Source of the DNA: Candidatus Woesearchaeota archaeon
GTDB lineage: Archaea > Nanobdellota > Nanobdellia > Woesearchaeales > 0-14-0-80-44-23
Reading direction: 5' to 3'
Assembly (NCBI GenBank): GCA_038874135.1
Contig: JAVZCZ010000001.1
Location: 576,001 to 640,000 of the forward strand
DNA: 64,000 bases
A program made the position numbers and the translations under genes. Under the pieces are notes generated by a model, which saw nothing but the letters and a program-made list of their open reading frames with translations, did not search any database and was not told the DNA's origin. Below are positions 1-64,000 of the stretch, one piece after another; the first letter of the stretch is position 1, and every line of letters starts with the position of its first letter.

Positions 1-2
1 AA

Positions 3-524
3 AATGGAAGGTTCTGCGTTGTGTGCTCGGTAATAAGCTTCTCCGAAAAAAACAAGAAGATTGATGGCTTTTCTTCATACCTAGCATCTACAAAGATTTA
101 TGGAAAAAATGAGACATACCTGGAATTTCTTTCAAACGGGGTGGGCAGCAATTATGACTTGCAGGCAAAATATCTAGATTACAACTTTCAGATTGACACT
201 TCAAACACTTACGCTGTAATTCTTCTTTACGATAAGATTTCAAGAATGAGTTATATGAAAAAAGCAGAAATTGGAGGAATAAGCGGCCTTGCAGCTGGCG
301 GAGTGGTTGCCGGAGTGATAATCTCTCTAACTGGTGTTGGACTTGTTGCTGGAATTATTATCACTGCAACATCGCTCGTTGCTGGCGCTGCAAGTGGTGC
401 AATAATTGGCACTCAGGCCGGTGCTTCTAAATCGGAGTGGACGGCTGCAGTCGCCCTCTTAGATGAGAAAGAACTGCAGAGCATAAACTGCGACTATCTT
501 GTTAAGGCAAACAGCTTGAGGTGA
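3..524 (+). CDS. 5'-truncated surface/membrane protein with a long glycine-zipper hydrophobic segment
   Basis: Frame is open from the window edge (NGRFCVVCSVISF...). It contains the GxxxG-rich stretch IGGISGLAAGGVVAGVIISLTGVGLVAGIIITATSLVAGAASGAIIG and is the first gene of a tightly packed pilin-like array. Confidence 0.65.
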   Translation, partial: NGRFCVVCSVISFSEKNKKIDGFSSYLASTKIYGKNETYLEFLSNGVGSNYDLQAKYLDYNFQIDTSNTYAVILLYDKISRMSYMKKAEIGGISGLAAGGVVAGVIISLTGVGLVAGIIITATSLVAGAASGAIIGTQAGASKSEWTAAVALLDEKELQSINCDYLVKANSLR

Positions 525-530
525 TCTTTA

Positions 531-683
531 ATGAAGAAGAAGGGCCTTATAGAATCGGAAGTCGGGCTTTGGATTCTCGCTGCAGTTGTATTGCTGATCC
601 TTATAATAATAATAGGAATGTCCAGAGAAAAAATAGTTGAATGGATATCAAAAATAAAAACCGGATTGAGGTTTGGAGTATGA
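531..683 (+). CDS. small class III signal peptide (pilin-like) protein, 50 aa; not in ORF track
   Basis: Hand translation MKKKG|LIESEVGLWILAAVVLLILIIIIGMSREKIVEWISKIKTGLRFGV. GAGGTGA RBS upstream; stop overlaps the next ATG (ATGA). Confidence 0.75.
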   Translation: MKKKGLIESEVGLWILAAVVLLILIIIIGMSREKIVEWISKIKTGLRFGV

Positions 684-823
684 AGCGCAGATCTGAAATA
701 GCCTGGGACACCATAATAAAGTTCATAATAATTGCCGCTGCAGTGTTTGTAGCTATAATAATTGCAAGAGCCCTATTATATGGCGGTTTAAAGAATGTGC
801 TGAACTTCACAGTTGGCGATTGA
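680..823 (+). CDS. small class III signal peptide (pilin-like) protein, 47 aa
   Basis: MKRRS|EIAWDTIIKFIIIAAAVFVAIII...: basic N-terminus plus hydrophobic helix, translationally coupled on both sides. Start moved from 641 to the ATG at 680. Confidence 0.7.
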   Translation: MKRRSEIAWDTIIKFIIIAAAVFVAIIIARALLYGGLKNVLNFTVGD

Positions 824-1647
824 ACATGGTAAGGAGAAGGGGAATTGCCATTGAAATGATAATATATGGCATAATAGCAGTTACTGTGCTTCTGGTTGTT
901 ATTGCTGTTGCTCCAAAGTTTTCAGCTCTTTTCAAAAAGATTGCTGGCTCAGAGATTGACAAGTACAAACCTAAAAAGCTGGATGTGCCCAACTCAGTAG
1001 AAACATGCCTTTACACTGATGGCATAGCAAACTTGGAAAGTGTCGGTGGAGAAAGTTTTGAGATAAGGCTGACAGCATTAAAGAAAGGGGAACAAAAGTT
1101 CAAGATTGAAGTTAACAGGCCAGGTCAAAGCGGCAGTATAATCTGTAAGCAGGGCGACTGGATTATGGTACCTAAGGAGTATTCCTGCTGTGAGGATAAG
1201 AGCACGAACCTGTGCATACAGCTTTTGGAAGTAAAGATGACGAATGATGGGGAATGCGTTCGGGCGCAGCTCTTTGGCAAGGGCGAATGGCTTCCGGCTT
1301 CTTATCCCTTGTGCATGCCTAATAGCCAAAAGTGTGCTGATTCTAACTCTCTCACTTTCTGGTGGGAAAACAATCAGAAGATTGAAATTAGCCTTGAAAA
1401 ACTGCACACCTGGTTTGGAAATATTTTTGTAAAGTGTGCTGAGTTTGAAATCTTAGCTGATGGCAAGACAATATGCAACAAGGGATCTGGACTTGTTGGT
1501 TTAGATGCGGGAGAGGAGGTTGTTTGTGATGTTGGCTCTCCAAGTTTTAAAGTACATTTAGACAAATGTGACACTGGAAACAATATGGTTCAAATTTCAG
1601 TTTATAAAGTTGATAGTAGTAGGGGTGGTGGAGGGAGTTCCAGGTGA
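820..1647 (+). CDS. class III signal peptide (pilin-like) protein with Cys-rich extracellular domains
   Basis: RRRG|IAIEMIIYGIIAVTVLLVVIAV followed by a beta-rich region with many Cys. Confidence 0.75.
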   Translation: MNMVRRRGIAIEMIIYGIIAVTVLLVVIAVAPKFSALFKKIAGSEIDKYKPKKLDVPNSVETCLYTDGIANLESVGGESFEIRLTALKKGEQKFKIEVNRPGQSGSIICKQGDWIMVPKEYSCCEDKSTNLCIQLLEVKMTNDGECVRAQLFGKGEWLPASYPLCMPNSQKCADSNSLTFWWENNQKIEISLEKLHTWFGNIFVKCAEFEILADGKTICNKGSGLVGLDAGEEVVCDVGSPSFKVHLDKCDTGNNMVQISVYKVDSSRGGGGSSR

Positions 1648-2255
1648 GGAGCGTTAATATGAAAAATTCAAAGGGTGCAATAACTATTGAGACGCTGCTC
1701 TGGGTTGTTCTGGCAGCGGCAGTTCTGGTTTTTGTGATAATTCCAGTTATGAGTAAGCTGCTCAACATGATTGGAAAAAAATCTCCCCTTAGTGTTTCAA
1801 ACTATTTTGGCTTAGCTAAGCAGACGCTCTCTGAGCTGAAGGAGAATCAGAAAACTCAGGCAGTAATCTATTTGAGAAAGGGTTACACCCTTGTTGGCTT
1901 TGATTACGGGAATTATCCTACATATTTCCACTGCGGCTGGACTAGAAATGGCGCTGTAGTTAAGCCTAAGCTGTGCGGAACAGATGCCTGCATATGCATC
2001 TGCGATAAGAATGGAAAATGCGATTTTCCGTATGAGTGCATAAAATTCAAAGATGTAAAAAACATATACTTTTCTCCCTCAAAGGGCTTTGAATACAACG
2101 GCGGTAAGGAGAAGCAGAACAACCTCTTTTACTTATACATACAGACTAGCTGCATACTGCATGCTCAGGGCTTTGAAAAGGCAATAGATTTTGAATTTGA
2201 AAAGAAAAAAGATGGCGGAGAAGTAAATCTTTATGTGAGAGATGTGACCAAATGA
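1644..2255 (+). CDS. class III signal peptide (pilin-like) protein
   Basis: KNSKG|AITIETLLWVVLAAAVLVFVII; CGTDACICICD Cys cluster. Confidence 0.75.
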   Translation: MRSVNMKNSKGAITIETLLWVVLAAAVLVFVIIPVMSKLLNMIGKKSPLSVSNYFGLAKQTLSELKENQKTQAVIYLRKGYTLVGFDYGNYPTYFHCGWTRNGAVVKPKLCGTDACICICDKNGKCDFPYECIKFKDVKNIYFSPSKGFEYNGGKEKQNNLFYLYIQTSCILHAQGFEKAIDFEFEKKKDGGEVNLYVRDVTK

Positions 2256-2686
2256 TTACGAAGAGTAAACTTTTCTTTGGAAGGAAGGGTGACGGGCAGA
2301 CGAGCACTATGCTAACCCTGTTTTATCTTATGATGTTTGCAACCCTTCTGCTTTTAGGAATTAAATATGTGTATTCTGCTGCTAGCGGCAGGGAGCTTGA
2401 AAGGACATATACTGCCAGGGATGTCGCGTTAGTGATGTCTACACTTCAAGCGGCACCTTCCGAGCTTGTATATTATAAGTATCCTGCAAACCTCTCCAAA
2501 AACGGTCTAACCGTGCTGATACATAAAGACAATGTGACTGTCCTTGAAGAATCTGGCTTGCAATCTGTTTTCTTCTTTCCAAACACTTTAGGCATTAGTG
2601 TTGAAGAGATGGAATTTAAAGAGGAAATCAAGTTGAAAAAGAATGAAAACAAGATCTTAGAGGATGAAAATGGGAAGAAGAGGTGA
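2252..2686 (+). CDS. class III signal peptide (pilin-like) protein
   Basis: GRKG|DGQTSTMLTLFYLMMFATLLLLGI, then an ARDVALVM helix. Confidence 0.7.
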   Translation: MITKSKLFFGRKGDGQTSTMLTLFYLMMFATLLLLGIKYVYSAASGRELERTYTARDVALVMSTLQAAPSELVYYKYPANLSKNGLTVLIHKDNVTVLEESGLQSVFFFPNTLGISVEEMEFKEEIKLKKNENKILEDENGKKR

Positions 2687-3179
2687 AAGTTTAACTTTTG
2701 ATTTCATAATAATGATACCTGTAGTTATGTTTATTACTCTTGTTTTTTTAACATATGTTTTCGCAACAAGTGCATTTGTTAAAAGCAGAACTCAATCCTC
2801 ATTGGCAGAAGCAGTGATCTACGCTAACAAGTTCATATTTCAGAAAGAATGCTTGGCATATTATTCCCCCGCCATAAACAGGGCTTATCCCGGAATAGTT
2901 GATATCACAAAGTTCAATCAGGATAGGATTGAGAAGTGCATGAACTTTCCAAGAGAAGAGATGGCTGCAGCCATATTGAACCTAACTTATAATGGTGTGG
3001 AACATATCGTCTACTACAATGAGGATAGAGCGCGTATCTGGAACTCCCTCTCAAGGTATGGGGGCGGCGGCTCATATCTGAGGTATGAGCTTAGAAGTCC
3101 TGTGCTGGTTTATGAAGGGTCTGGTGAAAAGTTTTTAAACGGTGAACTGACAACAATAATGCTGGTGCCTTTAAGATGA
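2664..3179 (+). CDS. class III signal peptide (pilin-like) protein
   Basis: GRRG|ESLTFDFIIMIPVVMFITLVFL; overlaps its neighbours. Confidence 0.7.
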   Translation: MKMGRRGESLTFDFIIMIPVVMFITLVFLTYVFATSAFVKSRTQSSLAEAVIYANKFIFQKECLAYYSPAINRAYPGIVDITKFNQDRIEKCMNFPREEMAAAILNLTYNGVEHIVYYNEDRARIWNSLSRYGGGGSYLRYELRSPVLVYEGSGEKFLNGELTTIMLVPLR

Positions 3180-3721
3180 TTAAAAAGAGCTGCAGAAGGG
3201 GAGCTGGTCCTTCAGACACAATAACTCTTGTTTTCTCCCTTATTTTGTATGTTGTGATGGTATTAGTGTTTTCTCTTCTACTTTTTGGAAAGGGCTGCGA
3301 AAATGAGGAAGAACTTAAGTCAACCTCTACCTGGATTGCAATAGAAAACTTTTTGAGGGGATATCTGCGGTCAAATGTTATCGTAGATGGAAGGGAGATA
3401 AGCGTTGCTGAATTGATAAGTTATTACTACCACTCCCCAAAAGATTACAAACAAATACTGGAAAAAATAAGTAGGGAAAAAATGAATGAAAGTTCAGTAT
3501 CGTGTCTCGTAATTAAGATAACCTTCTCTGATGATCCTGACGAGCAAAAGACTTTTAGAAGTTGGAAAATGGATCGTGCAGAATGCACAACTGAAGAGAC
3601 AACAGTAGATCCGAGTACCGGTCTTCTAATGCCCTCTTTTGCAGGCAGAAGGCAGCCCATTCCAATAATGAATTCAAGTGCAGTTGCTCTTGTTGAAGTG
3701 GGGGTGCTGAGAAGTGGCTAA
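3176..3721 (+). CDS. class III signal peptide (pilin-like) protein
   Basis: CRRG|AGPSDTITLVFSLILYVVMVLVFSLLLF; ATGA coupling. Confidence 0.7.
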   Translation: MIKKSCRRGAGPSDTITLVFSLILYVVMVLVFSLLLFGKGCENEEELKSTSTWIAIENFLRGYLRSNVIVDGREISVAELISYYYHSPKDYKQILEKISREKMNESSVSCLVIKITFSDDPDEQKTFRSWKMDRAECTTEETTVDPSTGLLMPSFAGRRQPIPIMNSSAVALVEVGVLRSG

Positions 3722-3875
3722 ATGTGAAATCTGCGGAAAGAGGGTTGAGGAAACATTTTTGGGAAAAGTTGCTGGAACTTATGTGAAAGATAACAAAGGT
3801 GTTATTCGCCTTATCTGTTTTGAGTGCCAGAAGAAGTTTAGAACTAAGGATAAGATTCTAAAAAATTTGAAGTAA
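3714..3875 (+). CDS. small zinc-finger protein, 53 aa; not in ORF track
   Basis: GTG start after a GGGGTG RBS. MAKCEICGKRVEETFLGKVAGTYVKDNKGVIRLICFECQKKF... has two CxxC pairs. Confidence 0.75.
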   Translation: MAKCEICGKRVEETFLGKVAGTYVKDNKGVIRLICFECQKKFRTKDKILKNLK

Positions 3876-3919
3876 ATGGATAAATTAAAAAACTAAGTTT
3901 AACTCCTTAAAAAACTGAT

Positions 3920-3992
3920 GCCCCAGTAGCATAGTAGCTAATGCGTCGCTCTCGTAAAGCGAAGATCGGGGGTGCAACTCCCTCCTGGGGCT
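3920..3992 (+). tRNA. tRNA-Thr(CGT)
   Basis: Cloverleaf: acceptor GCCCCAG/CTGGGGC, D-stem GCAT/ATGC, anticodon stem TCGCT/AGCGA with loop CT-CGT-AA, T-stem GGGGG/CCCTC. No encoded CCA. Confidence 0.93.
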
Positions 3993-4082
3993 TAAATATA
4001 TTCTTTTAAATAATAATTAAAAAAACATCTTTGTAAAATATACTTTTGACAATTATTTTTTTAGCCATTAAAAAGCCAAAAT

Positions 4083-4182
4083 TTCCAAATGAAATGAAGG
4101 GGTGTCCTAATATAAAAAAGCAGACTCTTAGATATCGTCAATAAAAATTATACATTCCACGCGCCAAATGAAATGATGGGGG
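4083..4182 (+). promoter_or_regulatory. pair of direct-repeat ORB-like (Orc1/Cdc6-binding) boxes
   Basis: TTCCAAATGAAATGAAGGGG (4083-4102) and GCCAAATGAAATGATGGGGG (4163-4182) match the archaeal ORB pattern TTCCAnnnGAAA-n4-G-string. Confidence 0.6.
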
Positions 4183-4234
4183 TAACAGCTCTCAAAAGGT
4201 TATTTTTCAAACAAAATATTAATGAATAAAAGAG

Positions 4235-4264
4235 TTTATAAACACTTTATAAATACTTTATAAA
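4235..4264 (+). promoter_or_regulatory. three tandem TATA boxes upstream of tbp
   Basis: TTTATAAA at 4235, 4246 and 4257 (11-bp period); GGAGGT RBS at 4283-4288. Confidence 0.65.
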
Positions 4265-4295
4265 TAAAGCAAAAATTTCAAAGGAGGTAACTCAA

Positions 4296-4844
4296 ATGGA
4301 AAAACGAGAGATTGAAGTTGTAAACATTGTGGTGAGCAGCTCACTTAAACACGAAATTCCACTAGAAAAGATGGCTGCAACACTCAGCAATACAGAATAT
4401 AACCCTGAGCAGTTCCCAGGTCTAGTAATAAGGATAAAAGAGCCGAAAACATCTGCACTAATCTTTAGCTCGGGAAACATAGTATGCACTGGCGCAAAAT
4501 CCATGGATAAAGTGGACGCTGCAATTGGAAAGATAATAAAGAGCTTAGAAAAAATAGGAATAAAAATAACAATAACACCTGAAGTTACAATCCAAAACAT
4601 AGTTGCTTCTGGAAACATCGGCATGAATCTGAACCTTAACGACTTAGCGATGAAGCTAAAGAATACGGAATACGAGCCTGAACAATTCCCAGGACTGGTA
4701 TATAAACTGCCTGAAGCAAAAGCCACATTCCTACTATTCAGCAATGGAAAGATTGTATGCACTGGAACCAAGTCCGAAGAAGAAGTTCATAAGGCACTGG
4801 ACAAGCTCGTGGAAAATTTAAAAGCAGTAACAAAAAAGAAATAG
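4296..4844 (+). CDS. tbp: TATA-box-binding protein
   Basis: Two TBP repeats (NIVVS...YNPEQFPGL...LIFSSGNIVCTG; NIVAS...YEPEQFPGL...LLFSNGKIVCTG). Confidence 0.98.
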   Translation: MEKREIEVVNIVVSSSLKHEIPLEKMAATLSNTEYNPEQFPGLVIRIKEPKTSALIFSSGNIVCTGAKSMDKVDAAIGKIIKSLEKIGIKITITPEVTIQNIVASGNIGMNLNLNDLAMKLKNTEYEPEQFPGLVYKLPEAKATFLLFSNGKIVCTGTKSEEEVHKALDKLVENLKAVTKKK

Positions 4845-4873
4845 AATGCCTGAATTAGCCAGGGGCTGAAATT

Positions 4874-6907
4874 ATGGAAGCTTCAGAACAGGTCAAGATT
4901 TGGTACGAGCTCTTAGACCGATTCTACCAGATACAGCTGTTCGAAGCAAGTGCTAAAGGGCTTCCATCCGTACAGATAGACTTTAATGAAGTAGTAAAAT
5001 TCAGCCCCGCTCTTGCAGAAGACCTTTTAGAAAGGCCGGAAGACACAATAAAAGCCTGCGAACTTGCAATGGCTCAGTTTGAGCAGTTTGACAGGGGAAA
5101 GAAGCCGCGGGTCAGATTCGTAAACCTGCCGCAGTCTCAAACTATACTAATAAGGAACATTAGAAGCGAACATCTGGGCAAGTTTCTAAGAATAGAGGGC
5201 GTAGTTAGAAAAAAGGGCGATGTCAGGCCTAAGATAACTTCTGCAACATTTGAATGCCCAAGCTGCGGTCAGACGATAAAGGTTATACAAACAGGACAGG
5301 TTTTTAAGGAACCGACAAGGTGCAGCTGCGGCAGGCAGGGTAACTTTCGCCTAGTTGGCAAGGAGCTCATAGATGCGCAGGGGCTTGTAATTGAAGAAAT
5401 CCCAGAACAGTTGGAAGGAGGAGAACAGCCGAAGCGTATAAATGTTTTACTCCAAGACGATTTGGTCAGCCCCGTAACCGAAAAGAAGACAAACCCGGGA
5501 AGCAAGATTGAGATAATAGGCTGGGTTAAGGAGATTCCCCACCTCACAAAGTCTGGAAAAAAGTCAATTGATTATGACTTGGTTGTTGAGGCAAATAATA
5601 TTTTTTCTAAAGAGAGCTCTTTCTTTGAGATGAGCATAAGCAAAGAAGATGAAGAGAAAATAATTGAATTCTCAAAAGACCCGAAGATATATGAAAAACT
5701 CATAAACTCAATTGCCCCTTCCATATTCGGATATGAAGAGATAAAAGAAGCGCTGCTCCTGCAACTCTTCGGCGGAATTCAAAAAGTTAGAAAGGACGGA
5801 GTTGTCTCTAGGGGAGACATACATATTCTCTTAGTAGGAGATCCCGGAGCTGGAAAATCTCAGCTTTTAAAAAGAATAGGTGTTGTTGCTCCGAGAGGCA
5901 GATATGTTTCTGGAAAGGGAGTTAGCGGTGCTGGACTTACAGCCGCAGTAGTTAAGGACGAATTCTTAGGAGGATACAGCCTTGAAGCAGGAGCGTTAGT
6001 GCTTGCTAACAAGGGAATATGTTGTATAGATGAGCTAGACAAAATGAGCAATGAGGACAGGAGTGCAATGCATGAGGCACTGGAGCAACAGACTGTTTCA
6101 ATATCCAAAGCAAATATACAGGCAACTTTGGTTGCTCAGACAACTGTGCTAGCGGCTGCTAATCCCAAGTTTGGAAGGTTTGACCCTTATGAGACTATGA
6201 TAGTTAAACAGATTGACCTTCCACCTGCACTAATAAACAGGTTTGATCTGATATTTCCAATAAAAGACATGCCGGATAAAAAGAGAGATGAAAAAATGGC
6301 AAAACACATTCTTCAACTTCACCAAAATCCTGACATGTTAGTTGAAGAGATCCCAACGGAGTTTATAAGAAAATACATAGCCTATGCTAAGCAAAAGATT
6401 TTTCCAAAATTGACAGACCAGGCAGTAGATGAAATAGAAAGTTACTATGTGGAGCTGAGAAGCACTGCGAGCAGCTCAGAAGAAGCGGCAAGGGCAATAC
6501 CCATATCGCCCAGACAGCTAGAAGCGATAGTTAGGCTTGCTGAGGCATCAGCCAGAGTTAGACTTTCTGACAAGGTCACAAGAAAAGATGCAAGAAGAGC
6601 CATAGACCTGCTGAACTTCAGCCTCGGACAGGTAGCCAGAGATCGAGAAACTGGAAGAATAGATATAGACGTGATAAGCACTGGAATAAGCACGAGTGAG
6701 CGCGACAAAATCATGAAGGTAAGAGAAATAATAAATGAGCTGGATTTGAAGTTTGCCTCAGCTGGAAAAAACATACCTACTGAAGAAATAATAGCCGCTG
6801 CTGAAGAGCAGGGTATAAAAAAACCTGAAGTTGAAGAGATAATCCAAAAGCTGAGGCGCTCTGGAGACATATTTGAGCCCAGACACGGATTTATACAGAA
6901 GATGTAA
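4874..6907 (+). CDS. mcm: replicative helicase MCM
   Basis: Zn finger CPSC...CSC, Walker A GDPGAGKS, Walker B CCIDELDKM, AAANP, NRFD arginine finger, C-terminal WH. No intein. Confidence 0.98.
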   Translation: MEASEQVKIWYELLDRFYQIQLFEASAKGLPSVQIDFNEVVKFSPALAEDLLERPEDTIKACELAMAQFEQFDRGKKPRVRFVNLPQSQTILIRNIRSEHLGKFLRIEGVVRKKGDVRPKITSATFECPSCGQTIKVIQTGQVFKEPTRCSCGRQGNFRLVGKELIDAQGLVIEEIPEQLEGGEQPKRINVLLQDDLVSPVTEKKTNPGSKIEIIGWVKEIPHLTKSGKKSIDYDLVVEANNIFSKESSFFEMSISKEDEEKIIEFSKDPKIYEKLINSIAPSIFGYEEIKEALLLQLFGGIQKVRKDGVVSRGDIHILLVGDPGAGKSQLLKRIGVVAPRGRYVSGKGVSGAGLTAAVVKDEFLGGYSLEAGALVLANKGICCIDELDKMSNEDRSAMHEALEQQTVSISKANIQATLVAQTTVLAAANPKFGRFDPYETMIVKQIDLPPALINRFDLIFPIKDMPDKKRDEKMAKHILQLHQNPDMLVEEIPTEFIRKYIAYAKQKIFPKLTDQAVDEIESYYVELRSTASSSEEAARAIPISPRQLEAIVRLAEASARVRLSDKVTRKDARRAIDLLNFSLGQVARDRETGRIDIDVISTGISTSERDKIMKVREIINELDLKFASAGKNIPTEEIIAAAEEQGIKKPEVEEIIQKLRRSGDIFEPRHGFIQKM

Positions 6908-6909
6908 AG

Positions 6910-7566
6910 ATGGAACCTGAAAAGAAGCTGGAAAGGCCTATTGCCTTCAAGATTTCAATTAGTGAATTTTTAAATGGAGAGTATGTAAAAAGTGACGGCT
7001 GGGACCCGAATTATCTTGTAACCGAGTTCTATCCTAGAGTTTCAAAAGTAAATATTATAGGCGTTGTGATTTCAAACGAGCTTGAACAGTTTGGGGAGAT
7101 AGCATATAGGAATATACTTTTGGATGATGGAACGGGCTCTGTGCATCTTAGAAATTTTGAAAATCCAGAAGCATTCTCAAACATAAACATTTCGGACACG
7201 GTTTTAGTGCTTGGAAAGCCGCGAGAGTACAATAATGAGAGGTATGTTCTAGCTGAAATTGTGAGGAAGGTTGATCCAAAATGGCTGGAGGTACGAAAGG
7301 TTGAACTATCCCTTAGAAAAAAAGCTGTGGAAGGGGAAAAAGAGGTTGTAGAAGAGTCCATTTCTGAAAGCGAGAGCGGAAAAAGTGAGATGAGTGGGCT
7401 AGAAAAGGTTTATCGCCTAGTGCAAGAACTTGATTCTGGGGATGGAGCGCCTTATGATGAAGTGATTAAAAGGGCAGGAATTTCCGATGCTGAGGAAGTT
7501 ATAAGAAAGCTTCTGGAAAGGGGAGACATCTTTGAAATACGAACTGGAAGGTTGAAAGTGTTATAA
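6910..7566 (+). CDS. OB-fold plus C-terminal winged-helix protein (RPA32-like ssDNA-binding subunit)
   Basis: VNIIGVV...LDDGTG OB motif; C-terminal LLERGDIFE WH; directly follows mcm. Confidence 0.8.
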   Translation: MEPEKKLERPIAFKISISEFLNGEYVKSDGWDPNYLVTEFYPRVSKVNIIGVVISNELEQFGEIAYRNILLDDGTGSVHLRNFENPEAFSNINISDTVLVLGKPREYNNERYVLAEIVRKVDPKWLEVRKVELSLRKKAVEGEKEVVEESISESESGKSEMSGLEKVYRLVQELDSGDGAPYDEVIKRAGISDAEEVIRKLLERGDIFEIRTGRLKVL

Positions 7567-7598
7567 TACCTGTGTTATTATTATCAATTTTATTATTA

Positions 7599-8435
7599 TC
7601 AATTCTTGTTTTTAATGCTTGCCTTCTCTGTTGCTTTTAATGTGTTTTCAAAATCTTTTGTTTTAGCATCAAACATTTTTTCAACAGCGCTGGCAAACAA
7701 TCCTGTATCAACCCATATTCCTGCATCATATGCTGGATGTATCTCCTTATCATCCATCATCATGAAAAAGATACTTCTCCCGTCCACAACTACAAACCTT
7801 GCCCTGTCACTTGTGTGCCTTATCTCCGCAACTTCAGCCAGCTCTTTCAAAATATTTTCAGTCTCTTTTGTTACTGGCGCTGCAATAGTTATTTTTACAC
7901 CCTTTTGAGATATCTTTCTAAAAAGTTCTAAAAACTTAGAGGCATCCCTCTGCAGTTCAGTGTCTGTCGTGTGAATTAGAATTCTCTTCTCAGCATTCTT
8001 TATTAAAGCTTCCAGCTGGTCCTCTATGCTTCTTCTTCCCTTTATGGCGCCGCATCGGTCTGTTGCATCAACTAGCTCTGAACCACCCTTATATATTGAA
8101 TTGAGCTCTTTTAATAGCTCGCTGGATTTTGCTTCTTCAAGCAGAGCTGTTTTTTCTTCCATCTCCAGCAGCACCTTCTTTTTAACTCTGTCCACAACCT
8201 CTTCAGGAGGCACTGCCAAATACTTTATCGGCTTTCCGAGCTTTACTATTATAAATCCCTTTTTTTCAAGAGATTCAAGAACATCATAAGTTCTGGAACG
8301 GGGCACATTTGCAATGTCTGAAAGTTCACCTGCAGTTGAGACCCCTCTTGAAAGAAGTGCCACCCAGAGTTTGGCTTCATAGCTGTTAAGCCCAAATGCT
8401 TTAAGCTTCATCAAAAAGTTTTTCTGAACTATCAT
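7599..8435 (-). CDS. TrmB-family transcriptional regulator
   Basis: FGLNSYEAK...TAGELSDIANVPRSRTYDVLESLEKKG wHTH plus a C-terminal effector domain. Confidence 0.92.
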   Translation of the reverse strand: MIVQKNFLMKLKAFGLNSYEAKLWVALLSRGVSTAGELSDIANVPRSRTYDVLESLEKKGFIIVKLGKPIKYLAVPPEEVVDRVKKKVLLEMEEKTALLEEAKSSELLKELNSIYKGGSELVDATDRCGAIKGRRSIEDQLEALIKNAEKRILIHTTDTELQRDASKFLELFRKISQKGVKITIAAPVTKETENILKELAEVAEIRHTSDRARFVVVDGRSIFFMMMDDKEIHPAYDAGIWVDTGLFASAVEKMFDAKTKDFENTLKATEKASIKNKN

Positions 8436-8572
8436 CTTACTCCCCTTGATTTACTATTGTTTAGTAAAAACTAATTGATATTTAAATCTTTCTATTTTTT
8501 TGCTATTATTCAGTGATAAAAAAATAGATTTTTAGTAAAATTTATATTTTTAATTAAAAGAAAAGTAAAAAC

Positions 8573-9520
8573 ATGGATATCTTAGACTTAAATGCGAAAA
8601 GAGGAAAGTTTTTACTTCTGGTTGGCCCGATGAATTCTGGAAAAACAGAAACTGCAATACGCTGGGCTGAAAACATCGCTAATCACACCGATTGTAACTT
8701 GCTCTTCTTCAAGCCGGACATAGATGTAAGAAGTCCAAAAGATCGTGTGATTTCAAACAGCTCTTTGGGAAAACTAGAGTTCCCTGCAATAACAATAAGC
8801 TCTCAAAACCCTGAGGAAGCACTGGAAATTATAAAAAATGAAAAAAAATTTGTTGACGCAATCTTCTTTGACGAATTAAACTTTTTCAATAAAAAGATAG
8901 TTGAAGTTATTGAAGAACTTAGAAAGGGAGATGGAAGACAAAGAATAATTGTTGGAACTGGTTTAGACAAAACATTCAGAGGAGAACCTTTTGAACCTGT
9001 AGACCTGCTCATCCTAAGCGCAGATGAGGTTGAATTTCACCATGCCTACTGCAAACATATTTTAAAAGATGAAAACGGATTCAAACAGTGCAAAAAACCG
9101 GCTTCCTACACCATGCGGCTCGTCCTAAGCGAAGGAAAAGAGAAGGAAACTTATGATTTTTTTGATAAGGAGAACAGGCCTGTATTGGGAAAATACTTGC
9201 CAGTAAAATATTATGATCCCACTATAGTTGTTGAAAGAAAAGAAAGTGGAGAATTTCCCAGAGTGTATTATATTTCTGTTTGCAGAGATTGTTTTAAAAT
9301 TGATGGAAAAAGAAGGGTTGTTGAAGTTTATGATTTCATAAGAAAAAAGAAAGGAGCGTCTTTAGAAGAAATAGTTAAAAAATTCTCTGAAGAAGAAGAT
9401 GGTGAAATAATCACTTTCCTAAAAGAGGAAAAAAAGATTTATGAAAGGAACGGAAAATTTTTTGCGACTTCTTATGAATATGATTATCAATTAAAAACTT
9501 ATCTTCCAAAAGAAGTTTAG
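8573..9520 (+). CDS. tdk: thymidine kinase (TK1-like) with C-terminal extension
   Basis: P-loop GPMNSGKT, FKPDIDVR, FDELNFF, GLDKTFRGEPF, Zn ligands C...C and CRDC. Confidence 0.85.
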   Translation: MDILDLNAKRGKFLLLVGPMNSGKTETAIRWAENIANHTDCNLLFFKPDIDVRSPKDRVISNSSLGKLEFPAITISSQNPEEALEIIKNEKKFVDAIFFDELNFFNKKIVEVIEELRKGDGRQRIIVGTGLDKTFRGEPFEPVDLLILSADEVEFHHAYCKHILKDENGFKQCKKPASYTMRLVLSEGKEKETYDFFDKENRPVLGKYLPVKYYDPTIVVERKESGEFPRVYYISVCRDCFKIDGKRRVVEVYDFIRKKKGASLEEIVKKFSEEEDGEIITFLKEEKKIYERNGKFFATSYEYDYQLKTYLPKEV

Positions 9521-9573
9521 AAAACTTTTTATAGTGCATTTCAATTTAGGAAAGGAAAAAGGAGGTGTTAGTT

Positions 9574-9810
9574 ATGGCTGTTGAGCCTGTCATTTATGTA
9601 ATTCTGGCAATATTATTTGGAATAGTTGCTGCAATATTATATAGTCTAAGAATTGTAGTAATAATGGAAAGAAGAATTGCTCGTATGGACTTCAACCTCA
9701 TGCGTCTAACTGAAAAGATCGCTAGGGAAGAGGAAGAAGTAATAAAAGAAGAGAAAAAAATAGAAGAGGAAGAAAAGAAGATGGAGAAAAAGGTAAGAGC
9801 GAAAAAGTAG
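9574..9810 (+). CDS. small membrane-anchored coiled-coil protein
   Basis: GGAGGTG RBS; one TM helix followed by an E/K-rich coiled coil. Confidence 0.7.
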   Translation: MAVEPVIYVILAILFGIVAAILYSLRIVVIMERRIARMDFNLMRLTEKIAREEEEVIKEEKKIEEEEKKMEKKVRAKK

Positions 9811-9820
9811 GATTTCTAAA

Positions 9821-10732
9821 ATGGAAATTGAAGAGGCTGTTAGACAGATAAAAGAGTTGAAAGTTCAAGGCGCAGAAAACATAGCTAGATTCGCAGTTAA
9901 AACTCTGATGGAAGTCGTTAAAAATTCTGAAGCGCAGACTGTCAGCAGCCTCTACACTGAATTAAGTGATGCAGCCAGACGTCTCTCCCAGGCTAGACCT
10001 ACTGAGCCTTGCATGTTCAACTCCTTCAGATATGTTTTTGTAGGGCTCAAAAAGGGTTCTGCAGTTGAGCTTTACAAGAGTGCTCTGGAAAGGATGGAGG
10101 CTGTTCTGAAACATTTTGACGAAGCGCAAGAGACAATAGCTGAAATTGGTGCAAAAAAGATAAAAAATGGCAGTGTTGTTTTTACACACTGCCACTCTTC
10201 AACTGTAATAAAGATTTTAGAGAAGGCAAAGAAGCAGGGAAAGAGATTTGAAGTATATAATACTGAAACAAGACCACTATATCAGGGAAGAAAAACTGCT
10301 GAAGAGCTTAATGCTTTAGGAATTCCAGTAACTCATTTTGTAGACGCAGCTGCAAGATATGCAATAAAAAAATGCGACATAGCACTAATAGGAGCAGATG
10401 CGATCACCAGCGATGGAAAGGTGATAAACAAGATAGGCTCAGAGCTTTTTGCAGAGGTGGCAAAGAAGTTTGAAGTGCCATTCTATTCCTGCACAGACTC
10501 CTGGAAGTTTGATGTGGAGAGCATTTTTGGATATGAAAAAAATCTTGAAATAAGAAGTCCAAATGAAATCTGGCCTGAAGCGCCTTCTGGAATCAAAATA
10601 AATAATTACGCCTTTGAAAAGGTAGATGCAGAGCTCATAACAGGTCTCATTTCTGAGTTAGGAATTTACCACCCTGATGTGTTTGTCCAAGAGATTAGAA
10701 GAACATACCCTGAATTATTCAAAAAATATTAA
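9821..10732 (+). CDS. ribose-1,5-bisphosphate isomerase / eIF2B-like protein
   Basis: VQGA, RPTEP, THCHS, ETRP, GADAI, NKIGS motifs. Confidence 0.85.
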   Translation: MEIEEAVRQIKELKVQGAENIARFAVKTLMEVVKNSEAQTVSSLYTELSDAARRLSQARPTEPCMFNSFRYVFVGLKKGSAVELYKSALERMEAVLKHFDEAQETIAEIGAKKIKNGSVVFTHCHSSTVIKILEKAKKQGKRFEVYNTETRPLYQGRKTAEELNALGIPVTHFVDAAARYAIKKCDIALIGADAITSDGKVINKIGSELFAEVAKKFEVPFYSCTDSWKFDVESIFGYEKNLEIRSPNEIWPEAPSGIKINNYAFEKVDAELITGLISELGIYHPDVFVQEIRRTYPELFKKY

Positions 10733-10800
10733 GCTTTTGCAAATAAAAAGTAGTTAAGGCGTGGCAAAAATTTTAAGTTCAAATTTTTAAGTTGAAGTCC

Positions 10801-11726
10801 CTCTCAGACCTTAATTTCGCGTGGAAGCTTTTTTTATCATCATAGAAATAAAAATCAGGAAATAATAAAAGCGAGAGATGATAAAAAGCGAAAGTGATAG
10901 GATTCCAAGAAAAGAAATAATAAAGAAAAAGAACAGAAGAATAAGATAAGATTAAGGAATAATAAGATAAGATGAAAATGCTAATAAAAAAATCAAATGG
11001 TTCTGAAAGAAATTTTAGAAAATGAAGTTTTAATAGATTGTTTTTAAAAATATTTTTTTAAAATATATTTTTCAAAATATATTTAAAAATTATATTAAGA
11101 ATTATGTTTAAAAATATAAAAACTAAAAACAAAAAAGACAGAATAATAAAAAATATTTAATTTCAATATTGAAAAAAATAAAAAATAATTATTCTTACTA
11201 TATTTATTATTTTATTATGAATATTTTATAATAGATATTTAAAAACATGTTTTATATGATATATTTTTCAATATATTCTTTATTTCTTAAATTTTTGACT
11301 AATCATTTAGAATATGTTTTTCTTTAATATATTCTTTATTTTTTGTATTTTATGTTTTATATTTTCAATCATATATTTTTGTCTTTCGTATTTCTGCCTT
11401 ATTTTTTATTTCTATTTTGATACTAAATTTTTTAATCTTTAAATTTTAACATCTCCTTTTAATTCTTTAATCTTTTATTTTTTTAGTCTGTTCCAAAAGA
11501 AACAAAGGTGTCAGAGTGTTGCAATGCATTTGCACGCAGAAAATTTGGCATTAACTTGTATTTTTTTTCAGATACTAAACTTGTTCTGAAAGCAAATCAG
11601 AAGATTATCGTCTAAAAAATTTTATCTAATTAAAACTGCACTATCTTTTCAGACAATCTAATGCTTGTTTTTGTTAATATATCTTTCAAAACATAAACCT
11701 TTAAATACCTTTGTTTCACTTGGAAC
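10801..11726. other. probable replication origin (oriC): inverted ORBs flanking an AT-rich unwinding element
   Basis: Minus-strand ORB 10801-10827 (CTTCCACGCGAAATTAAGGTCTGAGAG), plus-strand ORB 11490-11516 (GTTCCAAAAGAAACAAAGGTGTCAGAG) and minus-strand ORB 11708-11726 (GTTCCAAGTGAAACAAAGG). Extremely AT-rich core; directly upstream of cdc6. Confidence 0.85.
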
Positions 11727-11731
11727 TTTTT

Positions 11732-12949
11732 ATGACTCAGAACAACAACATTTCTAAAAATCTTTTTGAAAAGTTCCTTACAAAGAACTCAATATTCCTA
11801 AACAAGAGCGTACTGCAGGCAAACTACCTTCCGGACTCAATACCCCACAGAGAAGAACAGATACGGCAGATTAGGGATGTAGTAGGACCTGCGCTTCGCA
11901 TGGAAAAGCCTTCTAACCTTTTCATATACGGACAAACTGGAACTGGAAAGACTGTTACTGTCAAATACATTGCAGATGCAATGCTCAACTTTGCCAAAGC
12001 AAACAACATTCCCTTACGAATAATATACCTAAATTGCAAGATGAAAAAGGTTGCAGATACAGAATACAGGCTTGTCGCCCAGCTAGCAAGGGAGTTTGGA
12101 AAAGAAATACCTGCCACAGGCCTTCCCACAGACGAGGTTTACAAGATATTCTTCTCAGTTTTAGACAGGGAAAGGCAGATAGTTCTTCTCATCCTGGACG
12201 AGATAGACCAGCTCATAGACAAGTCTGGAGAGGAGCTACTTTACAATTTGACCAGGATAAATGAGGAGCTAAAAAACGCTCAGGTTTCAATAATTGGGAT
12301 AACCAACAGGGTTAGCTTCGGAGAAAACCTTGACCCGCGAATAAAAAGCTCGCTTTCAGAAGAAGAAATCCTCTTTCCACCATATAATGCATTACAGATA
12401 CAGAACATACTCTACCAAAGGGCAAAATACGCATTCAAGCCAGGCGTTCTAGCTGAGGGCGTAATTGAAAAATGCTCGGCATACGCAGCTAAGGAGCACG
12501 GAGATGCGAGGCGCGCTTTGGAACTACTCCGAGTTGCAGGCGAAATCGCTGAGCGAAGGGACAGCACCCAGATAACAATAGCTGACGTTGACGAAGCTGA
12601 TAGCAAGATTGAGAAAGACCGCGTTATTGACATAGTTGAAGTCCAGCCGAAAGAGTTCCAAGCTACCTTGTACGCAATAATGCGGCTTGCAAAGAACAGA
12701 AAAAACAGTGCAATCTACACTGGAGATGTTTACGAGCTGTACAGGGGCATATGCGCGGAAGCAAACTTAAGGCCGCTTACTCAGAGGCGTATTTCAGACA
12801 TCATAGGCGAGCTAGATATGGAAGGAATAATTAATGCTAAAGTGATTTCAAAAGGACGGCAGGGAAGAACTCGCGAAATATCTTTCAACCTTCCGCAAGA
12901 AATTGCAGAAAGGGTTGAGAGAATAATTAGGGATTCTTTAGGAATATGA
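11732..12949 (+). CDS. cdc6: Orc1/Cdc6 replication initiator
   Basis: PHREEQI, Walker A GQTGTGKT, ILDEID, GDARRAL, C-terminal WH (SKGRQGRTR). Start moved to ATG 11732. Confidence 0.97.
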   Translation: MTQNNNISKNLFEKFLTKNSIFLNKSVLQANYLPDSIPHREEQIRQIRDVVGPALRMEKPSNLFIYGQTGTGKTVTVKYIADAMLNFAKANNIPLRIIYLNCKMKKVADTEYRLVAQLAREFGKEIPATGLPTDEVYKIFFSVLDRERQIVLLILDEIDQLIDKSGEELLYNLTRINEELKNAQVSIIGITNRVSFGENLDPRIKSSLSEEEILFPPYNALQIQNILYQRAKYAFKPGVLAEGVIEKCSAYAAKEHGDARRALELLRVAGEIAERRDSTQITIADVDEADSKIEKDRVIDIVEVQPKEFQATLYAIMRLAKNRKNSAIYTGDVYELYRGICAEANLRPLTQRRISDIIGELDMEGIINAKVISKGRQGRTREISFNLPQEIAERVERIIRDSLGI

Positions 12950-12976
12950 ACTGCTCGTGTTAAAAAGGAATCTGCT

Positions 12977-14623
12977 ATGAATGAGGAAGAGAAAAAACAA
13001 AAGATAAAGGAAATTGTAAGAAGGCTGGCTGAACAAGGCCTGCTTGCAAGTCCCGAGCTTATTGAGCAGGAGTTGAGTCGAGCAGGCAGTCCAGATGAAG
13101 GTTTTCTTTCCAAAAAGATTGAAGATTCTGCGAGAAGGGAAATGCTGGTGTTAGATAAAACTTCAGTTCAGATTGCCAGCCGGGGTCGCGATGTGAATTG
13201 GACTGAGCTGGAAAGGGTGAAAGCTGCTAAGGAGATGGGCAAAGAATCGCGCGCTTACGAATCTTTTGTCAAGATGGCTGAATCAGCACCATCTGAACAG
13301 GAGCAGCAGGCAGATTCGTGCAGAGTGATTGTTGAAAACTTTGAAGTGGAAAATAGAAGTAGGACAGTTCAGGATTTTGTTGACTATTTTAACGCGAGAT
13401 ATGCGATGCTGGAATCAATGCTGAGAAGCAGACAGGAGCTTACTAACATTGTTTCAATAAGCAGGATATCTAAGAAGAGGGATAGGGAAGAGGTTTCCCT
13501 AATTGGAATGGTTTTTGATAAGAGTGTTACCAAGAACGGAAATATAATTCTTACCTTGGAAGACACTACTGGAAGAATAAATGTTCTTTTTAATAAGGGA
13601 AAAAAAGAGCTCTATCAAGCTGCCAAGGACACTGTACTGGATGAGGTCGTAGGAATTAATGGAGTAACATCTGATAATATCGTTTTTGCAAATGCTCTGA
13701 TAAGGCCAGACATTCCTGTGATTGAAAAGAAGAGCTCTCCTGAGGAGGGTTACGCAGTTTTTCTTTCAGACCTTCATGTAGGTTCAAAAAAGTTTTTGCT
13801 AGAAGAGTTCAATAAGTTTTTAGAATGGATAAACGGCAACGCGGGAAACCCTTCACAGAGGGAGATAGCATCCAAGGTTAAATACATATTCATTGTAGGG
13901 GACTTGATTGATGGAGTGGGGATATATGCAGAGCAGGACAAGGATCTAACCACGAAGGATGTAAAAGAGCAGTATGATGAATGTGCTGCTCTTCTCTCAA
14001 AAATCCCCAAGCATATTAAGCTAATAATTTCTCCTGGAAACCACGATGCAATGCGAATAGCCGAGCCTCAGCCAAAGCTTTATGATGATTTTGCAGAATC
14101 TATTTGGAAGCTTCCGAACGCTATTTTAGTAACTAATCCAGCTCTAGTGAATATTGACTCCTCAGAAAATTTTTCAGGATTTAATGTGCTGATTTATCAC
14201 GGCTACAGCTTTGACTACTATGTTTCAGAAGTTGAATCCATCCGCGCCAAGGGCGGCTATGACAAGGCAGATCTGATAATGAAGTTTCTTCTAGAGCGGA
14301 GACACCTTGCTCCAGCAACATCTTCAACACTTTTCATTCCAGAAACGACAAAGGATCCGCTGGTAATAAGCAAGATTCCAGACATCTTTGTAACAGGGCA
14401 CATACATAAGTGCTCTGCTTCCATCTACAAAAACATAGTGCTTATAGGCGGAAGCTGCTGGCAGGCAAAAACAGAGTTTCAAGAAAGGGTTGGACATCAT
14501 CCACTCCCTGCAAGGGTTCCAATAATGAATCTGAAAACGAGGGAGATAAAGATACTTAATTTTGAAAAACAGCAGAAGGAGGAAAAGGTTGATGGACGAG
14601 CCGAGCAAGAGAGAAGCCAGTGA
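12977..14623 (+). CDS. polB: DNA polymerase D small (proofreading) subunit DP1
   Basis: OB fold plus calcineurin-like SDLHVGS, GDLIDG, PGNHD, YHG, GHIH. Confidence 0.96.
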   Translation: MNEEEKKQKIKEIVRRLAEQGLLASPELIEQELSRAGSPDEGFLSKKIEDSARREMLVLDKTSVQIASRGRDVNWTELERVKAAKEMGKESRAYESFVKMAESAPSEQEQQADSCRVIVENFEVENRSRTVQDFVDYFNARYAMLESMLRSRQELTNIVSISRISKKRDREEVSLIGMVFDKSVTKNGNIILTLEDTTGRINVLFNKGKKELYQAAKDTVLDEVVGINGVTSDNIVFANALIRPDIPVIEKKSSPEEGYAVFLSDLHVGSKKFLLEEFNKFLEWINGNAGNPSQREIASKVKYIFIVGDLIDGVGIYAEQDKDLTTKDVKEQYDECAALLSKIPKHIKLIISPGNHDAMRIAEPQPKLYDDFAESIWKLPNAILVTNPALVNIDSSENFSGFNVLIYHGYSFDYYVSEVESIRAKGGYDKADLIMKFLLERRHLAPATSSTLFIPETTKDPLVISKIPDIFVTGHIHKCSASIYKNIVLIGGSCWQAKTEFQERVGHHPLPARVPIMNLKTREIKILNFEKQQKEEKVDGRAEQERSQ

Positions 14624-17600
14624 AGAGATGCAGGAATATTTTAAGAGTATAGAAAGAGAGCTCCTGAGAGCGTACGAGGTGGCGGGCCGCGCAAGAGCAA
14701 AAGGACTTGATCCTGAAAGGAAGGTGGACATACCTTTAGCAAGAAACATGGCTGAAAGGGTTAACGGCATAATCTCAGCAGCAGCCCCCTTTCTAGATGG
14801 AAATGCTCTCATTCTCAGAATAAAAGAGTTGGAAGCACAATACGGCGCATTGGACTGGAGAGTCGCCTTAACAATATCCTTAGAGGTAGCACAAGAAAAG
14901 TTTGGCAAGTTTTCCAGCAAGAAAGAAGCAATGGAAGTTGGCATCAGGACCGGATTTACATATCACACCCTGGGCATAGTTTCAGCCCCGCTAGAAGGAT
15001 TTACTGAGCTTAAGATAAAAAAGAGGCGCGACAACAAAGAGTACCTCGCAGCATGCTTTGCAGGCCCCATAAGAGGCGCTGGAGGAACTGCAGCAGCATT
15101 CTCGCTTATCCTTACCGACTATGTCAGGCAGAAGATGGGCTACCTTCCATATGATCCGGATCCAACTGAAGTTGAGAGATACATAATAGAATTAGAAGAT
15201 TATCATGAAAGGGTAACTAACCTGCAATACCACGCAACACCTGAAGAGTTAGAATTCTTAGTTAAGAACCTTCCAGTTGAAATCGACGGGGAGCCGACAG
15301 AGACCTTAGAAGTGAGCAAGAATAAAGACCTGCCGAGGGTTGAAACTAATAGGATAAGAGGCGGAGTTGCCCTAGTACTTTCAATGCTAGCGCTAAAAGC
15401 TCCAAAACTATGGAAGGAGCTATCCAAATGGGGCTCAGAGTTTGGTCTGGACGATTGGAACTTCCTTAAACAGTTCCTAGAAATACAGAAGAAAGCAAAA
15501 GCAGGCAGCTCCACCTCTGAAAAGAGCGAAGCTAAAATACTTCCAAACTACACCTTCATCTCAGACCTCGTGGCTGGAAGGCCCGTACTCACATACCCGA
15601 TGGCTTTCGGAGGTCTCAGACTCAGATACGGCAGATCCCGCCTCAGCGGCTATTCTGCAGCTGCAATTCATCCAGCCACAATGATCGTGCTTAAAAAATA
15701 TATTGCAACTGGAACCCAGCTCAAACTTGAACGCCCAGGAAAGGCAGCTTCAATAACTCCTTGCGATACGATTGAAGGACCCATAGTCAAGCTGGAAAAT
15801 GAGGATGTGATAAAGTTAAATTCTGTAGCCGAAGCAAATGCAGTTTCAGGACAGATTAAAGAAATATTGTTCTTAGGAGATATCCTCATCTCGTATGGTG
15901 ACTTCTTAGACAGAAATCATGTCCTTGTGCCAGCAGGATACACTGAGGAACAGTACGCGCGCGAGCTGGAAAAGAAAACTGTAGGGCTGTTCGGCACCAT
16001 GGACTTCAAAAAGCTGAGCGAACTCTGCGAGGTGAGTGCAGACAAGCTCCAAGCAATCTGCCAAAACCCGACATCCCAACTGGATGTAATTTCAGCATTC
16101 AAATTGTGCGCTTCAATCCAAATGCCGCTGCATCCTGCATATACTTGCTATTGGAAAGGAATTGGACCTGAGCAATTAAAACTTTTAATCCTGGCTTTCA
16201 GCGAAGCTGAAATATTTGAGGATTCCAGCTCAACTGAAAAGAATGAAACAAACCTAAAGGTTGTTCTCAAAAAGAAAAGAGGGGAGAAGCGCGCGCTTGA
16301 GCTTATAGGCCTGCCTCACAGAACTGCCCCAGAGAACATAGTGATAAGCGGTGCAGAAGCATTAGTGCTACTAAGGCTGTTTCCAGTGCTAGAAATGTTA
16401 AGAGCAGGTTTCTCGCAAGAGAGAATCGTTGAAGAAGTGAAAAGAGAAATTGGAATTGCATCAGAAAATGAAGTTCTTGAAGCTATTAGAAAGATTAGTG
16501 GGATTGAAGTGAGAGATAAAGCTGGAACATTTATTGGAGCCAGAATGGGGAGGCCAGAAAAGGCTAAAATGCGCGAGCTTACAGGAAGTCCGCACGTGCT
16601 GTTCCCGGTTGGGGAGGAAGGGGGAAAAATGCGTAGTTTCCAAGCAGCAGATTCAGCAGGGAAGGTCACTGCTGATTTTCCCCTCTACTTCTGCGAAAAA
16701 TGCAACTCTAGAACAATATATCCCGTCTGCGAAAACTGCGGTTCTGAAACCAAACAAAAATTCTTTTGTAGTGAGTGCGGCGAGCTCTCAACACCGCGCT
16801 GCAAACACGGAAATGCACGCCCATACTCTACAAGGTCAATAGACATATCCTACTATCTTAAGAAGAGCCAAGAGCATCTGCAGTTTAAAACAATTCCCGA
16901 CCTTATAAAAGGAGTCAGGGGAATGAGCAGCAAGGATAAAATTCCAGAGAATCTGGCAAAAGGAATACTTAGGGCGAAGCACAAAATCTATGTTAATAAA
17001 GACGGAACAACAAGGTATGACATGACCGAGCTGCCAATAACCCATTTTAGGCCATCTGAGATAGGTACGAGCATTCAAAAGCTTAGAGAATTAGGTTACA
17101 CTAAAGATGTTTACGGAGAAGAATTAACTAGACCAGACCAGCTGTTGGAGTTGAAGCCGCAGGACATAATTCTTCCAGGAGGGCGCTATTCTATGGATGA
17201 ATCTGCAGCAGAGGTTCTCTTACGCGTGGGAAACTTTGTAGATGAGCTGCTTCAAAGCTTTTATAAGTTGCCACCATACTACAATTTTAAGTCCAGAGAA
17301 GACCTAGTAGGACAGCTGGTTATAGGATTGGCACCTCACATATCAGCAGGAATAGTCGGCCGTATAATTGGCTTTTCTGACACTCAAGGGTGCTTTGCGC
17401 ATCCTTTGATGCATGCAGCTCACAGGAGGGACTGCGATGGTGATGAAAATTGTGTGATTCTCTTGATGGATGCGCTGCTCAACTTTTCAAGACAGTACCT
17501 TCCGGACAAGCGCGGTTCCAGAACAATGGACTCTCCACTAGTGCTTACATCAAAGCTGGTGCCGGCTGAAGTTGATGACATGGTGCAAAAGTTAGATGTC

Positions 17601-18185
17601 TGCTGGAACTATCCTCTTGAATTTTATGAAGCGTGTTCAAACTTTCAGCCGCCGGGTGCTGTTAAAATGGACATCTTAGGTTCAAGAATAGGTACAGAGC
17701 TTCAGTATGAAGGGATGGGCTTCACTCATGATGTGCGCGATATGAACGAGGGGGTAAACTGCTCGGCATATAAAACAATAATATCTATGGAAGACAAGCT
17801 AAAAGGGCAGATGGAGCTTGCAGAGCTCATACGCGCCGTGGACGAAGCAGATGTAGCGCGTTTAGTAATAGAAAAGCACTTCATAAAGGACATAAAGGGA
17901 AATCTTAGAAAGTTCTCAATACAGCAGTTCAGGTGTGTGGACTGCAACGAGAAGTACAGGCGCGTTCCTCTGGCTGGAAAATGCACCAGGTGTGGCGGAA
18001 AACTCATCTTTACCGTTTCAAAGGGTTTCGTCTTAAAGTATTTGGAGCCGAGCATAAGCATCGCTGAGAAGTATAAGGTTCCACAATACCTAAAACACTC
18101 TCTGGAATTAGTTAAGAGAAGGGTGGAAGGAGTTTTTGGAAAAGATAGGGAGAAGCAGGAGGGTCTTGGAAGGTGGTTCAGCTAA
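14592..18185 (+). CDS. polC: DNA polymerase D large subunit DP2
   Basis: YGRSR, GTFIGARMGRPEKAK, catalytic RRDCDGDE, Zn ribbons, C-terminal PIP QEGLGRWF. No intein. Confidence 0.97.
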   Translation: MDEPSKREASEEMQEYFKSIERELLRAYEVAGRARAKGLDPERKVDIPLARNMAERVNGIISAAAPFLDGNALILRIKELEAQYGALDWRVALTISLEVAQEKFGKFSSKKEAMEVGIRTGFTYHTLGIVSAPLEGFTELKIKKRRDNKEYLAACFAGPIRGAGGTAAAFSLILTDYVRQKMGYLPYDPDPTEVERYIIELEDYHERVTNLQYHATPEELEFLVKNLPVEIDGEPTETLEVSKNKDLPRVETNRIRGGVALVLSMLALKAPKLWKELSKWGSEFGLDDWNFLKQFLEIQKKAKAGSSTSEKSEAKILPNYTFISDLVAGRPVLTYPMAFGGLRLRYGRSRLSGYSAAAIHPATMIVLKKYIATGTQLKLERPGKAASITPCDTIEGPIVKLENEDVIKLNSVAEANAVSGQIKEILFLGDILISYGDFLDRNHVLVPAGYTEEQYARELEKKTVGLFGTMDFKKLSELCEVSADKLQAICQNPTSQLDVISAFKLCASIQMPLHPAYTCYWKGIGPEQLKLLILAFSEAEIFEDSSSTEKNETNLKVVLKKKRGEKRALELIGLPHRTAPENIVISGAEALVLLRLFPVLEMLRAGFSQERIVEEVKREIGIASENEVLEAIRKISGIEVRDKAGTFIGARMGRPEKAKMRELTGSPHVLFPVGEEGGKMRSFQAADSAGKVTADFPLYFCEKCNSRTIYPVCENCGSETKQKFFCSECGELSTPRCKHGNARPYSTRSIDISYYLKKSQEHLQFKTIPDLIKGVRGMSSKDKIPENLAKGILRAKHKIYVNKDGTTRYDMTELPITHFRPSEIGTSIQKLRELGYTKDVYGEELTRPDQLLELKPQDIILPGGRYSMDESAAEVLLRVGNFVDELLQSFYKLPPYYNFKSREDLVGQLVIGLAPHISAGIVGRIIGFSDTQGCFAHPLMHAAHRRDCDGDENCVILLMDALLNFSRQYLPDKRGSRTMDSPLVLTSKLVPAEVDDMVQKLDVCWNYPLEFYEACSNFQPPGAVKMDILGSRIGTELQYEGMGFTHDVRDMNEGVNCSAYKTIISMEDKLKGQMELAELIRAVDEADVARLVIEKHFIKDIKGNLRKFSIQQFRCVDCNEKYRRVPLAGKCTRCGGKLIFTVSKGFVLKYLEPSISIAEKYKVPQYLKHSLELVKRRVEGVFGKDREKQEGLGRWFS

Positions 18186-18232
18186 AAGTTAAATACCAAG
18201 ATTTAAATATCTAACCCTAATTCACTTCTTAC

Positions 18233-18640
18233 ATGGATTATGAACAAATGCTGGAGCGGGGAAGAATTAAGATTCCCGAATATTTACTGAAAAGCGAGCG
18301 GTTTGAAATTCCGAAAGTAATGGGTCATATTCAGGGAAACAAAACTGTTATTAGCAACTTTAACCAGATTGCTTCAACACTAAGGAGGGATCCTCAGCAT
18401 CTATTAAAGTTTGTTCTCAGAGAATTGGCAACTCCTGGAGAATTCAATAAGACCTTACTAATTTTCGGCAGGAAGCTTTCAGCTCAGATGATAAACGAAA
18501 AGATAGAACAGTACGCAAAAACCTTTGTGATATGCAAAGAATGTAAGAGGCCGGACACCCAGCTCATTAAAGAGAAAGATATTACTTTCTTAAAGTGCCA
18601 GGCGTGTGGAGCTAAGTATCCTGTTGAAACATTGAAGTGA
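18233..18640 (+). CDS. eif2b: translation initiation factor aIF2 beta
   Basis: RFEIP, RELATPG, CKECKRPDT...CQACGA. Confidence 0.95.
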   Translation: MDYEQMLERGRIKIPEYLLKSERFEIPKVMGHIQGNKTVISNFNQIASTLRRDPQHLLKFVLRELATPGEFNKTLLIFGRKLSAQMINEKIEQYAKTFVICKECKRPDTQLIKEKDITFLKCQACGAKYPVETLK

Positions 18641-18641
18641 G

Positions 18642-18938
18642 ATGTTTATAAAAAAACACTTTACGGACAGGGGAATACTTCTTGCAGTAGCTGATGAAAA
18701 CCTAATTGGCAGAAGATTTTCTGAAGGTAAATTTGAGCTGGAAGTTTCAGAGGATTTTTATAAGGGCGAGCTGGTTTCTGAAAAAGAACTTGAAAAACAC
18801 ATGAAGCAGGCGTATCTTCTGAACATAGTTGGAAGCAGTTCAATAAGTGTAGCTCTAAAACTTGGGCTAATTAGCAAAGAAGACATTCTACTTATTGAAG
18901 GGGTTCCTCACGCTCAGTCCATTCTTATTTATGAGTAG
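18642..18938 (+). CDS. DUF424-family protein
   Basis: LLAVADENLIG...FYKG...LNIVG...GVPHAQ; usual neighbour of aIF2 beta. Confidence 0.85.
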   Translation: MFIKKHFTDRGILLAVADENLIGRRFSEGKFELEVSEDFYKGELVSEKELEKHMKQAYLLNIVGSSSISVALKLGLISKEDILLIEGVPHAQSILIYE

Positions 18939-18940
18939 AT

Positions 18941-18974
18941 AAAAGAATAAGCCCGCATTTCTGCGGGCAAAAAA
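18941..18974. terminator. GC-rich hairpin terminator between convergent genes
   Basis: GCCCGCA-TTTC-TGCGGGC (18951-18968), followed by TTATTCTTTT on the minus strand. Confidence 0.55.
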
Positions 18975-19003
18975 TTCCACCCCCAAATTTTCTCGCCAAT
19001 TCC

Positions 19004-19450
19004 TCAAAAGCTGCTGAGGGCTATCATTGTAACAACCTTTTCAACGCCCTCAATACTTCTCAGCTTTTTGAGTATAAAATTGTTAAGCTGGCTTATGTTC
19101 TTGGTTCTGACTTTAATTATCATATCCTTTTCTCCCGTAATGATTGATACTTCAGAGACATTTTCCAAAGCCCTAATTTTTTCTGCAATTTTCTCTTGAT
19201 CTATCAAATGTCCCGACTCGCGCGCTGAGCCAATGTTTACAAGCACATAAGCCAATACGCCAAATCCCAATTTTTCATAGTCGAGCACTGCGGAATATCC
19301 TTTTATAATTCCAGCTTCTTCTAAATTTTTAATTCTGTGATGAACTGTAGTTATAGGCATTCGCGTCTTTCTGGCAATCTCACGGAGACCAGCCCTTGCT
19401 TCCCTCTCCAAAACAGCCAGAATTTTGAAATCTTTTTCATCTATCTGCAT
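19004..19450 (-). CDS. Lrp/AsnC family transcriptional regulator
   Basis: IDEKDFKILAVL...TTVHHRIKNLEEAGIIKGY HTH plus a RAM domain (ITGEKD). Confidence 0.93.
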   Translation of the reverse strand: MQIDEKDFKILAVLEREARAGLREIARKTRMPITTVHHRIKNLEEAGIIKGYSAVLDYEKLGFGVLAYVLVNIGSARESGHLIDQEKIAEKIRALENVSEVSIITGEKDMIIKVRTKNISQLNNFILKKLRSIEGVEKVVTMIALSSF

Positions 19451-19668
19451 TTTAATTAAAAAATTTTTCATTATTATTTAAATTTTTTGTATTTTTTGAA
19501 TATTTTTTAATATTCTTAAAAAAAGATTTTTATATTTCTCTTTACTTCTTAATTTCTGATGACGCAGCGCCCGTTAATCTGGAGAGGGGTTATGAAAAAG
19601 AGTTCTATAAAAGTTAATGCTGCGTGCATTAATAACTAAAGCCAACCTCGGCTTTACCACATTTTCTA

Positions 19669-20079
19669 TTGCGCGGGGTGAGGAACATCCAAAAACCATA
19701 TCCTTTGGAAGGAGAATATTATGGAATAATATGCAGTGAAGGAAAACAGGTTAGCCTGGTGCAATTGGATTGTGCAACAGATTCTGAAGCAATGATTCAA
19801 GCAGAAATTCTGCTCAGTAAGGTTAGGAATCTTGAACAGATTATTAAATTTCCAAAGCTCAGTTATGCCCACGCGCTCAGATTACTAAACGAAAATTTAG
19901 GTGTTGAAGAGGAAGACTTCTTTACAGAAGGACTGATGCAGCTTAGCAAACTTTTCCAGCAGCCCTTTTTTATATGTGACATTCCGGATACGACCCAGTT
20001 TAATCTGCTCCTAGTCTTAGAAGATGCAACGCCGCTATTCATTTCATACACGACTGTAAGGAAAAATCAAAACATTTAA
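19669..20079 (+). CDS. hypothetical protein / possible degenerate class IIb aaRS (AsnRS-like) fragment
   Basis: FPKLSYAHALRLLNE...LSKLFQQPFFICDIP aligns by eye with FPRMRYDEAIKLLNE...LTSLFDTPIIVTHYP of the adjacent AsnRS. The start is uncertain. Confidence 0.5.
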   Translation: MRGVRNIQKPYPLEGEYYGIICSEGKQVSLVQLDCATDSEAMIQAEILLSKVRNLEQIIKFPKLSYAHALRLLNENLGVEEEDFFTEGLMQLSKLFQQPFFICDIPDTTQFNLLLVLEDATPLFISYTTVRKNQNI

Positions 20080-20132
20080 AACATTACAAGTTTAAATTAA
20101 ACAGAATTCCAATATTAAATGGGTGAAGCTGC

Positions 20133-21428
20133 ATGTCTTTCATTTCAATAAAAGAAGCAATGAACAAGGGAGAGGGCGTTGTTGAACTTAGAGGCTGGGT
20201 TTATAGGGAGAGAAAGAGCAACAGGTTTGCATTCATAGTGCTAAGAGATTCAAGTAACATAATTCAGTGTGTTGTTGAAAAGGACAAGGTCAGTCCAGAA
20301 GTTTGGGCTTCTGCCGAAGCGATAACAGTTGAGTCTTCCTGTGAGGTTAGAGGCAATATTCAGAAAGAGCCAAGAGCACCCACTGGATTTGAAGTTCACG
20401 TTTCAGATTTGAAGGTTGTACAGATTGCAGAACCCTTCCCAATAACCAAGGATAAAAGCCCGGAATTCCTAATGGATAAGCGACACCTCTGGCTGAGAAG
20501 CAGATACCTAACATCCGTGCTTAAAATAAGGAGTACGGTTTTCAAAGCAATACGAGAATACTTCTACTCCAAGGGTTTTTATGAATACCATTCACCCATA
20601 TTCACTTCAGTACAATGCGAGGGCGGTTCAACCCTTTTCAAAGTTGACTATTTCGGCCGTACAGCGTACCTAACCCAAAGCTGGCAGCTCTATGCAGAAG
20701 CTGGAATCTTTTCCTTGGAAAAAATATTTACAATAGCTCCATCTTTCAGGGCGGAAAAGTCAAAAACTTCTAGGCACCTGACAGAGTATTGGCATGCGGA
20801 GATGGAAGCTGCCTGGTGCGATTTTGAAGAATTAATAGGGCATGGAGAAGCTCTTATTAAGCATGTTGTCAAGAGGGTCTTAGAAGAAAATTCAGAGGAA
20901 CTAAAGATTCTTAACAGGGATCCTAAGCTTCTGATTCCCACCCTGGAAAAACCATTTCCGCGCATGAGATATGATGAAGCGATAAAACTCTTGAACGAGA
21001 AATTTAAGCTTAATATTCCCTGGGGTAAGGATTTGAGAACCATAGAAGAGGACAAACTAACATCCTTGTTTGACACGCCAATAATAGTAACTCATTATCC
21101 AAAGAAGATAAAGGCTTTTTACATGAAAGAAAGCCCTGACAATCCCGAAGTGGTTCTCGGCACAGACTTCCTTCTTCCAGAGGGTCACGGCGAAGTTATT
21201 GGCGGTTCCGAGCGTGAGTCTAACCTTGAAAAAATAAAAGAGCGCCTAATAGAGCAGGGCGAAGCGGTTGAACACTACCAATTCTATCTTGACACCAGAA
21301 GATATGGAAGCGTTCCCCACTCCGGCTTCGGGTTAGGTGTTGAGCGGCTGATAAGTTGGATATGCGGTTTGGAAAACATTAAGGATGCGATACCATTCCC
21401 AAGGACAATGCTCAGGTGGACGCCATAA
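20133..21428 (+). CDS. asnS: asparaginyl-tRNA synthetase
   Basis: OB fold (LRGWV), RHLWLR, YLTQSWQLY, FRAEKSKTSRHLTE, GFGLGVER; tRNA-Asn is adjacent. Confidence 0.95.
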   Translation: MSFISIKEAMNKGEGVVELRGWVYRERKSNRFAFIVLRDSSNIIQCVVEKDKVSPEVWASAEAITVESSCEVRGNIQKEPRAPTGFEVHVSDLKVVQIAEPFPITKDKSPEFLMDKRHLWLRSRYLTSVLKIRSTVFKAIREYFYSKGFYEYHSPIFTSVQCEGGSTLFKVDYFGRTAYLTQSWQLYAEAGIFSLEKIFTIAPSFRAEKSKTSRHLTEYWHAEMEAAWCDFEELIGHGEALIKHVVKRVLEENSEELKILNRDPKLLIPTLEKPFPRMRYDEAIKLLNEKFKLNIPWGKDLRTIEEDKLTSLFDTPIIVTHYPKKIKAFYMKESPDNPEVVLGTDFLLPEGHGEVIGGSERESNLEKIKERLIEQGEAVEHYQFYLDTRRYGSVPHSGFGLGVERLISWICGLENIKDAIPFPRTMLRWTP

Positions 21429-21470
21429 ACCAAAAATTTAAATATGCCCCTCTTCCCCACAAGAACTAAT

Positions 21471-21543
21471 GGCTTCGTAGCTCAGTCGGTAGAGCGCCTG
21501 ACTGTTAATCAGGAGGTCGGCAGTCCGAGTCTGCCCGAAGCCG
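21471..21543 (+). tRNA. tRNA-Asn(GTT)
   Basis: GGCTTCG/CGAAGCC acceptor, CCTGA-CTGTTAA-TCAGG anticodon arm, GGCAG/CTGCC T-stem, G discriminator. Confidence 0.95.
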
Positions 21544-21643
21544 TCCTATTATTAACTTCTGACAGCCTATCTGAGTATAATTGAAAAGATTAATAAATGC
21601 CGCTTAAATTTAATGCTAATAACAAATAAAAGGAGGTTTTCAT

Positions 21644-22237
21644 ATGGAAAGCAAACTTTCAAACGAGTTTGTACTATCAGAAATCTTTCAATCATCTTAC
21701 GAGACAAAAAACAAATTCTATGAAGTTGCGGAGTTATTCGTAATAATTTTAGGATCCTTCCTGATTCCATTCGTATTAGGGCATCCTCAGCTGCTGGTTG
21801 GAACGCTAGTTAACTCTCTTTTAATAATATCTGCAGTGCGCATAAAGGATTATAAGATAATTTTTCCAATAATACTACCCAGCATAGCCGCACTTTCAAG
21901 GGCACTCCTGTTTGGTCCATTCACAAAGTATTTGTTGTTTATGCTGCCATTCATATGGTTGGGAAATCTGCTTCTAGTAATTTTCATAAAACTTATTGGT
22001 TTATATCTTGAAAAAGGAATTATAGCTGCAGGATCATTCGGTTCAGCAGTCAAAGCAGGATTTCTATTCAGCTCAGCATTTTTACTTTTCAAAACAGGGC
22101 TGGTTCCTAAAGCGTTCTTAACAGCATTCGGGATAACTCAGTTTGCCACTGCTCTGGCAGGGCTTGCAGTAGCATATCCCATAGTAAAGATTACTAGCAC
22201 AAGAAGGCGCTTTGTGAAGGGTCATGCAAGAAGATAA
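21644..22237 (+). CDS. multi-pass membrane protein, ECF S-component-like, first gene of the hydrogenase operon
   Basis: About 6 hydrophobic helices (QLLVGTLVN, PFIWLGN, QFATALAG); overlaps the hydC start. Confidence 0.6.
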   Translation: MESKLSNEFVLSEIFQSSYETKNKFYEVAELFVIILGSFLIPFVLGHPQLLVGTLVNSLLIISAVRIKDYKIIFPIILPSIAALSRALLFGPFTKYLLFMLPFIWLGNLLLVIFIKLIGLYLEKGIIAAGSFGSAVKAGFLFSSAFLLFKTGLVPKAFLTAFGITQFATALAGLAVAYPIVKITSTRRRFVKGHARR

Positions 22238-22709
22238 CAATCCGGATTTAATCAGGAACATAATCTTAAAATATAAGGACGAGCCAGGAGCACTTCTGCC
22301 GATACTCAAAGAAGTCCAAGATACACACGGATATATTCCGAGACAAGCAATGCTGCGTATAAGTGAAGAGCTTAAAGTTCCACTAAGCAAGGTCTATTCC
22401 GCCGTGACATTCTATAACCAGTTCAAAGAGAAAAAATCTGGAAAGCACACGATAAGAGTATGTCTTGGAACTGCCTGCTGCGTTAGGCGCTCAGAAGAAA
22501 TACTTAAAGCTCTTGAATCAACTCTTGGAATAAAAGAGGGGGAAACTGATGAGAAAGGCCTTTTTACTCTTGAGAGGGTAAACTGCGTAGGCGCCTGCAG
22601 TTTAGGCCCCATAGTGGAGATTGACGGCAAGATCTACTCTAAGATGAACCCCAAGCTGGCAAACAGGCTTATTCAGGAGCTGATAAAGAAAGAGGACTTT
22701 AAAAAATGA
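22224..22709 (+). CDS. hydC: [FeFe]-hydrogenase NuoE-like [2Fe-2S] subunit
   Basis: TFY, CLGTAC...CVGAC thioredoxin-like [2Fe-2S] ligands. Confidence 0.92.
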   Translation: MQEDNNPDLIRNIILKYKDEPGALLPILKEVQDTHGYIPRQAMLRISEELKVPLSKVYSAVTFYNQFKEKKSGKHTIRVCLGTACCVRRSEEILKALESTLGIKEGETDEKGLFTLERVNCVGACSLGPIVEIDGKIYSKMNPKLANRLIQELIKKEDFKK

Positions 22710-24538
22710 GAGTTCGCGTAGGTTTGGGATCTGCAGGAGTCTCCTCAGGAGCTCTTGAAGTTTATAAACAGTTTTCCCAGCTGGGGCGCGACTTCATTTT
22801 ATCTAAAACTGGAGAGATGGGCGCATCCTTCCTAGCTCCCGTGGTTGAACTTAAAGCTGGCGAATATGAAACATTAATATTTGCTAATGTCAAGCCAGAA
22901 CAATGTGAGAGGATACTCTCTATAGGAGAGCGGCTTGAAAAATCCGGAAGAGAAGTTTGGGAAAGGTTAGTATATGCCAAAAGGCGCGACGGAACACAAA
23001 TCTTCAAGAAAAAGCCGTATGTCGAAGAGCTGGACTTTTTTAAAGGCCAAGTAAAAAATGTTTCAGCAAGGTGCGGCATCATAGATCCTGAGAGCATAGA
23101 AGAATATTACAATGCTGGAGGATTCTCAGCTCTGGCACGAGCACTTCTTATGAATCAGGAGGACATAATTGCAGAGGTAAAACGCTCAGGTCTTAGAGGT
23201 AGAGGAGGTAGTGGCTTCTTTACAGGAGAGAAATGGGAAGCAGTTTTCAAACAAAAATCAGACATAAAGTACCTAATCTGCAACTTTGATGAGGGCGACC
23301 CCGGCGCATTTATGAATAGGGCTCTGGTTGAATCAGATCCCTTCTCGGTTTTGGAAGGAGTAATAATAGCAGCATATGCTGTGGGCGCATCCGAGGCATT
23401 CATATACACCAGGTCTGAGTACCCACTAGCAATCAGCAGGCTTCAAAATGCAATTGAGGAAGCTCAAGCAGCAGAGCTTCTAGGCAGGAACATTCTCAAC
23501 TCTGGCTTCTCGCTTAAGCTCAAACTCAAAACAGGAGCCGGCGCATTTGTTTGCGGAGAAGAAACAGGACTCATAAGCTCGATAGAAGGAGGTGCCGGAA
23601 GGCCTAGGCCTAAGCCACCCTACCCTTCAGAATCAGGGCTTTTCGGAATGCCAACTCTGATAAACAATGTGGAAACATTAGCCAACATTCCCCTAATTAT
23701 AAACAACGGAGCAGAGTGGTTTAGGCAGTTCGGTTCGGAATCTTCTCCCGGGACTAAGATGTTCTCGATAAGTGGAGATGCTCCACGCTCGGGATATGTA
23801 GAGGTGCCCCTAGGAATTCAGCTAAGAAGAATATGCGAGATGGCAGGCCTTAAAGAGTCAGAAGTCAAAGCAGTACAGTTAGGAGGGCCCTCAGGAGGGC
23901 TTGTAAGTAGGGCTCACCTTTCAATTAATTTAGACTATGAGGGGGTGCAGCAGGCAGAAGCCATTATAGGCTCGGGAGGAGTTGTTTTTGTTGGCAATAA
24001 TAGAAAAATTCTGGAGACGATTCAGCACGGGCTGAAATTCCTCATTTCAGAGAGCTGTGGAAGGTGCACTCCTTGCAGGGAAGGCATATTTAGAATGAAC
24101 GAACTTGTTGAAAGGATACAAAGAGGAGAAGGCACGCCCCAAGATGTTCTTAACTTATACCTCCTCTCCAATACGATAAGAGATACATCTCTCTGCGGTC
24201 TTGGAAAAACCGCACCCAACCTTGTGATTTCCAGCATCAGAAACTTCTTTGCAGAGTACGAATCCCTAATTCGCGAGTGGAAGGGAAAACTTCAGAATGT
24301 TTTATCCTACACGATTGATAGCAAGCGCTGTAATGGCTGTCACATATGCGCAACAGTATGTCCCAAAAAAGCGATAAATGGTAGAGCTTTAGAAATACAT
24401 GAGATAAATCAGGAGCTGTGTGTAAAATGCGGCTTGTGTTATAAGAGCTGTCCATACTCTGCAATATTTCAGAATCTTGCTGAGAGAGATAAAAACCTTA
24501 AGATAGAAATTGATAATAGCAACGAAAATGGACTCTGA
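22706..24538 (+). CDS. hydB: [FeFe]-hydrogenase NuoF-like FMN/NADH (diaphorase) subunit
   Basis: GLRGRGG, NFDEGDPGAFM, GAFVCGEETG, NNVET, GGPSG, ESCGRCTPCREG...SLCGLG, C-terminal 2x[4Fe-4S]. Confidence 0.93.
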   Translation: MRVRVGLGSAGVSSGALEVYKQFSQLGRDFILSKTGEMGASFLAPVVELKAGEYETLIFANVKPEQCERILSIGERLEKSGREVWERLVYAKRRDGTQIFKKKPYVEELDFFKGQVKNVSARCGIIDPESIEEYYNAGGFSALARALLMNQEDIIAEVKRSGLRGRGGSGFFTGEKWEAVFKQKSDIKYLICNFDEGDPGAFMNRALVESDPFSVLEGVIIAAYAVGASEAFIYTRSEYPLAISRLQNAIEEAQAAELLGRNILNSGFSLKLKLKTGAGAFVCGEETGLISSIEGGAGRPRPKPPYPSESGLFGMPTLINNVETLANIPLIINNGAEWFRQFGSESSPGTKMFSISGDAPRSGYVEVPLGIQLRRICEMAGLKESEVKAVQLGGPSGGLVSRAHLSINLDYEGVQQAEAIIGSGGVVFVGNNRKILETIQHGLKFLISESCGRCTPCREGIFRMNELVERIQRGEGTPQDVLNLYLLSNTIRDTSLCGLGKTAPNLVISSIRNFFAEYESLIREWKGKLQNVLSYTIDSKRCNGCHICATVCPKKAINGRALEIHEINQELCVKCGLCYKSCPYSAIFQNLAERDKNLKIEIDNSNENGL

Positions 24539-26261
24539 AAAAACAATTGAAGTGAATGGAAGAGAAATAAAAACAAAGCAGAAGTATCTTTTACAGGCAT
24601 TGGAAGAGGCAGGTTATAATATTCCTAAACTATGTAGCCATCCGGACTTTGAGCCGTTAGCCAACTGCAGGCTTTGCATAGTTGAAGTTGATGGCAGGAT
24701 TAGAACTTCCTGCAACACTATTGTGGAAGACGGCATGACGGTGAATATTGACACTCCTGCTGTGATTGAGGAGAGGCGTCACAACCTTGAACTGATACTT
24801 TCAAATCACCCGTTGGATTGTGATTACTGCTATAAGAACATGAGGTGTGAGCTTCAAGCACTTGCAGAGCGTATAACCAAAACTACGCGCTATGTTGGTC
24901 TTCAGAGAAGAACTGGAGTGGATGAATCTTCTGCATCAATAGTTAGAAATATGGATCAATGCATCCTCTGCGGCAGGTGTATCCTGGCCTGTCAGAGGGC
25001 AGGAGTTTCCCTTTTAGACTATGTAGGCAGAGGCTTTAGCACAGCCATACTTCCCCCTTTCAGACTTAAGCTTTCAGAAACTACTTGCACGAGCTGCGGG
25101 CAGTGCAGCCTGGTTTGCCCTACAGCAGCCATAACTGAGAAGGATGACAGGGCACTAGCATATTCTCTAATAAATGATAAGGACAAGTTTGTAATAGCAC
25201 AGATAGCCCCAGCAGTTAGAGTGAGCATAGGTGAGGAGTTCGGACTCAAACCCGGAACAATTGTAACTGGAAAGTTAGTTGCAGCACTTAAAGAGGTGGG
25301 CTTTGACGCAGTTTGTGACACTTCTCTCGGAGCAGATTTCACAATAGTTGAAGAGGCAGCTGAGCTTATCTCTCGCTTAAAAGCCAGACAGAATGGAGAA
25401 CGAGCAGCACTTCCGATGTTTACGAGCTGCTGCCCGTCCTGGGTGTTCTATGTTGAAGAATTTCTGCCTGAGCTTATTCCGAACCTTTCCACAACAAAAA
25501 GCCCGCACGAGATAATGGCAACACTTCTAAAAACATATTATTCTGAGAAGAAAAAAATTCCAATTGAGAAAATTTCAGTTGTTTCAATAATGCCCTGCAC
25601 TTCAAAAAAAGAGGAAGCGCGCAGGGTGGAACACAGAATAATGGGCTTCCCAGCAGTGGATACAGTTCTCACAGTGAGAGAAGCTTCAAGGATGATACGG
25701 GAGGCGGGCATAAACCTTCCCAACCTGCAGGATGCAGAGTTTGACGACTTGTTGAGAGACGCTTCGGGCGCAGGTCAGATTTTCGGAGCCAGTGGAGGGG
25801 TAATGGAGGCAGTTCTTAGAACAGCCAGCTCAATCTTAAACCACGAAAATTCTAATTCAAAAATAGAATTCAAGGAGGTCAGAGGCCTTTCAGGGGTTAA
25901 GGAGGCTGAATACGAGCTCGGAAGAGAAAGGTTAAGAGTTGCAGTAGTCAATGGTCTTGGAAAAATAAACTCCATTCTTGAAAAGGCAGGAAAAGGCGAG
26001 CTGGACTTTATAGAAGTAATGGCTTGTCCAGGCGGGTGTTCTGGAGGCGGCGGGCAGCCCATCCCAACTACTTCGCACATAGTTTCGGAGAGAATAAAAG
26101 GGCTATACTCCGCTGATGAGCGCGCCCAATTCAGGGAGAGCTTCCATAACCCTATAGTTCAAAAGGTGTACTCTGAATTTTTGGAATGTCCGAATTCAAG
26201 CACAGCTGAAAACCTGCTGCACACCAGGTTTATTCCGAGAAAGCCGTATGGCAACATATGA
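24528..26261 (+). CDS. hydA: [FeFe]-hydrogenase catalytic subunit (group A3-like)
   Basis: H-cluster motifs TSCCPSW, MPCTSKKEE and EVMACPGGCSGGGGQP. N-terminal [2Fe-2S], His-ligated [4Fe-4S] (HPLDCDYC...C) and 2x[4Fe-4S]. Confidence 0.96.
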   Translation: MDSEKTIEVNGREIKTKQKYLLQALEEAGYNIPKLCSHPDFEPLANCRLCIVEVDGRIRTSCNTIVEDGMTVNIDTPAVIEERRHNLELILSNHPLDCDYCYKNMRCELQALAERITKTTRYVGLQRRTGVDESSASIVRNMDQCILCGRCILACQRAGVSLLDYVGRGFSTAILPPFRLKLSETTCTSCGQCSLVCPTAAITEKDDRALAYSLINDKDKFVIAQIAPAVRVSIGEEFGLKPGTIVTGKLVAALKEVGFDAVCDTSLGADFTIVEEAAELISRLKARQNGERAALPMFTSCCPSWVFYVEEFLPELIPNLSTTKSPHEIMATLLKTYYSEKKKIPIEKISVVSIMPCTSKKEEARRVEHRIMGFPAVDTVLTVREASRMIREAGINLPNLQDAEFDDLLRDASGAGQIFGASGGVMEAVLRTASSILNHENSNSKIEFKEVRGLSGVKEAEYELGRERLRVAVVNGLGKINSILEKAGKGELDFIEVMACPGGCSGGGGQPIPTTSHIVSERIKGLYSADERAQFRESFHNPIVQKVYSEFLECPNSSTAENLLHTRFIPRKPYGNI

Positions 26262-26262
26262 T

Positions 26263-27219
26263 TTAGCTGAGGCTCTTAACTACGAAATTCTTAAAAGTGG
26301 TTTCCAGCATTTTAGACGCCTTCTTAGTGAGCTGTCCATCAGTTAGAAGTATGCAGGGAAGGCCTCTCATCTGGGCTTGGACGTATGCTGAGCTCAGGTC
26401 ATCCTCATTTATAAGTTTCTTGTCCTTCGCTCTGCAAAAGTATTCAAAGCTTCCCAGATCGTTTTTAACCCTTATTTTGAAGTCATACTGACTTTTCTTA
26501 TTTGATGGAAACTCTTCTAGAACTTCCACACCCCTTTCTGAGAAGAATTTCTTCACTCTCTCCAAGAAATCTGAAGTGGTAATTCTGAGCGTTTTTCTCT
26601 CTTCACTACCCTCACTTTTTGATATGTTTTCAAGCACCTTCTTATGCGCCCTGCTCTTTTTCTTCAGCTCATCTTCCAGGATTATTGCTTTTCCACTCCC
26701 ACTTATCGCAGATTCTATGCTTTCCGCTATTGTTATTCTCGGCTTTGAAGGCGCAGCTTTAATTACCATTTCACTCTCGGCAGCTTTCTGTGATAATCCT
26801 TGCAAAATGCTTAAAGCATCCTGCTCAGACAGCAGGTGCCACCTCCAGAAAGTTTTTCCATCGTGATTAAAAGAGACTGCAAAGTCCGGAATCGACTTAA
26901 GAGATACCCTTGTAAGAGGATCGGCTTCCTCTTCTCTTATAACGCCTCTCTCTTTAAGCATGAAGCAGGTTTGTCTGTCTTTCTCGTTCATAGCAGGAAG
27001 GAGCCTCTCAAGTTTTTCCTCCTGACCCTCAACATAATATAATGGAGAACCGCCTATTTTTGCCTTGGTAATTCTGACGAGCTTTCGCGAGGCAAGTTCT
27101 GAGAGCAGGGCTGATGCGATAAGCAAGTCCTTACCTAAGAACCTTGCGAGCTCTGATGGCAGAACTGGCCCGTTCTGCTTAACAAATTCCAATGCTTGTT
27201 CTGAAATCTGGCTTCCCAT
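26263..27219 (-). CDS. hypothetical protein: N-terminal winged helix plus C-terminal restriction-endonuclease-like domain
   Basis: GPVLPSELARFLG...IGGSPLYY; the C-terminal YDF...YFCRAKDKK...CILLTDG resembles an Mrr-like fold. Confidence 0.55.
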   Translation of the reverse strand: MGSQISEQALEFVKQNGPVLPSELARFLGKDLLIASALLSELASRKLVRITKAKIGGSPLYYVEGQEEKLERLLPAMNEKDRQTCFMLKERGVIREEEADPLTRVSLKSIPDFAVSFNHDGKTFWRWHLLSEQDALSILQGLSQKAAESEMVIKAAPSKPRITIAESIESAISGSGKAIILEDELKKKSRAHKKVLENISKSEGSEERKTLRITTSDFLERVKKFFSERGVEVLEEFPSNKKSQYDFKIRVKNDLGSFEYFCRAKDKKLINEDDLSSAYVQAQMRGLPCILLTDGQLTKKASKMLETTFKNFVVKSLS

Positions 27220-27225
27220 CTTTTT

Positions 27226-28098
27226 TTACTTCTTGTTCTTTTCTTTATTAATTTTACCCTTACTAGTTATCTTGAAATCTATACATACTCTAAACCTTCC
27301 GGGAGCGTAGTGTCCGCACTTGTTCCAGCCGAGAATTTTAACAGATACGCCGAGCTTATTAGCTTCCTCTCTTATTAATGATACTGCTGGTTTTGGGATC
27401 TCTTCTTCTTTCATGAAGGAGTAGAAATGTACAATCGTTCCAGGCTTTGCAACTGCGAAGCACGCGTCCAGAAAGCTTCCTGAATCTTTGGGAAGGGGCA
27501 TTATGATCCTATCAAATTTAAGTCCTTCCCCTGCAAGCCTAAAAGCCTCATCTCTTGCATCCCCTAATATTAGGAACACATTCTTAGCCTTGTTAATTTC
27601 AACATTCTTTAGAGCATACCTGTGCGCCGTAGGATTTTTTTCAATTCCATAAATTGATTCTGCTTTTGAATTCTTAGATATGATTAAAGGGTAGGGTGCG
27701 CATCCAGAGAACATCACCAAAACTTTTTCTCCCTCAGTTACGAGCCCAGCAATTCTCTTACGCTCTTCAGCTAGTCTGGGTGAGAAGTATACTTTTTCTA
27801 CATCTAACTTAAAAGTGCATCCGTTTTCCTTATATGTTGTCTCCTTTCTCTTTTCACCAGCAATTATCTTGAGTTTAGGAGTGCGATATTCGCCAGAGTA
27901 TTCTCTTACCTTTTTTGCAACAACCCTTATATTTTTAAAATTTTCAAGCATTGTAGATCCTATAATTTTTTCTTTGTTCTTTAATTCTTCAGGCATATCT
28001 GAGAATATCGCTATATCTCCTACAATGTCAAAAGAGGAAGGTACGAGGGCAAGCTCCTTCTCATCAAGTTTTCCCCTGAGCAGCTCCTTAAGCTTCAA
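27226..28098 (-). CDS. trm5: Trm5/Met-10 family tRNA methyltransferase
   Basis: SFDIVGDIAI, KENGCTFKLD...YFSPRL, MFSGCAPY, DRIIMPLP. Confidence 0.88.
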   Translation of the reverse strand: MKLKELLRGKLDEKELALVPSSFDIVGDIAIFSDMPEELKNKEKIIGSTMLENFKNIRVVAKKVREYSGEYRTPKLKIIAGEKRKETTYKENGCTFKLDVEKVYFSPRLAEERKRIAGLVTEGEKVLVMFSGCAPYPLIISKNSKAESIYGIEKNPTAHRYALKNVEINKAKNVFLILGDARDEAFRLAGEGLKFDRIIMPLPKDSGSFLDACFAVAKPGTIVHFYSFMKEEEIPKPAVSLIREEANKLGVSVKILGWNKCGHYAPGRFRVCIDFKITSKGKINKEKNKK

Positions 28099-28104
28099 AA
28101 CGCC

Positions 28105-29142
28105 TCACCTAAAAAACTCAGAAAGTCCCTTCTGGGCATTATTCTCAGAAGTTTCCTCTATCTGAGAGAGTAGCTTCTCAACACGCTCCCTGGAAAATTG
28201 GTGTTTCTCACACAAAATTTCTAATACCTTTTCACGCGAGATCCTGCCCATTCTGATATTATAATCGTCAGTTGTTGGCATATTCTTTATCAATTCAAAA
28301 ACCTCCTTCCAGTCAAATTCAAAAAAGTTTCTCCAGCCTACTGAATTAAACAGCGCATCAAAATTTTCACCATGTTTTTTTACAAGCTTCAGCGCATTCT
28401 TAGGGCCTATGCCTCTTATGCCTCCTGGGTTGAAGTCGGTTCCGACCAGCATTGCCAGGGCAATTAGCTGATCCCTGCATAGTCCCAGTGTGGAGAGCAC
28501 TTCTTCAAGTTCTATTAGCTCAATTGGAACCTGCTTGTAAGCCAAAGTTCCAGGAATCTTCTTTTTGGAAGTTATGTTTAGATTTCTAACCAGTCTAGGG
28601 GTTCCAAAAAGCAGGCAGTCGGCATCTTGAGAAGCAGCTGCAAACGCATCACCCTTTTTTACAATGTATGCTGCTTGTGCTTCTCCTTCAGAAGGTGCAT
28701 TCACTACTGGTATTCCCATCGCCCTGAGAAGCTCTTTAGATTCTTCAATCATCTCAGGAGTTAGCCTTGCAGTTCTGGAAGCGTACTTTTTCATCTCTTC
28801 AACCAATCCGAGCTCTCTTGCTTCTTCATACATCTTCTGAGCTTCCAGCTTGCTCCTCTTTCTTTCCTCCAAAGTTTTCATTTTTAGTTCAGGTGGCTTT
28901 CCGTCAAAAACATAAACAGGGAATATCTCTTTTGACAGGAGGTTGGCATTTCTAGTTATAATTCCCATAAGATGGCTTGTTACACTCCCGTCAGCATCAG
29001 TTAGCAAAGATCCATCCTGCTGTCTTATTGTTGTGAGAAACTGATAAAGAGTAAGGTGTGCGTCCACTGCTAAAACCTTTTTCTTAAGAAATGCGTAGTC
29101 AATCTCTCTCTTTGGAAGAATCTCCGAAATCTGTACTCCCAT
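28105..29142 (-). CDS. fen: flap endonuclease 1
   Basis: MGV, YQFL, VFDG, EGEAQAA, SQDAD, GTDFN, GIGPK, PIP box QKGLSEFF. Confidence 0.97.
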   Translation of the reverse strand: MGVQISEILPKREIDYAFLKKKVLAVDAHLTLYQFLTTIRQQDGSLLTDADGSVTSHLMGIITRNANLLSKEIFPVYVFDGKPPELKMKTLEERKRSKLEAQKMYEEARELGLVEEMKKYASRTARLTPEMIEESKELLRAMGIPVVNAPSEGEAQAAYIVKKGDAFAAASQDADCLLFGTPRLVRNLNITSKKKIPGTLAYKQVPIELIELEEVLSTLGLCRDQLIALAMLVGTDFNPGGIRGIGPKNALKLVKKHGENFDALFNSVGWRNFFEFDWKEVFELIKNMPTTDDYNIRMGRISREKVLEILCEKHQFSRERVEKLLSQIEETSENNAQKGLSEFFR

Positions 29143-29184
29143 AATGCAAATTCATTAATAGCATTATAAAAATCTTGCCAAAAT

Positions 29185-30129
29185 TCATATCAGCCAAGAA
29201 GCGAGAGCTCCCATGAGGCATCCCGCGCTTATGAAAGGCATTGCGGGGTAGAACTTTCCCTTCTCACTTTTAATTAGCAATATTGTAAGAGCAATTGTCG
29301 CCCCGACAGATATTATTGACGCTTTTATAAATGATAGGAAAACTCCCAAGCCGCTTCTTATAAATCCTTCCAGCATGACCCCTGCAAAAATCATCGGATA
29401 AACTATGTCACCCCCTCCGAGAACAGCATTTTGAGGGCCATTGGCAATCTTAGCAGGCTTGGCAGCCGAAGCAGCATTCCTGCTAGCAATCCTCTTTTTA
29501 ACTTCGCTACTGCTCAACTCTTTAGAAGGATTCTGCGGGTAGGGAATGAATAGCCCGCTGAACAGTTTAGTTCCCATCTGAAACTTTGCCAAGGTTATCA
29601 TGTGGCCGCTTCTCCAAACAGCGATCATATCGTATATGGATATTATTATCAGGAGTAGAATAGCCCACGCTGGAGTAAGTAGTGGCACTATTATTAGTGC
29701 GACTCCAGAGTAAACCATTATTTCAGTTATGTTGTGAACTATTGGATTTGGCTTCAAGACCTTCAAGAGAGCGAGCACTACTGCAATAGCCAATACAACT
29801 TCTGACTTTATGAACACGCCAAGGGTTATTGCAATTGCTCCCCACACAGCCATGAAGTACATTCCCTTCCAAATCGTCGGCTGCTTAAACCTGGCAAGAA
29901 TCAATATTAAAAAGGTTCCAATCAGCATCATGCCAATTAAGAAGAGCACAAGCTCGCCATTTTTAATGTTCGGCCTCGGACCCATAACGCTTTCAGGGTG
30001 ACTTATCTGTACTTCTCCCGAGGGCACTCTCTCAATCTTAGCATCTTTTAGGATTAGGAAAAGGCCGAAGAGTTGAGCAGTTGTAAATGTCAGAATTAGT
30101 ATTATTGTTATTGGCACGCTGTGTTTCAT
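29185..30129 (-). CDS. presenilin/SPP-like intramembrane aspartyl protease (A22)
   Basis: Multi-TM protein with YD, LGGGD and PAMP motifs. Confidence 0.9.
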   Translation of the reverse strand: MKHSVPITIILILTFTTAQLFGLFLILKDAKIERVPSGEVQISHPESVMGPRPNIKNGELVLFLIGMMLIGTFLILILARFKQPTIWKGMYFMAVWGAIAITLGVFIKSEVVLAIAVVLALLKVLKPNPIVHNITEIMVYSGVALIIVPLLTPAWAILLLIIISIYDMIAVWRSGHMITLAKFQMGTKLFSGLFIPYPQNPSKELSSSEVKKRIASRNAASAAKPAKIANGPQNAVLGGGDIVYPMIFAGVMLEGFIRSGLGVFLSFIKASIISVGATIALTILLIKSEKGKFYPAMPFISAGCLMGALASWLI

Positions 30130-30181
30130 GAGAGTTTTGAAATCGCAAAACTTATATAAATTTACCCTTTTGAAAATTTTT

Positions 30182-30646
30182 ATGAAGGTAGCCCACTCTG
30201 TTGAGGTGAGTGTTTTCTGTAAGGATTATGAATCTGCCGAGCAGGTGAAGGATGGCTTGAGAAAGCTCTTTCCCTTTCGCCTTGAAGACGCCGGGTTAAA
30301 GATGGCTGAGAGTGAAGCGGAAGGCCTTTTGGGCAACAAGATTTTGATATTTTCAGTTCATCTGACTAATCCAAAGCATGTTCGTCTATTCCTGGACAAC
30401 TTGCTCAACCTGTTGGGAAAAGAAGGGGTTAGAACTCTGCTTGCTCAGGCTGAAAGCAGGCTGGATGAGGAGCTGTTCTTCTTTATAAGGATATCTAAAC
30501 CGGAGTGGCTGAGTGAGGGGCGCGCAGTACTTACAGATTCTGGAAACTGTTATCATATGAGGATTCTCATAGCAGCATATCCTAAGGAGAGAAGTGCAGG
30601 CTTAAAAACAATCAAGGAGTATCTTGGCAGGCGGGAAACCTTTTAA
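30182..30646 (+). CDS. archaeal RNA-binding protein (DUF54/exosome-associated type)
   Basis: EGLLGNKI...RLDEELFFFIRISK...AAYPK pattern. Start moved to ATG 30182. Confidence 0.75.
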   Translation: MKVAHSVEVSVFCKDYESAEQVKDGLRKLFPFRLEDAGLKMAESEAEGLLGNKILIFSVHLTNPKHVRLFLDNLLNLLGKEGVRTLLAQAESRLDEELFFFIRISKPEWLSEGRAVLTDSGNCYHMRILIAAYPKERSAGLKTIKEYLGRRETF

Positions 30647-30677
30647 TATTAGGACGCTATAAACTTATTGAGGTGAT

Positions 30678-30923
30678 GTGAAAATGGATAAGTTTTCAGT
30701 AGCCCCTCTTCCAGCAGGATTTACCCTCACTGCAATCATAGGCCTGATGCTCTCCCTAATCTGGGTTCTTCCGCAGAGCCCAAGCTGGGGAATAGGAATG
30801 TCAATAATCTTCTTGGTGATGCTGATATCTTCAATAGTTTCAATGACATATGGGCCTACTGAGGTTGAGCTGGAATACTATCAGAGAGTAATAGACAGGG
30901 CTAAGAAAAAGAAGCAGAAGTGA
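30678..30923 (+). CDS. small two-TM membrane protein
   Basis: GAGGTGA RBS; two hydrophobic helices (APLPAGF...SWG...SMTYGP). Confidence 0.7.
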   Translation: MKMDKFSVAPLPAGFTLTAIIGLMLSLIWVLPQSPSWGIGMSIIFLVMLISSIVSMTYGPTEVELEYYQRVIDRAKKKKQK

Positions 30924-30924
30924 T

Positions 30925-31419
30925 TCATTCTATCTTTATCAGCCCGCTCAGCCTGCTAAAAGCGTAGGGGGCTGTAAATAGTAAGGCGTACACTATTGAA
31001 ATTACCAGCGGGTTTGGAATCTGTTTCCCAGCAGCAAGAACTTCAGTTGCCTTTATCACATAGTACATGTTCACAACACCTATTGCTGGGATGAAGATCG
31101 GCGTTATTATTTTCTTTCCCTCAATGCTCTCCAAGTCTGAGAGTACCACGCTGAACATGGTTCCAAAGGAGTATGCTACAACCACCATTATGGAGTATAC
31201 TGCAAGCATGTTGAGTGTCAATATTAAAGGAATCAGCACTATTGAAACTACGAGCATTCCAACAATCATAAGAACGAGTGCAACCCAGTAGAGCCAGCCG
31301 CTCTTCTTCTTTCTTTCAGCATCAGCTTCTTCCATTATCTTTATAGTTTCTACGATGTCCCGATTGCTCCAGCCCTTCCTTCTGAGCTTTTCAATAAGCT
31401 TCTCGTAAGCCATGCTCAT
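30925..31419 (-). CDS. membrane protein (4 TM)
   Basis: N-terminal LRRKGWSNRDI helix, then four hydrophobic segments. Confidence 0.7.
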   Translation of the reverse strand: MSMAYEKLIEKLRRKGWSNRDIVETIKIMEEADAERKKKSGWLYWVALVLMIVGMLVVSIVLIPLILTLNMLAVYSIMVVVAYSFGTMFSVVLSDLESIEGKKIITPIFIPAIGVVNMYYVIKATEVLAAGKQIPNPLVISIVYALLFTAPYAFSRLSGLIKIE

Positions 31420-31466
31420 TATAATTGGAATATTATTTAAATATTTTAGCTTCACTACCCATTCTT

Positions 31467-32066
31467 ATGGAGCACTATTTTTCTGAAATGCCAAACTCAT
31501 CTAAACATGTGCAGAGGCGCTTCTCTGAGGTTCTCAGGGGAAATAGAATAATGTTTTTTACTCTTCCAGGAGTTTTCTCAAAGTCTAAAGTTGATGAAGG
31601 CTCTAAGCTTCTAATTGAGAAGTGCATAGTTAACCACGGCTGGAATGTCTTGGACCTGGGCTGCGGGTACGGCGCAGTTGGAATCTCTATTGCTAAGGCG
31701 TTTAAAGTGTCTCTGGTCATGGCAGATGTTAATGAGCGCGCTTTAGAATTGGCAAGAATGAATGCTGAAGCAAACGATGTAAAAGCGCAGATTGTTAAAA
31801 GCAATATTTACGAAGGGCTTATCGGAATGGAAGGCTCTTTTGACACAATACTTATAAACCCGCCTCAGAAGGCTGGCCTTCATATTTGCCTTGCAATGAT
31901 TGATAAAGCGCCAGAATTTCTTAAAAAGGGAGGATTCTTACAGGTTGTTGTGCGGCCAAGAAGGGGTGGTTTTAAAATAGTTGAGCGCATGAATTCGGTT
32001 TTTGGAAATTGTGAGAAGATTGCAGAAAGAGGAGAATTCGCAATATATGCAAGTAAATATCACTAA
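31467..32066 (+). CDS. class I SAM methyltransferase (RsmC/MTS-like)
   Basis: MEHYFS, PGVFS...VDEGS, LDLGCGYG, NPP. Confidence 0.88.
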   Translation: MEHYFSEMPNSSKHVQRRFSEVLRGNRIMFFTLPGVFSKSKVDEGSKLLIEKCIVNHGWNVLDLGCGYGAVGISIAKAFKVSLVMADVNERALELARMNAEANDVKAQIVKSNIYEGLIGMEGSFDTILINPPQKAGLHICLAMIDKAPEFLKKGGFLQVVVRPRRGGFKIVERMNSVFGNCEKIAERGEFAIYASKYH

Positions 32067-32119
32067 TAAGTAGTAACTAAACGAAAGTTTTATATACTTA
32101 TTCTTATTACTTTTACAGC

Positions 32120-34801
32120 ATGAAGCCGCAAAATCTCTCATCTCAAAAATCTCTTGAGGAGACCATATCACGAGAAGAGGAAAAAAATCTTAGGAGAAAA
32201 CACTCTTTCGCACAGAAGATAAAAGCTGCTATAATGACTACAGCAACAGCAGCAGGAATACTCTCAGGCGTATTAAGCTTTAAACCCGGCAAAGCAAACG
32301 CTTCTCAGATTCTATTAGGAGAAGATACTCCTAAAGTTGAGGCACCAATGCAAACATGGTACCTACTTAACTACCAACCTTTAGAAGCAATAATACGCGA
32401 AGTGTACAGAAAAGACATAAAGCTCTGGATTGGAAAGACAGAGGCAACAATAGATGAACAGAACTATACACTAGATGCCGCACCGTACATAAAAAATTCA
32501 AGAACGATGGTTCCACTCCGCTTTATCAGTGAGGGACTAGGCGCAACCGTAAGCTGGGATGGAACGCAGAAGAAGGTTACAATTCAGGAAGCTGACAACA
32601 CTATAGAACTCTGGATTGGAAAAACAACAGCTCTAGTTAATGGAACAAGCTACACCTTAGATGCAGCCCCAGAAATAAAGAATTCAAGAACATTCGTGCC
32701 GATAAGATTTGTCTCAGAAAATCTCAACGCAAATGTGAGCTGGAACTCAGCAACTAAAGAAGTTGGCATATACAGAGAAAAAGTGAGTGAGCATATAAAC
32801 ATGAACTCTGATGCAGACAAAGATGGGCTCACATTCGCGCAGGAGCAGAAGCTCGGAACAAACCCTAACAACAAGAACACGATTTATAATACTCTGACAG
32901 ACAAGCAGCTGTATGATCTAGTTTCAAAATATCCAGCCCTTAACATCTTCGCAAAGAATCCTGACGGAAAGACAAGGCTCACACTTCCAGACAAGGTTAA
33001 GTACGACCTTGACCCGCTGAACCCTTTCAATCTGGATGATATCCTAAACGATGAGCTTGCAATAAGGTACGCTGCAGCCAACAACAGCGCAGATGGCAAA
33101 GCCGCAGTCCTGCAAGCAGTTCAGTCAATACTGCAGAAATACGGACAAAAGCTCGGCACAGCAGCCAAGCAGGCAACTGCAGCATCCACAATTAGCCCAG
33201 AGGAGCTAGATGCCCAGGCAAACACTGCCAAGCAGCAGGTTGAAAGTTCATTCCAGAACAGGGCGTACAATTTCAGGAGTGATGGAAGCGCAATTACGAT
33301 TGAAGACCTCACCAGCACAGACAGGTATAGGACTCTCATATCTCTGAACAAGCTCTTCGCACCTGAAGACATAAACATACTACTCTCAGAAAGCCCAACG
33401 CTCCAAAAAGGCAACTTAAGCCAATACTCACAGCTCATAAACTCACTAATAGAATGCTCAAACGCGCAGGAGCAGTTCCTAAACGAGAAGGTGAAAGATA
33501 CAAACACATTCAAGCAGAACATAAACCAGCTCTCATTATATGACAACAACACTGCAGAACTGATAATAAGGCTTTGGAATGAAAATGAATCTCTCAGAGG
33601 CTTCATAGCCAGCCATCCAAAGACAACACTGGCAGTAGCATCAGCATTCTCAAACACAATCTTAGAACAGGGCAGAATAAACTATGATGGGAAAGAATAC
33701 GACCTTAACAGCCCCGAGGCGTTTGAAAGGATAAAAGGCATACTCTCAGGACTATTTAACTACTTTGCCAAGACTGAGGAGACATTCAAGAGTCAAAAGC
33801 TCGGCTTTGCACAGTCAATCTACCACAATTCAGGAATAGAGAGCTACACCCTGATTGAGCTTCAAGGATTAGCCCCCATAACAGCAGCGGACATATGCGA
33901 CGGCGTATTCGCATCCACATTAAAAGACCAGGGCGTATCAGCTGCAATCTCCATGTTTGATGTAAACGAGCTTCTTCCCAAGCTTTACGAAGTAGCAATG
34001 AAGAACTATCACATGCGCGTGGCAAGCTACGGGTCTGGAAAGGTGCTCCTAGACTGGCTCAACCCAGAAATAGGACCAGCCTCAATAAGAATAAAGCTCA
34101 CGCCATTCTACATGTCAACAAGGCCGGACATAATTGAGGGAGGAATAGTCTTTAAGAGCGACGAAAAGAAGAATCCGGAGCAGGTGAAGGATGTAGCAGT
34201 GAAGGCGCTGAGCATAATGGACAAGTTCTCCTTCACCACTGATGAGAGGATCAAAGCCAGAGAGATTGAAATGGTAGGAGTTGAAAAGCTCATCAACATA
34301 GCCCTTCTTAGGCCTGTAATCGAGAACCTCTACGCAGTTGATCTTAAGAACAACACAGCCAAGAGCGGAACTGGAAGCGCAATTGACAGGATGGATGCTG
34401 AGAGTGAGAAGCTCGCCCGCCAGATCGGGGGAGCAACTATCTTCAACCTGGAAAAACTCAGAAGCTCGCTGCCGGCAGGAAGATACTCTGATGCAAACGT
34501 TATAGCTATACTGCTCTATACTGAGATGCAGCCTAAAGACCTAAGCACGTACGAAAAGAATCCCATACTACTGCCCTGCAGGATTGGACCCGGCTGGATA
34601 ATCAGGCCCGAGCTCGTTGCCCCTGTAACCTTGAATGATTCAGACAGGCTCTACTTCGGGATTGAATCAATTGATAAGAAGATTGAGGGGTCTTCACTAG
34701 TTCAGTCTTTCGGCTCATACTCAGCCGAGTCAAATGAGGAGTTTGACAGAAAGCTGAGCGTGGCTAAGAGCTTTATCCCATATCCTGGGGTGAAGATGTA
34801 A
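32120..34801 (+). CDS. large secreted protein with copper-amine-oxidase N-terminal (stalk) domain and a TSP3-like Ca-binding motif
   Basis: Signal peptide (...GKANA|SQ); two 62-aa repeats IKLWIGK...LDAAPYIKNSRTMVPLRFISEGLGATVSWD; DADKDGLTFAQEQKLGTNP. Confidence 0.8.
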   Translation: MKPQNLSSQKSLEETISREEEKNLRRKHSFAQKIKAAIMTTATAAGILSGVLSFKPGKANASQILLGEDTPKVEAPMQTWYLLNYQPLEAIIREVYRKDIKLWIGKTEATIDEQNYTLDAAPYIKNSRTMVPLRFISEGLGATVSWDGTQKKVTIQEADNTIELWIGKTTALVNGTSYTLDAAPEIKNSRTFVPIRFVSENLNANVSWNSATKEVGIYREKVSEHINMNSDADKDGLTFAQEQKLGTNPNNKNTIYNTLTDKQLYDLVSKYPALNIFAKNPDGKTRLTLPDKVKYDLDPLNPFNLDDILNDELAIRYAAANNSADGKAAVLQAVQSILQKYGQKLGTAAKQATAASTISPEELDAQANTAKQQVESSFQNRAYNFRSDGSAITIEDLTSTDRYRTLISLNKLFAPEDINILLSESPTLQKGNLSQYSQLINSLIECSNAQEQFLNEKVKDTNTFKQNINQLSLYDNNTAELIIRLWNENESLRGFIASHPKTTLAVASAFSNTILEQGRINYDGKEYDLNSPEAFERIKGILSGLFNYFAKTEETFKSQKLGFAQSIYHNSGIESYTLIELQGLAPITAADICDGVFASTLKDQGVSAAISMFDVNELLPKLYEVAMKNYHMRVASYGSGKVLLDWLNPEIGPASIRIKLTPFYMSTRPDIIEGGIVFKSDEKKNPEQVKDVAVKALSIMDKFSFTTDERIKAREIEMVGVEKLINIALLRPVIENLYAVDLKNNTAKSGTGSAIDRMDAESEKLARQIGGATIFNLEKLRSSLPAGRYSDANVIAILLYTEMQPKDLSTYEKNPILLPCRIGPGWIIRPELVAPVTLNDSDRLYFGIESIDKKIEGSSLVQSFGSYSAESNEEFDRKLSVAKSFIPYPGVKM
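32423..32775 (+). repeat. intragenic tandem duplication, ~186-nt period
   Basis: CTCTGGATTGGAAA at 32423 and 32609, with downstream matches (TAGATGC, AATTCAAGAAC, AGCTGG). Confidence 0.75.
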
Positions 34802-34814
34802 GTTTTTATGTTCA

Positions 34815-36350
34815 TTAACCAAGATCACAGGATGTGGTCGAATTAGGCCCGACTTTAAAACATTCATCATTACAACAAATTCCTGCACAACAGCTCCCCC
34901 CACACAGCACTTCACCCTTTTTACATTGTGTTGGGGGCATTGGCGGCTCATCCGGGGGAATTTCTTGATTAGTATTAACTTTTTGGCAGTTGCCGTTTTC
35001 GTCGCATTCGCAATCTACAGTGATGCCGTTTTCAATATATTTTGCTCTGAAGCCCTTTTTGAATGAGATTCTAGTGGTTTCGTTGCAGCAGGAGGGGTTA
35101 TAGGAAAACTTCTTGCTGCCAATTTTGAATAGAACATTTGAATCCGGAAGATATACTCCTATGTATTCATGATTTCTCGTTTCTAATTCTGGTGTTTGAG
35201 AAGAATATTCGCACATCACTCTTATTCTTATGCCTTCCTGCCAGTCCTTTAAGTCCTGAGGGTCTATTGCTGTAACATTTAACATGTGTACTCCAATATC
35301 GCCAGTACTGGCGTTGAAGCTATTCACCTTTCTCTTGTGAAAAATCCATTTTATGTTATTGCTGCTGTCCAGTGTCATGTTGTAAATGTCTACTGTGATG
35401 TTCAGCTGGTCTTCGTCAGGGTCAACTGCGTATCTTGTAAAGTCTATCTCGTCAGAGATGTTAAATTCAAGAGGGCTTGGAATGTTTTTTAGCACGGGAT
35501 TTCTGTTTTCTCTCAGGATTCTGAAGGTGTGTCCCGTTTTGTTGTCCCTCACCTCTATTGTGTCAAATTCTATTCCCCTTTTTATTACGAAGCCTCCGTA
35601 AGGGTAGAGCAGGTTGTAAGTAGGCTTGTTCAGCACATCCTCAAAAGCCATGAAGTCAAGCTTGAGGTCATTCAGGACAAACCTCAAAGCACTCTGATAC
35701 TCCCTGCCAATTCTGACTGGCGAGATGTACTTGTACTCGCTCTTTTTCAGCTTCACAGCAGTCTTGTTAACCTGTACTGAGAGTGGCAGGTAGAGCTCAA
35801 ATATTGTGTCCGAATCTCCAATTGTTACTTTCATGTCAGATGCTTCTGCACTGACCTTTAATCCGTACTTTTCATAATTTTGAAGGTCTATACACTCTTT
35901 TGTCCTATAAAGTGCGTATTCAGCCAGCATTTCCGCAATGCTTGGACTTAATTCCGAACTTGAGTCGAGCTTCGGGATTTGCAGCTTCCCAATCATGCTT
36001 TCAGATCTCGGATATGCTGGCGGCTGGTCTTCAGTGTTTCTAAGCATCCAGAAAACTTCTGAGCCATCATGCCTTCTAATTTTTGACTCATCTGCTACGC
36101 CGCCCTGCTCTTTGAATATGAATCCTCCCTGTGCTCCGGCAATTCGCAGAGCTTCTTCTGCTCCTATCTTAAGACAGGACTCAACATTTGCTTGTATGTT
36201 CAGCATCTGGTTTTCAATTGCGCTTTTTTGAATAGCATTCTGCCTCATCATGTTTATTGCGTTCTGCTGGCTGAATATTATTAGGATCGTGAAAGTGCCC
36301 ACTACTATTAATCCGAGTATGAGAAATATTGCCATCTGAGCCCTGGTCAT
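34815..36350 (-). CDS. class III signal peptide surface protein with Ig/cadherin-like domain and Cys-rich tail
   Basis: MTRA|QMAIFLILGLIVVG; NRNPVL...DPDED; C-terminal Pro-rich linker and CGGSCCAGICCNDEC. Confidence 0.75.
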   Translation of the reverse strand: MTRAQMAIFLILGLIVVGTFTILIIFSQQNAINMMRQNAIQKSAIENQMLNIQANVESCLKIGAEEALRIAGAQGGFIFKEQGGVADESKIRRHDGSEVFWMLRNTEDQPPAYPRSESMIGKLQIPKLDSSSELSPSIAEMLAEYALYRTKECIDLQNYEKYGLKVSAEASDMKVTIGDSDTIFELYLPLSVQVNKTAVKLKKSEYKYISPVRIGREYQSALRFVLNDLKLDFMAFEDVLNKPTYNLLYPYGGFVIKRGIEFDTIEVRDNKTGHTFRILRENRNPVLKNIPSPLEFNISDEIDFTRYAVDPDEDQLNITVDIYNMTLDSSNNIKWIFHKRKVNSFNASTGDIGVHMLNVTAIDPQDLKDWQEGIRIRVMCEYSSQTPELETRNHEYIGVYLPDSNVLFKIGSKKFSYNPSCCNETTRISFKKGFRAKYIENGITVDCECDENGNCQKVNTNQEIPPDEPPMPPTQCKKGEVLCGGSCCAGICCNDECFKVGPNSTTSCDLG

Positions 36351-36560
36351 CCTCTTTTTCCCAGCTGTTCTCTATCTAAATTACTATTAAAATCTTTTCA
36401 TTTTATGGCATTGGACATTAGACATATGTACGCGCAGCCTATTTAAGCATTCTAACGCATTATTTTTATGAGGTGATAGGAATGGTTGATCTTTCGCACG
36501 AGACGATAAGCAGGCTATTCTTTGAGCAGATCAGAAACTTAAGCGTTGGGCTGAAGGAGC

Positions 36561-37148
36561 CTAGGGCATTATGCCGTAGTAGAGTAGTGTGAATCTCTCC
36601 GCCGCCTTTATTGTTTCATTTCCACTTCCCCTTAAATATACGCAGTTGCCCCTTAAAAATACAGAAGCATTTCCAAAGCTCTCAATCTGTATTATGGGAG
36701 ATGAATTATCCACGCTGCAGTTTGTTACAGTGTAATTTTTGCACGCGGCATTGTCCTGTCTTGAGCACGCAACTTCAGGGGTTCTTCCAAAGTAGGTTAG
36801 CAGGTTTGTTTCCAGATCGAAGATTGTCACAAAGATGTACGGCATTTCTGATTTATCTGCCAGAGGGTCAAAAACTAGATAAACCCCGTTTCCCGTCAAG
36901 AACCTTTTGTCAACAGATCCTGAGACGCTCACATTTTCAAGCTCGGATGGGAGGTAGTGGAATGGAACCCTGTAAAGGTATTTTCCAACCTGCACTTGAG
37001 TATACCATAAGGGACCTTCTCTTTCAAATACGAAGCCGTTGTAGGTGTATGGCTGATTCATTTCCCTGAAGGGCTTCCAAACAAGGACTGCTAAGACTGC
37101 AGCTATTACAACTATGCTTATAACTATTAAGATATTTTGTATTTTCAT
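36561..37148 (-). CDS. membrane-anchored hypothetical protein (paralogue of next gene)
   Basis: N-terminal TM; YNGFVF...WY...FHYLP; C-terminal GNCVYLRG...AAERF. Confidence 0.7.
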   Translation of the reverse strand: MKIQNILIVISIVVIAAVLAVLVWKPFREMNQPYTYNGFVFEREGPLWYTQVQVGKYLYRVPFHYLPSELENVSVSGSVDKRFLTGNGVYLVFDPLADKSEMPYIFVTIFDLETNLLTYFGRTPEVACSRQDNAACKNYTVTNCSVDNSSPIIQIESFGNASVFLRGNCVYLRGSGNETIKAAERFTLLYYGIMP

Positions 37149-37738
37149 TTCTGTGCACCTTCAGTAAGCTTTGCAATCCTGAACTCTATGAGGTCTCTGA
37201 GTGCGAGAATGTCTTGTGTGCTGCCAGCTTTGAATTCCAGGCAGTCTGCGCTTCCTGAGATTTCAAACTTTTGCGATTCTGATATTACAATCATCGGAGT
37301 TGAGGAGCAGTTTAGGATTGGGAGTGAATACTTTTCGTCATAGCTAGTGATTCCCCTTTGCAGGGTGATTCCCCTCTGCATTAGAAATGTGGTTAGGTCT
37401 AAGCTTACTGCATCCAGTGCAGTTAGGAACTGCTGTGAAGAGTTGGGGTTGAAGGAGAGGTATAACCTCCGCTGATCTGTAATGCTCTTTAAGCTTTCAT
37501 TAGGAATGTTGAGTGAGAGGAACTCTTCAGGTGAAGTATAAAATGTGATTCTGAAGCTGGCAGTTTTTGCACTCCAAACCCCGTTGGAATTGTAGAATCT
37601 AACCCCCTCATAACTTTTTATTGAGGATAGGTAATCTGCTATGAAGTATGCAACGGTTCCGAACAGCATTACTGATGTTATGGCTAAGGAGAGTATCCTT
37701 TTCCTCTTTTCCAAGTTGTCTTTTTCTCGTTTTTTCAT
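37145..37738 (-). CDS. membrane-anchored hypothetical protein (paralogue of previous gene)
   Basis: N-terminal TM; YEGVRF...W...FYTSP; ADCLEFKA...LRDL. Confidence 0.7.
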   Translation of the reverse strand: MKKREKDNLEKRKRILSLAITSVMLFGTVAYFIADYLSSIKSYEGVRFYNSNGVWSAKTASFRITFYTSPEEFLSLNIPNESLKSITDQRRLYLSFNPNSSQQFLTALDAVSLDLTTFLMQRGITLQRGITSYDEKYSLPILNCSSTPMIVISESQKFEISGSADCLEFKAGSTQDILALRDLIEFRIAKLTEGAQK

Positions 37739-37792
37739 GATAACTGGTCTGGATAAGAAATATTTAAAACTAATGAATTTTTATCATGTCTT

Positions 37793-38059
37793 ATGCAGCA
37801 GGTTCACCTCAGAATTTACGGAAGGGTGCACGGAGTCGGCTTCAGATTCTTTGTGAAGCAGCAAGCGCGCCTCCTGGGATTAAAAGGGTATGTGAGGAAT
37901 GAGAAGGACCATGTAGAGGTTGTTGCGCAGGGACAGGATTTCAAAATTAAAGAGTTTATAAACAGGTGTAAGAGGGGTCCCGTTCTTTCAAATGTTGAGC
38001 GCGTAGATGTATCCTATGAGGAGCCCTCTGAGCTAGAAGATTTTGAGATTCGTCTTTAG
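37793..38059 (+). CDS. acyP: acylphosphatase
   Basis: GRVHGVGFR, GYVRN, GP. Confidence 0.93.
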   Translation: MQQVHLRIYGRVHGVGFRFFVKQQARLLGLKGYVRNEKDHVEVVAQGQDFKIKEFINRCKRGPVLSNVERVDVSYEEPSELEDFEIRL

Positions 38060-39192
38060 AACTCCCTGCAGATTAGTGCCCTGTCTGCTGTTATGAATAC
38101 CTGAAAGGCAGCGCTTCCCGATAGTCCTTTTTCCATCTCTCTTCTTACAATCCAATAATCCTCTGCAGGAATCCTGCCTCTGAGAAGTGCCCTTCCAGCC
38201 CCTAAAAGTTTTAGTTTTCGGTTTATCTCTTTGGGAGAGTTTGTGCAGGATTCAACAATCTTGTACCTTCTTAGGTATGGGCTTTCAAAGGGCTCCCGGC
38301 TTCCAAGGAGCATGAGCTTTTTGTCCTCATACAGTTTTCCGACTTCAATGTTTTCAGGGAGCGCTTCTACAACCAGGCCTGCTTTTCTGACAGCAGGATT
38401 AACTTCATATGCGTAGCTGCTGTTTTCAACATTTTTGAGCAGAACTTTTAGTTCCCTGTTCTGAAGGTAGTTTCCCTGTGGAAGGAGAACTGCGCTCCTG
38501 CTGCATCTTTTGAGACTTCCAAAATAGAGGTTAAGCCGGTTTAGACTCCAGTTGAGCGAGACATACTCCGCTTCGCATTCAAGGCTTATCCTCTCAGGAC
38601 CTATTTGAGGTGGTGCTTCTATGCATATCCTGTCTGTTATCTTTGAATATTCCGATAGTATTCTTCCTATTTCTGGAATGCTTTCAAGTCTCCTCTCAGC
38701 CGCACTTGGACTCCTGCTTGGATCACAAAATATTGCATCCACCCCCTTTATTTTCTCAAACAGCGAGCTATCAAATATGTCTGCACGTATGAATTCAATG
38801 TTTCTTATTCCCAATGCGTCAGCATTCATTTTTGCCAGTTTTATCTTTTCTGCATCCAGTTCAACAGCGTAAACCTTTTCAAAGCGTTTTGCAAATTCTA
38901 TTGTCTGAAAGCCTATGCCGCAGCAAAGGTCAGCTATGCTCAGGCTTCCAGATGCGGCAATTCTTGAAGCCCTGTATTCTCCAACTTCTTTTGGAGTTGC
39001 AAATCTTAACGCCTCTTCTGTTAAAAACATCTTGTACGCTTCAGGATGCTTCTTAACAGCTTTTCGTCTAATAACTTCTAGTTCAACCTCAGCGATGCTG
39101 CACTGCATTCCCTCATCTTTTAGTGCTGCGATTATCTCAGAAGGATTTTTTCCCATTTGGACGAGCTCCCTAATCCTTTCAGTTTTATCCAT
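38056..39192 (-). CDS. class I SAM-dependent RNA methyltransferase (Tgs1-like N-terminus, THUMP-like C-terminus)
   Basis: LRFATP, ADLCCGIG, FCDPSR. Confidence 0.75.
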   Translation of the reverse strand: MDKTERIRELVQMGKNPSEIIAALKDEGMQCSIAEVELEVIRRKAVKKHPEAYKMFLTEEALRFATPKEVGEYRASRIAASGSLSIADLCCGIGFQTIEFAKRFEKVYAVELDAEKIKLAKMNADALGIRNIEFIRADIFDSSLFEKIKGVDAIFCDPSRSPSAAERRLESIPEIGRILSEYSKITDRICIEAPPQIGPERISLECEAEYVSLNWSLNRLNLYFGSLKRCSRSAVLLPQGNYLQNRELKVLLKNVENSSYAYEVNPAVRKAGLVVEALPENIEVGKLYEDKKLMLLGSREPFESPYLRRYKIVESCTNSPKEINRKLKLLGAGRALLRGRIPAEDYWIVRREMEKGLSGSAAFQVFITADRALICREF

Positions 39193-39193
39193 G

Positions 39194-40207
39194 CTAACAC
39201 GCCTTGAGAACCATTATCCTTTTAGTTAGGCTCTTATGTATGTAGTGGTCAAATACTGCTTCTATTTTAATTCTCTTAAGCCTTTCTCTAAACATTGAAT
39301 AGTCTTTCTTGTTTATGCAGAGTACAGCAGTCCCTTTTAATCTTAATTCTAGCACTTTTATAAACTTTGCATATAATTTTTCTTTTTCTTCTGAAAGTTT
39401 GGAGCTTTTTCCATATGGAAGGTCTGAAACCACATATTCCAAAGGCTTTGAAATCTGAGTAGCATCCAGCCTGAAGATTTTTGCTCTTATTCCGAGATGT
39501 TTTAGGTTTTGGGCGCACAATTTAAGCATGTCCTCATCAATGTCGGAGCCCTCAGCTTTCATTCCAATTAGAGCCGCCTCAATAAGTATGCCGCCTGTTC
39601 CGCAGAAGGGATCATATACTCTGCTGCCATCTGATGCGCCCGTAAGGTTCACCATGCACCTTGAAAGTTTCGGATGCATCCCAACAGGATATCTTGACGG
39701 AAGCTTACCCTGTCTCCTATTCTCAAAACCTTCTTCCCTCTCCGCGATGACTTTAACACAAAAAATTTTTTCATCCTGAACTATGATTCTTATATCAGTC
39801 TCAGGATTAGTAAGATTGACAACTGGTTCTAATCCACTCTTTTTGAGAAACTCAAATATCAAACCGCCAATTTTACCTTCACTCAATTCCCGCTTATGAT
39901 TCTTTCTATTAATCCGCAACACCCTCACTGCAAAACTCTGTTCGTAAATCCTTGCCCAATCAAACTTTTTTAAAAGGCTGTCCAACTCGTGAACCTCGCA
40001 CCTGAATAGGAGATCTCCCGAAATCCTGGTCAATGCCAAGCGACTTTGAATCCTGCGCATCTTCTCTTTAGAAATCTCTGTTTTGACTATTACAAGACGG
40101 CCTTCCCTTTTCAACTTAATAATTTGAGAGTAGGCTTCAAGCACTGATTTCAGCTCTGCAGCTGCAAGTTTAGTGTTCTCTCCTGAGAGCAGAAAACATT
40201 TTAGCAT
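39194..40207 (-). CDS. tRNA m2G10 methyltransferase (Trm11/TrmG10-like, THUMP plus MTase)
   Basis: THUMP (SFAVR...VNLTNP), DPFCGTGG, DLPYG. Confidence 0.88.
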   Translation of the reverse strand: MLKCFLLSGENTKLAAAELKSVLEAYSQIIKLKREGRLVIVKTEISKEKMRRIQSRLALTRISGDLLFRCEVHELDSLLKKFDWARIYEQSFAVRVLRINRKNHKRELSEGKIGGLIFEFLKKSGLEPVVNLTNPETDIRIIVQDEKIFCVKVIAEREEGFENRRQGKLPSRYPVGMHPKLSRCMVNLTGASDGSRVYDPFCGTGGILIEAALIGMKAEGSDIDEDMLKLCAQNLKHLGIRAKIFRLDATQISKPLEYVVSDLPYGKSSKLSEEKEKLYAKFIKVLELRLKGTAVLCINKKDYSMFRERLKRIKIEAVFDHYIHKSLTKRIMVLKAC

Positions 40208-40281
40208 AGTTGCACATGCTCTTATTTCATATTAAAATCTTTTTAAAAAAATATTTAATCCTAATATGATAAGTGTTTAAT

Positions 40282-40638
40282 ATGGAAGTTGCTCGTAGGG
40301 GCAGGCCCTCCTTTTCACAAGTAAGGGAAAATCTTGCTAAGATACTCTTTGTGGCTGGCGAATGTTACGGGTATGAAGCATTTCTAATTTACAGGATGGT
40401 TTTTTCTCCAGTGTCAATTCGCTCCATCTACTATAACCTTCAAAAAGGAGTAGCTCTTGAGGAGTTTTCAATATCCAGAGTGGAAAGGGCAGAGGGACGC
40501 TTTTCATGGGGTGATAATTCTGAAAGGAGTTATTACGCTCTGAATAACAAGCGGGTGAGCATTTCTGAAGAGGAAGTTGTTAGGATAAGGTACGCAATTA
40601 AAAGAATACAAGAACAGCATGGACCGGCCGGGAATTGA
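40282..40638 (+). CDS. hypothetical winged-helix-like protein
   Basis: RGRP...YGYE...RSIYYNL...SWG...YY. The stop lies inside the antisense tRNA-Ala. Confidence 0.65.
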   Translation: MEVARRGRPSFSQVRENLAKILFVAGECYGYEAFLIYRMVFSPVSIRSIYYNLQKGVALEEFSISRVERAEGRFSWGDNSERSYYALNNKRVSISEEEVVRIRYAIKRIQEQHGPAGN

Positions 40639-40691
40639 ACCCGGAGCCTCTGCCGTGCGAAGGCAGCGTTATGCCGTTTAACTACCGGCCC
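40620..40691 (-). tRNA. tRNA-Ala(CGC)
   Basis: Reverse complement: GGGCCGG...CTGCC-TTCGCAC-GGCAG...CCGGG-TTCAATT-CCCGG-CCGGTCC-A, with the G3:U70 alanine identity pair. Confidence 0.95.
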
Positions 40692-40797
40692 GCACGCTTA
40701 AATGGTTTTGAAGAGCAGTTTTTAAGAATTTTGTTTTTGAAGTAGTTCCAAAACATTTAAATACGAATCGGACAAATTGATAAGGTGAGGTGGTCCA

Positions 40798-41031
40798 ATG
40801 TCAAAATCACCAATTCCCCTTGCCGTTGTTGAGAAGATCATCAAAGAGGTTGACCCCAACATCAGAGTTTCAGATTCTGCAAAGCAGGCCATGTCCGACT
40901 TTTTGAATGACATTGCTAAGAGCATTGCTAGAAAGGCAATAATCTATTCTCAACACGCGGGCAGAGTGACTGTGAAGGATGTGGATTTAAAACAGGTTAG
41001 GGAGGAGCTCTCACGCCTCCTGATGATCTAG
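40798..41031 (+). CDS. archaeal histone
   Basis: IPLAVVEKIIK...RVSDSAK...HAGRVTVKDVD histone fold. Confidence 0.9.
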   Translation: MSKSPIPLAVVEKIIKEVDPNIRVSDSAKQAMSDFLNDIAKSIARKAIIYSQHAGRVTVKDVDLKQVREELSRLLMI

Positions 41032-41032
41032 T

Positions 41033-41926
41033 TCAGAACTGGACCTTCATAAAATCGTGAGCGCAGCTTGAATTTGGAAAATACAGTTTTGCCTCTTCAA
41101 GTATTGGTGTTATGTCAGCGTATCTCTGACTGAAGTGTGTCAGAATCAGTTTCTTAGAGCCTGCAGATGCTGCTATTGTTGCAGAGTCCTTCGCAGTCAA
41201 GTGGGTGTATTCGTAGGCCTTCTCATCCAGCCGGCTTTCAAAAGTTGCTTCTGAAATTAGTATGTCAGCATTTTCTGCTATTTTGAGACAGTTGTCGCAT
41301 AATCCAGTGTCTGAGATATATCCGAGAATCCTTCCCTTTCTTATATGGGTTACTTGTGAAGGAAGTATCTTTTTTCCGTTTAGAATTATGCTTTTTCCAG
41401 CCTGGAGTTTTCCCAGCAGGGGCCCTTCTGGAATCCCGAGCTTTTTAGCTCTTTCTACATCTACCTTTCTTACATCCTTTTCTATAAATCTGAATCCGAG
41501 ACAGGGTATTCTGTGCTCCAGAGGATGGGCTTCAAGGATGTAGTCTTCGCTTTCATAAAATTTTATCTTTCTTATGTCAGTAACCTCTACATCTATCTTG
41601 TTAATAAAGTCAAATATGCTGAAGAGCATCTTAATGTTCTTCTTAGTTCCAGGAGGCCCGAATATTCTCAGCTTTTTTTCGTAGTTGTTTGCAGCCATTG
41701 TTTGCAGCAGTCCTGGAATTCCCAGGGTGTGGTCTCCATGCCAATGGCTTATCAAGATCTTGGTTATCCTGTTAGGATTTATCCCGGCAATTTTGAGCTG
41801 CCTCTGAGTGCCCTCTCCGCAGTCAAAGAGTATGCCTTCTTCTTTGAACGAGAGGAAGAATGCAGAATGGTTTCTGTCCCGTGTAGGCACCATGCTGGAT
41901 GTGCCTAAAAATGTTATTTCAGCCAT
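41033..41926 (-). CDS. rnz: ribonuclease Z
   Basis: FLGTS, DCGEGTQ, HWHGDH, exosite GP, SDT, THFSQRY. Confidence 0.96.
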   Translation of the reverse strand: MAEITFLGTSSMVPTRDRNHSAFFLSFKEEGILFDCGEGTQRQLKIAGINPNRITKILISHWHGDHTLGIPGLLQTMAANNYEKKLRIFGPPGTKKNIKMLFSIFDFINKIDVEVTDIRKIKFYESEDYILEAHPLEHRIPCLGFRFIEKDVRKVDVERAKKLGIPEGPLLGKLQAGKSIILNGKKILPSQVTHIRKGRILGYISDTGLCDNCLKIAENADILISEATFESRLDEKAYEYTHLTAKDSATIAASAGSKKLILTHFSQRYADITPILEEAKLYFPNSSCAHDFMKVQF

Positions 41927-41944
41927 TCTTTTTCTCCTTACAGT

Positions 41945-43264
41945 TTAAGGCAGCAGCCTGTCTGGTTCTCTTGGGAAGAGAACTGCCTCTCTTATGTTGG
42001 GAAGTTTCAGTATTGCCTGAGTTAGCCTTTCAATTCCTATTGCGAAGCCCCCGTGGGGCGGCGCTCCGTATCTGAAGAATTCAGTAAACCATTCCAAATT
42101 CTTAGGATTAAGACCCTTCTCTCTGACCTGAGCCATAAGCACTTCATATCTGTGCTCCCTCTGTCCTCCCGAGCTGAGTTCAAGGTTTCCATAGTTCAGG
42201 TCTATTGAGCGCGCCCACTGAGGTTCAGAATCAACTCTCATTACATAGAATGGCTTTATTGAAAATGGGAACCGGTTTATGAAGTAGAAGTCTGAATCAT
42301 ATTCCTTTTTTACATATTTTGCCAGTAGTTCCATTGCTTCTGCATCCAAATCTGTTTCTGGAGGCAGATTCTTTCCCATGCTTTCAAGTATCTTATAAAC
42401 TTCAGGGAACCTTATCTCAGGGAAAGGCGCCTTTGGAACTTCTAGGTTAACATTTAAAATTTCAAGCTCACTTTTGCATTTACTTAATATGTTTCTTATT
42501 CCAGCTCGTATTATCTCTTCTTCCAATCTTTCAAGCTCAACCTCATCACTTATGAATGCCTTCTCCACTGCGCAGGCTCTATGTTCGCAGAGATGCTTTA
42601 CAGTATGCGACTTTTCAGCTCTCCAGTTTGGTCCAAGGTCATATATTCTTTCAAGCCCTCCCGCTATTGTTAGCTGTCTGTGAAGTTGAGGGTCCTGTCT
42701 CAGGTATGCTTCCCTATCGTAATATTTTATTCTGAAAACCTCTGCGCCCGATTCAGAAGCAGCTCCCATTATACACGGAGTAAATATGTGCATGAATCCA
42801 TTCTCATCCAAGTATTTTGTTATTCCCTGCACCAGTGTTGATTCTATTTTGAATATTGCAAGATTCTTTGGCTTTCTGAGATCTATGCTTCTGTAGTCAA
42901 ACCTTTTTGAAAAGCCAGTTTCAATGTCCCGCTCAACTACTGATATGGGTAGTGGTTCAGCTCTTGAGAGCACTTCAATTCTTTTTATGTGAACTTCACA
43001 TCCAGCTCTTGCTATGCTGCTCTTTTTAACTATGCCTTCAACTCTTATTGAAGTTTCCTGAGAAATTTTTGATACGGTTTCAAAAGTTTTCTCATCTAAA
43101 TCTTCTTTTAATGCTACAAGTTGGGCAGTTCCTGAGAAGTCTCTGAATACTATGAATATTATTTTTTTTATATTCCTTATCTCTTGAGCCCAGCCCATTA
43201 GCAGTACGCCTTTTCCATCCATCTCAGGAGTGATTTCTGAGGCAAATGTTCTTTTCATTTCCAT
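41945..43264 (-). CDS. aspS: aspartyl-tRNA synthetase (archaeal type)
   Basis: OB fold, DLR, SESGAEVF, QDPQLHRQ, RAE, SGGQREH, HGGFAIGIER. Confidence 0.93.
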   Translation of the reverse strand: MEMKRTFASEITPEMDGKGVLLMGWAQEIRNIKKIIFIVFRDFSGTAQLVALKEDLDEKTFETVSKISQETSIRVEGIVKKSSIARAGCEVHIKRIEVLSRAEPLPISVVERDIETGFSKRFDYRSIDLRKPKNLAIFKIESTLVQGITKYLDENGFMHIFTPCIMGAASESGAEVFRIKYYDREAYLRQDPQLHRQLTIAGGLERIYDLGPNWRAEKSHTVKHLCEHRACAVEKAFISDEVELERLEEEIIRAGIRNILSKCKSELEILNVNLEVPKAPFPEIRFPEVYKILESMGKNLPPETDLDAEAMELLAKYVKKEYDSDFYFINRFPFSIKPFYVMRVDSEPQWARSIDLNYGNLELSSGGQREHRYEVLMAQVREKGLNPKNLEWFTEFFRYGAPPHGGFAIGIERLTQAILKLPNIREAVLFPREPDRLLP

Positions 43265-44011
43265 TCAATTCACCTTTTCAAGTATTTCAACCTTGCACTT
43301 GCATAGCTCTTTGAACTTCTGAGCGTCCTTTTCTGAGCCAACTATTGCTCCATAGTGTATAGGCACTGCAATTTTAGGCATCATTACACTTGCAGCTTCA
43401 GCTGCCTCTTCAGCATTCATGGTATATGTTCCCCCGACAGGTAGGAAGGCTACATCTATGTCTTTTATTTCTCTCATTTCAGGTATGAAATCAGTGTCCC
43501 CGGCGTGGTAAATCTTGTGTCCCTTTATATCTAAGACATAGCCTACCCACTCGTTATCTTTGGAGTGAAACATTTTTGCTATGTTGTATGCGGGCACAGT
43601 GCTTATTGAGAGCCACGGCATGTTTGCAATTTTTACATCCTTGTTCGGGCTTACTATTTTTATTGAGATGTTTTCCACCTTTCTCAGCTGGCTGATGCAG
43701 TCTGAAGTTGCTATAACGATTGTTCCATTTTTTACTATCTTCTTTATGTCCGCTATGCTGCAGTGGTCATAATGCCCATGAGTTATTAATATTAAATCTG
43801 CTTTTTGTATTGCGTCTATCTGATAAGGGTCTATGTATATGGTTCTGTTTTCAGCCGTTATCCTCACAGCGGCGTGTCCAAGCCATTCTAAATTTATGTC
43901 TTCCAGCTTAATGTCTTTCATATTGCTCAGCCCCCCTGTTTTTGAATTCTTACAGCCAATAAAAAGCATACAGGTTATAAGTAGTATTATTATTGTTATC
44001 TTTTTTGACAT
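43265..44011 (-). CDS. MBL-fold metallo-hydrolase, possibly a lipoprotein
   Basis: WLGHA, IDPY, THGHYDH, YHAGDT, PIHYG; N-terminal MSKKITIIILLITCMLFIGC. Confidence 0.85.
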   Translation of the reverse strand: MSKKITIIILLITCMLFIGCKNSKTGGLSNMKDIKLEDINLEWLGHAAVRITAENRTIYIDPYQIDAIQKADLILITHGHYDHCSIADIKKIVKNGTIVIATSDCISQLRKVENISIKIVSPNKDVKIANMPWLSISTVPAYNIAKMFHSKDNEWVGYVLDIKGHKIYHAGDTDFIPEMREIKDIDVAFLPVGGTYTMNAEEAAEAASVMMPKIAVPIHYGAIVGSEKDAQKFKELCKCKVEILEKVN

Positions 44012-44012
44012 T

Positions 44013-44597
44013 TTAGTTTTTATTTCTAATGGACAGCTGAAGCCCCATCTCTTCAAGGCGTTTTACCTCATATTTTATTCCATCAAACTTCTTTCTCAAC
44101 TCTCCATTTGAAAAGTCAAACTGCATAAGCTCATCATAAATATCTGATACGATTTTTTTAATCTTCAATGCGGTGGAATAGTCCGATTCAGCAGCTGAGT
44201 TTATTGCCTTTCGCGAAAGTTCCCCCACTAGGTCGCATATTCCGAGCAGATAGTGTTCTGCCATTACATTCAGTTCTTTATGTGTAGGTAGTTTATCCTT
44301 TTCAATTATGCTGTAGAAGCATGCTGCTTCAACATATTCCTGAACTGAGCTTTTGAAGAGTCCAGAATAGAACAGCTCTGGCTGCAATTTAGCACTCTTA
44401 TTCAACTCTTTAAATCTTTTTTCCAACTCTTTAAGTGATGAGGCAGCATTTTTTGAATCTCCACGATGCACTGAGTAAATTACCTTCTTTGAAAGCCGTA
44501 TAAGCTCCCTGCTCTTTGCTATTAGCTCGTCTCTCCTCTCTTCAAACTTGGCAAGTTGTTCTCTCATTATCTTGAAATCTTCACTATTCATTTTCAC
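44013..44597 (-). CDS. translin/C3PO-family protein
   Basis: QEYVEA, YLLGICDLVGELSR, LRKKFD. Confidence 0.88.
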   Translation of the reverse strand: MKMNSEDFKIMREQLAKFEERRDELIAKSRELIRLSKKVIYSVHRGDSKNAASSLKELEKRFKELNKSAKLQPELFYSGLFKSSVQEYVEAACFYSIIEKDKLPTHKELNVMAEHYLLGICDLVGELSRKAINSAAESDYSTALKIKKIVSDIYDELMQFDFSNGELRKKFDGIKYEVKRLEEMGLQLSIRNKN

Positions 44598-44701
44598 AAC
44601 TTCATATTCTTAGAGTGTTTATAAATTTATTTGTGAAAATCCATATTTTCTGCTATTTTTAATTCCAAAAATATTTATACTAGACTTTTCTTAAAAAAAG
44701 T

Positions 44702-46018
44702 GTGACTTACGATATAATAATAGGTAGGGAAGAGAAGGATAGAGCGAGGCTTGGGCTTCTTGGAACCATCTTTATAGGTAAGCATTACATAAAGATGGGA
44801 CAGACAGTTTCTCTCTCTAATCCAATCTACCTGGATGTGGCAAGAAGCCATGTTGTCTTCATATGTGGAAAGAGGGGCTCTGGAAAGAGCTACACTATGG
44901 GTGTTATTGCAGAGTCAATTGCAGACATGCCTCCAGAGGTATCACAGAATATAGCTGTACTGATGCTAGACACTATGGGGATATACTGGACTATGAAGTA
45001 TCCTAATGAGGCTGAAAGGGCACTTCTTGAGAGCTGGGGGCTTAAGCCAAAGGCGCTTAACATAACCATCTTTACTCCAAAGGGTTATTTTGAAGATTTT
45101 CAGAAGAAGGGCATACCTACAGATAGGCCTTTTTCCATAAAGCCTTCTGAACTCTCTGCAGCAGACTGGTGCACCACATTTGAGATAAACCCTGACGACT
45201 CGGTTGGCGTTTTGATATCCAGAGTGATTTCCGACATGCAGGAGGAGGGGCTTGACTATGATATTGATGAGATAATTGCTAGGCTTCGTTCTGAAGAGAG
45301 TGCATCTCAAACAGTTAAAGATGCTGCTGAGAATCATTTCAGAGATGCCAAGACCTGGGGGCTTTTTGATAAGCAGGGCACTCCTCTTAAGGATTTGATA
45401 AGTGCGGGCAGTGTAAGCGTTTTGGATGTTAGCTGCTATGTTACAAGCCCTTCTGGGAAAAACATTAGGGCATTGGTCATAGGTTTAGTTTCAAAGAAAC
45501 TTTTTATAGAGAGAATGCTTGCGAGAAGAGAAGAAGAATACCGTATGGTCTCTCAGGAAGTGAATTTTTTGGAAGAGGAAAAGACAAAGAAGTTTCCTCT
45601 CGTGTGGCTAATCCTTGATGAGGCGCACGAGTTCCTTCCAAAAGAGGGCAAAACTTTAGCTAGTGATCCACTCATAATTATACTTAGAGAAGGCAGACAG
45701 CCTGGAATTTCGCTAATACTAGCATCGCAGCAGCCGGGAAAGATTCATACGGATGTTATGACTCAGGCAGATATTGTTATAAGTCACAGGCTTACTGCCA
45801 AGCTGGATGTAGACGCATTAGGAATGCTTATGCAGAGCTATATGACTGTCGGGTTGGACAAGGCTTTGAATACTCTTCCAAGAGAGTCGGGAGCTGCAGT
45901 AATCTTTGATGACACTAACGAGAGGATATACCCAATGGCTATAAGGCCAAGATTTTCCTGGCATGGAGGAAAATCTCCGAGTGCTGTCGAGGAAAAAAAG
46001 AAAACTTTTGAATTCTAA
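44702..46018 (+). CDS. HerA/DUF87-like P-loop ATPase
   Basis: Walker A GKRGSGKS, LDEAHEF, REGRQPG, ASQQP. Confidence 0.85.
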   Translation: MTYDIIIGREEKDRARLGLLGTIFIGKHYIKMGQTVSLSNPIYLDVARSHVVFICGKRGSGKSYTMGVIAESIADMPPEVSQNIAVLMLDTMGIYWTMKYPNEAERALLESWGLKPKALNITIFTPKGYFEDFQKKGIPTDRPFSIKPSELSAADWCTTFEINPDDSVGVLISRVISDMQEEGLDYDIDEIIARLRSEESASQTVKDAAENHFRDAKTWGLFDKQGTPLKDLISAGSVSVLDVSCYVTSPSGKNIRALVIGLVSKKLFIERMLARREEEYRMVSQEVNFLEEEKTKKFPLVWLILDEAHEFLPKEGKTLASDPLIIILREGRQPGISLILASQQPGKIHTDVMTQADIVISHRLTAKLDVDALGMLMQSYMTVGLDKALNTLPRESGAAVIFDDTNERIYPMAIRPRFSWHGGKSPSAVEEKKKTFEF

Positions 46019-46022
46019 AAAT

Positions 46023-46220
46023 TCATGCCTTTTTGAATCTGGCTATTGTGTCTATGAGCTCAACATGTCCAAGCATTACTGCGCGGCAGCAGTATCTCTC
46101 TAAGCCAAGTGAGTCCAACACCTTTTTTCTGTCCTCTCCGCTACTAACTCTCTTCTCAAATTCTTCCCAGAGGTGTCCTATAGGCTTTCCACAGCTCCAG
46201 CATCTTATTGGAATTATCAT
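46023..46220 (-). CDS. rpoN: RNA polymerase subunit N (Rpo10)
   Basis: [12 protein letters not shown]...RYCCR. Confidence 0.97.
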
Positions 46221-46234
46221 CAATTATCACCTGC

Positions 46235-46633
46235 TTATCTGTATGACTTCTGAACCTTTCCACGCGCGTTGCCGTGTGTATTCGGTTTTCTCGGCTCTCT
46301 CTGTCTTGAATCTGCAACTAGGAGGTGCCTGTCATATCTTAAGAATTGTTCTCTGAGTGCTGAGTTTGCAGCAGACAAAGACTTTGCAATTACCAGCCTG
46401 ACAGCGTCCGCCTGTCCGTTTCTTCCGCCCCCCTTAACATCTATGGCTATGTCATACTTCTTATACGCGTCTCCCGCTAAGATTAGGGGCTCGCATACCC
46501 TGTCGTGCAGCATCTTTTCAGGAAAGAATGCGCCAAGTGAATTGCCATTGACAATTATCTTTCCACTTCCCTCTTTCAGGGTTGCTCTAGCAATTGCAGT
46601 TTTTCTTTTTCCCGAAACGTGAATTATTTTCAT
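46235..46633 (-). CDS. rps9: 30S ribosomal protein S9
   Basis: GKRKTAIARA, GGG, QKSYR. Confidence 0.97.
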   Translation of the reverse strand: MKIIHVSGKRKTAIARATLKEGSGKIIVNGNSLGAFFPEKMLHDRVCEPLILAGDAYKKYDIAIDVKGGGRNGQADAVRLVIAKSLSAANSALREQFLRYDRHLLVADSRQREPRKPNTHGNARGKVQKSYR

Positions 46634-47058
46634 CTTGATCCTCCTATATTTTTTGAAAGCTCTGCTACAGTCATGTACTTTTGAGTTGAGAGTTTTGAGA
46701 TGTCTGCTTTTGGAGCTTTTTCAGTTGGTTTTCCTTCAAACTCCCTGGGCACTCCCGAATAGCAGATTATCCTTTTCAGGAGCTCCTTTCCCTTTGCTTT
46801 CTTGTGTTCTAGCATTCCCCTTATTGCTCTTTTCATTATCCATTCGGGACTCCTTCTTAGGAATGGTCCGTGTGCTGGAGTGCCCATGCTCATTTTATGT
46901 CTGTATTTTGAAAGGATATATTCCCTGTTTCCACTTATTATTGCCTTTTCGCAGTTAACTACAACTACCTTATCATGTTCCTTTGCCTTTTCCACAGCAA
47001 ACATTGCAACCCTTCCCATTATTGAGTTTTCAGCATCTATGATTATCATATTTTTCAC
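46630..47058 (-). CDS. rpl13: 50S ribosomal protein L13
   Basis: IIDAE...GR...GP...RAIRGML. Confidence 0.95.
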   Translation of the reverse strand: MKNMIIIDAENSIMGRVAMFAVEKAKEHDKVVVVNCEKAIISGNREYILSKYRHKMSMGTPAHGPFLRRSPEWIMKRAIRGMLEHKKAKGKELLKRIICYSGVPREFEGKPTEKAPKADISKLSTQKYMTVAELSKNIGGSR

Positions 47059-47411
47059 CCTATCACTTTAATCTCCTTCCCTTCAGGATTCTTTTTGAGC
47101 AGTTCTTCAATGCTCAAAATTTGGGCTCCTGCTCTTTTAAGCTTTTCAATAGCCTCTTTTGAGAAGTTTAATGCTGCTATTGTTATCTTATGCTCAATTT
47201 CTCCCGAGGCGAGAACTTTTCCGGGAACCACAACCACTTCATTTTCAGAGGTTAGTCTGTTCAACTTTGAAAGGTTTACAACCTTTTTCTTTCTAGTAGG
47301 CACGTTTAAGTCGTCAGCCACTTTTTTCCAGACAGGATTTCCAGCGTAGGAAGCCTGCCTGAGCATTTCTATTGTCCTCTTGTATATCTCATTTTTTGGA
47401 CGAATCTGCAT
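47055..47411 (-). CDS. rpl18e: 50S ribosomal protein L18e
   Basis: VNLSKLNR...VVVPGKVL. Start moved to 47411 so that it does not overlap tRNA-Leu. Confidence 0.94.
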   Translation of the reverse strand: MQIRPKNEIYKRTIEMLRQASYAGNPVWKKVADDLNVPTRKKKVVNLSKLNRLTSENEVVVVPGKVLASGEIEHKITIAALNFSKEAIEKLKRAGAQILSIEELLKKNPEGKEIKVIG

Positions 47412-47451
47412 TTGAACTACCTTTTTTTCTTTTTTTATATGCTTACCATGA

Positions 47452-47537
47452 TGCGGGGGACGTGATTTGAACACGCGAACCCACTAAGGGACAAGGCCCT
47501 CAACCTTGCGCATTTGACCAGGCTTTGCTACCCCCGC
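47452..47537 (-). tRNA. tRNA-Leu(GAG)
   Basis: Reverse complement: GCGGGGG/CCCCCGC-A acceptor, CAAGG-TTGAGGG-CCTTG anticodon arm, long variable arm, TTCAAAT T-loop. This is the usual position in this operon. Confidence 0.95.
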
Positions 47538-47546
47538 ATTGTGAAT

Positions 47547-48353
47547 TCAATCGTGCTTAGGGAGCCCTTCAACATTTTTTATGAACTCATCAATTTTGGA
47601 GTCTAAAATTTTTGAGGATTCCCTTACGATTTCCTTGCAGGAGAGTTGTCCCCAGCTTTCAATTGTAAATATGAACTCTTTCTCTTTCGGATTTACCCTG
47701 ACGGCTTTTGGCGCTGCTTCTGAGCATGCCAAGCAGAGTGTGCATTCATTCTCTTTTTGCTTATCAATTGAGAGCATTCCTTTATCGTAGAGGAGTATTT
47801 TCTTTGGACAGAGCTTGGCAGCAGTTTCAGCTCCTTCCGCCTTTGGGTTTATTATTTCTATCTCAGGAACAGATCTGTGGTATATAAGGCCAGGGCTCCA
47901 CTTTGCATGTACTTTTCCAATTCCTAGCACGGCAGTTGCTTCAAGTTCCAGCACTTGCCCTTTAAGGAGCTTTGCGATTATCATCTTGGGATGTACCGGC
48001 TTTATGTCCGGATCGCTGGATTTTAACTCAGATGCATAAACATATCCCGGCTCCTTTTTGCTCAGAGTGAATTTTACCTGGCATTTTGGACAGCCCTCGC
48101 CTTTGCAAGTGCACTTTTCAGGCAGGTTGTATGTTTTTAGGTCTGTTGTTAATGGTATGAGTCCAAGCCTGTGTGCTATTATTTCGTCATAAAGTCCTGA
48201 AGTGTTTTTCAGGAAGTGCACGTCCTCAATTGCCATTGTTGGAACTTCTTCAGTGCAGATTCTCCTTATAGCGTTTATGAAAGCAGGAGTTACTCCTCTG
48301 ACTATGAAGCTCATTTTTCCGTCTTTTTCTTTGCTAAGCTGTTCAACCTTCAT
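47547..48353 (-). CDS. rpoD: RNA polymerase subunit D (Rpo3) with ferredoxin-like domain
   Basis: NAIRR...EVPTMAI, EIIAHRLGLIP, HAKW, CP...CTLCLAC. Confidence 0.96.
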   Translation of the reverse strand: MKVEQLSKEKDGKMSFIVRGVTPAFINAIRRICTEEVPTMAIEDVHFLKNTSGLYDEIIAHRLGLIPLTTDLKTYNLPEKCTCKGEGCPKCQVKFTLSKKEPGYVYASELKSSDPDIKPVHPKMIIAKLLKGQVLELEATAVLGIGKVHAKWSPGLIYHRSVPEIEIINPKAEGAETAAKLCPKKILLYDKGMLSIDKQKENECTLCLACSEAAPKAVRVNPKEKEFIFTIESWGQLSCKEIVRESSKILDSKIDEFIKNVEGLPKHD

Positions 48354-48355
48354 TT

Positions 48356-48781
48356 TCAAACCCTTCTTCCCCTTTTTCCTCCCTTCTTTCTGCAACCATC
48401 ATGAGGTATTGGTGTTACGTCTTCTATTATTCCTATTCTGAGCCCCATTCTTGAAAGAGCTCTTACTGCCGCCTGCGCTCCCGGTCCTGGACTGTTGGGC
48501 CCGTTGTGGCCTCCAGGCGCTTTTATCTTAACATTAATTGCAGTTATTCCTTTTTCCATGGCGATTTCAGCAGCTTTCTTAGCAGCCATCATGGCTGCAG
48601 TTGGGCTTCCCTCTAATCTGTCTGCCTTGACCATCATTCCGCCTGAAACACGCGCTATGCTCTCGCTCCCGGTTATGTCTGTTATGTGTATTATCGTATT
48701 GTTGTATGAGGAGTATATGTGTGCAATTCCCCACTTGATTTTTCTTTCGCTGCTCCTCTTTTCAGGAGTGTTTTCGCTCAT
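48356..48781 (-). CDS. rps11: 30S ribosomal protein S11
   Basis: [28 protein letters not shown]. Confidence 0.98.
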
Positions 48782-49347
48782 TTTTTCTCACCGCTGTTCT
48801 TTGGAGCTTCCTTCTTTTTTTCCCCTTTTTTCTGAACATTTCTTTCCGGATGGTCTGGAGAGGCAAATTTTGAGTCCGGTGATATGGTCACCAGCTCCTC
48901 TTCTACTCTTGATACGAGATACCCCGGCGAGGATATCTTTCTTTCACCAACCAATATGTGCCCGTGAGTTATCATCTGCCTAGCTTTTTTTGGAGTATTT
49001 GCGAATCCCTTTCTGTAAACTATTGATTGAAGTCGCCTGTCAAGTATCTTATCTAGCGTTAATGCTAAAGCATCGTCCAGCTGCGGGTTGGGATTTTGTG
49101 TAAATCCCATCTCATAAAGCTTTTTGAGCATTATTGCTCTCTCCTTTTCTGCCTGAATGTTTTTAGCAACTATGAGCTTCTTAGCCTGTTCTGTAAACTT
49201 CCTTAGTACTGCTTCCATTTTCCTAATTTCACGCTTATTCTTCAGCCCATAATTCTTTATCAGTGCCTTCTCAGCCTCTATCCTTTCCGCTTGCCACGGA
49301 TGAATTGGATTCTTGTATTTCTTTCTAAGTCTTCTCGGATCTCCCAT
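48778..49347 (-). CDS. rps4: 30S ribosomal protein S4
   Basis: [26 protein letters not shown]. Confidence 0.97.
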
Positions 49348-49363
49348 TTTTTATTCACCACAA

Positions 49364-49879
49364 CTACTTCTTTTCCTTCTCTGCAACAGCAGCCTTCGCC
49401 GCTTTTGATTTTATGACGCCAACAACTTTTCCTTTGTTCTTTCTGAAGTGGGATTTAGTGCGCTGTCCCCTAACCGTTAATCCAAGAGGAAGCCTTTGAC
49501 CCCTGTAGGTTTTTATCATTCTAAGGCGTTTTATATCATTCTCCTGAACATACTTGAGGTCGTTTCCGATCAGGTGCATGTCCTCTCCGCTTTCATAATC
49601 TTTTCTCCTGTTGAAAAGCCAAGATGGAATGCCGTACCTTGCAGGACTCCTTATTGAATCATCAATCTTTTTGAGCTGCTCATCTGAAAGTGTTCCAATC
49701 TGTGCGTATGGGTCCACGCCAGCCACTTGGCATACTGCGTTTATCATCATAAAGCTTAGGCCCTTTATCTTCCTAAGCCCATTAACTACCTTCTTGTTTC
49801 CATTTATGTCCGTGTTTGCAATTCTTACGATGTGCTTGAAGTTTTCCTGATGCTTTTGCTCTTTTTCCATTTTAACCAT
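49364..49879 (-). CDS. rps13: 30S ribosomal protein S13
   Basis: IVRIANTD, IPSWLFNRRKD, VRGQRT. Confidence 0.97.
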   Translation of the reverse strand: MVKMEKEQKHQENFKHIVRIANTDINGNKKVVNGLRKIKGLSFMMINAVCQVAGVDPYAQIGTLSDEQLKKIDDSIRSPARYGIPSWLFNRRKDYESGEDMHLIGNDLKYVQENDIKRLRMIKTYRGQRLPLGLTVRGQRTKSHFRKNKGKVVGVIKSKAAKAAVAEKEKK

Positions 49880-49972
49880 GCCAAAACCGGTTTAACATCC
49901 AGAGAACATTTAAAACCCTAAACGCGCTCTAGATGAACTCGGGCTTTTAAGAATGGGAAAAAGAAGCCATAT

Positions 49973-50329
49973 TTAAATCTTTCTGAGACGCCGACTCTCC
50001 TTCTGCTCTTTAAGATAAGGATGCCTCTTAATATTTCCGCAGTTTAGGCAGAAGTAACTGATTCGGCCTTTTCTAAGCCGCACCCTTAAGTTCCTTCCAG
50101 GTATTAATGGGGAGTAGCACTTCTTGCAAAATTTTCCTTTTAGTTCAGTTGGAATTTTTACCTTGTATTTTTGAGATATTCTTAATGCAAGAGCAACATA
50201 TCTTCTGGCTAGAGCAGGATTCTTTTCTGATAGAGAAAGCGTGAGAAGTTCGCTTATCTGCCTTTTCGCATTTTCTCTCACTCCTAAAGGCTTCTCCTTC
50301 CACTGCTGCTTGGTGCGAACTTCTTCCAT
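49973..50329 (-). CDS. rnp4: RNase P protein subunit Rpp21
   Basis: ARRYV...FCKKCYSPLIPG...CLNCG. Confidence 0.9.
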   Translation of the reverse strand: MEEVRTKQQWKEKPLGVRENAKRQISELLTLSLSEKNPALARRYVALALRISQKYKVKIPTELKGKFCKKCYSPLIPGRNLRVRLRKGRISYFCLNCGNIKRHPYLKEQKESRRLRKI

Positions 50330-50380
50330 TTAATTCTGAAAAAGAAGTAGTATATAAAAAGGTTAAAGAAATATCTCGGC

Positions 50381-50635
50381 CTATTTTCTTATCTTGCAGC
50401 AAATCTTGTCAGCACCGCAGCTCTGTGTTCCTGAAGGAATTTCTATGCTTCCATCAGTAATTTTGCAATTATCAGCAGCTGTACAAGTTCCGCCTAAGTC
50501 TTGGCAGTTGCTTGTTCCCCTTGCAAATATGCTTAGCTTCCCAGTGAAGATTGCAAACAACACTACTAAAACTACGAGCGCTATTATTGCTATTATTATC
50601 ACATTCACGGATAGTTCTACTCCTCTCCTCTTCAT
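50381..50635 (-). CDS. mini-pilin (class III signal peptide) with six-Cys defensin-like C-terminus
   Basis: KRRG|VELSVNVIIIAIIALVVL; C-x6-C-x5-C-x15-C-x5-CC. Confidence 0.8.
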   Translation of the reverse strand: MKRRGVELSVNVIIIAIIALVVLVVLFAIFTGKLSIFARGTSNCQDLGGTCTAADNCKITDGSIEIPSGTQSCGADKICCKIRK

Positions 50636-50644
50636 TTTTTCACC

Positions 50645-50902
50645 TCACGGATTTTTTCCTGGTAAGCAGCAAACTTCTCCATTGTTACTGCACTTGGCAG
50701 ATGGAAAGGGCGTTTCATCCATCTCGCACAGTCCTTGTCTGCAAATTCCTCCTTTTTTAGTGCAATCGCCCTGAAATCTTTCAGTATTCTCTCCCATAAC
50801 ATTAGTAAATATGAGTATTACAACTCCCAGAACGACAAGTGCTATTATCGCAATTATTACCACATTTATAGATAGTTCAACTCCCCTCCTTTCTTTCATC
50901 AT
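50645..50902 (-). CDS. mini-pilin (class III signal peptide) with six-Cys defensin-like C-terminus
   Basis: ERRG|VELSINVVIIAIIALVVL; C-x6-C-x4-C-x11-C-x6-CC. Confidence 0.8.
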   Translation of the reverse strand: MMKERRGVELSINVVIIAIIALVVLGVVILIFTNVMGENTERFQGDCTKKGGICRQGLCEMDETPFPSAKCSNNGEVCCLPGKNP

Positions 50903-51007
50903 CTCGCTCTTATTTTTTTCTCTATTTAAATCTTTCCTTAGCTTTTGATTTTCCTGTATAAAAAAATATATAAAGCATTGTAGTTTCTATTTTGCTCGGG
51001 AAAGACT

Positions 51008-51982
51008 ATGGAGAGCTCCATCTGGACTGAGAAGTATAGGCCCGAAGACTTTTCTGATATAATAGGGCAGGATGAAGTTGTCAGGAGGGTTAAGGCTTTT
51101 GTCAAGAGTGGCAACATGCCCCACCTAATGTTTGCAGGCCCGGCTGGCACTGGAAAAACTTCTCTGGCAATTGTTATTGCTAAGAAGCTTTTTTCTGAAA
51201 GCTGGAGGGAGAACTTTCTTGAGCTGAACGCTTCTGACGAGAGGGGCATAGATGTTATAAGGGAGAATGTCAAGAACTTTGCGAGGACCAAGACTATAGG
51301 GGACGCCCCTTTTAAGATTATCTACCTTGATGAGAGTGATGCTCTCACCAGAGAGGCTCAGCAGGCTCTCAGGAGAACCATGGAGAATTATACTAGAACA
51401 TGCAGGTTTATTCTCTCATGTAATTATTCTTCAAAGATAATTGAGCCTATACAGTCTAGGTGTGCTGTTTTCAGGTTTCAACGCCTGAGCAAGGAGGACA
51501 TATTCAAAATTATAGAGAGGATTGCAAAATCAGAGAACCTTGTCGTTGAGAAGGATGCAATGGAGGCGCTCTACTCTGCGTCTCAGGGCGATTGCAGAAA
51601 GCTTGAGAATATAATGCAGAGCTGCGCAGCACTCTCTTCAAAAATAACAGAAAAGGCAGTTTACGATGTTGCAGCTTATGCCAGACCTGCCGAGCTGAAG
51701 CATGTTCTTGAAATTGCCATTTCAGGAAGGTTTGAGGAATCAAGGAACAAGCTTTTTGAGATCATGTCCAGCCATGGGCTTTCCGGATTGGACATCCTTG
51801 GGCAGATGCAGTCTGAAATTCTGAAGCTCACTATTGATAATAGGGCAAAGATGTGGCTGATTGAAAAAGTTGGAGAGATAGAATTTAGAATAGTTGAGGG
51901 GTCTGACGAGAAAGTTCAATTAGAAGCCCTTCTTGCTTCATTCTGCCTGGCAGGACATTCAAAAAAAGAATCTGAGAAGTAG
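51008..51982 (+). CDS. rfcS: replication factor C small subunit
   Basis: WTEKYRP, GPAGTGKT, ELNASDERG, LDESD, QSRC. No intein. Confidence 0.97.
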   Translation: MESSIWTEKYRPEDFSDIIGQDEVVRRVKAFVKSGNMPHLMFAGPAGTGKTSLAIVIAKKLFSESWRENFLELNASDERGIDVIRENVKNFARTKTIGDAPFKIIYLDESDALTREAQQALRRTMENYTRTCRFILSCNYSSKIIEPIQSRCAVFRFQRLSKEDIFKIIERIAKSENLVVEKDAMEALYSASQGDCRKLENIMQSCAALSSKITEKAVYDVAAYARPAELKHVLEIAISGRFEESRNKLFEIMSSHGLSGLDILGQMQSEILKLTIDNRAKMWLIEKVGEIEFRIVEGSDEKVQLEALLASFCLAGHSKKESEK

Positions 51983-51987
51983 CTAAA

Positions 51988-53352
51988 ATGCTTTCAAAAA
52001 AAGGCGCTCCAAAAAAGACAGGCACTCAATCTGCCGAAAGAAGCCCTTCTAGGATTAATGCGAAGGCTGAAGCATCTTCTTCCTATGGCGAATCAGAACA
52101 GGCTTTGAAACAAAATTCAACTGTTGACAAGCTGGAGTATGTAGCCATGAGGGAGCGGCTTATTGAAGCGTCTAGAATAATAAGGCGTCTCTCCTCAGAA
52201 AATGAAGCCTTAAAAAACCGTCTTGCTCAATTAGTTGAGGAGCAGGCGCAGAAGCCAGTTCCAAACGAGGAGCTCTTATCTGCTCTTGAAAAGCGCTCTG
52301 CAGAAGTGCTGCAGCTTAAGTCCCAACTTTTAAATGAGCTTAAATATAGAGACTCTGCAGCTGAGCAGATTAGGGCCTTAGAATCGCAGATTTCGCACCT
52401 TAACAGCACAATTCTGACTCTTACAGAGGCGCTTAAAAATAGGGATTCTGTAGAGGAAGCAATGAGTTCTCAGCTTTTAGATTTGAAACAGCAGCTGGCA
52501 GATCGTGACCAAATAATAAGGGAACTGAGAAGTCACTTTCACGAGCGAAACAAGATTGAAGAACAGCTCATTTCAGATATAGGTGCACTGAAAAAAAATC
52601 TTGCCGAGAAAAATTCCACAATAGAAGAGCTTCTAAGAACAAACAAGTCCCTAGTTGAGATGAACAGAAGCACTGACGAGCTTGCAAGAAAAAAGGAAAA
52701 AGAGCTTGAGTTGGCATTAAAGCAGATTGATTCAATGAAGGAGCAGATAGAAAACCTCAATTCACAAATTAGAAGCCAGCAGGAAGAACATAAAAAGACG
52801 CTTGAAGATGTCAAAAGGGCGTTTGAGCTTGAGAGGAAAATGCTTCTTGAGGAGTTTTCAGAGAAAGAGGCAACACTCAGGTCCAGAATTTCCGAGATGG
52901 AAGCAGCTATGACAGATATGAAAAAGACAATAGAATTAAGAAATTCCGAAATTTCTTCAATGGCAGCTGCACTTAATCAGCAAGTTTCAATGCTTTCCCA
53001 GCTCTCGCAGATGCCAAAGAGCGTTACAGAAAGGGTTGAAGAACTTAAGCAGCCGATCCTTCAAAAAAATTCAAGAGCAAAACCTAAGGAAAGGTTAAAA
53101 ATTGAAGAGAGAAAGGAAGTTTTACGCATTCCAGAACCTCCAGCTCAGATACGAGATTCTAATAAGACCGTTAGCGCTTATGATAATATTAGTGAGGAGC
53201 GCCTAGAAGAGATACGCGCCGCTCTAGAAATAGCTGCGATGCGCAAGGAGCCTTTGGCTAGAACAAAAAAATCTCTTCTCAGCTCAGGCTACTCTGAAGC
53301 AGAGATAGACTTGGCATTATCACAGGTTAACAAAGAAAAAGAAAGGCAGTAA
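51988..53352 (+). CDS. long coiled-coil protein
   Basis: About 300 aa of heptad-rich E/K/L/Q sequence; C-terminal LLSSGYSEAEID helical motif. Confidence 0.7.
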   Translation: MLSKKGAPKKTGTQSAERSPSRINAKAEASSSYGESEQALKQNSTVDKLEYVAMRERLIEASRIIRRLSSENEALKNRLAQLVEEQAQKPVPNEELLSALEKRSAEVLQLKSQLLNELKYRDSAAEQIRALESQISHLNSTILTLTEALKNRDSVEEAMSSQLLDLKQQLADRDQIIRELRSHFHERNKIEEQLISDIGALKKNLAEKNSTIEELLRTNKSLVEMNRSTDELARKKEKELELALKQIDSMKEQIENLNSQIRSQQEEHKKTLEDVKRAFELERKMLLEEFSEKEATLRSRISEMEAAMTDMKKTIELRNSEISSMAAALNQQVSMLSQLSQMPKSVTERVEELKQPILQKNSRAKPKERLKIEERKEVLRIPEPPAQIRDSNKTVSAYDNISEERLEEIRAALEIAAMRKEPLARTKKSLLSSGYSEAEIDLALSQVNKEKERQ

Positions 53353-53359
53353 GAAAGGT

Positions 53360-54301
53360 TTAACAGCTCTTCTTTACAACTATCGGCTGTATCTTATATG
53401 AGAGGTAGTCATATGTTAGTGTTATGGTTACATCCTTCTGATAATCCACCCTTCCCTGCCCAGTTGGAACTTTTTGTATGCAATTAACTATTGCCTTTCC
53501 AGCTCCCTTGTCACTGCTAAGCGTTATGAATCCTGAAGTGTCCGAGCCATCCCTTAAACCAGTGCATCTCAGCCCAGGTATGCCGCTCTCAATTGTGAAT
53601 AACACCCTATTCCTATTGGCAAAAGTGTCTAAACATCCGGAATCCTGCTTAAAGACATTGCCGTTCCCCTTATGCTCTACAGTTATTTCAAACCTCACCT
53701 GATCTGTACCGGCTACGCTCTCAACAAAAGAGGTAACCTGTATTGGAGCACCGGAATTGGCCACCTGCTTTGCCCCATCTATAGTGCAGGCACCCTTGCT
53801 TGTGTCCCTGAGGTTGCTTTTTATGCACGCCTGCGCGATTGCTGTTGTCTTATAGTTGTAACATATTTCAGCTCTTAGTGTTGGATATTTTATGTCGCCC
53901 AGCACGTTTCCTCTGTAAGCAAGATTTGGAAATTCCACCTGAACTGGGATGGACGGCTGATTAACCTTTTTTCCTATTAAATCTTCAGGGGGGTGCTTAC
54001 TGAATTCAGCTGGCGAATATCCAAACTGTTCTGGCATTATGCCCGTTATTGTAACTAGAGCCTTATCTTTAGGAACGTCGTACTCTCCATCATTATTGAG
54101 TTCAACTATTATATCAAACTGGTTAGTACTACCAGCGCAGGAGTCAAACACCTCTGCAGGCGGCGACTCAGGAGCAAAGTTAATCAGCACCCCGTTTGTT
54201 CCTCCCGCAAAGGTTCTTGTTGTTGAACTGGTGTTCTCAGTGCATCCTAAAGACATTAGGATTCCTAAAATTAAGATTCCAAAGAGTATTTCTCTCTTCA
54301 T
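53360..54301 (-). CDS. lipoprotein, Ig-like paralogue 3
   Basis: Lipobox SLGC; G.NGV.I.F...SPP; CYNYKT...CI; SGAPIQV; terminal YDY. Confidence 0.75.
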   Translation of the reverse strand: MKREILFGILILGILMSLGCTENTSSTTRTFAGGTNGVLINFAPESPPAEVFDSCAGSTNQFDIIVELNNDGEYDVPKDKALVTITGIMPEQFGYSPAEFSKHPPEDLIGKKVNQPSIPVQVEFPNLAYRGNVLGDIKYPTLRAEICYNYKTTAIAQACIKSNLRDTSKGACTIDGAKQVANSGAPIQVTSFVESVAGTDQVRFEITVEHKGNGNVFKQDSGCLDTFANRNRVLFTIESGIPGLRCTGLRDGSDTSGFITLSSDKGAGKAIVNCIQKVPTGQGRVDYQKDVTITLTYDYLSYKIQPIVVKKSC

Positions 54302-54310
54302 TTTTAACCC

Positions 54311-55216
54311 TCACAATCTTATTAGCTTGACATTTTTAACAGTTGAATATTTATAGCCATATTCCAGTGTAAGCTGGACGTTTGTAGTGTAAGCGCTCTG
54401 AGAGCTGCTCAGCCCAGAAACCTTGCATACAACTATGCCCTCCCCATTCACCAGTCTTACATCGCTCGGAGTGCAACTCATCTGACGGTCTGATAGGCTT
54501 CCAGACACCTTAACAAGGTTCTGCTTGCTCAGGTCAGCAGACATGCAGGTTCCAGTGCTGTCAGAAGATATTACTTCGCCTCCTCCAACATTCTTTATTG
54601 TAAAAGTGAATATTACATTTCCAACTCCTGATTCCTGCTGTATTGAAGTTACAGAAACTGGACCACCCTGACCTCCTGACATTGAAATTGACCTAGCAGG
54701 CTTGCACGCCTTTGTGCCCGGCTTAGACGGGTTTGGGTCTATGCACACTGTTGTTCCTGCAATTGTCTTATACTTGTAGCAGGCAGTTGCCATAAGGGGG
54801 ATTTCTATAAAGTCAACTCCAGAGGGCATTCTAAATTCAAAGTTTCCCACCTCTACATACTCTAAAGAGCCTGAAGGATTTTTGGATTCTTCTTTACCTT
54901 CCAGCCTTTTAACGCTTACTGTGCTTGGCAGTGGCAATATGTTTGGATCGTAACCGCTAAGGTATATTGTTGCTCCATCGCAGCTTTCCGCCCCCAAGTT
55001 TCTTACTTCAATGCTTACTGCCACTCTATTGTCACCCCCTTGGCTGTAGTGTAAACTCTCAGGTGGGCTGCTCTCTGCGAAGTTTATTTCAACTCCTTTT
55101 GTTCCAGTGCGATAGTTAGTAGTGCTCTTGCTTGAAGGGCCGCACCCATAAGCCAGAATCAAGAGAAATAGCGTTGCAAAGATTGCTGAATTTTTTAAAA
55201 CCTTGTTTGCTCTCAT
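54311..55216 (-). CDS. lipoprotein, Ig-like paralogue 2
   Basis: Lipobox AYGC; GTKGVEINF...PP; ACYKYKT...CIDP; GGPVSV; YGY. Confidence 0.75.
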   Translation of the reverse strand: MRANKVLKNSAIFATLFLLILAYGCGPSSKSTTNYRTGTKGVEINFAESSPPESLHYSQGGDNRVAVSIEVRNLGAESCDGATIYLSGYDPNILPLPSTVSVKRLEGKEESKNPSGSLEYVEVGNFEFRMPSGVDFIEIPLMATACYKYKTIAGTTVCIDPNPSKPGTKACKPARSISMSGGQGGPVSVTSIQQESGVGNVIFTFTIKNVGGGEVISSDSTGTCMSADLSKQNLVKVSGSLSDRQMSCTPSDVRLVNGEGIVVCKVSGLSSSQSAYTTNVQLTLEYGYKYSTVKNVKLIRL

Positions 55217-55270
55217 TTTTCTTCACTCTCCAATAGCGTTTAATTATATAAAGTTTTCTTTAATCTTTTC

Positions 55271-56212
55271 CTATCCTGGCAGTTTTTTAATTATCACTTC
55301 TTTAGTTGCAATCTGTACATAGCCGTAGCTAACATTTATTAACAACGGGCTTACATAGGAGCCGTCGCTAACCTTTAAGATTCCAGTTTCGCAGGTTACA
55401 ATGTCTTCAGAATTCTGCGAGAGGTCTGCATAGTTTCGCTTTCCGCAGTTCAACTCTTTATCCCCAAGCTTGGCGCTGACATATGCCCTTCCAAAGTATG
55501 CTGAAGGAGCGCCCGTCACCTTGGTGTTAGAGCATAAGACTTCCCACTTTCCTTTATCTACTACAATTCCATCCCCTACATTTCTTATCTTTATTGTGAA
55601 TACCATTTTTACTTCGCTCTCGCTTTGAAATAATTTTGCGGCGTCTATCTCGCTAATTACAATCGGCGCTCCCTGACTGGAGAGTGTTGTTTTCTCTCTG
55701 AATGTGCACGGCTTTCTTCCACCTTCATATATCGAGGTATCAACACAGAAGGAGGTTGTAGCAATTGTGTAATAAGGGTAACATGCAGTTGCAGTTATTT
55801 CAGTGTTTATTTCGTTGAGGCCCAACTCTTCAGGAGCGCTTAGCATAAATATTTTAAAACTTCTTCCACCAATAAATGTTCTAGTGTCTTCCCTGCCGGG
55901 AATTTTAAATCTAAAAAAGTCATCATTTTTTATCATCTTTTCTGTCGGAAATTCAGGAGCATTTATTATGAGCACTCCATCTAAGGCAACAGCACCCGCG
56001 TTTTCCAACATTATACCTACTGGGAATTCCGTGCCTGCATATACAATGTCTGGAGGTGAATTTTTCATGAATGAAATTCTCAAAGCTTCTGTCCCGCTAT
56101 GGGCATTGAATGGTAAGGCTCCAGGCGAGTAGGTGCATCCCGAAATTATAACTAACAATATCACGATCGGAGTAGCCGTCTTAATGATTTTAAGCTCTGC
56201 AGCCCTAAACAT
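55271..56212 (-). CDS. lipoprotein, Ig-like paralogue 1
   Basis: Lipobox ISGC; GTEALRISF...PP; ACYPYYT...CVD; SQGAPIVI; YGY. Confidence 0.75.
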   Translation of the reverse strand: MFRAAELKIIKTATPIVILLVIISGCTYSPGALPFNAHSGTEALRISFMKNSPPDIVYAGTEFPVGIMLENAGAVALDGVLIINAPEFPTEKMIKNDDFFRFKIPGREDTRTFIGGRSFKIFMLSAPEELGLNEINTEITATACYPYYTIATTSFCVDTSIYEGGRKPCTFREKTTLSSQGAPIVISEIDAAKLFQSESEVKMVFTIKIRNVGDGIVVDKGKWEVLCSNTKVTGAPSAYFGRAYVSAKLGDKELNCGKRNYADLSQNSEDIVTCETGILKVSDGSYVSPLLINVSYGYVQIATKEVIIKKLPG

Positions 56213-58153
56213 TTATTGCACCCCGCAGAAGTAACTGTTCCAATAGTACATGTAGTTTATTACAGGGATATAATAATTCTCATCCGCGGCATTTTTATTG
56301 TTGTAAGTTTTTATTGCACACCTGAGCTTTTCCTGCGTTTCAGCATTCACATATTCCTTACAATAGCTATCGTCAGTAACATAACTCTTTATCCTCTCGG
56401 CAGCACATACTATGTCAGCCACAACATCATAGGCCGGAGCACAGCACTTACATCCTGCAATGTGATAAGGTATCCCTTCAGCATTTAATACATCCCGATT
56501 TGTTCCCAAGCTTGATTCCTTAATCATCATTGCCAGCAGCAACGCCCTGGTTTGCTGTTCATCCAACCAATCTGGCTTATACCTTGTTATTGCCTTGTCC
56601 AGCCCCTCTTTTATCAGGTCTGAGAGGGGTCCGCTGTTGTAAATCTTAACATAATACTTCATATACTCAGGCAGGGACTCCGCCTTGTTTGTACAGTCAA
56701 AGCTGGACTCAATCTTTGGACCAGTGTAAATTCCTAACCCGCCAAAATCCTCAGTGCTTCCACTTTCGTCATTTTCCAAAACATTCAGTTCGTATGTGGA
56801 AGAGAGCCTGTACGAGTAGGATGCACTCACCACTATGAACCCCCTCATGTATCCCGTGCTTCCCAAATTGATATTGTTCTCTGCTTTCAAACCGCACACA
56901 AAGCTTCTAACAGTTGTTATATTATAATCCGGAGGGATTATATCCTTATCCAGCACATAGGTCTGTCCCGAGCCCGTGAAAGGGCAGGATTCCTTATTTG
57001 GAATAAGTGTTAGTCCTAAAGGTAGCTGAACTTTTATGTTGCTTACGCCAATTGCATCTCCAGAAAAGGCACCCCACTGGTTGGTCAAGGCGAAAACAAG
57101 CTCTGCGCTATTTCCCTCAGGTCCGTTAATTGTCATCGGAGTTGGATTAACTTTTATGCCGATGTTGATTGGGCCGTCATTAAACACTGCTTTCTTTTCG
57201 GGGTCAATCTTGTAATATTTTAGTAAGAAGTCCCTGCCATACTGCTGCATGAGGGCATTTCTCCTGCTGTAATCCATCAAGTGTACTGGCAGGTAGGATG
57301 TAGTGTTAAATGGGAATACAATTGAGAATTTCAGCTTGTTTATTCCTGAACTCGTTTTTATTGTTTCTAGGGTGCAGCTTATCGTCCTCTTGTTGCTGCT
57401 TATATCAGGAAAAGGTATCTGCTCCGGGGTAGGCTTTCCAGTGATCCTGCCATTTGAGCAGTTTGTAATCACTGTTATGTCAGGGTATATTCTAAGGTTT
57501 TCTCCTTCTACATCAGCATATACCTCAACAGAGTCTCCAACATAGTAATCCTTGTCAGGCAGCAGCAGCTGGGGTTTGGATATTGAAATTCCTATCAGGT
57601 CTTGAGCCTCCCCTGTTGGGCAGTTTCCAGATGCGCACTGAATCTGCGTATCCACATAGTTTTTGACCTGATTGTTGAATCTCTGCAGCGACTCGCTTAT
57701 GCTTCCGAAGGTTTTTGCAGCAGTTCCTTCTTTTTTATTCTCAGCACTATACACCTTTACCAGGGGCCAGAACATCATTAGGCCCCACACGACTAGCAGG
57801 AGAATAACCATGCTTAGGAAGTATTTGCTCCTGATTAGAGCTGGCAGTATCAACACTCCTACTCCTATGAGTATGGTCCACACTAGGGGGATTCCTGCAA
57901 TGTAAGCAGCAATTGCACCTCCCAGTGCAGCTAAAATTTCTAAGGAAGTATATGTCGGGTTTTCGGAGAACTTGGACATTGAATTGCGATAGGCATCTGC
58001 CAGCTTCTGGCCTCCAGCCTTAAAGGCTCCCTTTATTCCTCTACCAATATTAGAAAAAACCTCTGCTGCTTTTTTCGCAGCAGCATTACTCTCAATTCCG
58101 CTTTTTCTATCATCAATTCTCGGGATTCGTCCCGCTATCGCTTCATCCACCAT
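56213..58153 (-). CDS. membrane protein with Ig-like domains and a C-terminal lytic transglycosylase (SLT/lysozyme-like) domain
   Basis: About 3 N-terminal TMs; beta-rich middle (GPI.I, Y.Y); C-terminal ALLLAMMIKESSLG...DVVADIVCAAERIK...AIKTYN...NYYIPV. Confidence 0.65.
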   Translation of the reverse strand: MVDEAIAGRIPRIDDRKSGIESNAAAKKAAEVFSNIGRGIKGAFKAGGQKLADAYRNSMSKFSENPTYTSLEILAALGGAIAAYIAGIPLVWTILIGVGVLILPALIRSKYFLSMVILLLVVWGLMMFWPLVKVYSAENKKEGTAAKTFGSISESLQRFNNQVKNYVDTQIQCASGNCPTGEAQDLIGISISKPQLLLPDKDYYVGDSVEVYADVEGENLRIYPDITVITNCSNGRITGKPTPEQIPFPDISSNKRTISCTLETIKTSSGINKLKFSIVFPFNTTSYLPVHLMDYSRRNALMQQYGRDFLLKYYKIDPEKKAVFNDGPINIGIKVNPTPMTINGPEGNSAELVFALTNQWGAFSGDAIGVSNIKVQLPLGLTLIPNKESCPFTGSGQTYVLDKDIIPPDYNITTVRSFVCGLKAENNINLGSTGYMRGFIVVSASYSYRLSSTYELNVLENDESGSTEDFGGLGIYTGPKIESSFDCTNKAESLPEYMKYYVKIYNSGPLSDLIKEGLDKAITRYKPDWLDEQQTRALLLAMMIKESSLGTNRDVLNAEGIPYHIAGCKCCAPAYDVVADIVCAAERIKSYVTDDSYCKEYVNAETQEKLRCAIKTYNNKNAADENYYIPVINYMYYWNSYFCGVQ

Positions 58154-58175
58154 CCTCTTTTGCTCCAAACTCCTT

Positions 58176-59384
58176 TTAAGGCAGGTAATATTCAACTTTT
58201 AATTCTGATATGTAAATTGTATTTATAGGTTCTATTTTTATCGCGTTGTTGCCTTCAAGAATTTCTGATGAGGAGAAGTTTATAGAATACTCAACATTTT
58301 TAGTGCTAACCCTCTTGAGAATGTTGTTCAGGCGTATGTTGAACACCTTTTCGGAATTGTCAGGGAAGCGCATGTACATTCTTACTCCGAGAGTTCCGCT
58401 TTTTATTTTTGAATAGTCGCTCTGACTGATATCAAAATAGTAAATCGGGTAGGATATCTCTTTGAATTGGGGAACTATCCTTATCTGTTCTATAGAATAG
58501 AGCCCGCTATCTGTTGAGAATGTTATCCTGTTTTGGCCCTGCTTGAAGTATTCTGGCGAGGCTTCTATGCTATAGGGTGAGCCGCATTCGGGCACGAATG
58601 CTGCAACCTCGTTCTGATTTATTGTGATTGTAAGCTTTCCGCGGTTGGAAGAAGCGCAGTCCGCATAAAACTTCAGATTATACTTTTCTGCGTATGCAAT
58701 TTCAAAATCTGAGATTTCGAAGGAAGCTGTTGCTTTCTGGTATGAAAGGTCAGTTATGTATCCGGTTATCTTTATGTCCAGTAAGTTGTAGTTGTTTTCC
58801 CTCCAGATTGCAAGCCCGGGACTTGAAACTGAAAATTCCAAAGTGTTTGTGCCTTCAACAAGATTATCCTTTGGAAGTTGAATCGGGTTTGGATTGTACG
58901 AAGTTATTTCGCTGTTGAATATCTCCTCTCCATTAAGCTTTATTATGAGCCTTCCGGAGTGGGAGCTAGCTGCAAAAGAGAGCATCAGATTATCTACAGC
59001 TTCTAAGTTTTTAACTTCAAAAGTCACCTGTTTAGAAATCGCTCCGAATATGTTGTTCTTTATATAGAAGGGGTTTATCGTCTTTATCACAGCCGCATTT
59101 CTTGTAACCTTTACAACTAAGTCGTTAACCGAGTGGCCATCTGAATATTTGTCATACATTGAAGAGGCATCAAGCCTTCCAGGCTTTTCATCCAGCAGAA
59201 CCTTATTGGCTGAACTGTCCTGAGAGCTTGAGTTAGTAGCGTTTTCAGTTAGAAGTTCCTGTCTGGTTTCAGGGGGTAAGAAGAGGATGTAAATTATTAT
59301 TAAAAGTCCAATGAGTCCAACAAGAACTCCTGCGCTGGTTGCAGTCTGGGCCTTCCTATTTTTTTTAAGGGGTTGAGCGAGCAT
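58176..59384 (-). CDS. class III signal peptide (pilin-like) protein with beta-sandwich repeats
   Basis: KNRKA|QTATSAGVLVGLIGLLIIIYILFLPP; three repeats ending L.EG.N.(L/I). Confidence 0.75.
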   Translation of the reverse strand: MLAQPLKKNRKAQTATSAGVLVGLIGLLIIIYILFLPPETRQELLTENATNSSSQDSSANKVLLDEKPGRLDASSMYDKYSDGHSVNDLVVKVTRNAAVIKTINPFYIKNNIFGAISKQVTFEVKNLEAVDNLMLSFAASSHSGRLIIKLNGEEIFNSEITSYNPNPIQLPKDNLVEGTNTLEFSVSSPGLAIWRENNYNLLDIKITGYITDLSYQKATASFEISDFEIAYAEKYNLKFYADCASSNRGKLTITINQNEVAAFVPECGSPYSIEASPEYFKQGQNRITFSTDSGLYSIEQIRIVPQFKEISYPIYYFDISQSDYSKIKSGTLGVRMYMRFPDNSEKVFNIRLNNILKRVSTKNVEYSINFSSSEILEGNNAIKIEPINTIYISELKVEYYLP

Positions 59385-59487
59385 TCTGATCCTCCAACAC
59401 TTTCTTAATTACTACTCTAAACAAATAACTTTATATATAAATCTTTTCCTATTTCACTACTTGAAAAAGAGTGAAAAACGAGGCATT

Positions 59488-60540
59488 ATGAAAATACTCT
59501 ATAAGAATATTAAAAAAGGAATAATTAAGGTAAGAGCTGAGTGCTCTGACGATTTATGGGTACTTTCAGAAGTTATAAGTCGGGGCGACACAGTTTCGGG
59601 CAGAACGTTTCGCAAGATTAAACTTGGCGGCGAGGATTCTAAGTCTGAAAGCTACAGGAAAGAGGTCTACCTCTCTATAATTGTAGAGACCATTGAATTT
59701 TATGAATATGGCAACGAGCTCAGAATATCTGGGAAGATAATCAATGCTCAGGAAGATATTCCCGCGGGAGCATATCACACAATTTCAGTTAGGGAAGGGA
59801 GTGAGATAGAGATAGAGAAGAAAGACTGGCTAAACTTTCAATTGGAAAAGCTGGAACAGGCGCAAAACAGAGCACCCAACCTGCTCATATGCCTCTGCGA
59901 CAGGGATTCTGCAGAGTTTTACAGGCCAAGGTTTCAAGGGTATGAAAAGCTTCTTCAACTGAGGGGGGAAGTTGAAAAGAAGATGATGAAGAGCGAGTGC
60001 AAGGACTTCTACGCAGAGATAAAAAAAGCAGTTTTGGAATATAACAAGCGGCTTAATCCGGATAAGATAATTGTAGCGAGTCCGTCCTTCTGGAAGGAGT
60101 CTCTTTCCAAAGCGTTAGATTGTGAGGAGCTTAAGGGGAAGCTTTTATACTCAAGCATAAGTTCAGCAGATTCTACTTCGCTATCAGAATTGATGAAGAG
60201 GCCAGAGGTTTTGGAAGTTTTGAAGCATGACAGGATTGCAAATGAGGACCGCCTGGTTTCTGAGCTTCTTGAGAAGGTTGCTAAGGGAAGGTTGGCAGAG
60301 TACGGTATTGAGCAGGTGCGGCTTGCAACCTCATTGGGCGCTGTTGATAAGCTGTTAGTGGCAGATTCATTGATAAGCGAAGCGGTCAGATCTCGCACTT
60401 ATTCTGAGTTTGAGGAACTCTTTAAGAATGTTGAGAAGATGGGCGGGAAGGTTTTTATTCTCTCCTCAAAGGATGCTCCAGGTCAGAGGCTTCTTGGCCT
60501 TTCAGGAATTGCAGCGACACTCAGGTTTCCAATAAGCTAA
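59488..60540 (+). CDS. pelA: Pelota (Dom34) ribosome rescue factor
   Basis: DDLWVL...TFRKI...LRISGKI...GAYHTI; SPSFWK; YG...LGAV...GIAATLRF. Confidence 0.93.
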   Translation: MKILYKNIKKGIIKVRAECSDDLWVLSEVISRGDTVSGRTFRKIKLGGEDSKSESYRKEVYLSIIVETIEFYEYGNELRISGKIINAQEDIPAGAYHTISVREGSEIEIEKKDWLNFQLEKLEQAQNRAPNLLICLCDRDSAEFYRPRFQGYEKLLQLRGEVEKKMMKSECKDFYAEIKKAVLEYNKRLNPDKIIVASPSFWKESLSKALDCEELKGKLLYSSISSADSTSLSELMKRPEVLEVLKHDRIANEDRLVSELLEKVAKGRLAEYGIEQVRLATSLGAVDKLLVADSLISEAVRSRTYSEFEELFKNVEKMGGKVFILSSKDAPGQRLLGLSGIAATLRFPIS

Positions 60541-61721
60541 GCATTCCTTTTCTGCTTCCTCAGCACCCTTTCAGTTTCAAGAGCTATCATCCTCTCTTCA
60601 TCAGCCTTTACAACTACAACCTTTACAGGTGAATCTTTCTCTGAGATCAACTCTTCATTTTTCATATTCTTCTCTTTGTCAATGTGCACTCCTAAAAATT
60701 CAAGATTCTTAAGAACTGCACTTCTTAGAACTCCAGAGTTTTGGCCTATTCCCCCAGTGAATATTATGACATCAACTCCACCAAGCGCAGCAGCATATGC
60801 CCCGATGTATTTGCTTATCCGGTAAGCAAACATCTCAAAGGCAAGGCGGGCTTTTGGGCTTCCGCTCTTCAGCCCCTTCAACACGTCTCTGAAGTCAGAA
60901 GAATCCCCCATTATGCCAATCACTCCAGATTTCCTATTCAGCATTGTTTCTAATTCTTCAACGCTCATTCCATTTTTGAGAAGGTGAATTATTATTCCAG
61001 GGTCTACATCTCCGCACCGCGTCCCCATCATTAAGCCCTCCATTGGAGTGAAGCCCATGCTGGTGTCTATGCACCTACCGCTAAGCACCGCAGCTACAGA
61101 AGATCCACCTCCAAGATGGCAGCTTATTACCCTTAAATTTTTTAACTTTTTTCCGAGGATCTCAGCAGCTTTTAAGCAGGCGTAGTTGTGGCTTATGCCG
61201 TGAAAGCCATACCTCACTATGCCTTCCTTGTAATATTTCAGCGGGATTGGATATGCTCTGCTCCTTTTAGGAATGGATGTGTGGAATGCAGTGTCAAAAA
61301 CAGCCACTTGAATTGCTTTGGGCATAAGCTTTGCGCACGCTCTGATTCCGAGTAGATTTGCAGGATTATGAAGGGGTGCAAGCCTTGAATATCTCCTTAT
61401 TGTAGAGATCACATGCTTTGTTATTACTACGCTCTCATTGAACTTTCCCCCGTGCACAACCCTGTGTCCAACAGCACCTATTTCAGACAGGCTTCTTATA
61501 ACTGAGTTCGCAGTTAGAATTCTAAAAATTTCATTCAGCGCTTCGCTATGATTTTTGAGTTTGCATCTAAAAGTTTTTTCTCCATCACAGTTTAATATTA
61601 TGAATGAGCCCGGCAGCCCTATCCTATCAGCAATACCCCAGCAAACCTTCTTTCCTCGAGAGAATAGTGCATACTTTATGCTAGTGCTTCCAGAATTTAT
61701 TGAGAGTATCTTGCTAAACAT
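60537..61721 (-). CDS. ackA: acetate kinase
   Basis: INSGSTSIK, GHRVVHGG, APLHN, FDTAFH, RYGFHG, HLGGG, MGTRCGD, FTGGIG. Confidence 0.97.
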   Translation of the reverse strand: MFSKILSINSGSTSIKYALFSRGKKVCWGIADRIGLPGSFIILNCDGEKTFRCKLKNHSEALNEIFRILTANSVIRSLSEIGAVGHRVVHGGKFNESVVITKHVISTIRRYSRLAPLHNPANLLGIRACAKLMPKAIQVAVFDTAFHTSIPKRSRAYPIPLKYYKEGIVRYGFHGISHNYACLKAAEILGKKLKNLRVISCHLGGGSSVAAVLSGRCIDTSMGFTPMEGLMMGTRCGDVDPGIIIHLLKNGMSVEELETMLNRKSGVIGIMGDSSDFRDVLKGLKSGSPKARLAFEMFAYRISKYIGAYAAALGGVDVIIFTGGIGQNSGVLRSAVLKNLEFLGVHIDKEKNMKNEELISEKDSPVKVVVVKADEERMIALETERVLRKQKRNA

Positions 61722-62689
61722 TATTCTTCACCAGCCTGAACAGCCGTTATAGCAGCTACCTCAACTATGTCTTGAACGCTGCACCCCCTGGAAAGGTCAT
61801 TCACAGGCCTGGCAAGTCCCACAATTATGGGACCGACTGCCCTTGCCCCTCCAAATCTTTCCACAAGCTTATACCCTATGTTTCCAGCGTTAAGGTCTGG
61901 AAAGATTAGAACGTTAGCCCTTCCCCTAATCTTTGAGCCAGGCGCCTTCCTCTTAGCAACCTCTGGAACTATTGCAGCGTCCACCTGAAGTTCTCCCTCA
62001 ACTAGCAGGTTAGGCATCTTTTCAGAAGCTATCCTCACGGCATTTTTTACCTTCTCAACAAGCGGGTGGCTGGCGCTTCCGAGTGTTGAGAATGAAAGCA
62101 TCGCAATCCTCGGCTTAATGCCCAACTGAATTGCAAATTCTGCAGCATTTTTAGATATCTCTGCCAGCTGGTTCTCATCAGGATTAGGATTTACTCCGCA
62201 GTCTGAGAATATGAAGTTGCCCATCTTGTGGATCATGAGAAAACATCCGCTGGCAATTGAAACGCCAGGCTTCGTCTTTATTATCTGAAACGCAGGCCTC
62301 AGCGTGTGTTCAGTTGGGTGGGCAGCTCCAGATACTATGCCATCTATTCTTCCATCTTTTAGGAGCATCGCTGCTAGGTACATCTTGTCATTCAACAAGG
62401 TTTTTGCTTCTGAAATTGTAAGCCCCTTTTCCTTTCTAATGTCGTAAAGTCGCGCTGCCATCTCTTCATAATCTAAACTTTTCGTGTCTATTATCTCAAC
62501 TTTTCCGACAATACTTCCTGGTAACTTCTTCTCTATACTGCTCCTTTCCCCAAGTAGAACTGGAATTGCTATCCGCTTTTTGGCTATTATCGCAACTGCT
62601 TTTAGGATTCTATCATCTTCATCTTCAGGAAATAGTATCCTCTTTCCGAGCCTTCTTGCTCTGCTTTCAATTCTTGCGAGAATGTCCAT
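61721..62689 (-). CDS. pta: phosphate acetyltransferase
   Basis: DCGVN, AMLSFST, GELQVDAAI, FPDLNAGNIGYK, NDLSRG. AGGAGG RBS before ATG 62689. Confidence 0.96.
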   Translation of the reverse strand: MDILARIESRARRLGKRILFPEDEDDRILKAVAIIAKKRIAIPVLLGERSSIEKKLPGSIVGKVEIIDTKSLDYEEMAARLYDIRKEKGLTISEAKTLLNDKMYLAAMLLKDGRIDGIVSGAAHPTEHTLRPAFQIIKTKPGVSIASGCFLMIHKMGNFIFSDCGVNPNPDENQLAEISKNAAEFAIQLGIKPRIAMLSFSTLGSASHPLVEKVKNAVRIASEKMPNLLVEGELQVDAAIVPEVAKRKAPGSKIRGRANVLIFPDLNAGNIGYKLVERFGGARAVGPIIVGLARPVNDLSRGCSVQDIVEVAAITAVQAGEE

Positions 62690-62858
62690 AATGCGCCTCC
62701 TTTCAGGTTGATATTCTTCTGTTTGCATTTAAATTTTTTCCGATTTACAAATTTTAACCCACTAATTTAAAATAAACAAAAAGCTTTATAAATCGCTCAG
62801 ATTCCCCAAAGTGGATAAGAGCATAACAAAACAAAATTGCCCATTTGAGGTGTTACTA

Positions 62859-63251
62859 ATGACTACCAAGATTGTAGGAGCAAATTCTCTTCAGAAGGGA
62901 AACTATGTAATAATGGAAGGGGCAGCATGCCGAATAACTGATGTTCAGATATCAAAACCTGGAAAGCACGGGCATTCTAAGGTTAGGTTTGAGGGGGTCG
63001 GCCTTCTAGATAACAAGAAGAGGGTAATGGTGCTGCCTGGACACGACAATGTGGAAGTGCCAATAATTGAAAAGAAGACAGCTCAGGTGCTTTCAATATC
63101 GGGAGATAAGGCAACTGTGATGGATATGGACTCCTACGAGACATTTGAGCTGGAAATTCCGGAAGAGCTGAAGGGACAGGTCACAGAGGGATGCCAGGTT
63201 ATATACTGGGTGGTGCTGGACGCTCGGGTCATGAAGCAGTTAAAAGTGTGA
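62859..63251 (+). CDS. eif5a: translation factor aIF5A
   Basis: Hypusine motif SKPGKHGHSK; GAGGTG RBS. Confidence 0.96.
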   Translation: MTTKIVGANSLQKGNYVIMEGAACRITDVQISKPGKHGHSKVRFEGVGLLDNKKRVMVLPGHDNVEVPIIEKKTAQVLSISGDKATVMDMDSYETFELEIPEELKGQVTEGCQVIYWVVLDARVMKQLKV

Positions 63252-63261
63252 GGTTATAAAA

Positions 63262-63420
63262 ATGAAGTTTCCAGAAGCAGAAGCAAGACTTTTTAAGAAT
63301 GTTTTTGTGTGCAGAAAATGCAAGAGCAAGGTTAGGGCTCCGATGATGAAGGTCTTGGCTAAGAAGGTTTCCTGCAGAAGGTGTGGGAGCAAGGCACTTA
63401 AGCCGGTCAGGAAGAAGTAA
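63262..63420 (+). CDS. rpl40e: 50S ribosomal protein L40e; not in ORF track
   Basis: MKFPEAEARLFKNVFVCRKCKS...CRRCGSKALKPVRKK. Confidence 0.9.
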   Translation: MKFPEAEARLFKNVFVCRKCKSKVRAPMMKVLAKKVSCRRCGSKALKPVRKK

Positions 63421-63474
63421 GCCCTTGATTTCTCTAGATATTCCAAAAGATTATTAACTACACATTGTTCTACA

Positions 63475-64000
63475 ATGGTAATGCTTACCCCCATGCCTAA
63501 TGCAGATTCAATAGAGTTTAAGCAGGAGTTTATAGAAAGATACTCTCAGCTTACGGATTTTGAAGAGTTCAGAAGGGTTTCTTTGTCATTTCCGCGAAAG
63601 GCATTTAGAATAAATACGCTTAAGGCAGATGTAAGGGATGTGTTAGAAGGCTTTAAGAGGGAGTGGGATATAAAGCAGGTGCCCTGGTGTGCTGAAGGAT
63701 TCTTTGTGGAGAGCGAGCGCCGAGACATTGGAAACACCCTGGAACATTCTTTAGGCTTAATATACGTGCAAGATGCTGCTTCAATGATTCCAGCAGTAGT
63801 GCTTAATCCAAGCCCAGGCGAGGTTGTGCTGGATATGTGTGCTGCTCCCGGTTCAAAAAGCACACAAATCGCTCAGTATATGAAAAATCAGGGGCTTCTA
63901 ATTTCTAATGACAGCGATTATAAAAGGATAAAGGCATTAGCCATGAACCTTCAAAGGTGCGGGGTGGCAAATGCAGTAATAACGCTGACAGATGCTCAGA
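63475..64000 (+). CDS. RsmB/NOP2 (m5C) RNA methyltransferase, 3'-truncated
   Basis: FRINTLK, VPW, YVQDAASMIP, LDMCAAPGSKSTQ; runs off the window. Confidence 0.93.
   Translation, partial: MVMLTPMPNADSIEFKQEFIERYSQLTDFEEFRRVSLSFPRKAFRINTLKADVRDVLEGFKREWDIKQVPWCAEGFFVESERRDIGNTLEHSLGLIYVQDAASMIPAVVLNPSPGEVVLDMCAAPGSKSTQIAQYMKNQGLLISNDSDYKRIKALAMNLQRCGVANAVITLTDAQ

Follow-up and report, generated by a model that had tools for sequence, protein, structure and literature searches.

The closest described counterparts of the two proteins reported here are the short, EppA-processed pilins of methanogens, and in particular MMP1685 (EpdE), the major pilin of Methanococcus maripaludis, which is only 74 aa long (62 aa when mature) and whose gene lies far from those for pilus assembly (PMC3875500). 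In substrates that follow the EppA pattern the mature protein begins with Gln at +1 and carries Glu at +5 (PMC3875500). The heads of our proteins find their nearest likeness elsewhere, in the beta-defensins of vertebrates (hBD1, hBD2 and hBD3, and those of birds and crocodiles), small cationic peptides built on the six-cysteine framework C-x6-C-x4-C-x9-C-x6-CC. Invertebrate big defensins join a hydrophobic N-terminal region to the same fold, this N-domain being a soluble globular beta-alpha-alpha-beta unit that is released by furin-type cleavage, and reviews describe the trans-defensins as a whole as having arisen exclusively in animals (PMC7203481). The open-access literature that we searched contains no description of the family treated here, or of such a module in archaea.

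We describe two tandem genes, mini-pilins A and B, in a 64,000-nucleotide stretch of DNA (the window) from a Candidatus Woesearchaeota archaeon, whose genome is a single contig of 909,956 bp (99.4% complete). Both encode a pilin-type leader and hydrophobic helix followed by a six-cysteine head.

The mini-pilin A and B genes

The features of the locus are as follows, in window coordinates.

50645..50902, minus strand: mini-pilin A, an ORF of 85 aa (84 aa if the second ATG, at 50899, is the start)
50381..50635, minus strand: mini-pilin B, an ORF of 84 aa, tandem paralogue of A
50882..50902, minus strand: predicted class III leader of A, MMKERRG, with putative cleavage after Gly7
50621..50635, minus strand: predicted class III leader of B, MKRRG, with putative cleavage after Gly5 by analogy with A
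50666..50764, minus strand: six-Cys head of A, C47 to C79
50396..50506, minus strand: six-Cys head of B, C44 to C80, aligning Cys for Cys with A and with the family
50923..50930, minus strand: TATA-box-like TTTAAATA, ~24 nt upstream of the A ATG
50640..50646, minus strand: Shine-Dalgarno-like GAGGTGA, overlapping the A stop codon and 4 nt before the B ATG
50351-50360: second TATA-like box, ~26 nt before Rpp21 (this box, the first one and the GAGGTGA were read from the sequence)

The short distance of ~24 nt between the TATA-like TTTAAATA and the ATG suggests that the transcript of A is leaderless. Together with the GAGGTGA before B and the separate TATA-like box before Rpp21, it also suggests that A and B form a bicistronic unit of their own, a small operon. 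A scan for promoters and terminators returned matches no commoner than in shuffled sequence, with sigma-70 and bacterial terminator models that are irrelevant for an archaeon.

A begins MMKERRG/VELSINVVIIAIIALVVL and B begins MKRRG/VELSVNVIIIAIIALVVL, where the slash marks the expected cleavage site; both leaders are short, basic and Gly-ended, and are followed by VELS.NV.IIAIIALVVL and more hydrophobic residues. The heads have the spacings C-x6-C-x4-C-x11-C-x6-CC (A) and C-x6-C-x5-C-x15-C-x5-CC (B), so that both show the beta-defensin framework with a longer third loop. The tandem ORFs and these spacings were first noticed in a reading of the sequence without database searches (the sequence-only reading), and they are exactly as it gave them. 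Overall the two proteins are 46% identical.

The same reading called the N-termini near-identical, which holds for the proteins (23 of the first 31 residues are the same) and fails for the genes, where only 11 of these 31 codons match. Across the stalk the comparison of A with B gives a pS of 0.69, a dN of 0.20 and a dS of ~1.9, which is saturated. From this excess of identical residues over identical codons, the duplication is old and was not followed by gene conversion in recent times, and purifying selection acts on the stalk. The head loops of A and B differ in length, and a codon-by-codon alignment of them is impossible. Diversifying selection on a variable tip, as suggested by the sequence-only reading, would thus be a separate hypothesis; what the comparison shows is the constraint on the stalk.

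A large family at a conserved position

A family profile searched against 1.84 billion representatives matches 5,461 clusters (at 50% identity) with E<=1e-3 and 2,531 with E<=1e-10, and scores A at 92.9 bits and B at 89.2 bits. The clusters, where they have names, are called 'hypothetical' or are misnamed by way of the hydrophobic helix (DUF948, HemY), and no model in Pfam or NCBIfam covers the family. Its carriers are archaea of Woesearchaeota and Nanoarchaeota type, the relatives being titled Candidatus Woesearchaeota, Nanoarchaeota or Nanobdellota. A word-indexed search with A alone found just A and B, and the related loci were gathered with a tight alignment of 8 sequences, A alone as query having matched none.

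Six-frame searches find full-length relatives across the order to which our genome belongs. Most of them stand in tandem arrays of 2-5 genes, and many are beside larger proteins with pilin leaders. In an alignment of 28 relatives the N-terminal consensus is KKG/QGLS.N.IIIAAIALLVLVVL, and the six cysteines are invariant. When 401 genomes of the phylum were sampled, the head profile by itself had matches in 159, a tally that includes the unpublished G276, G277 and G419, which are used for no other claim. Among 193 collected members, 185 have G-x-C2 and 166 have GG-x-C2. With the six cysteines invariant in the 28 relatives, so many clusters, and a glycine so regularly placed before C2, the six-cysteine pattern of A and B is, on these alignments, not the product of chance. 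A and B belong to this family, which is very large and has no name, and whose members are probably mini type-IV-pilin-like proteins of the Nanobdellota, that is, of Woesearchaeota-type DPANN archaea.

The titles of some public assemblies differ from this distribution. Many third-party assemblies that bear the family, among the loci L044-L123, are titled 'uncultured Methanosarcinales archaeon'; at least one of their contigs (an example is L069, identical with G035:C1) is part of a genome that a genome search assigns to the order of the present DPANN genome. Single matches titled Thermoplasmatota and Aminicenantes are likely to reflect problems of labelling or binning.

In our genome the six-cysteine module occurs in A and B and nowhere else. 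The pair is flanked by a divergent gene for the RFC small subunit on one side and by Rpp21-S13-S4-S11-RpoD, on the same strand as A and B, on the other. The order RFC-A-B and the flanking genes are kept in a genome of the same genus (G001), a genome of a sister genus (G002) has just one copy, flanked by Rpp21 and RFC, and in another family (G007) a mini-pilin array abuts Rpp21. Elsewhere the arrays lie among other genes with pilin leaders.

Uncharacterised surface proteins from other DPANN lineages, 374-1,712 aa in length, also carry the head module, once or twice each. Seven of these larger proteins are encoded at the following positions.

L034:2512-4326
L035:1388-3166
L036:2249-3424
L037:2427-3548
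L038:3369-6083
L039:4768-9903
L040:2408-3721

Searches of the seven against Pfam returned nothing that would explain their function. Module proteins of ~380 aa have a pilin-type leader themselves and adjoin mini-pilin genes. A word-indexed search for longer proteins with the head alignment returned no fused forms, all its matches being mini-pilins of the ordinary kind. Because the module is carried by non-filament surface proteins of 370-1,700 aa as well, the head is, to judge from this distribution, not specific to pili.

Probable fibre subunits, or possible surface anchors

The sequence-only reading had proposed that the heads are displayed on a pilus. Both proteins have a leader of the expected kind, short and basic, ending in Gly and followed by at least ~20 hydrophobic residues (MMKERRG/VELSINVVIIAIIALVVLGVVILIF and MKRRG/VELSVNVIIIAIIALVVLVVLFAIF), and this pattern of leader plus helix is conserved throughout the family. 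The genome also encodes an assembly machinery: one prepilin peptidase (Peptidase_A24, 39.5 bits, in the region of G000:C1:265091-265426), three T2SSE ATPases and four T2SSF platform matches, all above their cut-offs, with the platform genes beside those for the ATPases. Given this machinery, display on a pilus is a plausible extension.

Given the prepilin peptidase and the ATPase/platform pairs, we favour the view that A and B are subunits of a thin surface fibre resembling a type IV filament, with the knob exposed. In the mechanism that we propose, the basic leader of 5-7 residues, which ends in Gly, would be cut off by the genome's A24 prepilin peptidase, while the hydrophobic N-terminal helix of ~32 residues would serve first as a membrane anchor, in an N-in/C-out orientation, and then form the core of a thin fibre, whose assembly would fall to one ATPase/platform pair of the genome. 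The head of ~40 residues would be exposed, with a predicted three-stranded sheet and putative disulfides 1-5, 2-4 and 3-6, and, being neutral to acidic, would most likely provide a compact, protease-resistant outer surface or an adhesive tip for a host cell or a substrate. If this is so, A and B are candidates for the main fibre subunit of DPANN archaea, and would represent an unusually economical design for a pilin, of one helix and a disulfide knot of 40 residues.

A second possibility, which we consider unlikely, is that A and B do not polymerise and are surface proteins held by a permanent or class III-processed anchor, in the manner of the sugar-binding 'bindosome' proteins of archaea, the knob acting as a receptor, an adhesin or a component of the envelope. 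The genes for the peptidase, the ATPases and the platform proteins are all outside the window, and A and B are away from every ATPase/platform locus, as such an anchor would allow. Models for class III signals, for DUF361 and for pilin N-termini in Pfam and NCBIfam match neither A, B nor any of the 28 members, even at E<=1-10, and the leader is broadly used, about 25 other ORFs of this genome having one of class III type. The presence of the module on large and evidently non-filament surface proteins points the same way. However, the small size and the continuous helix of 32 residues are typical of pilin sets, as are the arrays of 2-5 paralogues beside pilin-like genes in relatives. The distance from the machinery is no strong objection to fibre subunits either, since MMP1685, a proven mini-pilin, is likewise encoded far from its own (PMC3875500).

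The comparison with MMP1685 and the other short pilins extends to further traits. Like MMP1685, A and B are very small (~78 aa when mature, against 62 of 74 aa), and combine a short, basic, Gly-ended leader with a hydrophobic helix in a stand-alone gene remote from the machinery (PMC3875500). They differ from the Epd pilins at the start of the mature protein, where Val stands at +1 and is followed by Glu at +2, and in matching neither the DUF361 nor the class III model. Most other members of the family do have Gln at +1, and none has a conserved Glu at +5. The head is a further difference, as a six-cysteine module with three putative disulfides has not been reported for Epd pilins, and assembly, established for MMP1685, is here predicted from the gene content.

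Charge of the heads and a possible effector role

Between C1 and C6 the net charge is 0 in A and -3 in B, with a median of -2 and a range of -9 to +3 over 193 members, and neither A nor B has the cationic mature peptide that characterises beta-defensins. Since the heads are neutral to anionic, unlike the cationic defensins, membrane attack by charge is unlikely, and we do not follow the sequence-only reading where it offered membrane attack as a function. The anionic heads also caution against equating 'defensin-like' with 'antimicrobial'.

Big defensins offer an analogy for released effectors, in which the helix and knob would be shed after processing as a peptide that acts on the envelope of a host or a competitor, for example by binding cell-wall precursors. 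The fold and the framework of the head are defensin-like, and big defensins likewise join a hydrophobic N-terminal region to this fold (PMC7203481). A further parallel is P0063 (L033:188-2458), a protein of 756 aa with a Sec-type signal, in which a related module (hhalign probability 93%) is repeated nine times in tandem before a C-terminal GH25 muramidase domain. Its contig, a JGI contig of 2.5 kb with 27% GC and 14% GC3, looks, by its composition, like the transcript of an AT-rich eukaryote. A tblastn search with the GH25 domain of P0063 found no homologue in our genome or in 122 related loci, and this, with heads that are not cationic and a pilin-type leader and transmembrane-length helix in place of a Sec signal with propeptide, makes a shed effector improbable.

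Predicted fold of the head

The sequence-only reading had described the heads as a defensin-like module. We searched a profile of the head, built from 148 sequences, against 177,635 distinct PDB sequences. There were 11 matches, of which 10 are chains of beta-defensin fold, the lowest E-values belonging to the tick carboxypeptidase inhibitor (7.8e-4), crotamine (0.004), hBD3 (0.008) and gallinacin-11 (0.011), followed by a crocodile defensin (0.032), the platypus defensin-like peptides and the oyster big defensin (0.65). Matches to Pfam are weaker. A scores 8.4 bits with Defensin_beta, below the gathering threshold of 21 bits, and among the 28 members the best E-values, 2.1e-4 for Defensin_beta_2 (5 members) and 5.5e-4 for Defensin_beta (3 members), are not significant. 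All matches of individual members to Defensin_beta_2, Defensin_beta, Inhibitor_I68 and Defensin_big are below threshold, Inhibitor_I68 being matched by just 2 of the 28.

The AlphaFold2 model of full-length A (pLDDT 82) consists of a helix (residues 12-43), a short helical turn and three strands (53-56, 63-66 and 76-81), and when the head is modelled by itself with the 148-sequence alignment the pLDDT is 85. In the predicted models the strands form a three-stranded antiparallel sheet, which hBD2, hBD1 and a crocodile defensin match best. A Foldseek search with the full-length model places peptides of the defensin superfamily in the best ~35 rows, where beta-defensins occur with alpha-defensins, defensin-like peptides of the platypus, toxins of sea anemones and helianthamide. 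With the head-only model Foldseek gives a TM of 0.65-0.67 and an rmsd of 1.5 Å to hBD2 and a TMt of 0.73 to hBD1, and the cysteine positions of the model superpose on those of hBD1. An exhaustive aligner that is independent of Foldseek, run against 48,161 chains, puts hBD2 at the top, with Z 4.4 and an rmsd of 1.7 Å for 37 residues. Of the rows that reach Z>=2, 35 in number, about 30 belong to peptides of the defensin superfamily. The absolute structural scores are weak (Foldseek E 0.09-0.3, Z<5), as the head has just 40 residues.

The ESM Atlas has a model of the protein of its own, and this too matches clusters of chordate beta-defensins. Our own head model matches Nanobdellota proteins of 590-600 aa (TM 0.88) and, after them, chordate defensins (TM 0.72-0.73). 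Defensin structures were included in the training of both structure predictors. Framework, predicted fold and putative wiring (below) are all beta-defensin-like, and the structure comparison that had been suggested as a check of the defensin-like module came out in its favour. On the strength of these models the head is likely to be a three-stranded, beta-defensin-like knob with three disulfides, and the only globular part of the protein.

That the likeness is an artefact of modelling or of pattern, the predictors copying the fold from the cysteine spacing of a three-disulfide knob of other topology, is very improbable: all fold scores, with the Pfam score of A, fall under the usual levels of significance, but two different predictors agree, confidence rises with the 148-sequence alignment, the conserved GG-x-C2 motif is found in hBD1 and hBD3 as well, and the natural loss of cysteines (below), which is independent of the models, fits pairs 2-4 and 3-6 and not the alpha-defensin or knottin wiring.

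Putative disulfide wiring

Members that have lost cysteines in nature give an indirect view of the pairing. A census with the head profile on six-frame ORFs of 123 fetched loci gave 218 hits, of which 161 have all six cysteines; the rest are for the most part incomplete or misaligned. Both C3 and C6 are missing from one mini-pilin in L088 and from three tandem mini-pilins in L112, from the second module of ~380-aa pilin-like proteins in L019, L070 and L071, and from the second modules of P0007 and P0009, while C2 and C4 are both absent in L053. Credible four-cysteine members therefore show loss of C3 with C6 in five contexts and of C2 with C4 in one, a further member being ambiguous, in a sample that is small and in which some cases share ancestry. 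Joint loss of C2 with C4, and of C3 with C6, is what 2-4 and 3-6 pairs would predict, with 1-5 left by elimination, and the co-loss is thus indirect but consistent evidence for a putative 1-5/2-4/3-6 wiring. In alpha-defensins the cysteines are paired 1-6, 2-4, 3-5, and in knottins 1-4, 2-5, 3-6; neither of these wirings is fitted by the observed co-loss. As for the enzymes of disulfide formation, our genome has no match to VKOR, and a thioredoxin-like match (Thioredoxin_4) is below the cut-off.

A cytoplasmic, metal-binding role for the cysteines, of the zinc ribbon type, was also considered and rejected. The heads end in a CC doublet and lack knuckles of the CxxC or CxxH kind, and the module is preceded by a basic leader and a hydrophobic helix, which by the positive-inside rule would place it outside the cytoplasm. 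The sequence-only reading had named a metal site in the cytoplasm as an outcome that would speak against it, and the heads show no sign of one.

Relation to animal defensins

The archaeal heads have the framework and the GG-x-C2 motif in common with vertebrate beta-defensins, and the predicted head superposes on these with an rmsd of 1.5-1.9 Å across 34-39 residues, in a three-stranded fold. The putative 1-5/2-4/3-6 wiring would be a further likeness. The heads differ in their archaeal source, in being neutral or anionic, in the longer third loop (x11 in A, x15 in B), in the fusion to a pilin leader and helix, and in scoring below the gathering thresholds of Pfam. The C-domain of the oyster big defensin is found among both the profile and the structural matches of the head. 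Unlike the archaeal heads, however, the C-domains of big defensins are cationic, and in contrast to their N-domain the model of A has one continuous helix (12-43) and no N-terminal strands. The tick carboxypeptidase inhibitor and crotamine, the best matches of the profile, are secreted animal proteins, unlike A and B, and show the fold as a binding module rather than as a membrane-active peptide. Because the head is anionic, is fused to a pilin helix and is below the family thresholds, we file A and B as pilin-like proteins with a defensin-like head, a new variant, and not as members of the defensin family.

Whether the module is homologous to the big and beta-defensins of animals, the fold then being an old domain of prokaryotic surface proteins and not one born in animals, is a matter on which we lean towards doubt while keeping the idea in view. 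If it were so, thousands of DPANN proteins would carry the module, as would at least one lysozyme of the GH25 type, encoded by an AT-rich, eukaryote-like transcript, and the layout of big defensins, a hydrophobic segment plus a defensin domain, would echo that of pilin helix plus knob. A beta-defensin scaffold in thousands of archaeal proteins would, if borne out, allow deep homology, transfer and convergence to be tested against one another.

Other class III-like leaders and neighbouring genes

Several further ORFs in and near the window have leaders of class III type or lie beside RFC. A run of such ORFs at window positions 531-3718 encodes proteins of 50, 273, 198, 144 and 181 aa and extends upstream (genome 574865-576521) by two more, of 270 and 281 aa; Pfam matches none of these proteins, several have 6-12 cysteines, and the run lies directly upstream of the genes for TBP and MCM. 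Two others are found at 34818-36350 and 58179-59384, one of 511 aa with 16 cysteines and the other of 402 aa with a weak, polysaccharide-lyase CBM-like match. Outside the window, five ORFs with pilin-type leaders (145-725 aa, 6-22 cysteines each) are clustered at G000:C1:426586-436995; the third ATPase/platform locus, at 415-417 kb, is ~10 kb away.

Next to RFC, an ORF of 454 aa (window 51988-53352), which looks like a coiled coil and has no Pfam match, starts 6 nt past the RFC gene and is kept downstream of it in both G001 and G002. It is followed by three tandem paralogous ORFs of 301-313 aa (window 53360-56212), also without a Pfam match; a lipoprotein-like signal (…LGC) is present in the first at least, and the set is kept beside RFC in G001. 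Lastly, there is a local dip in GC to 0.296 at window positions 10001-12000, against ~0.42 for the window as a whole.
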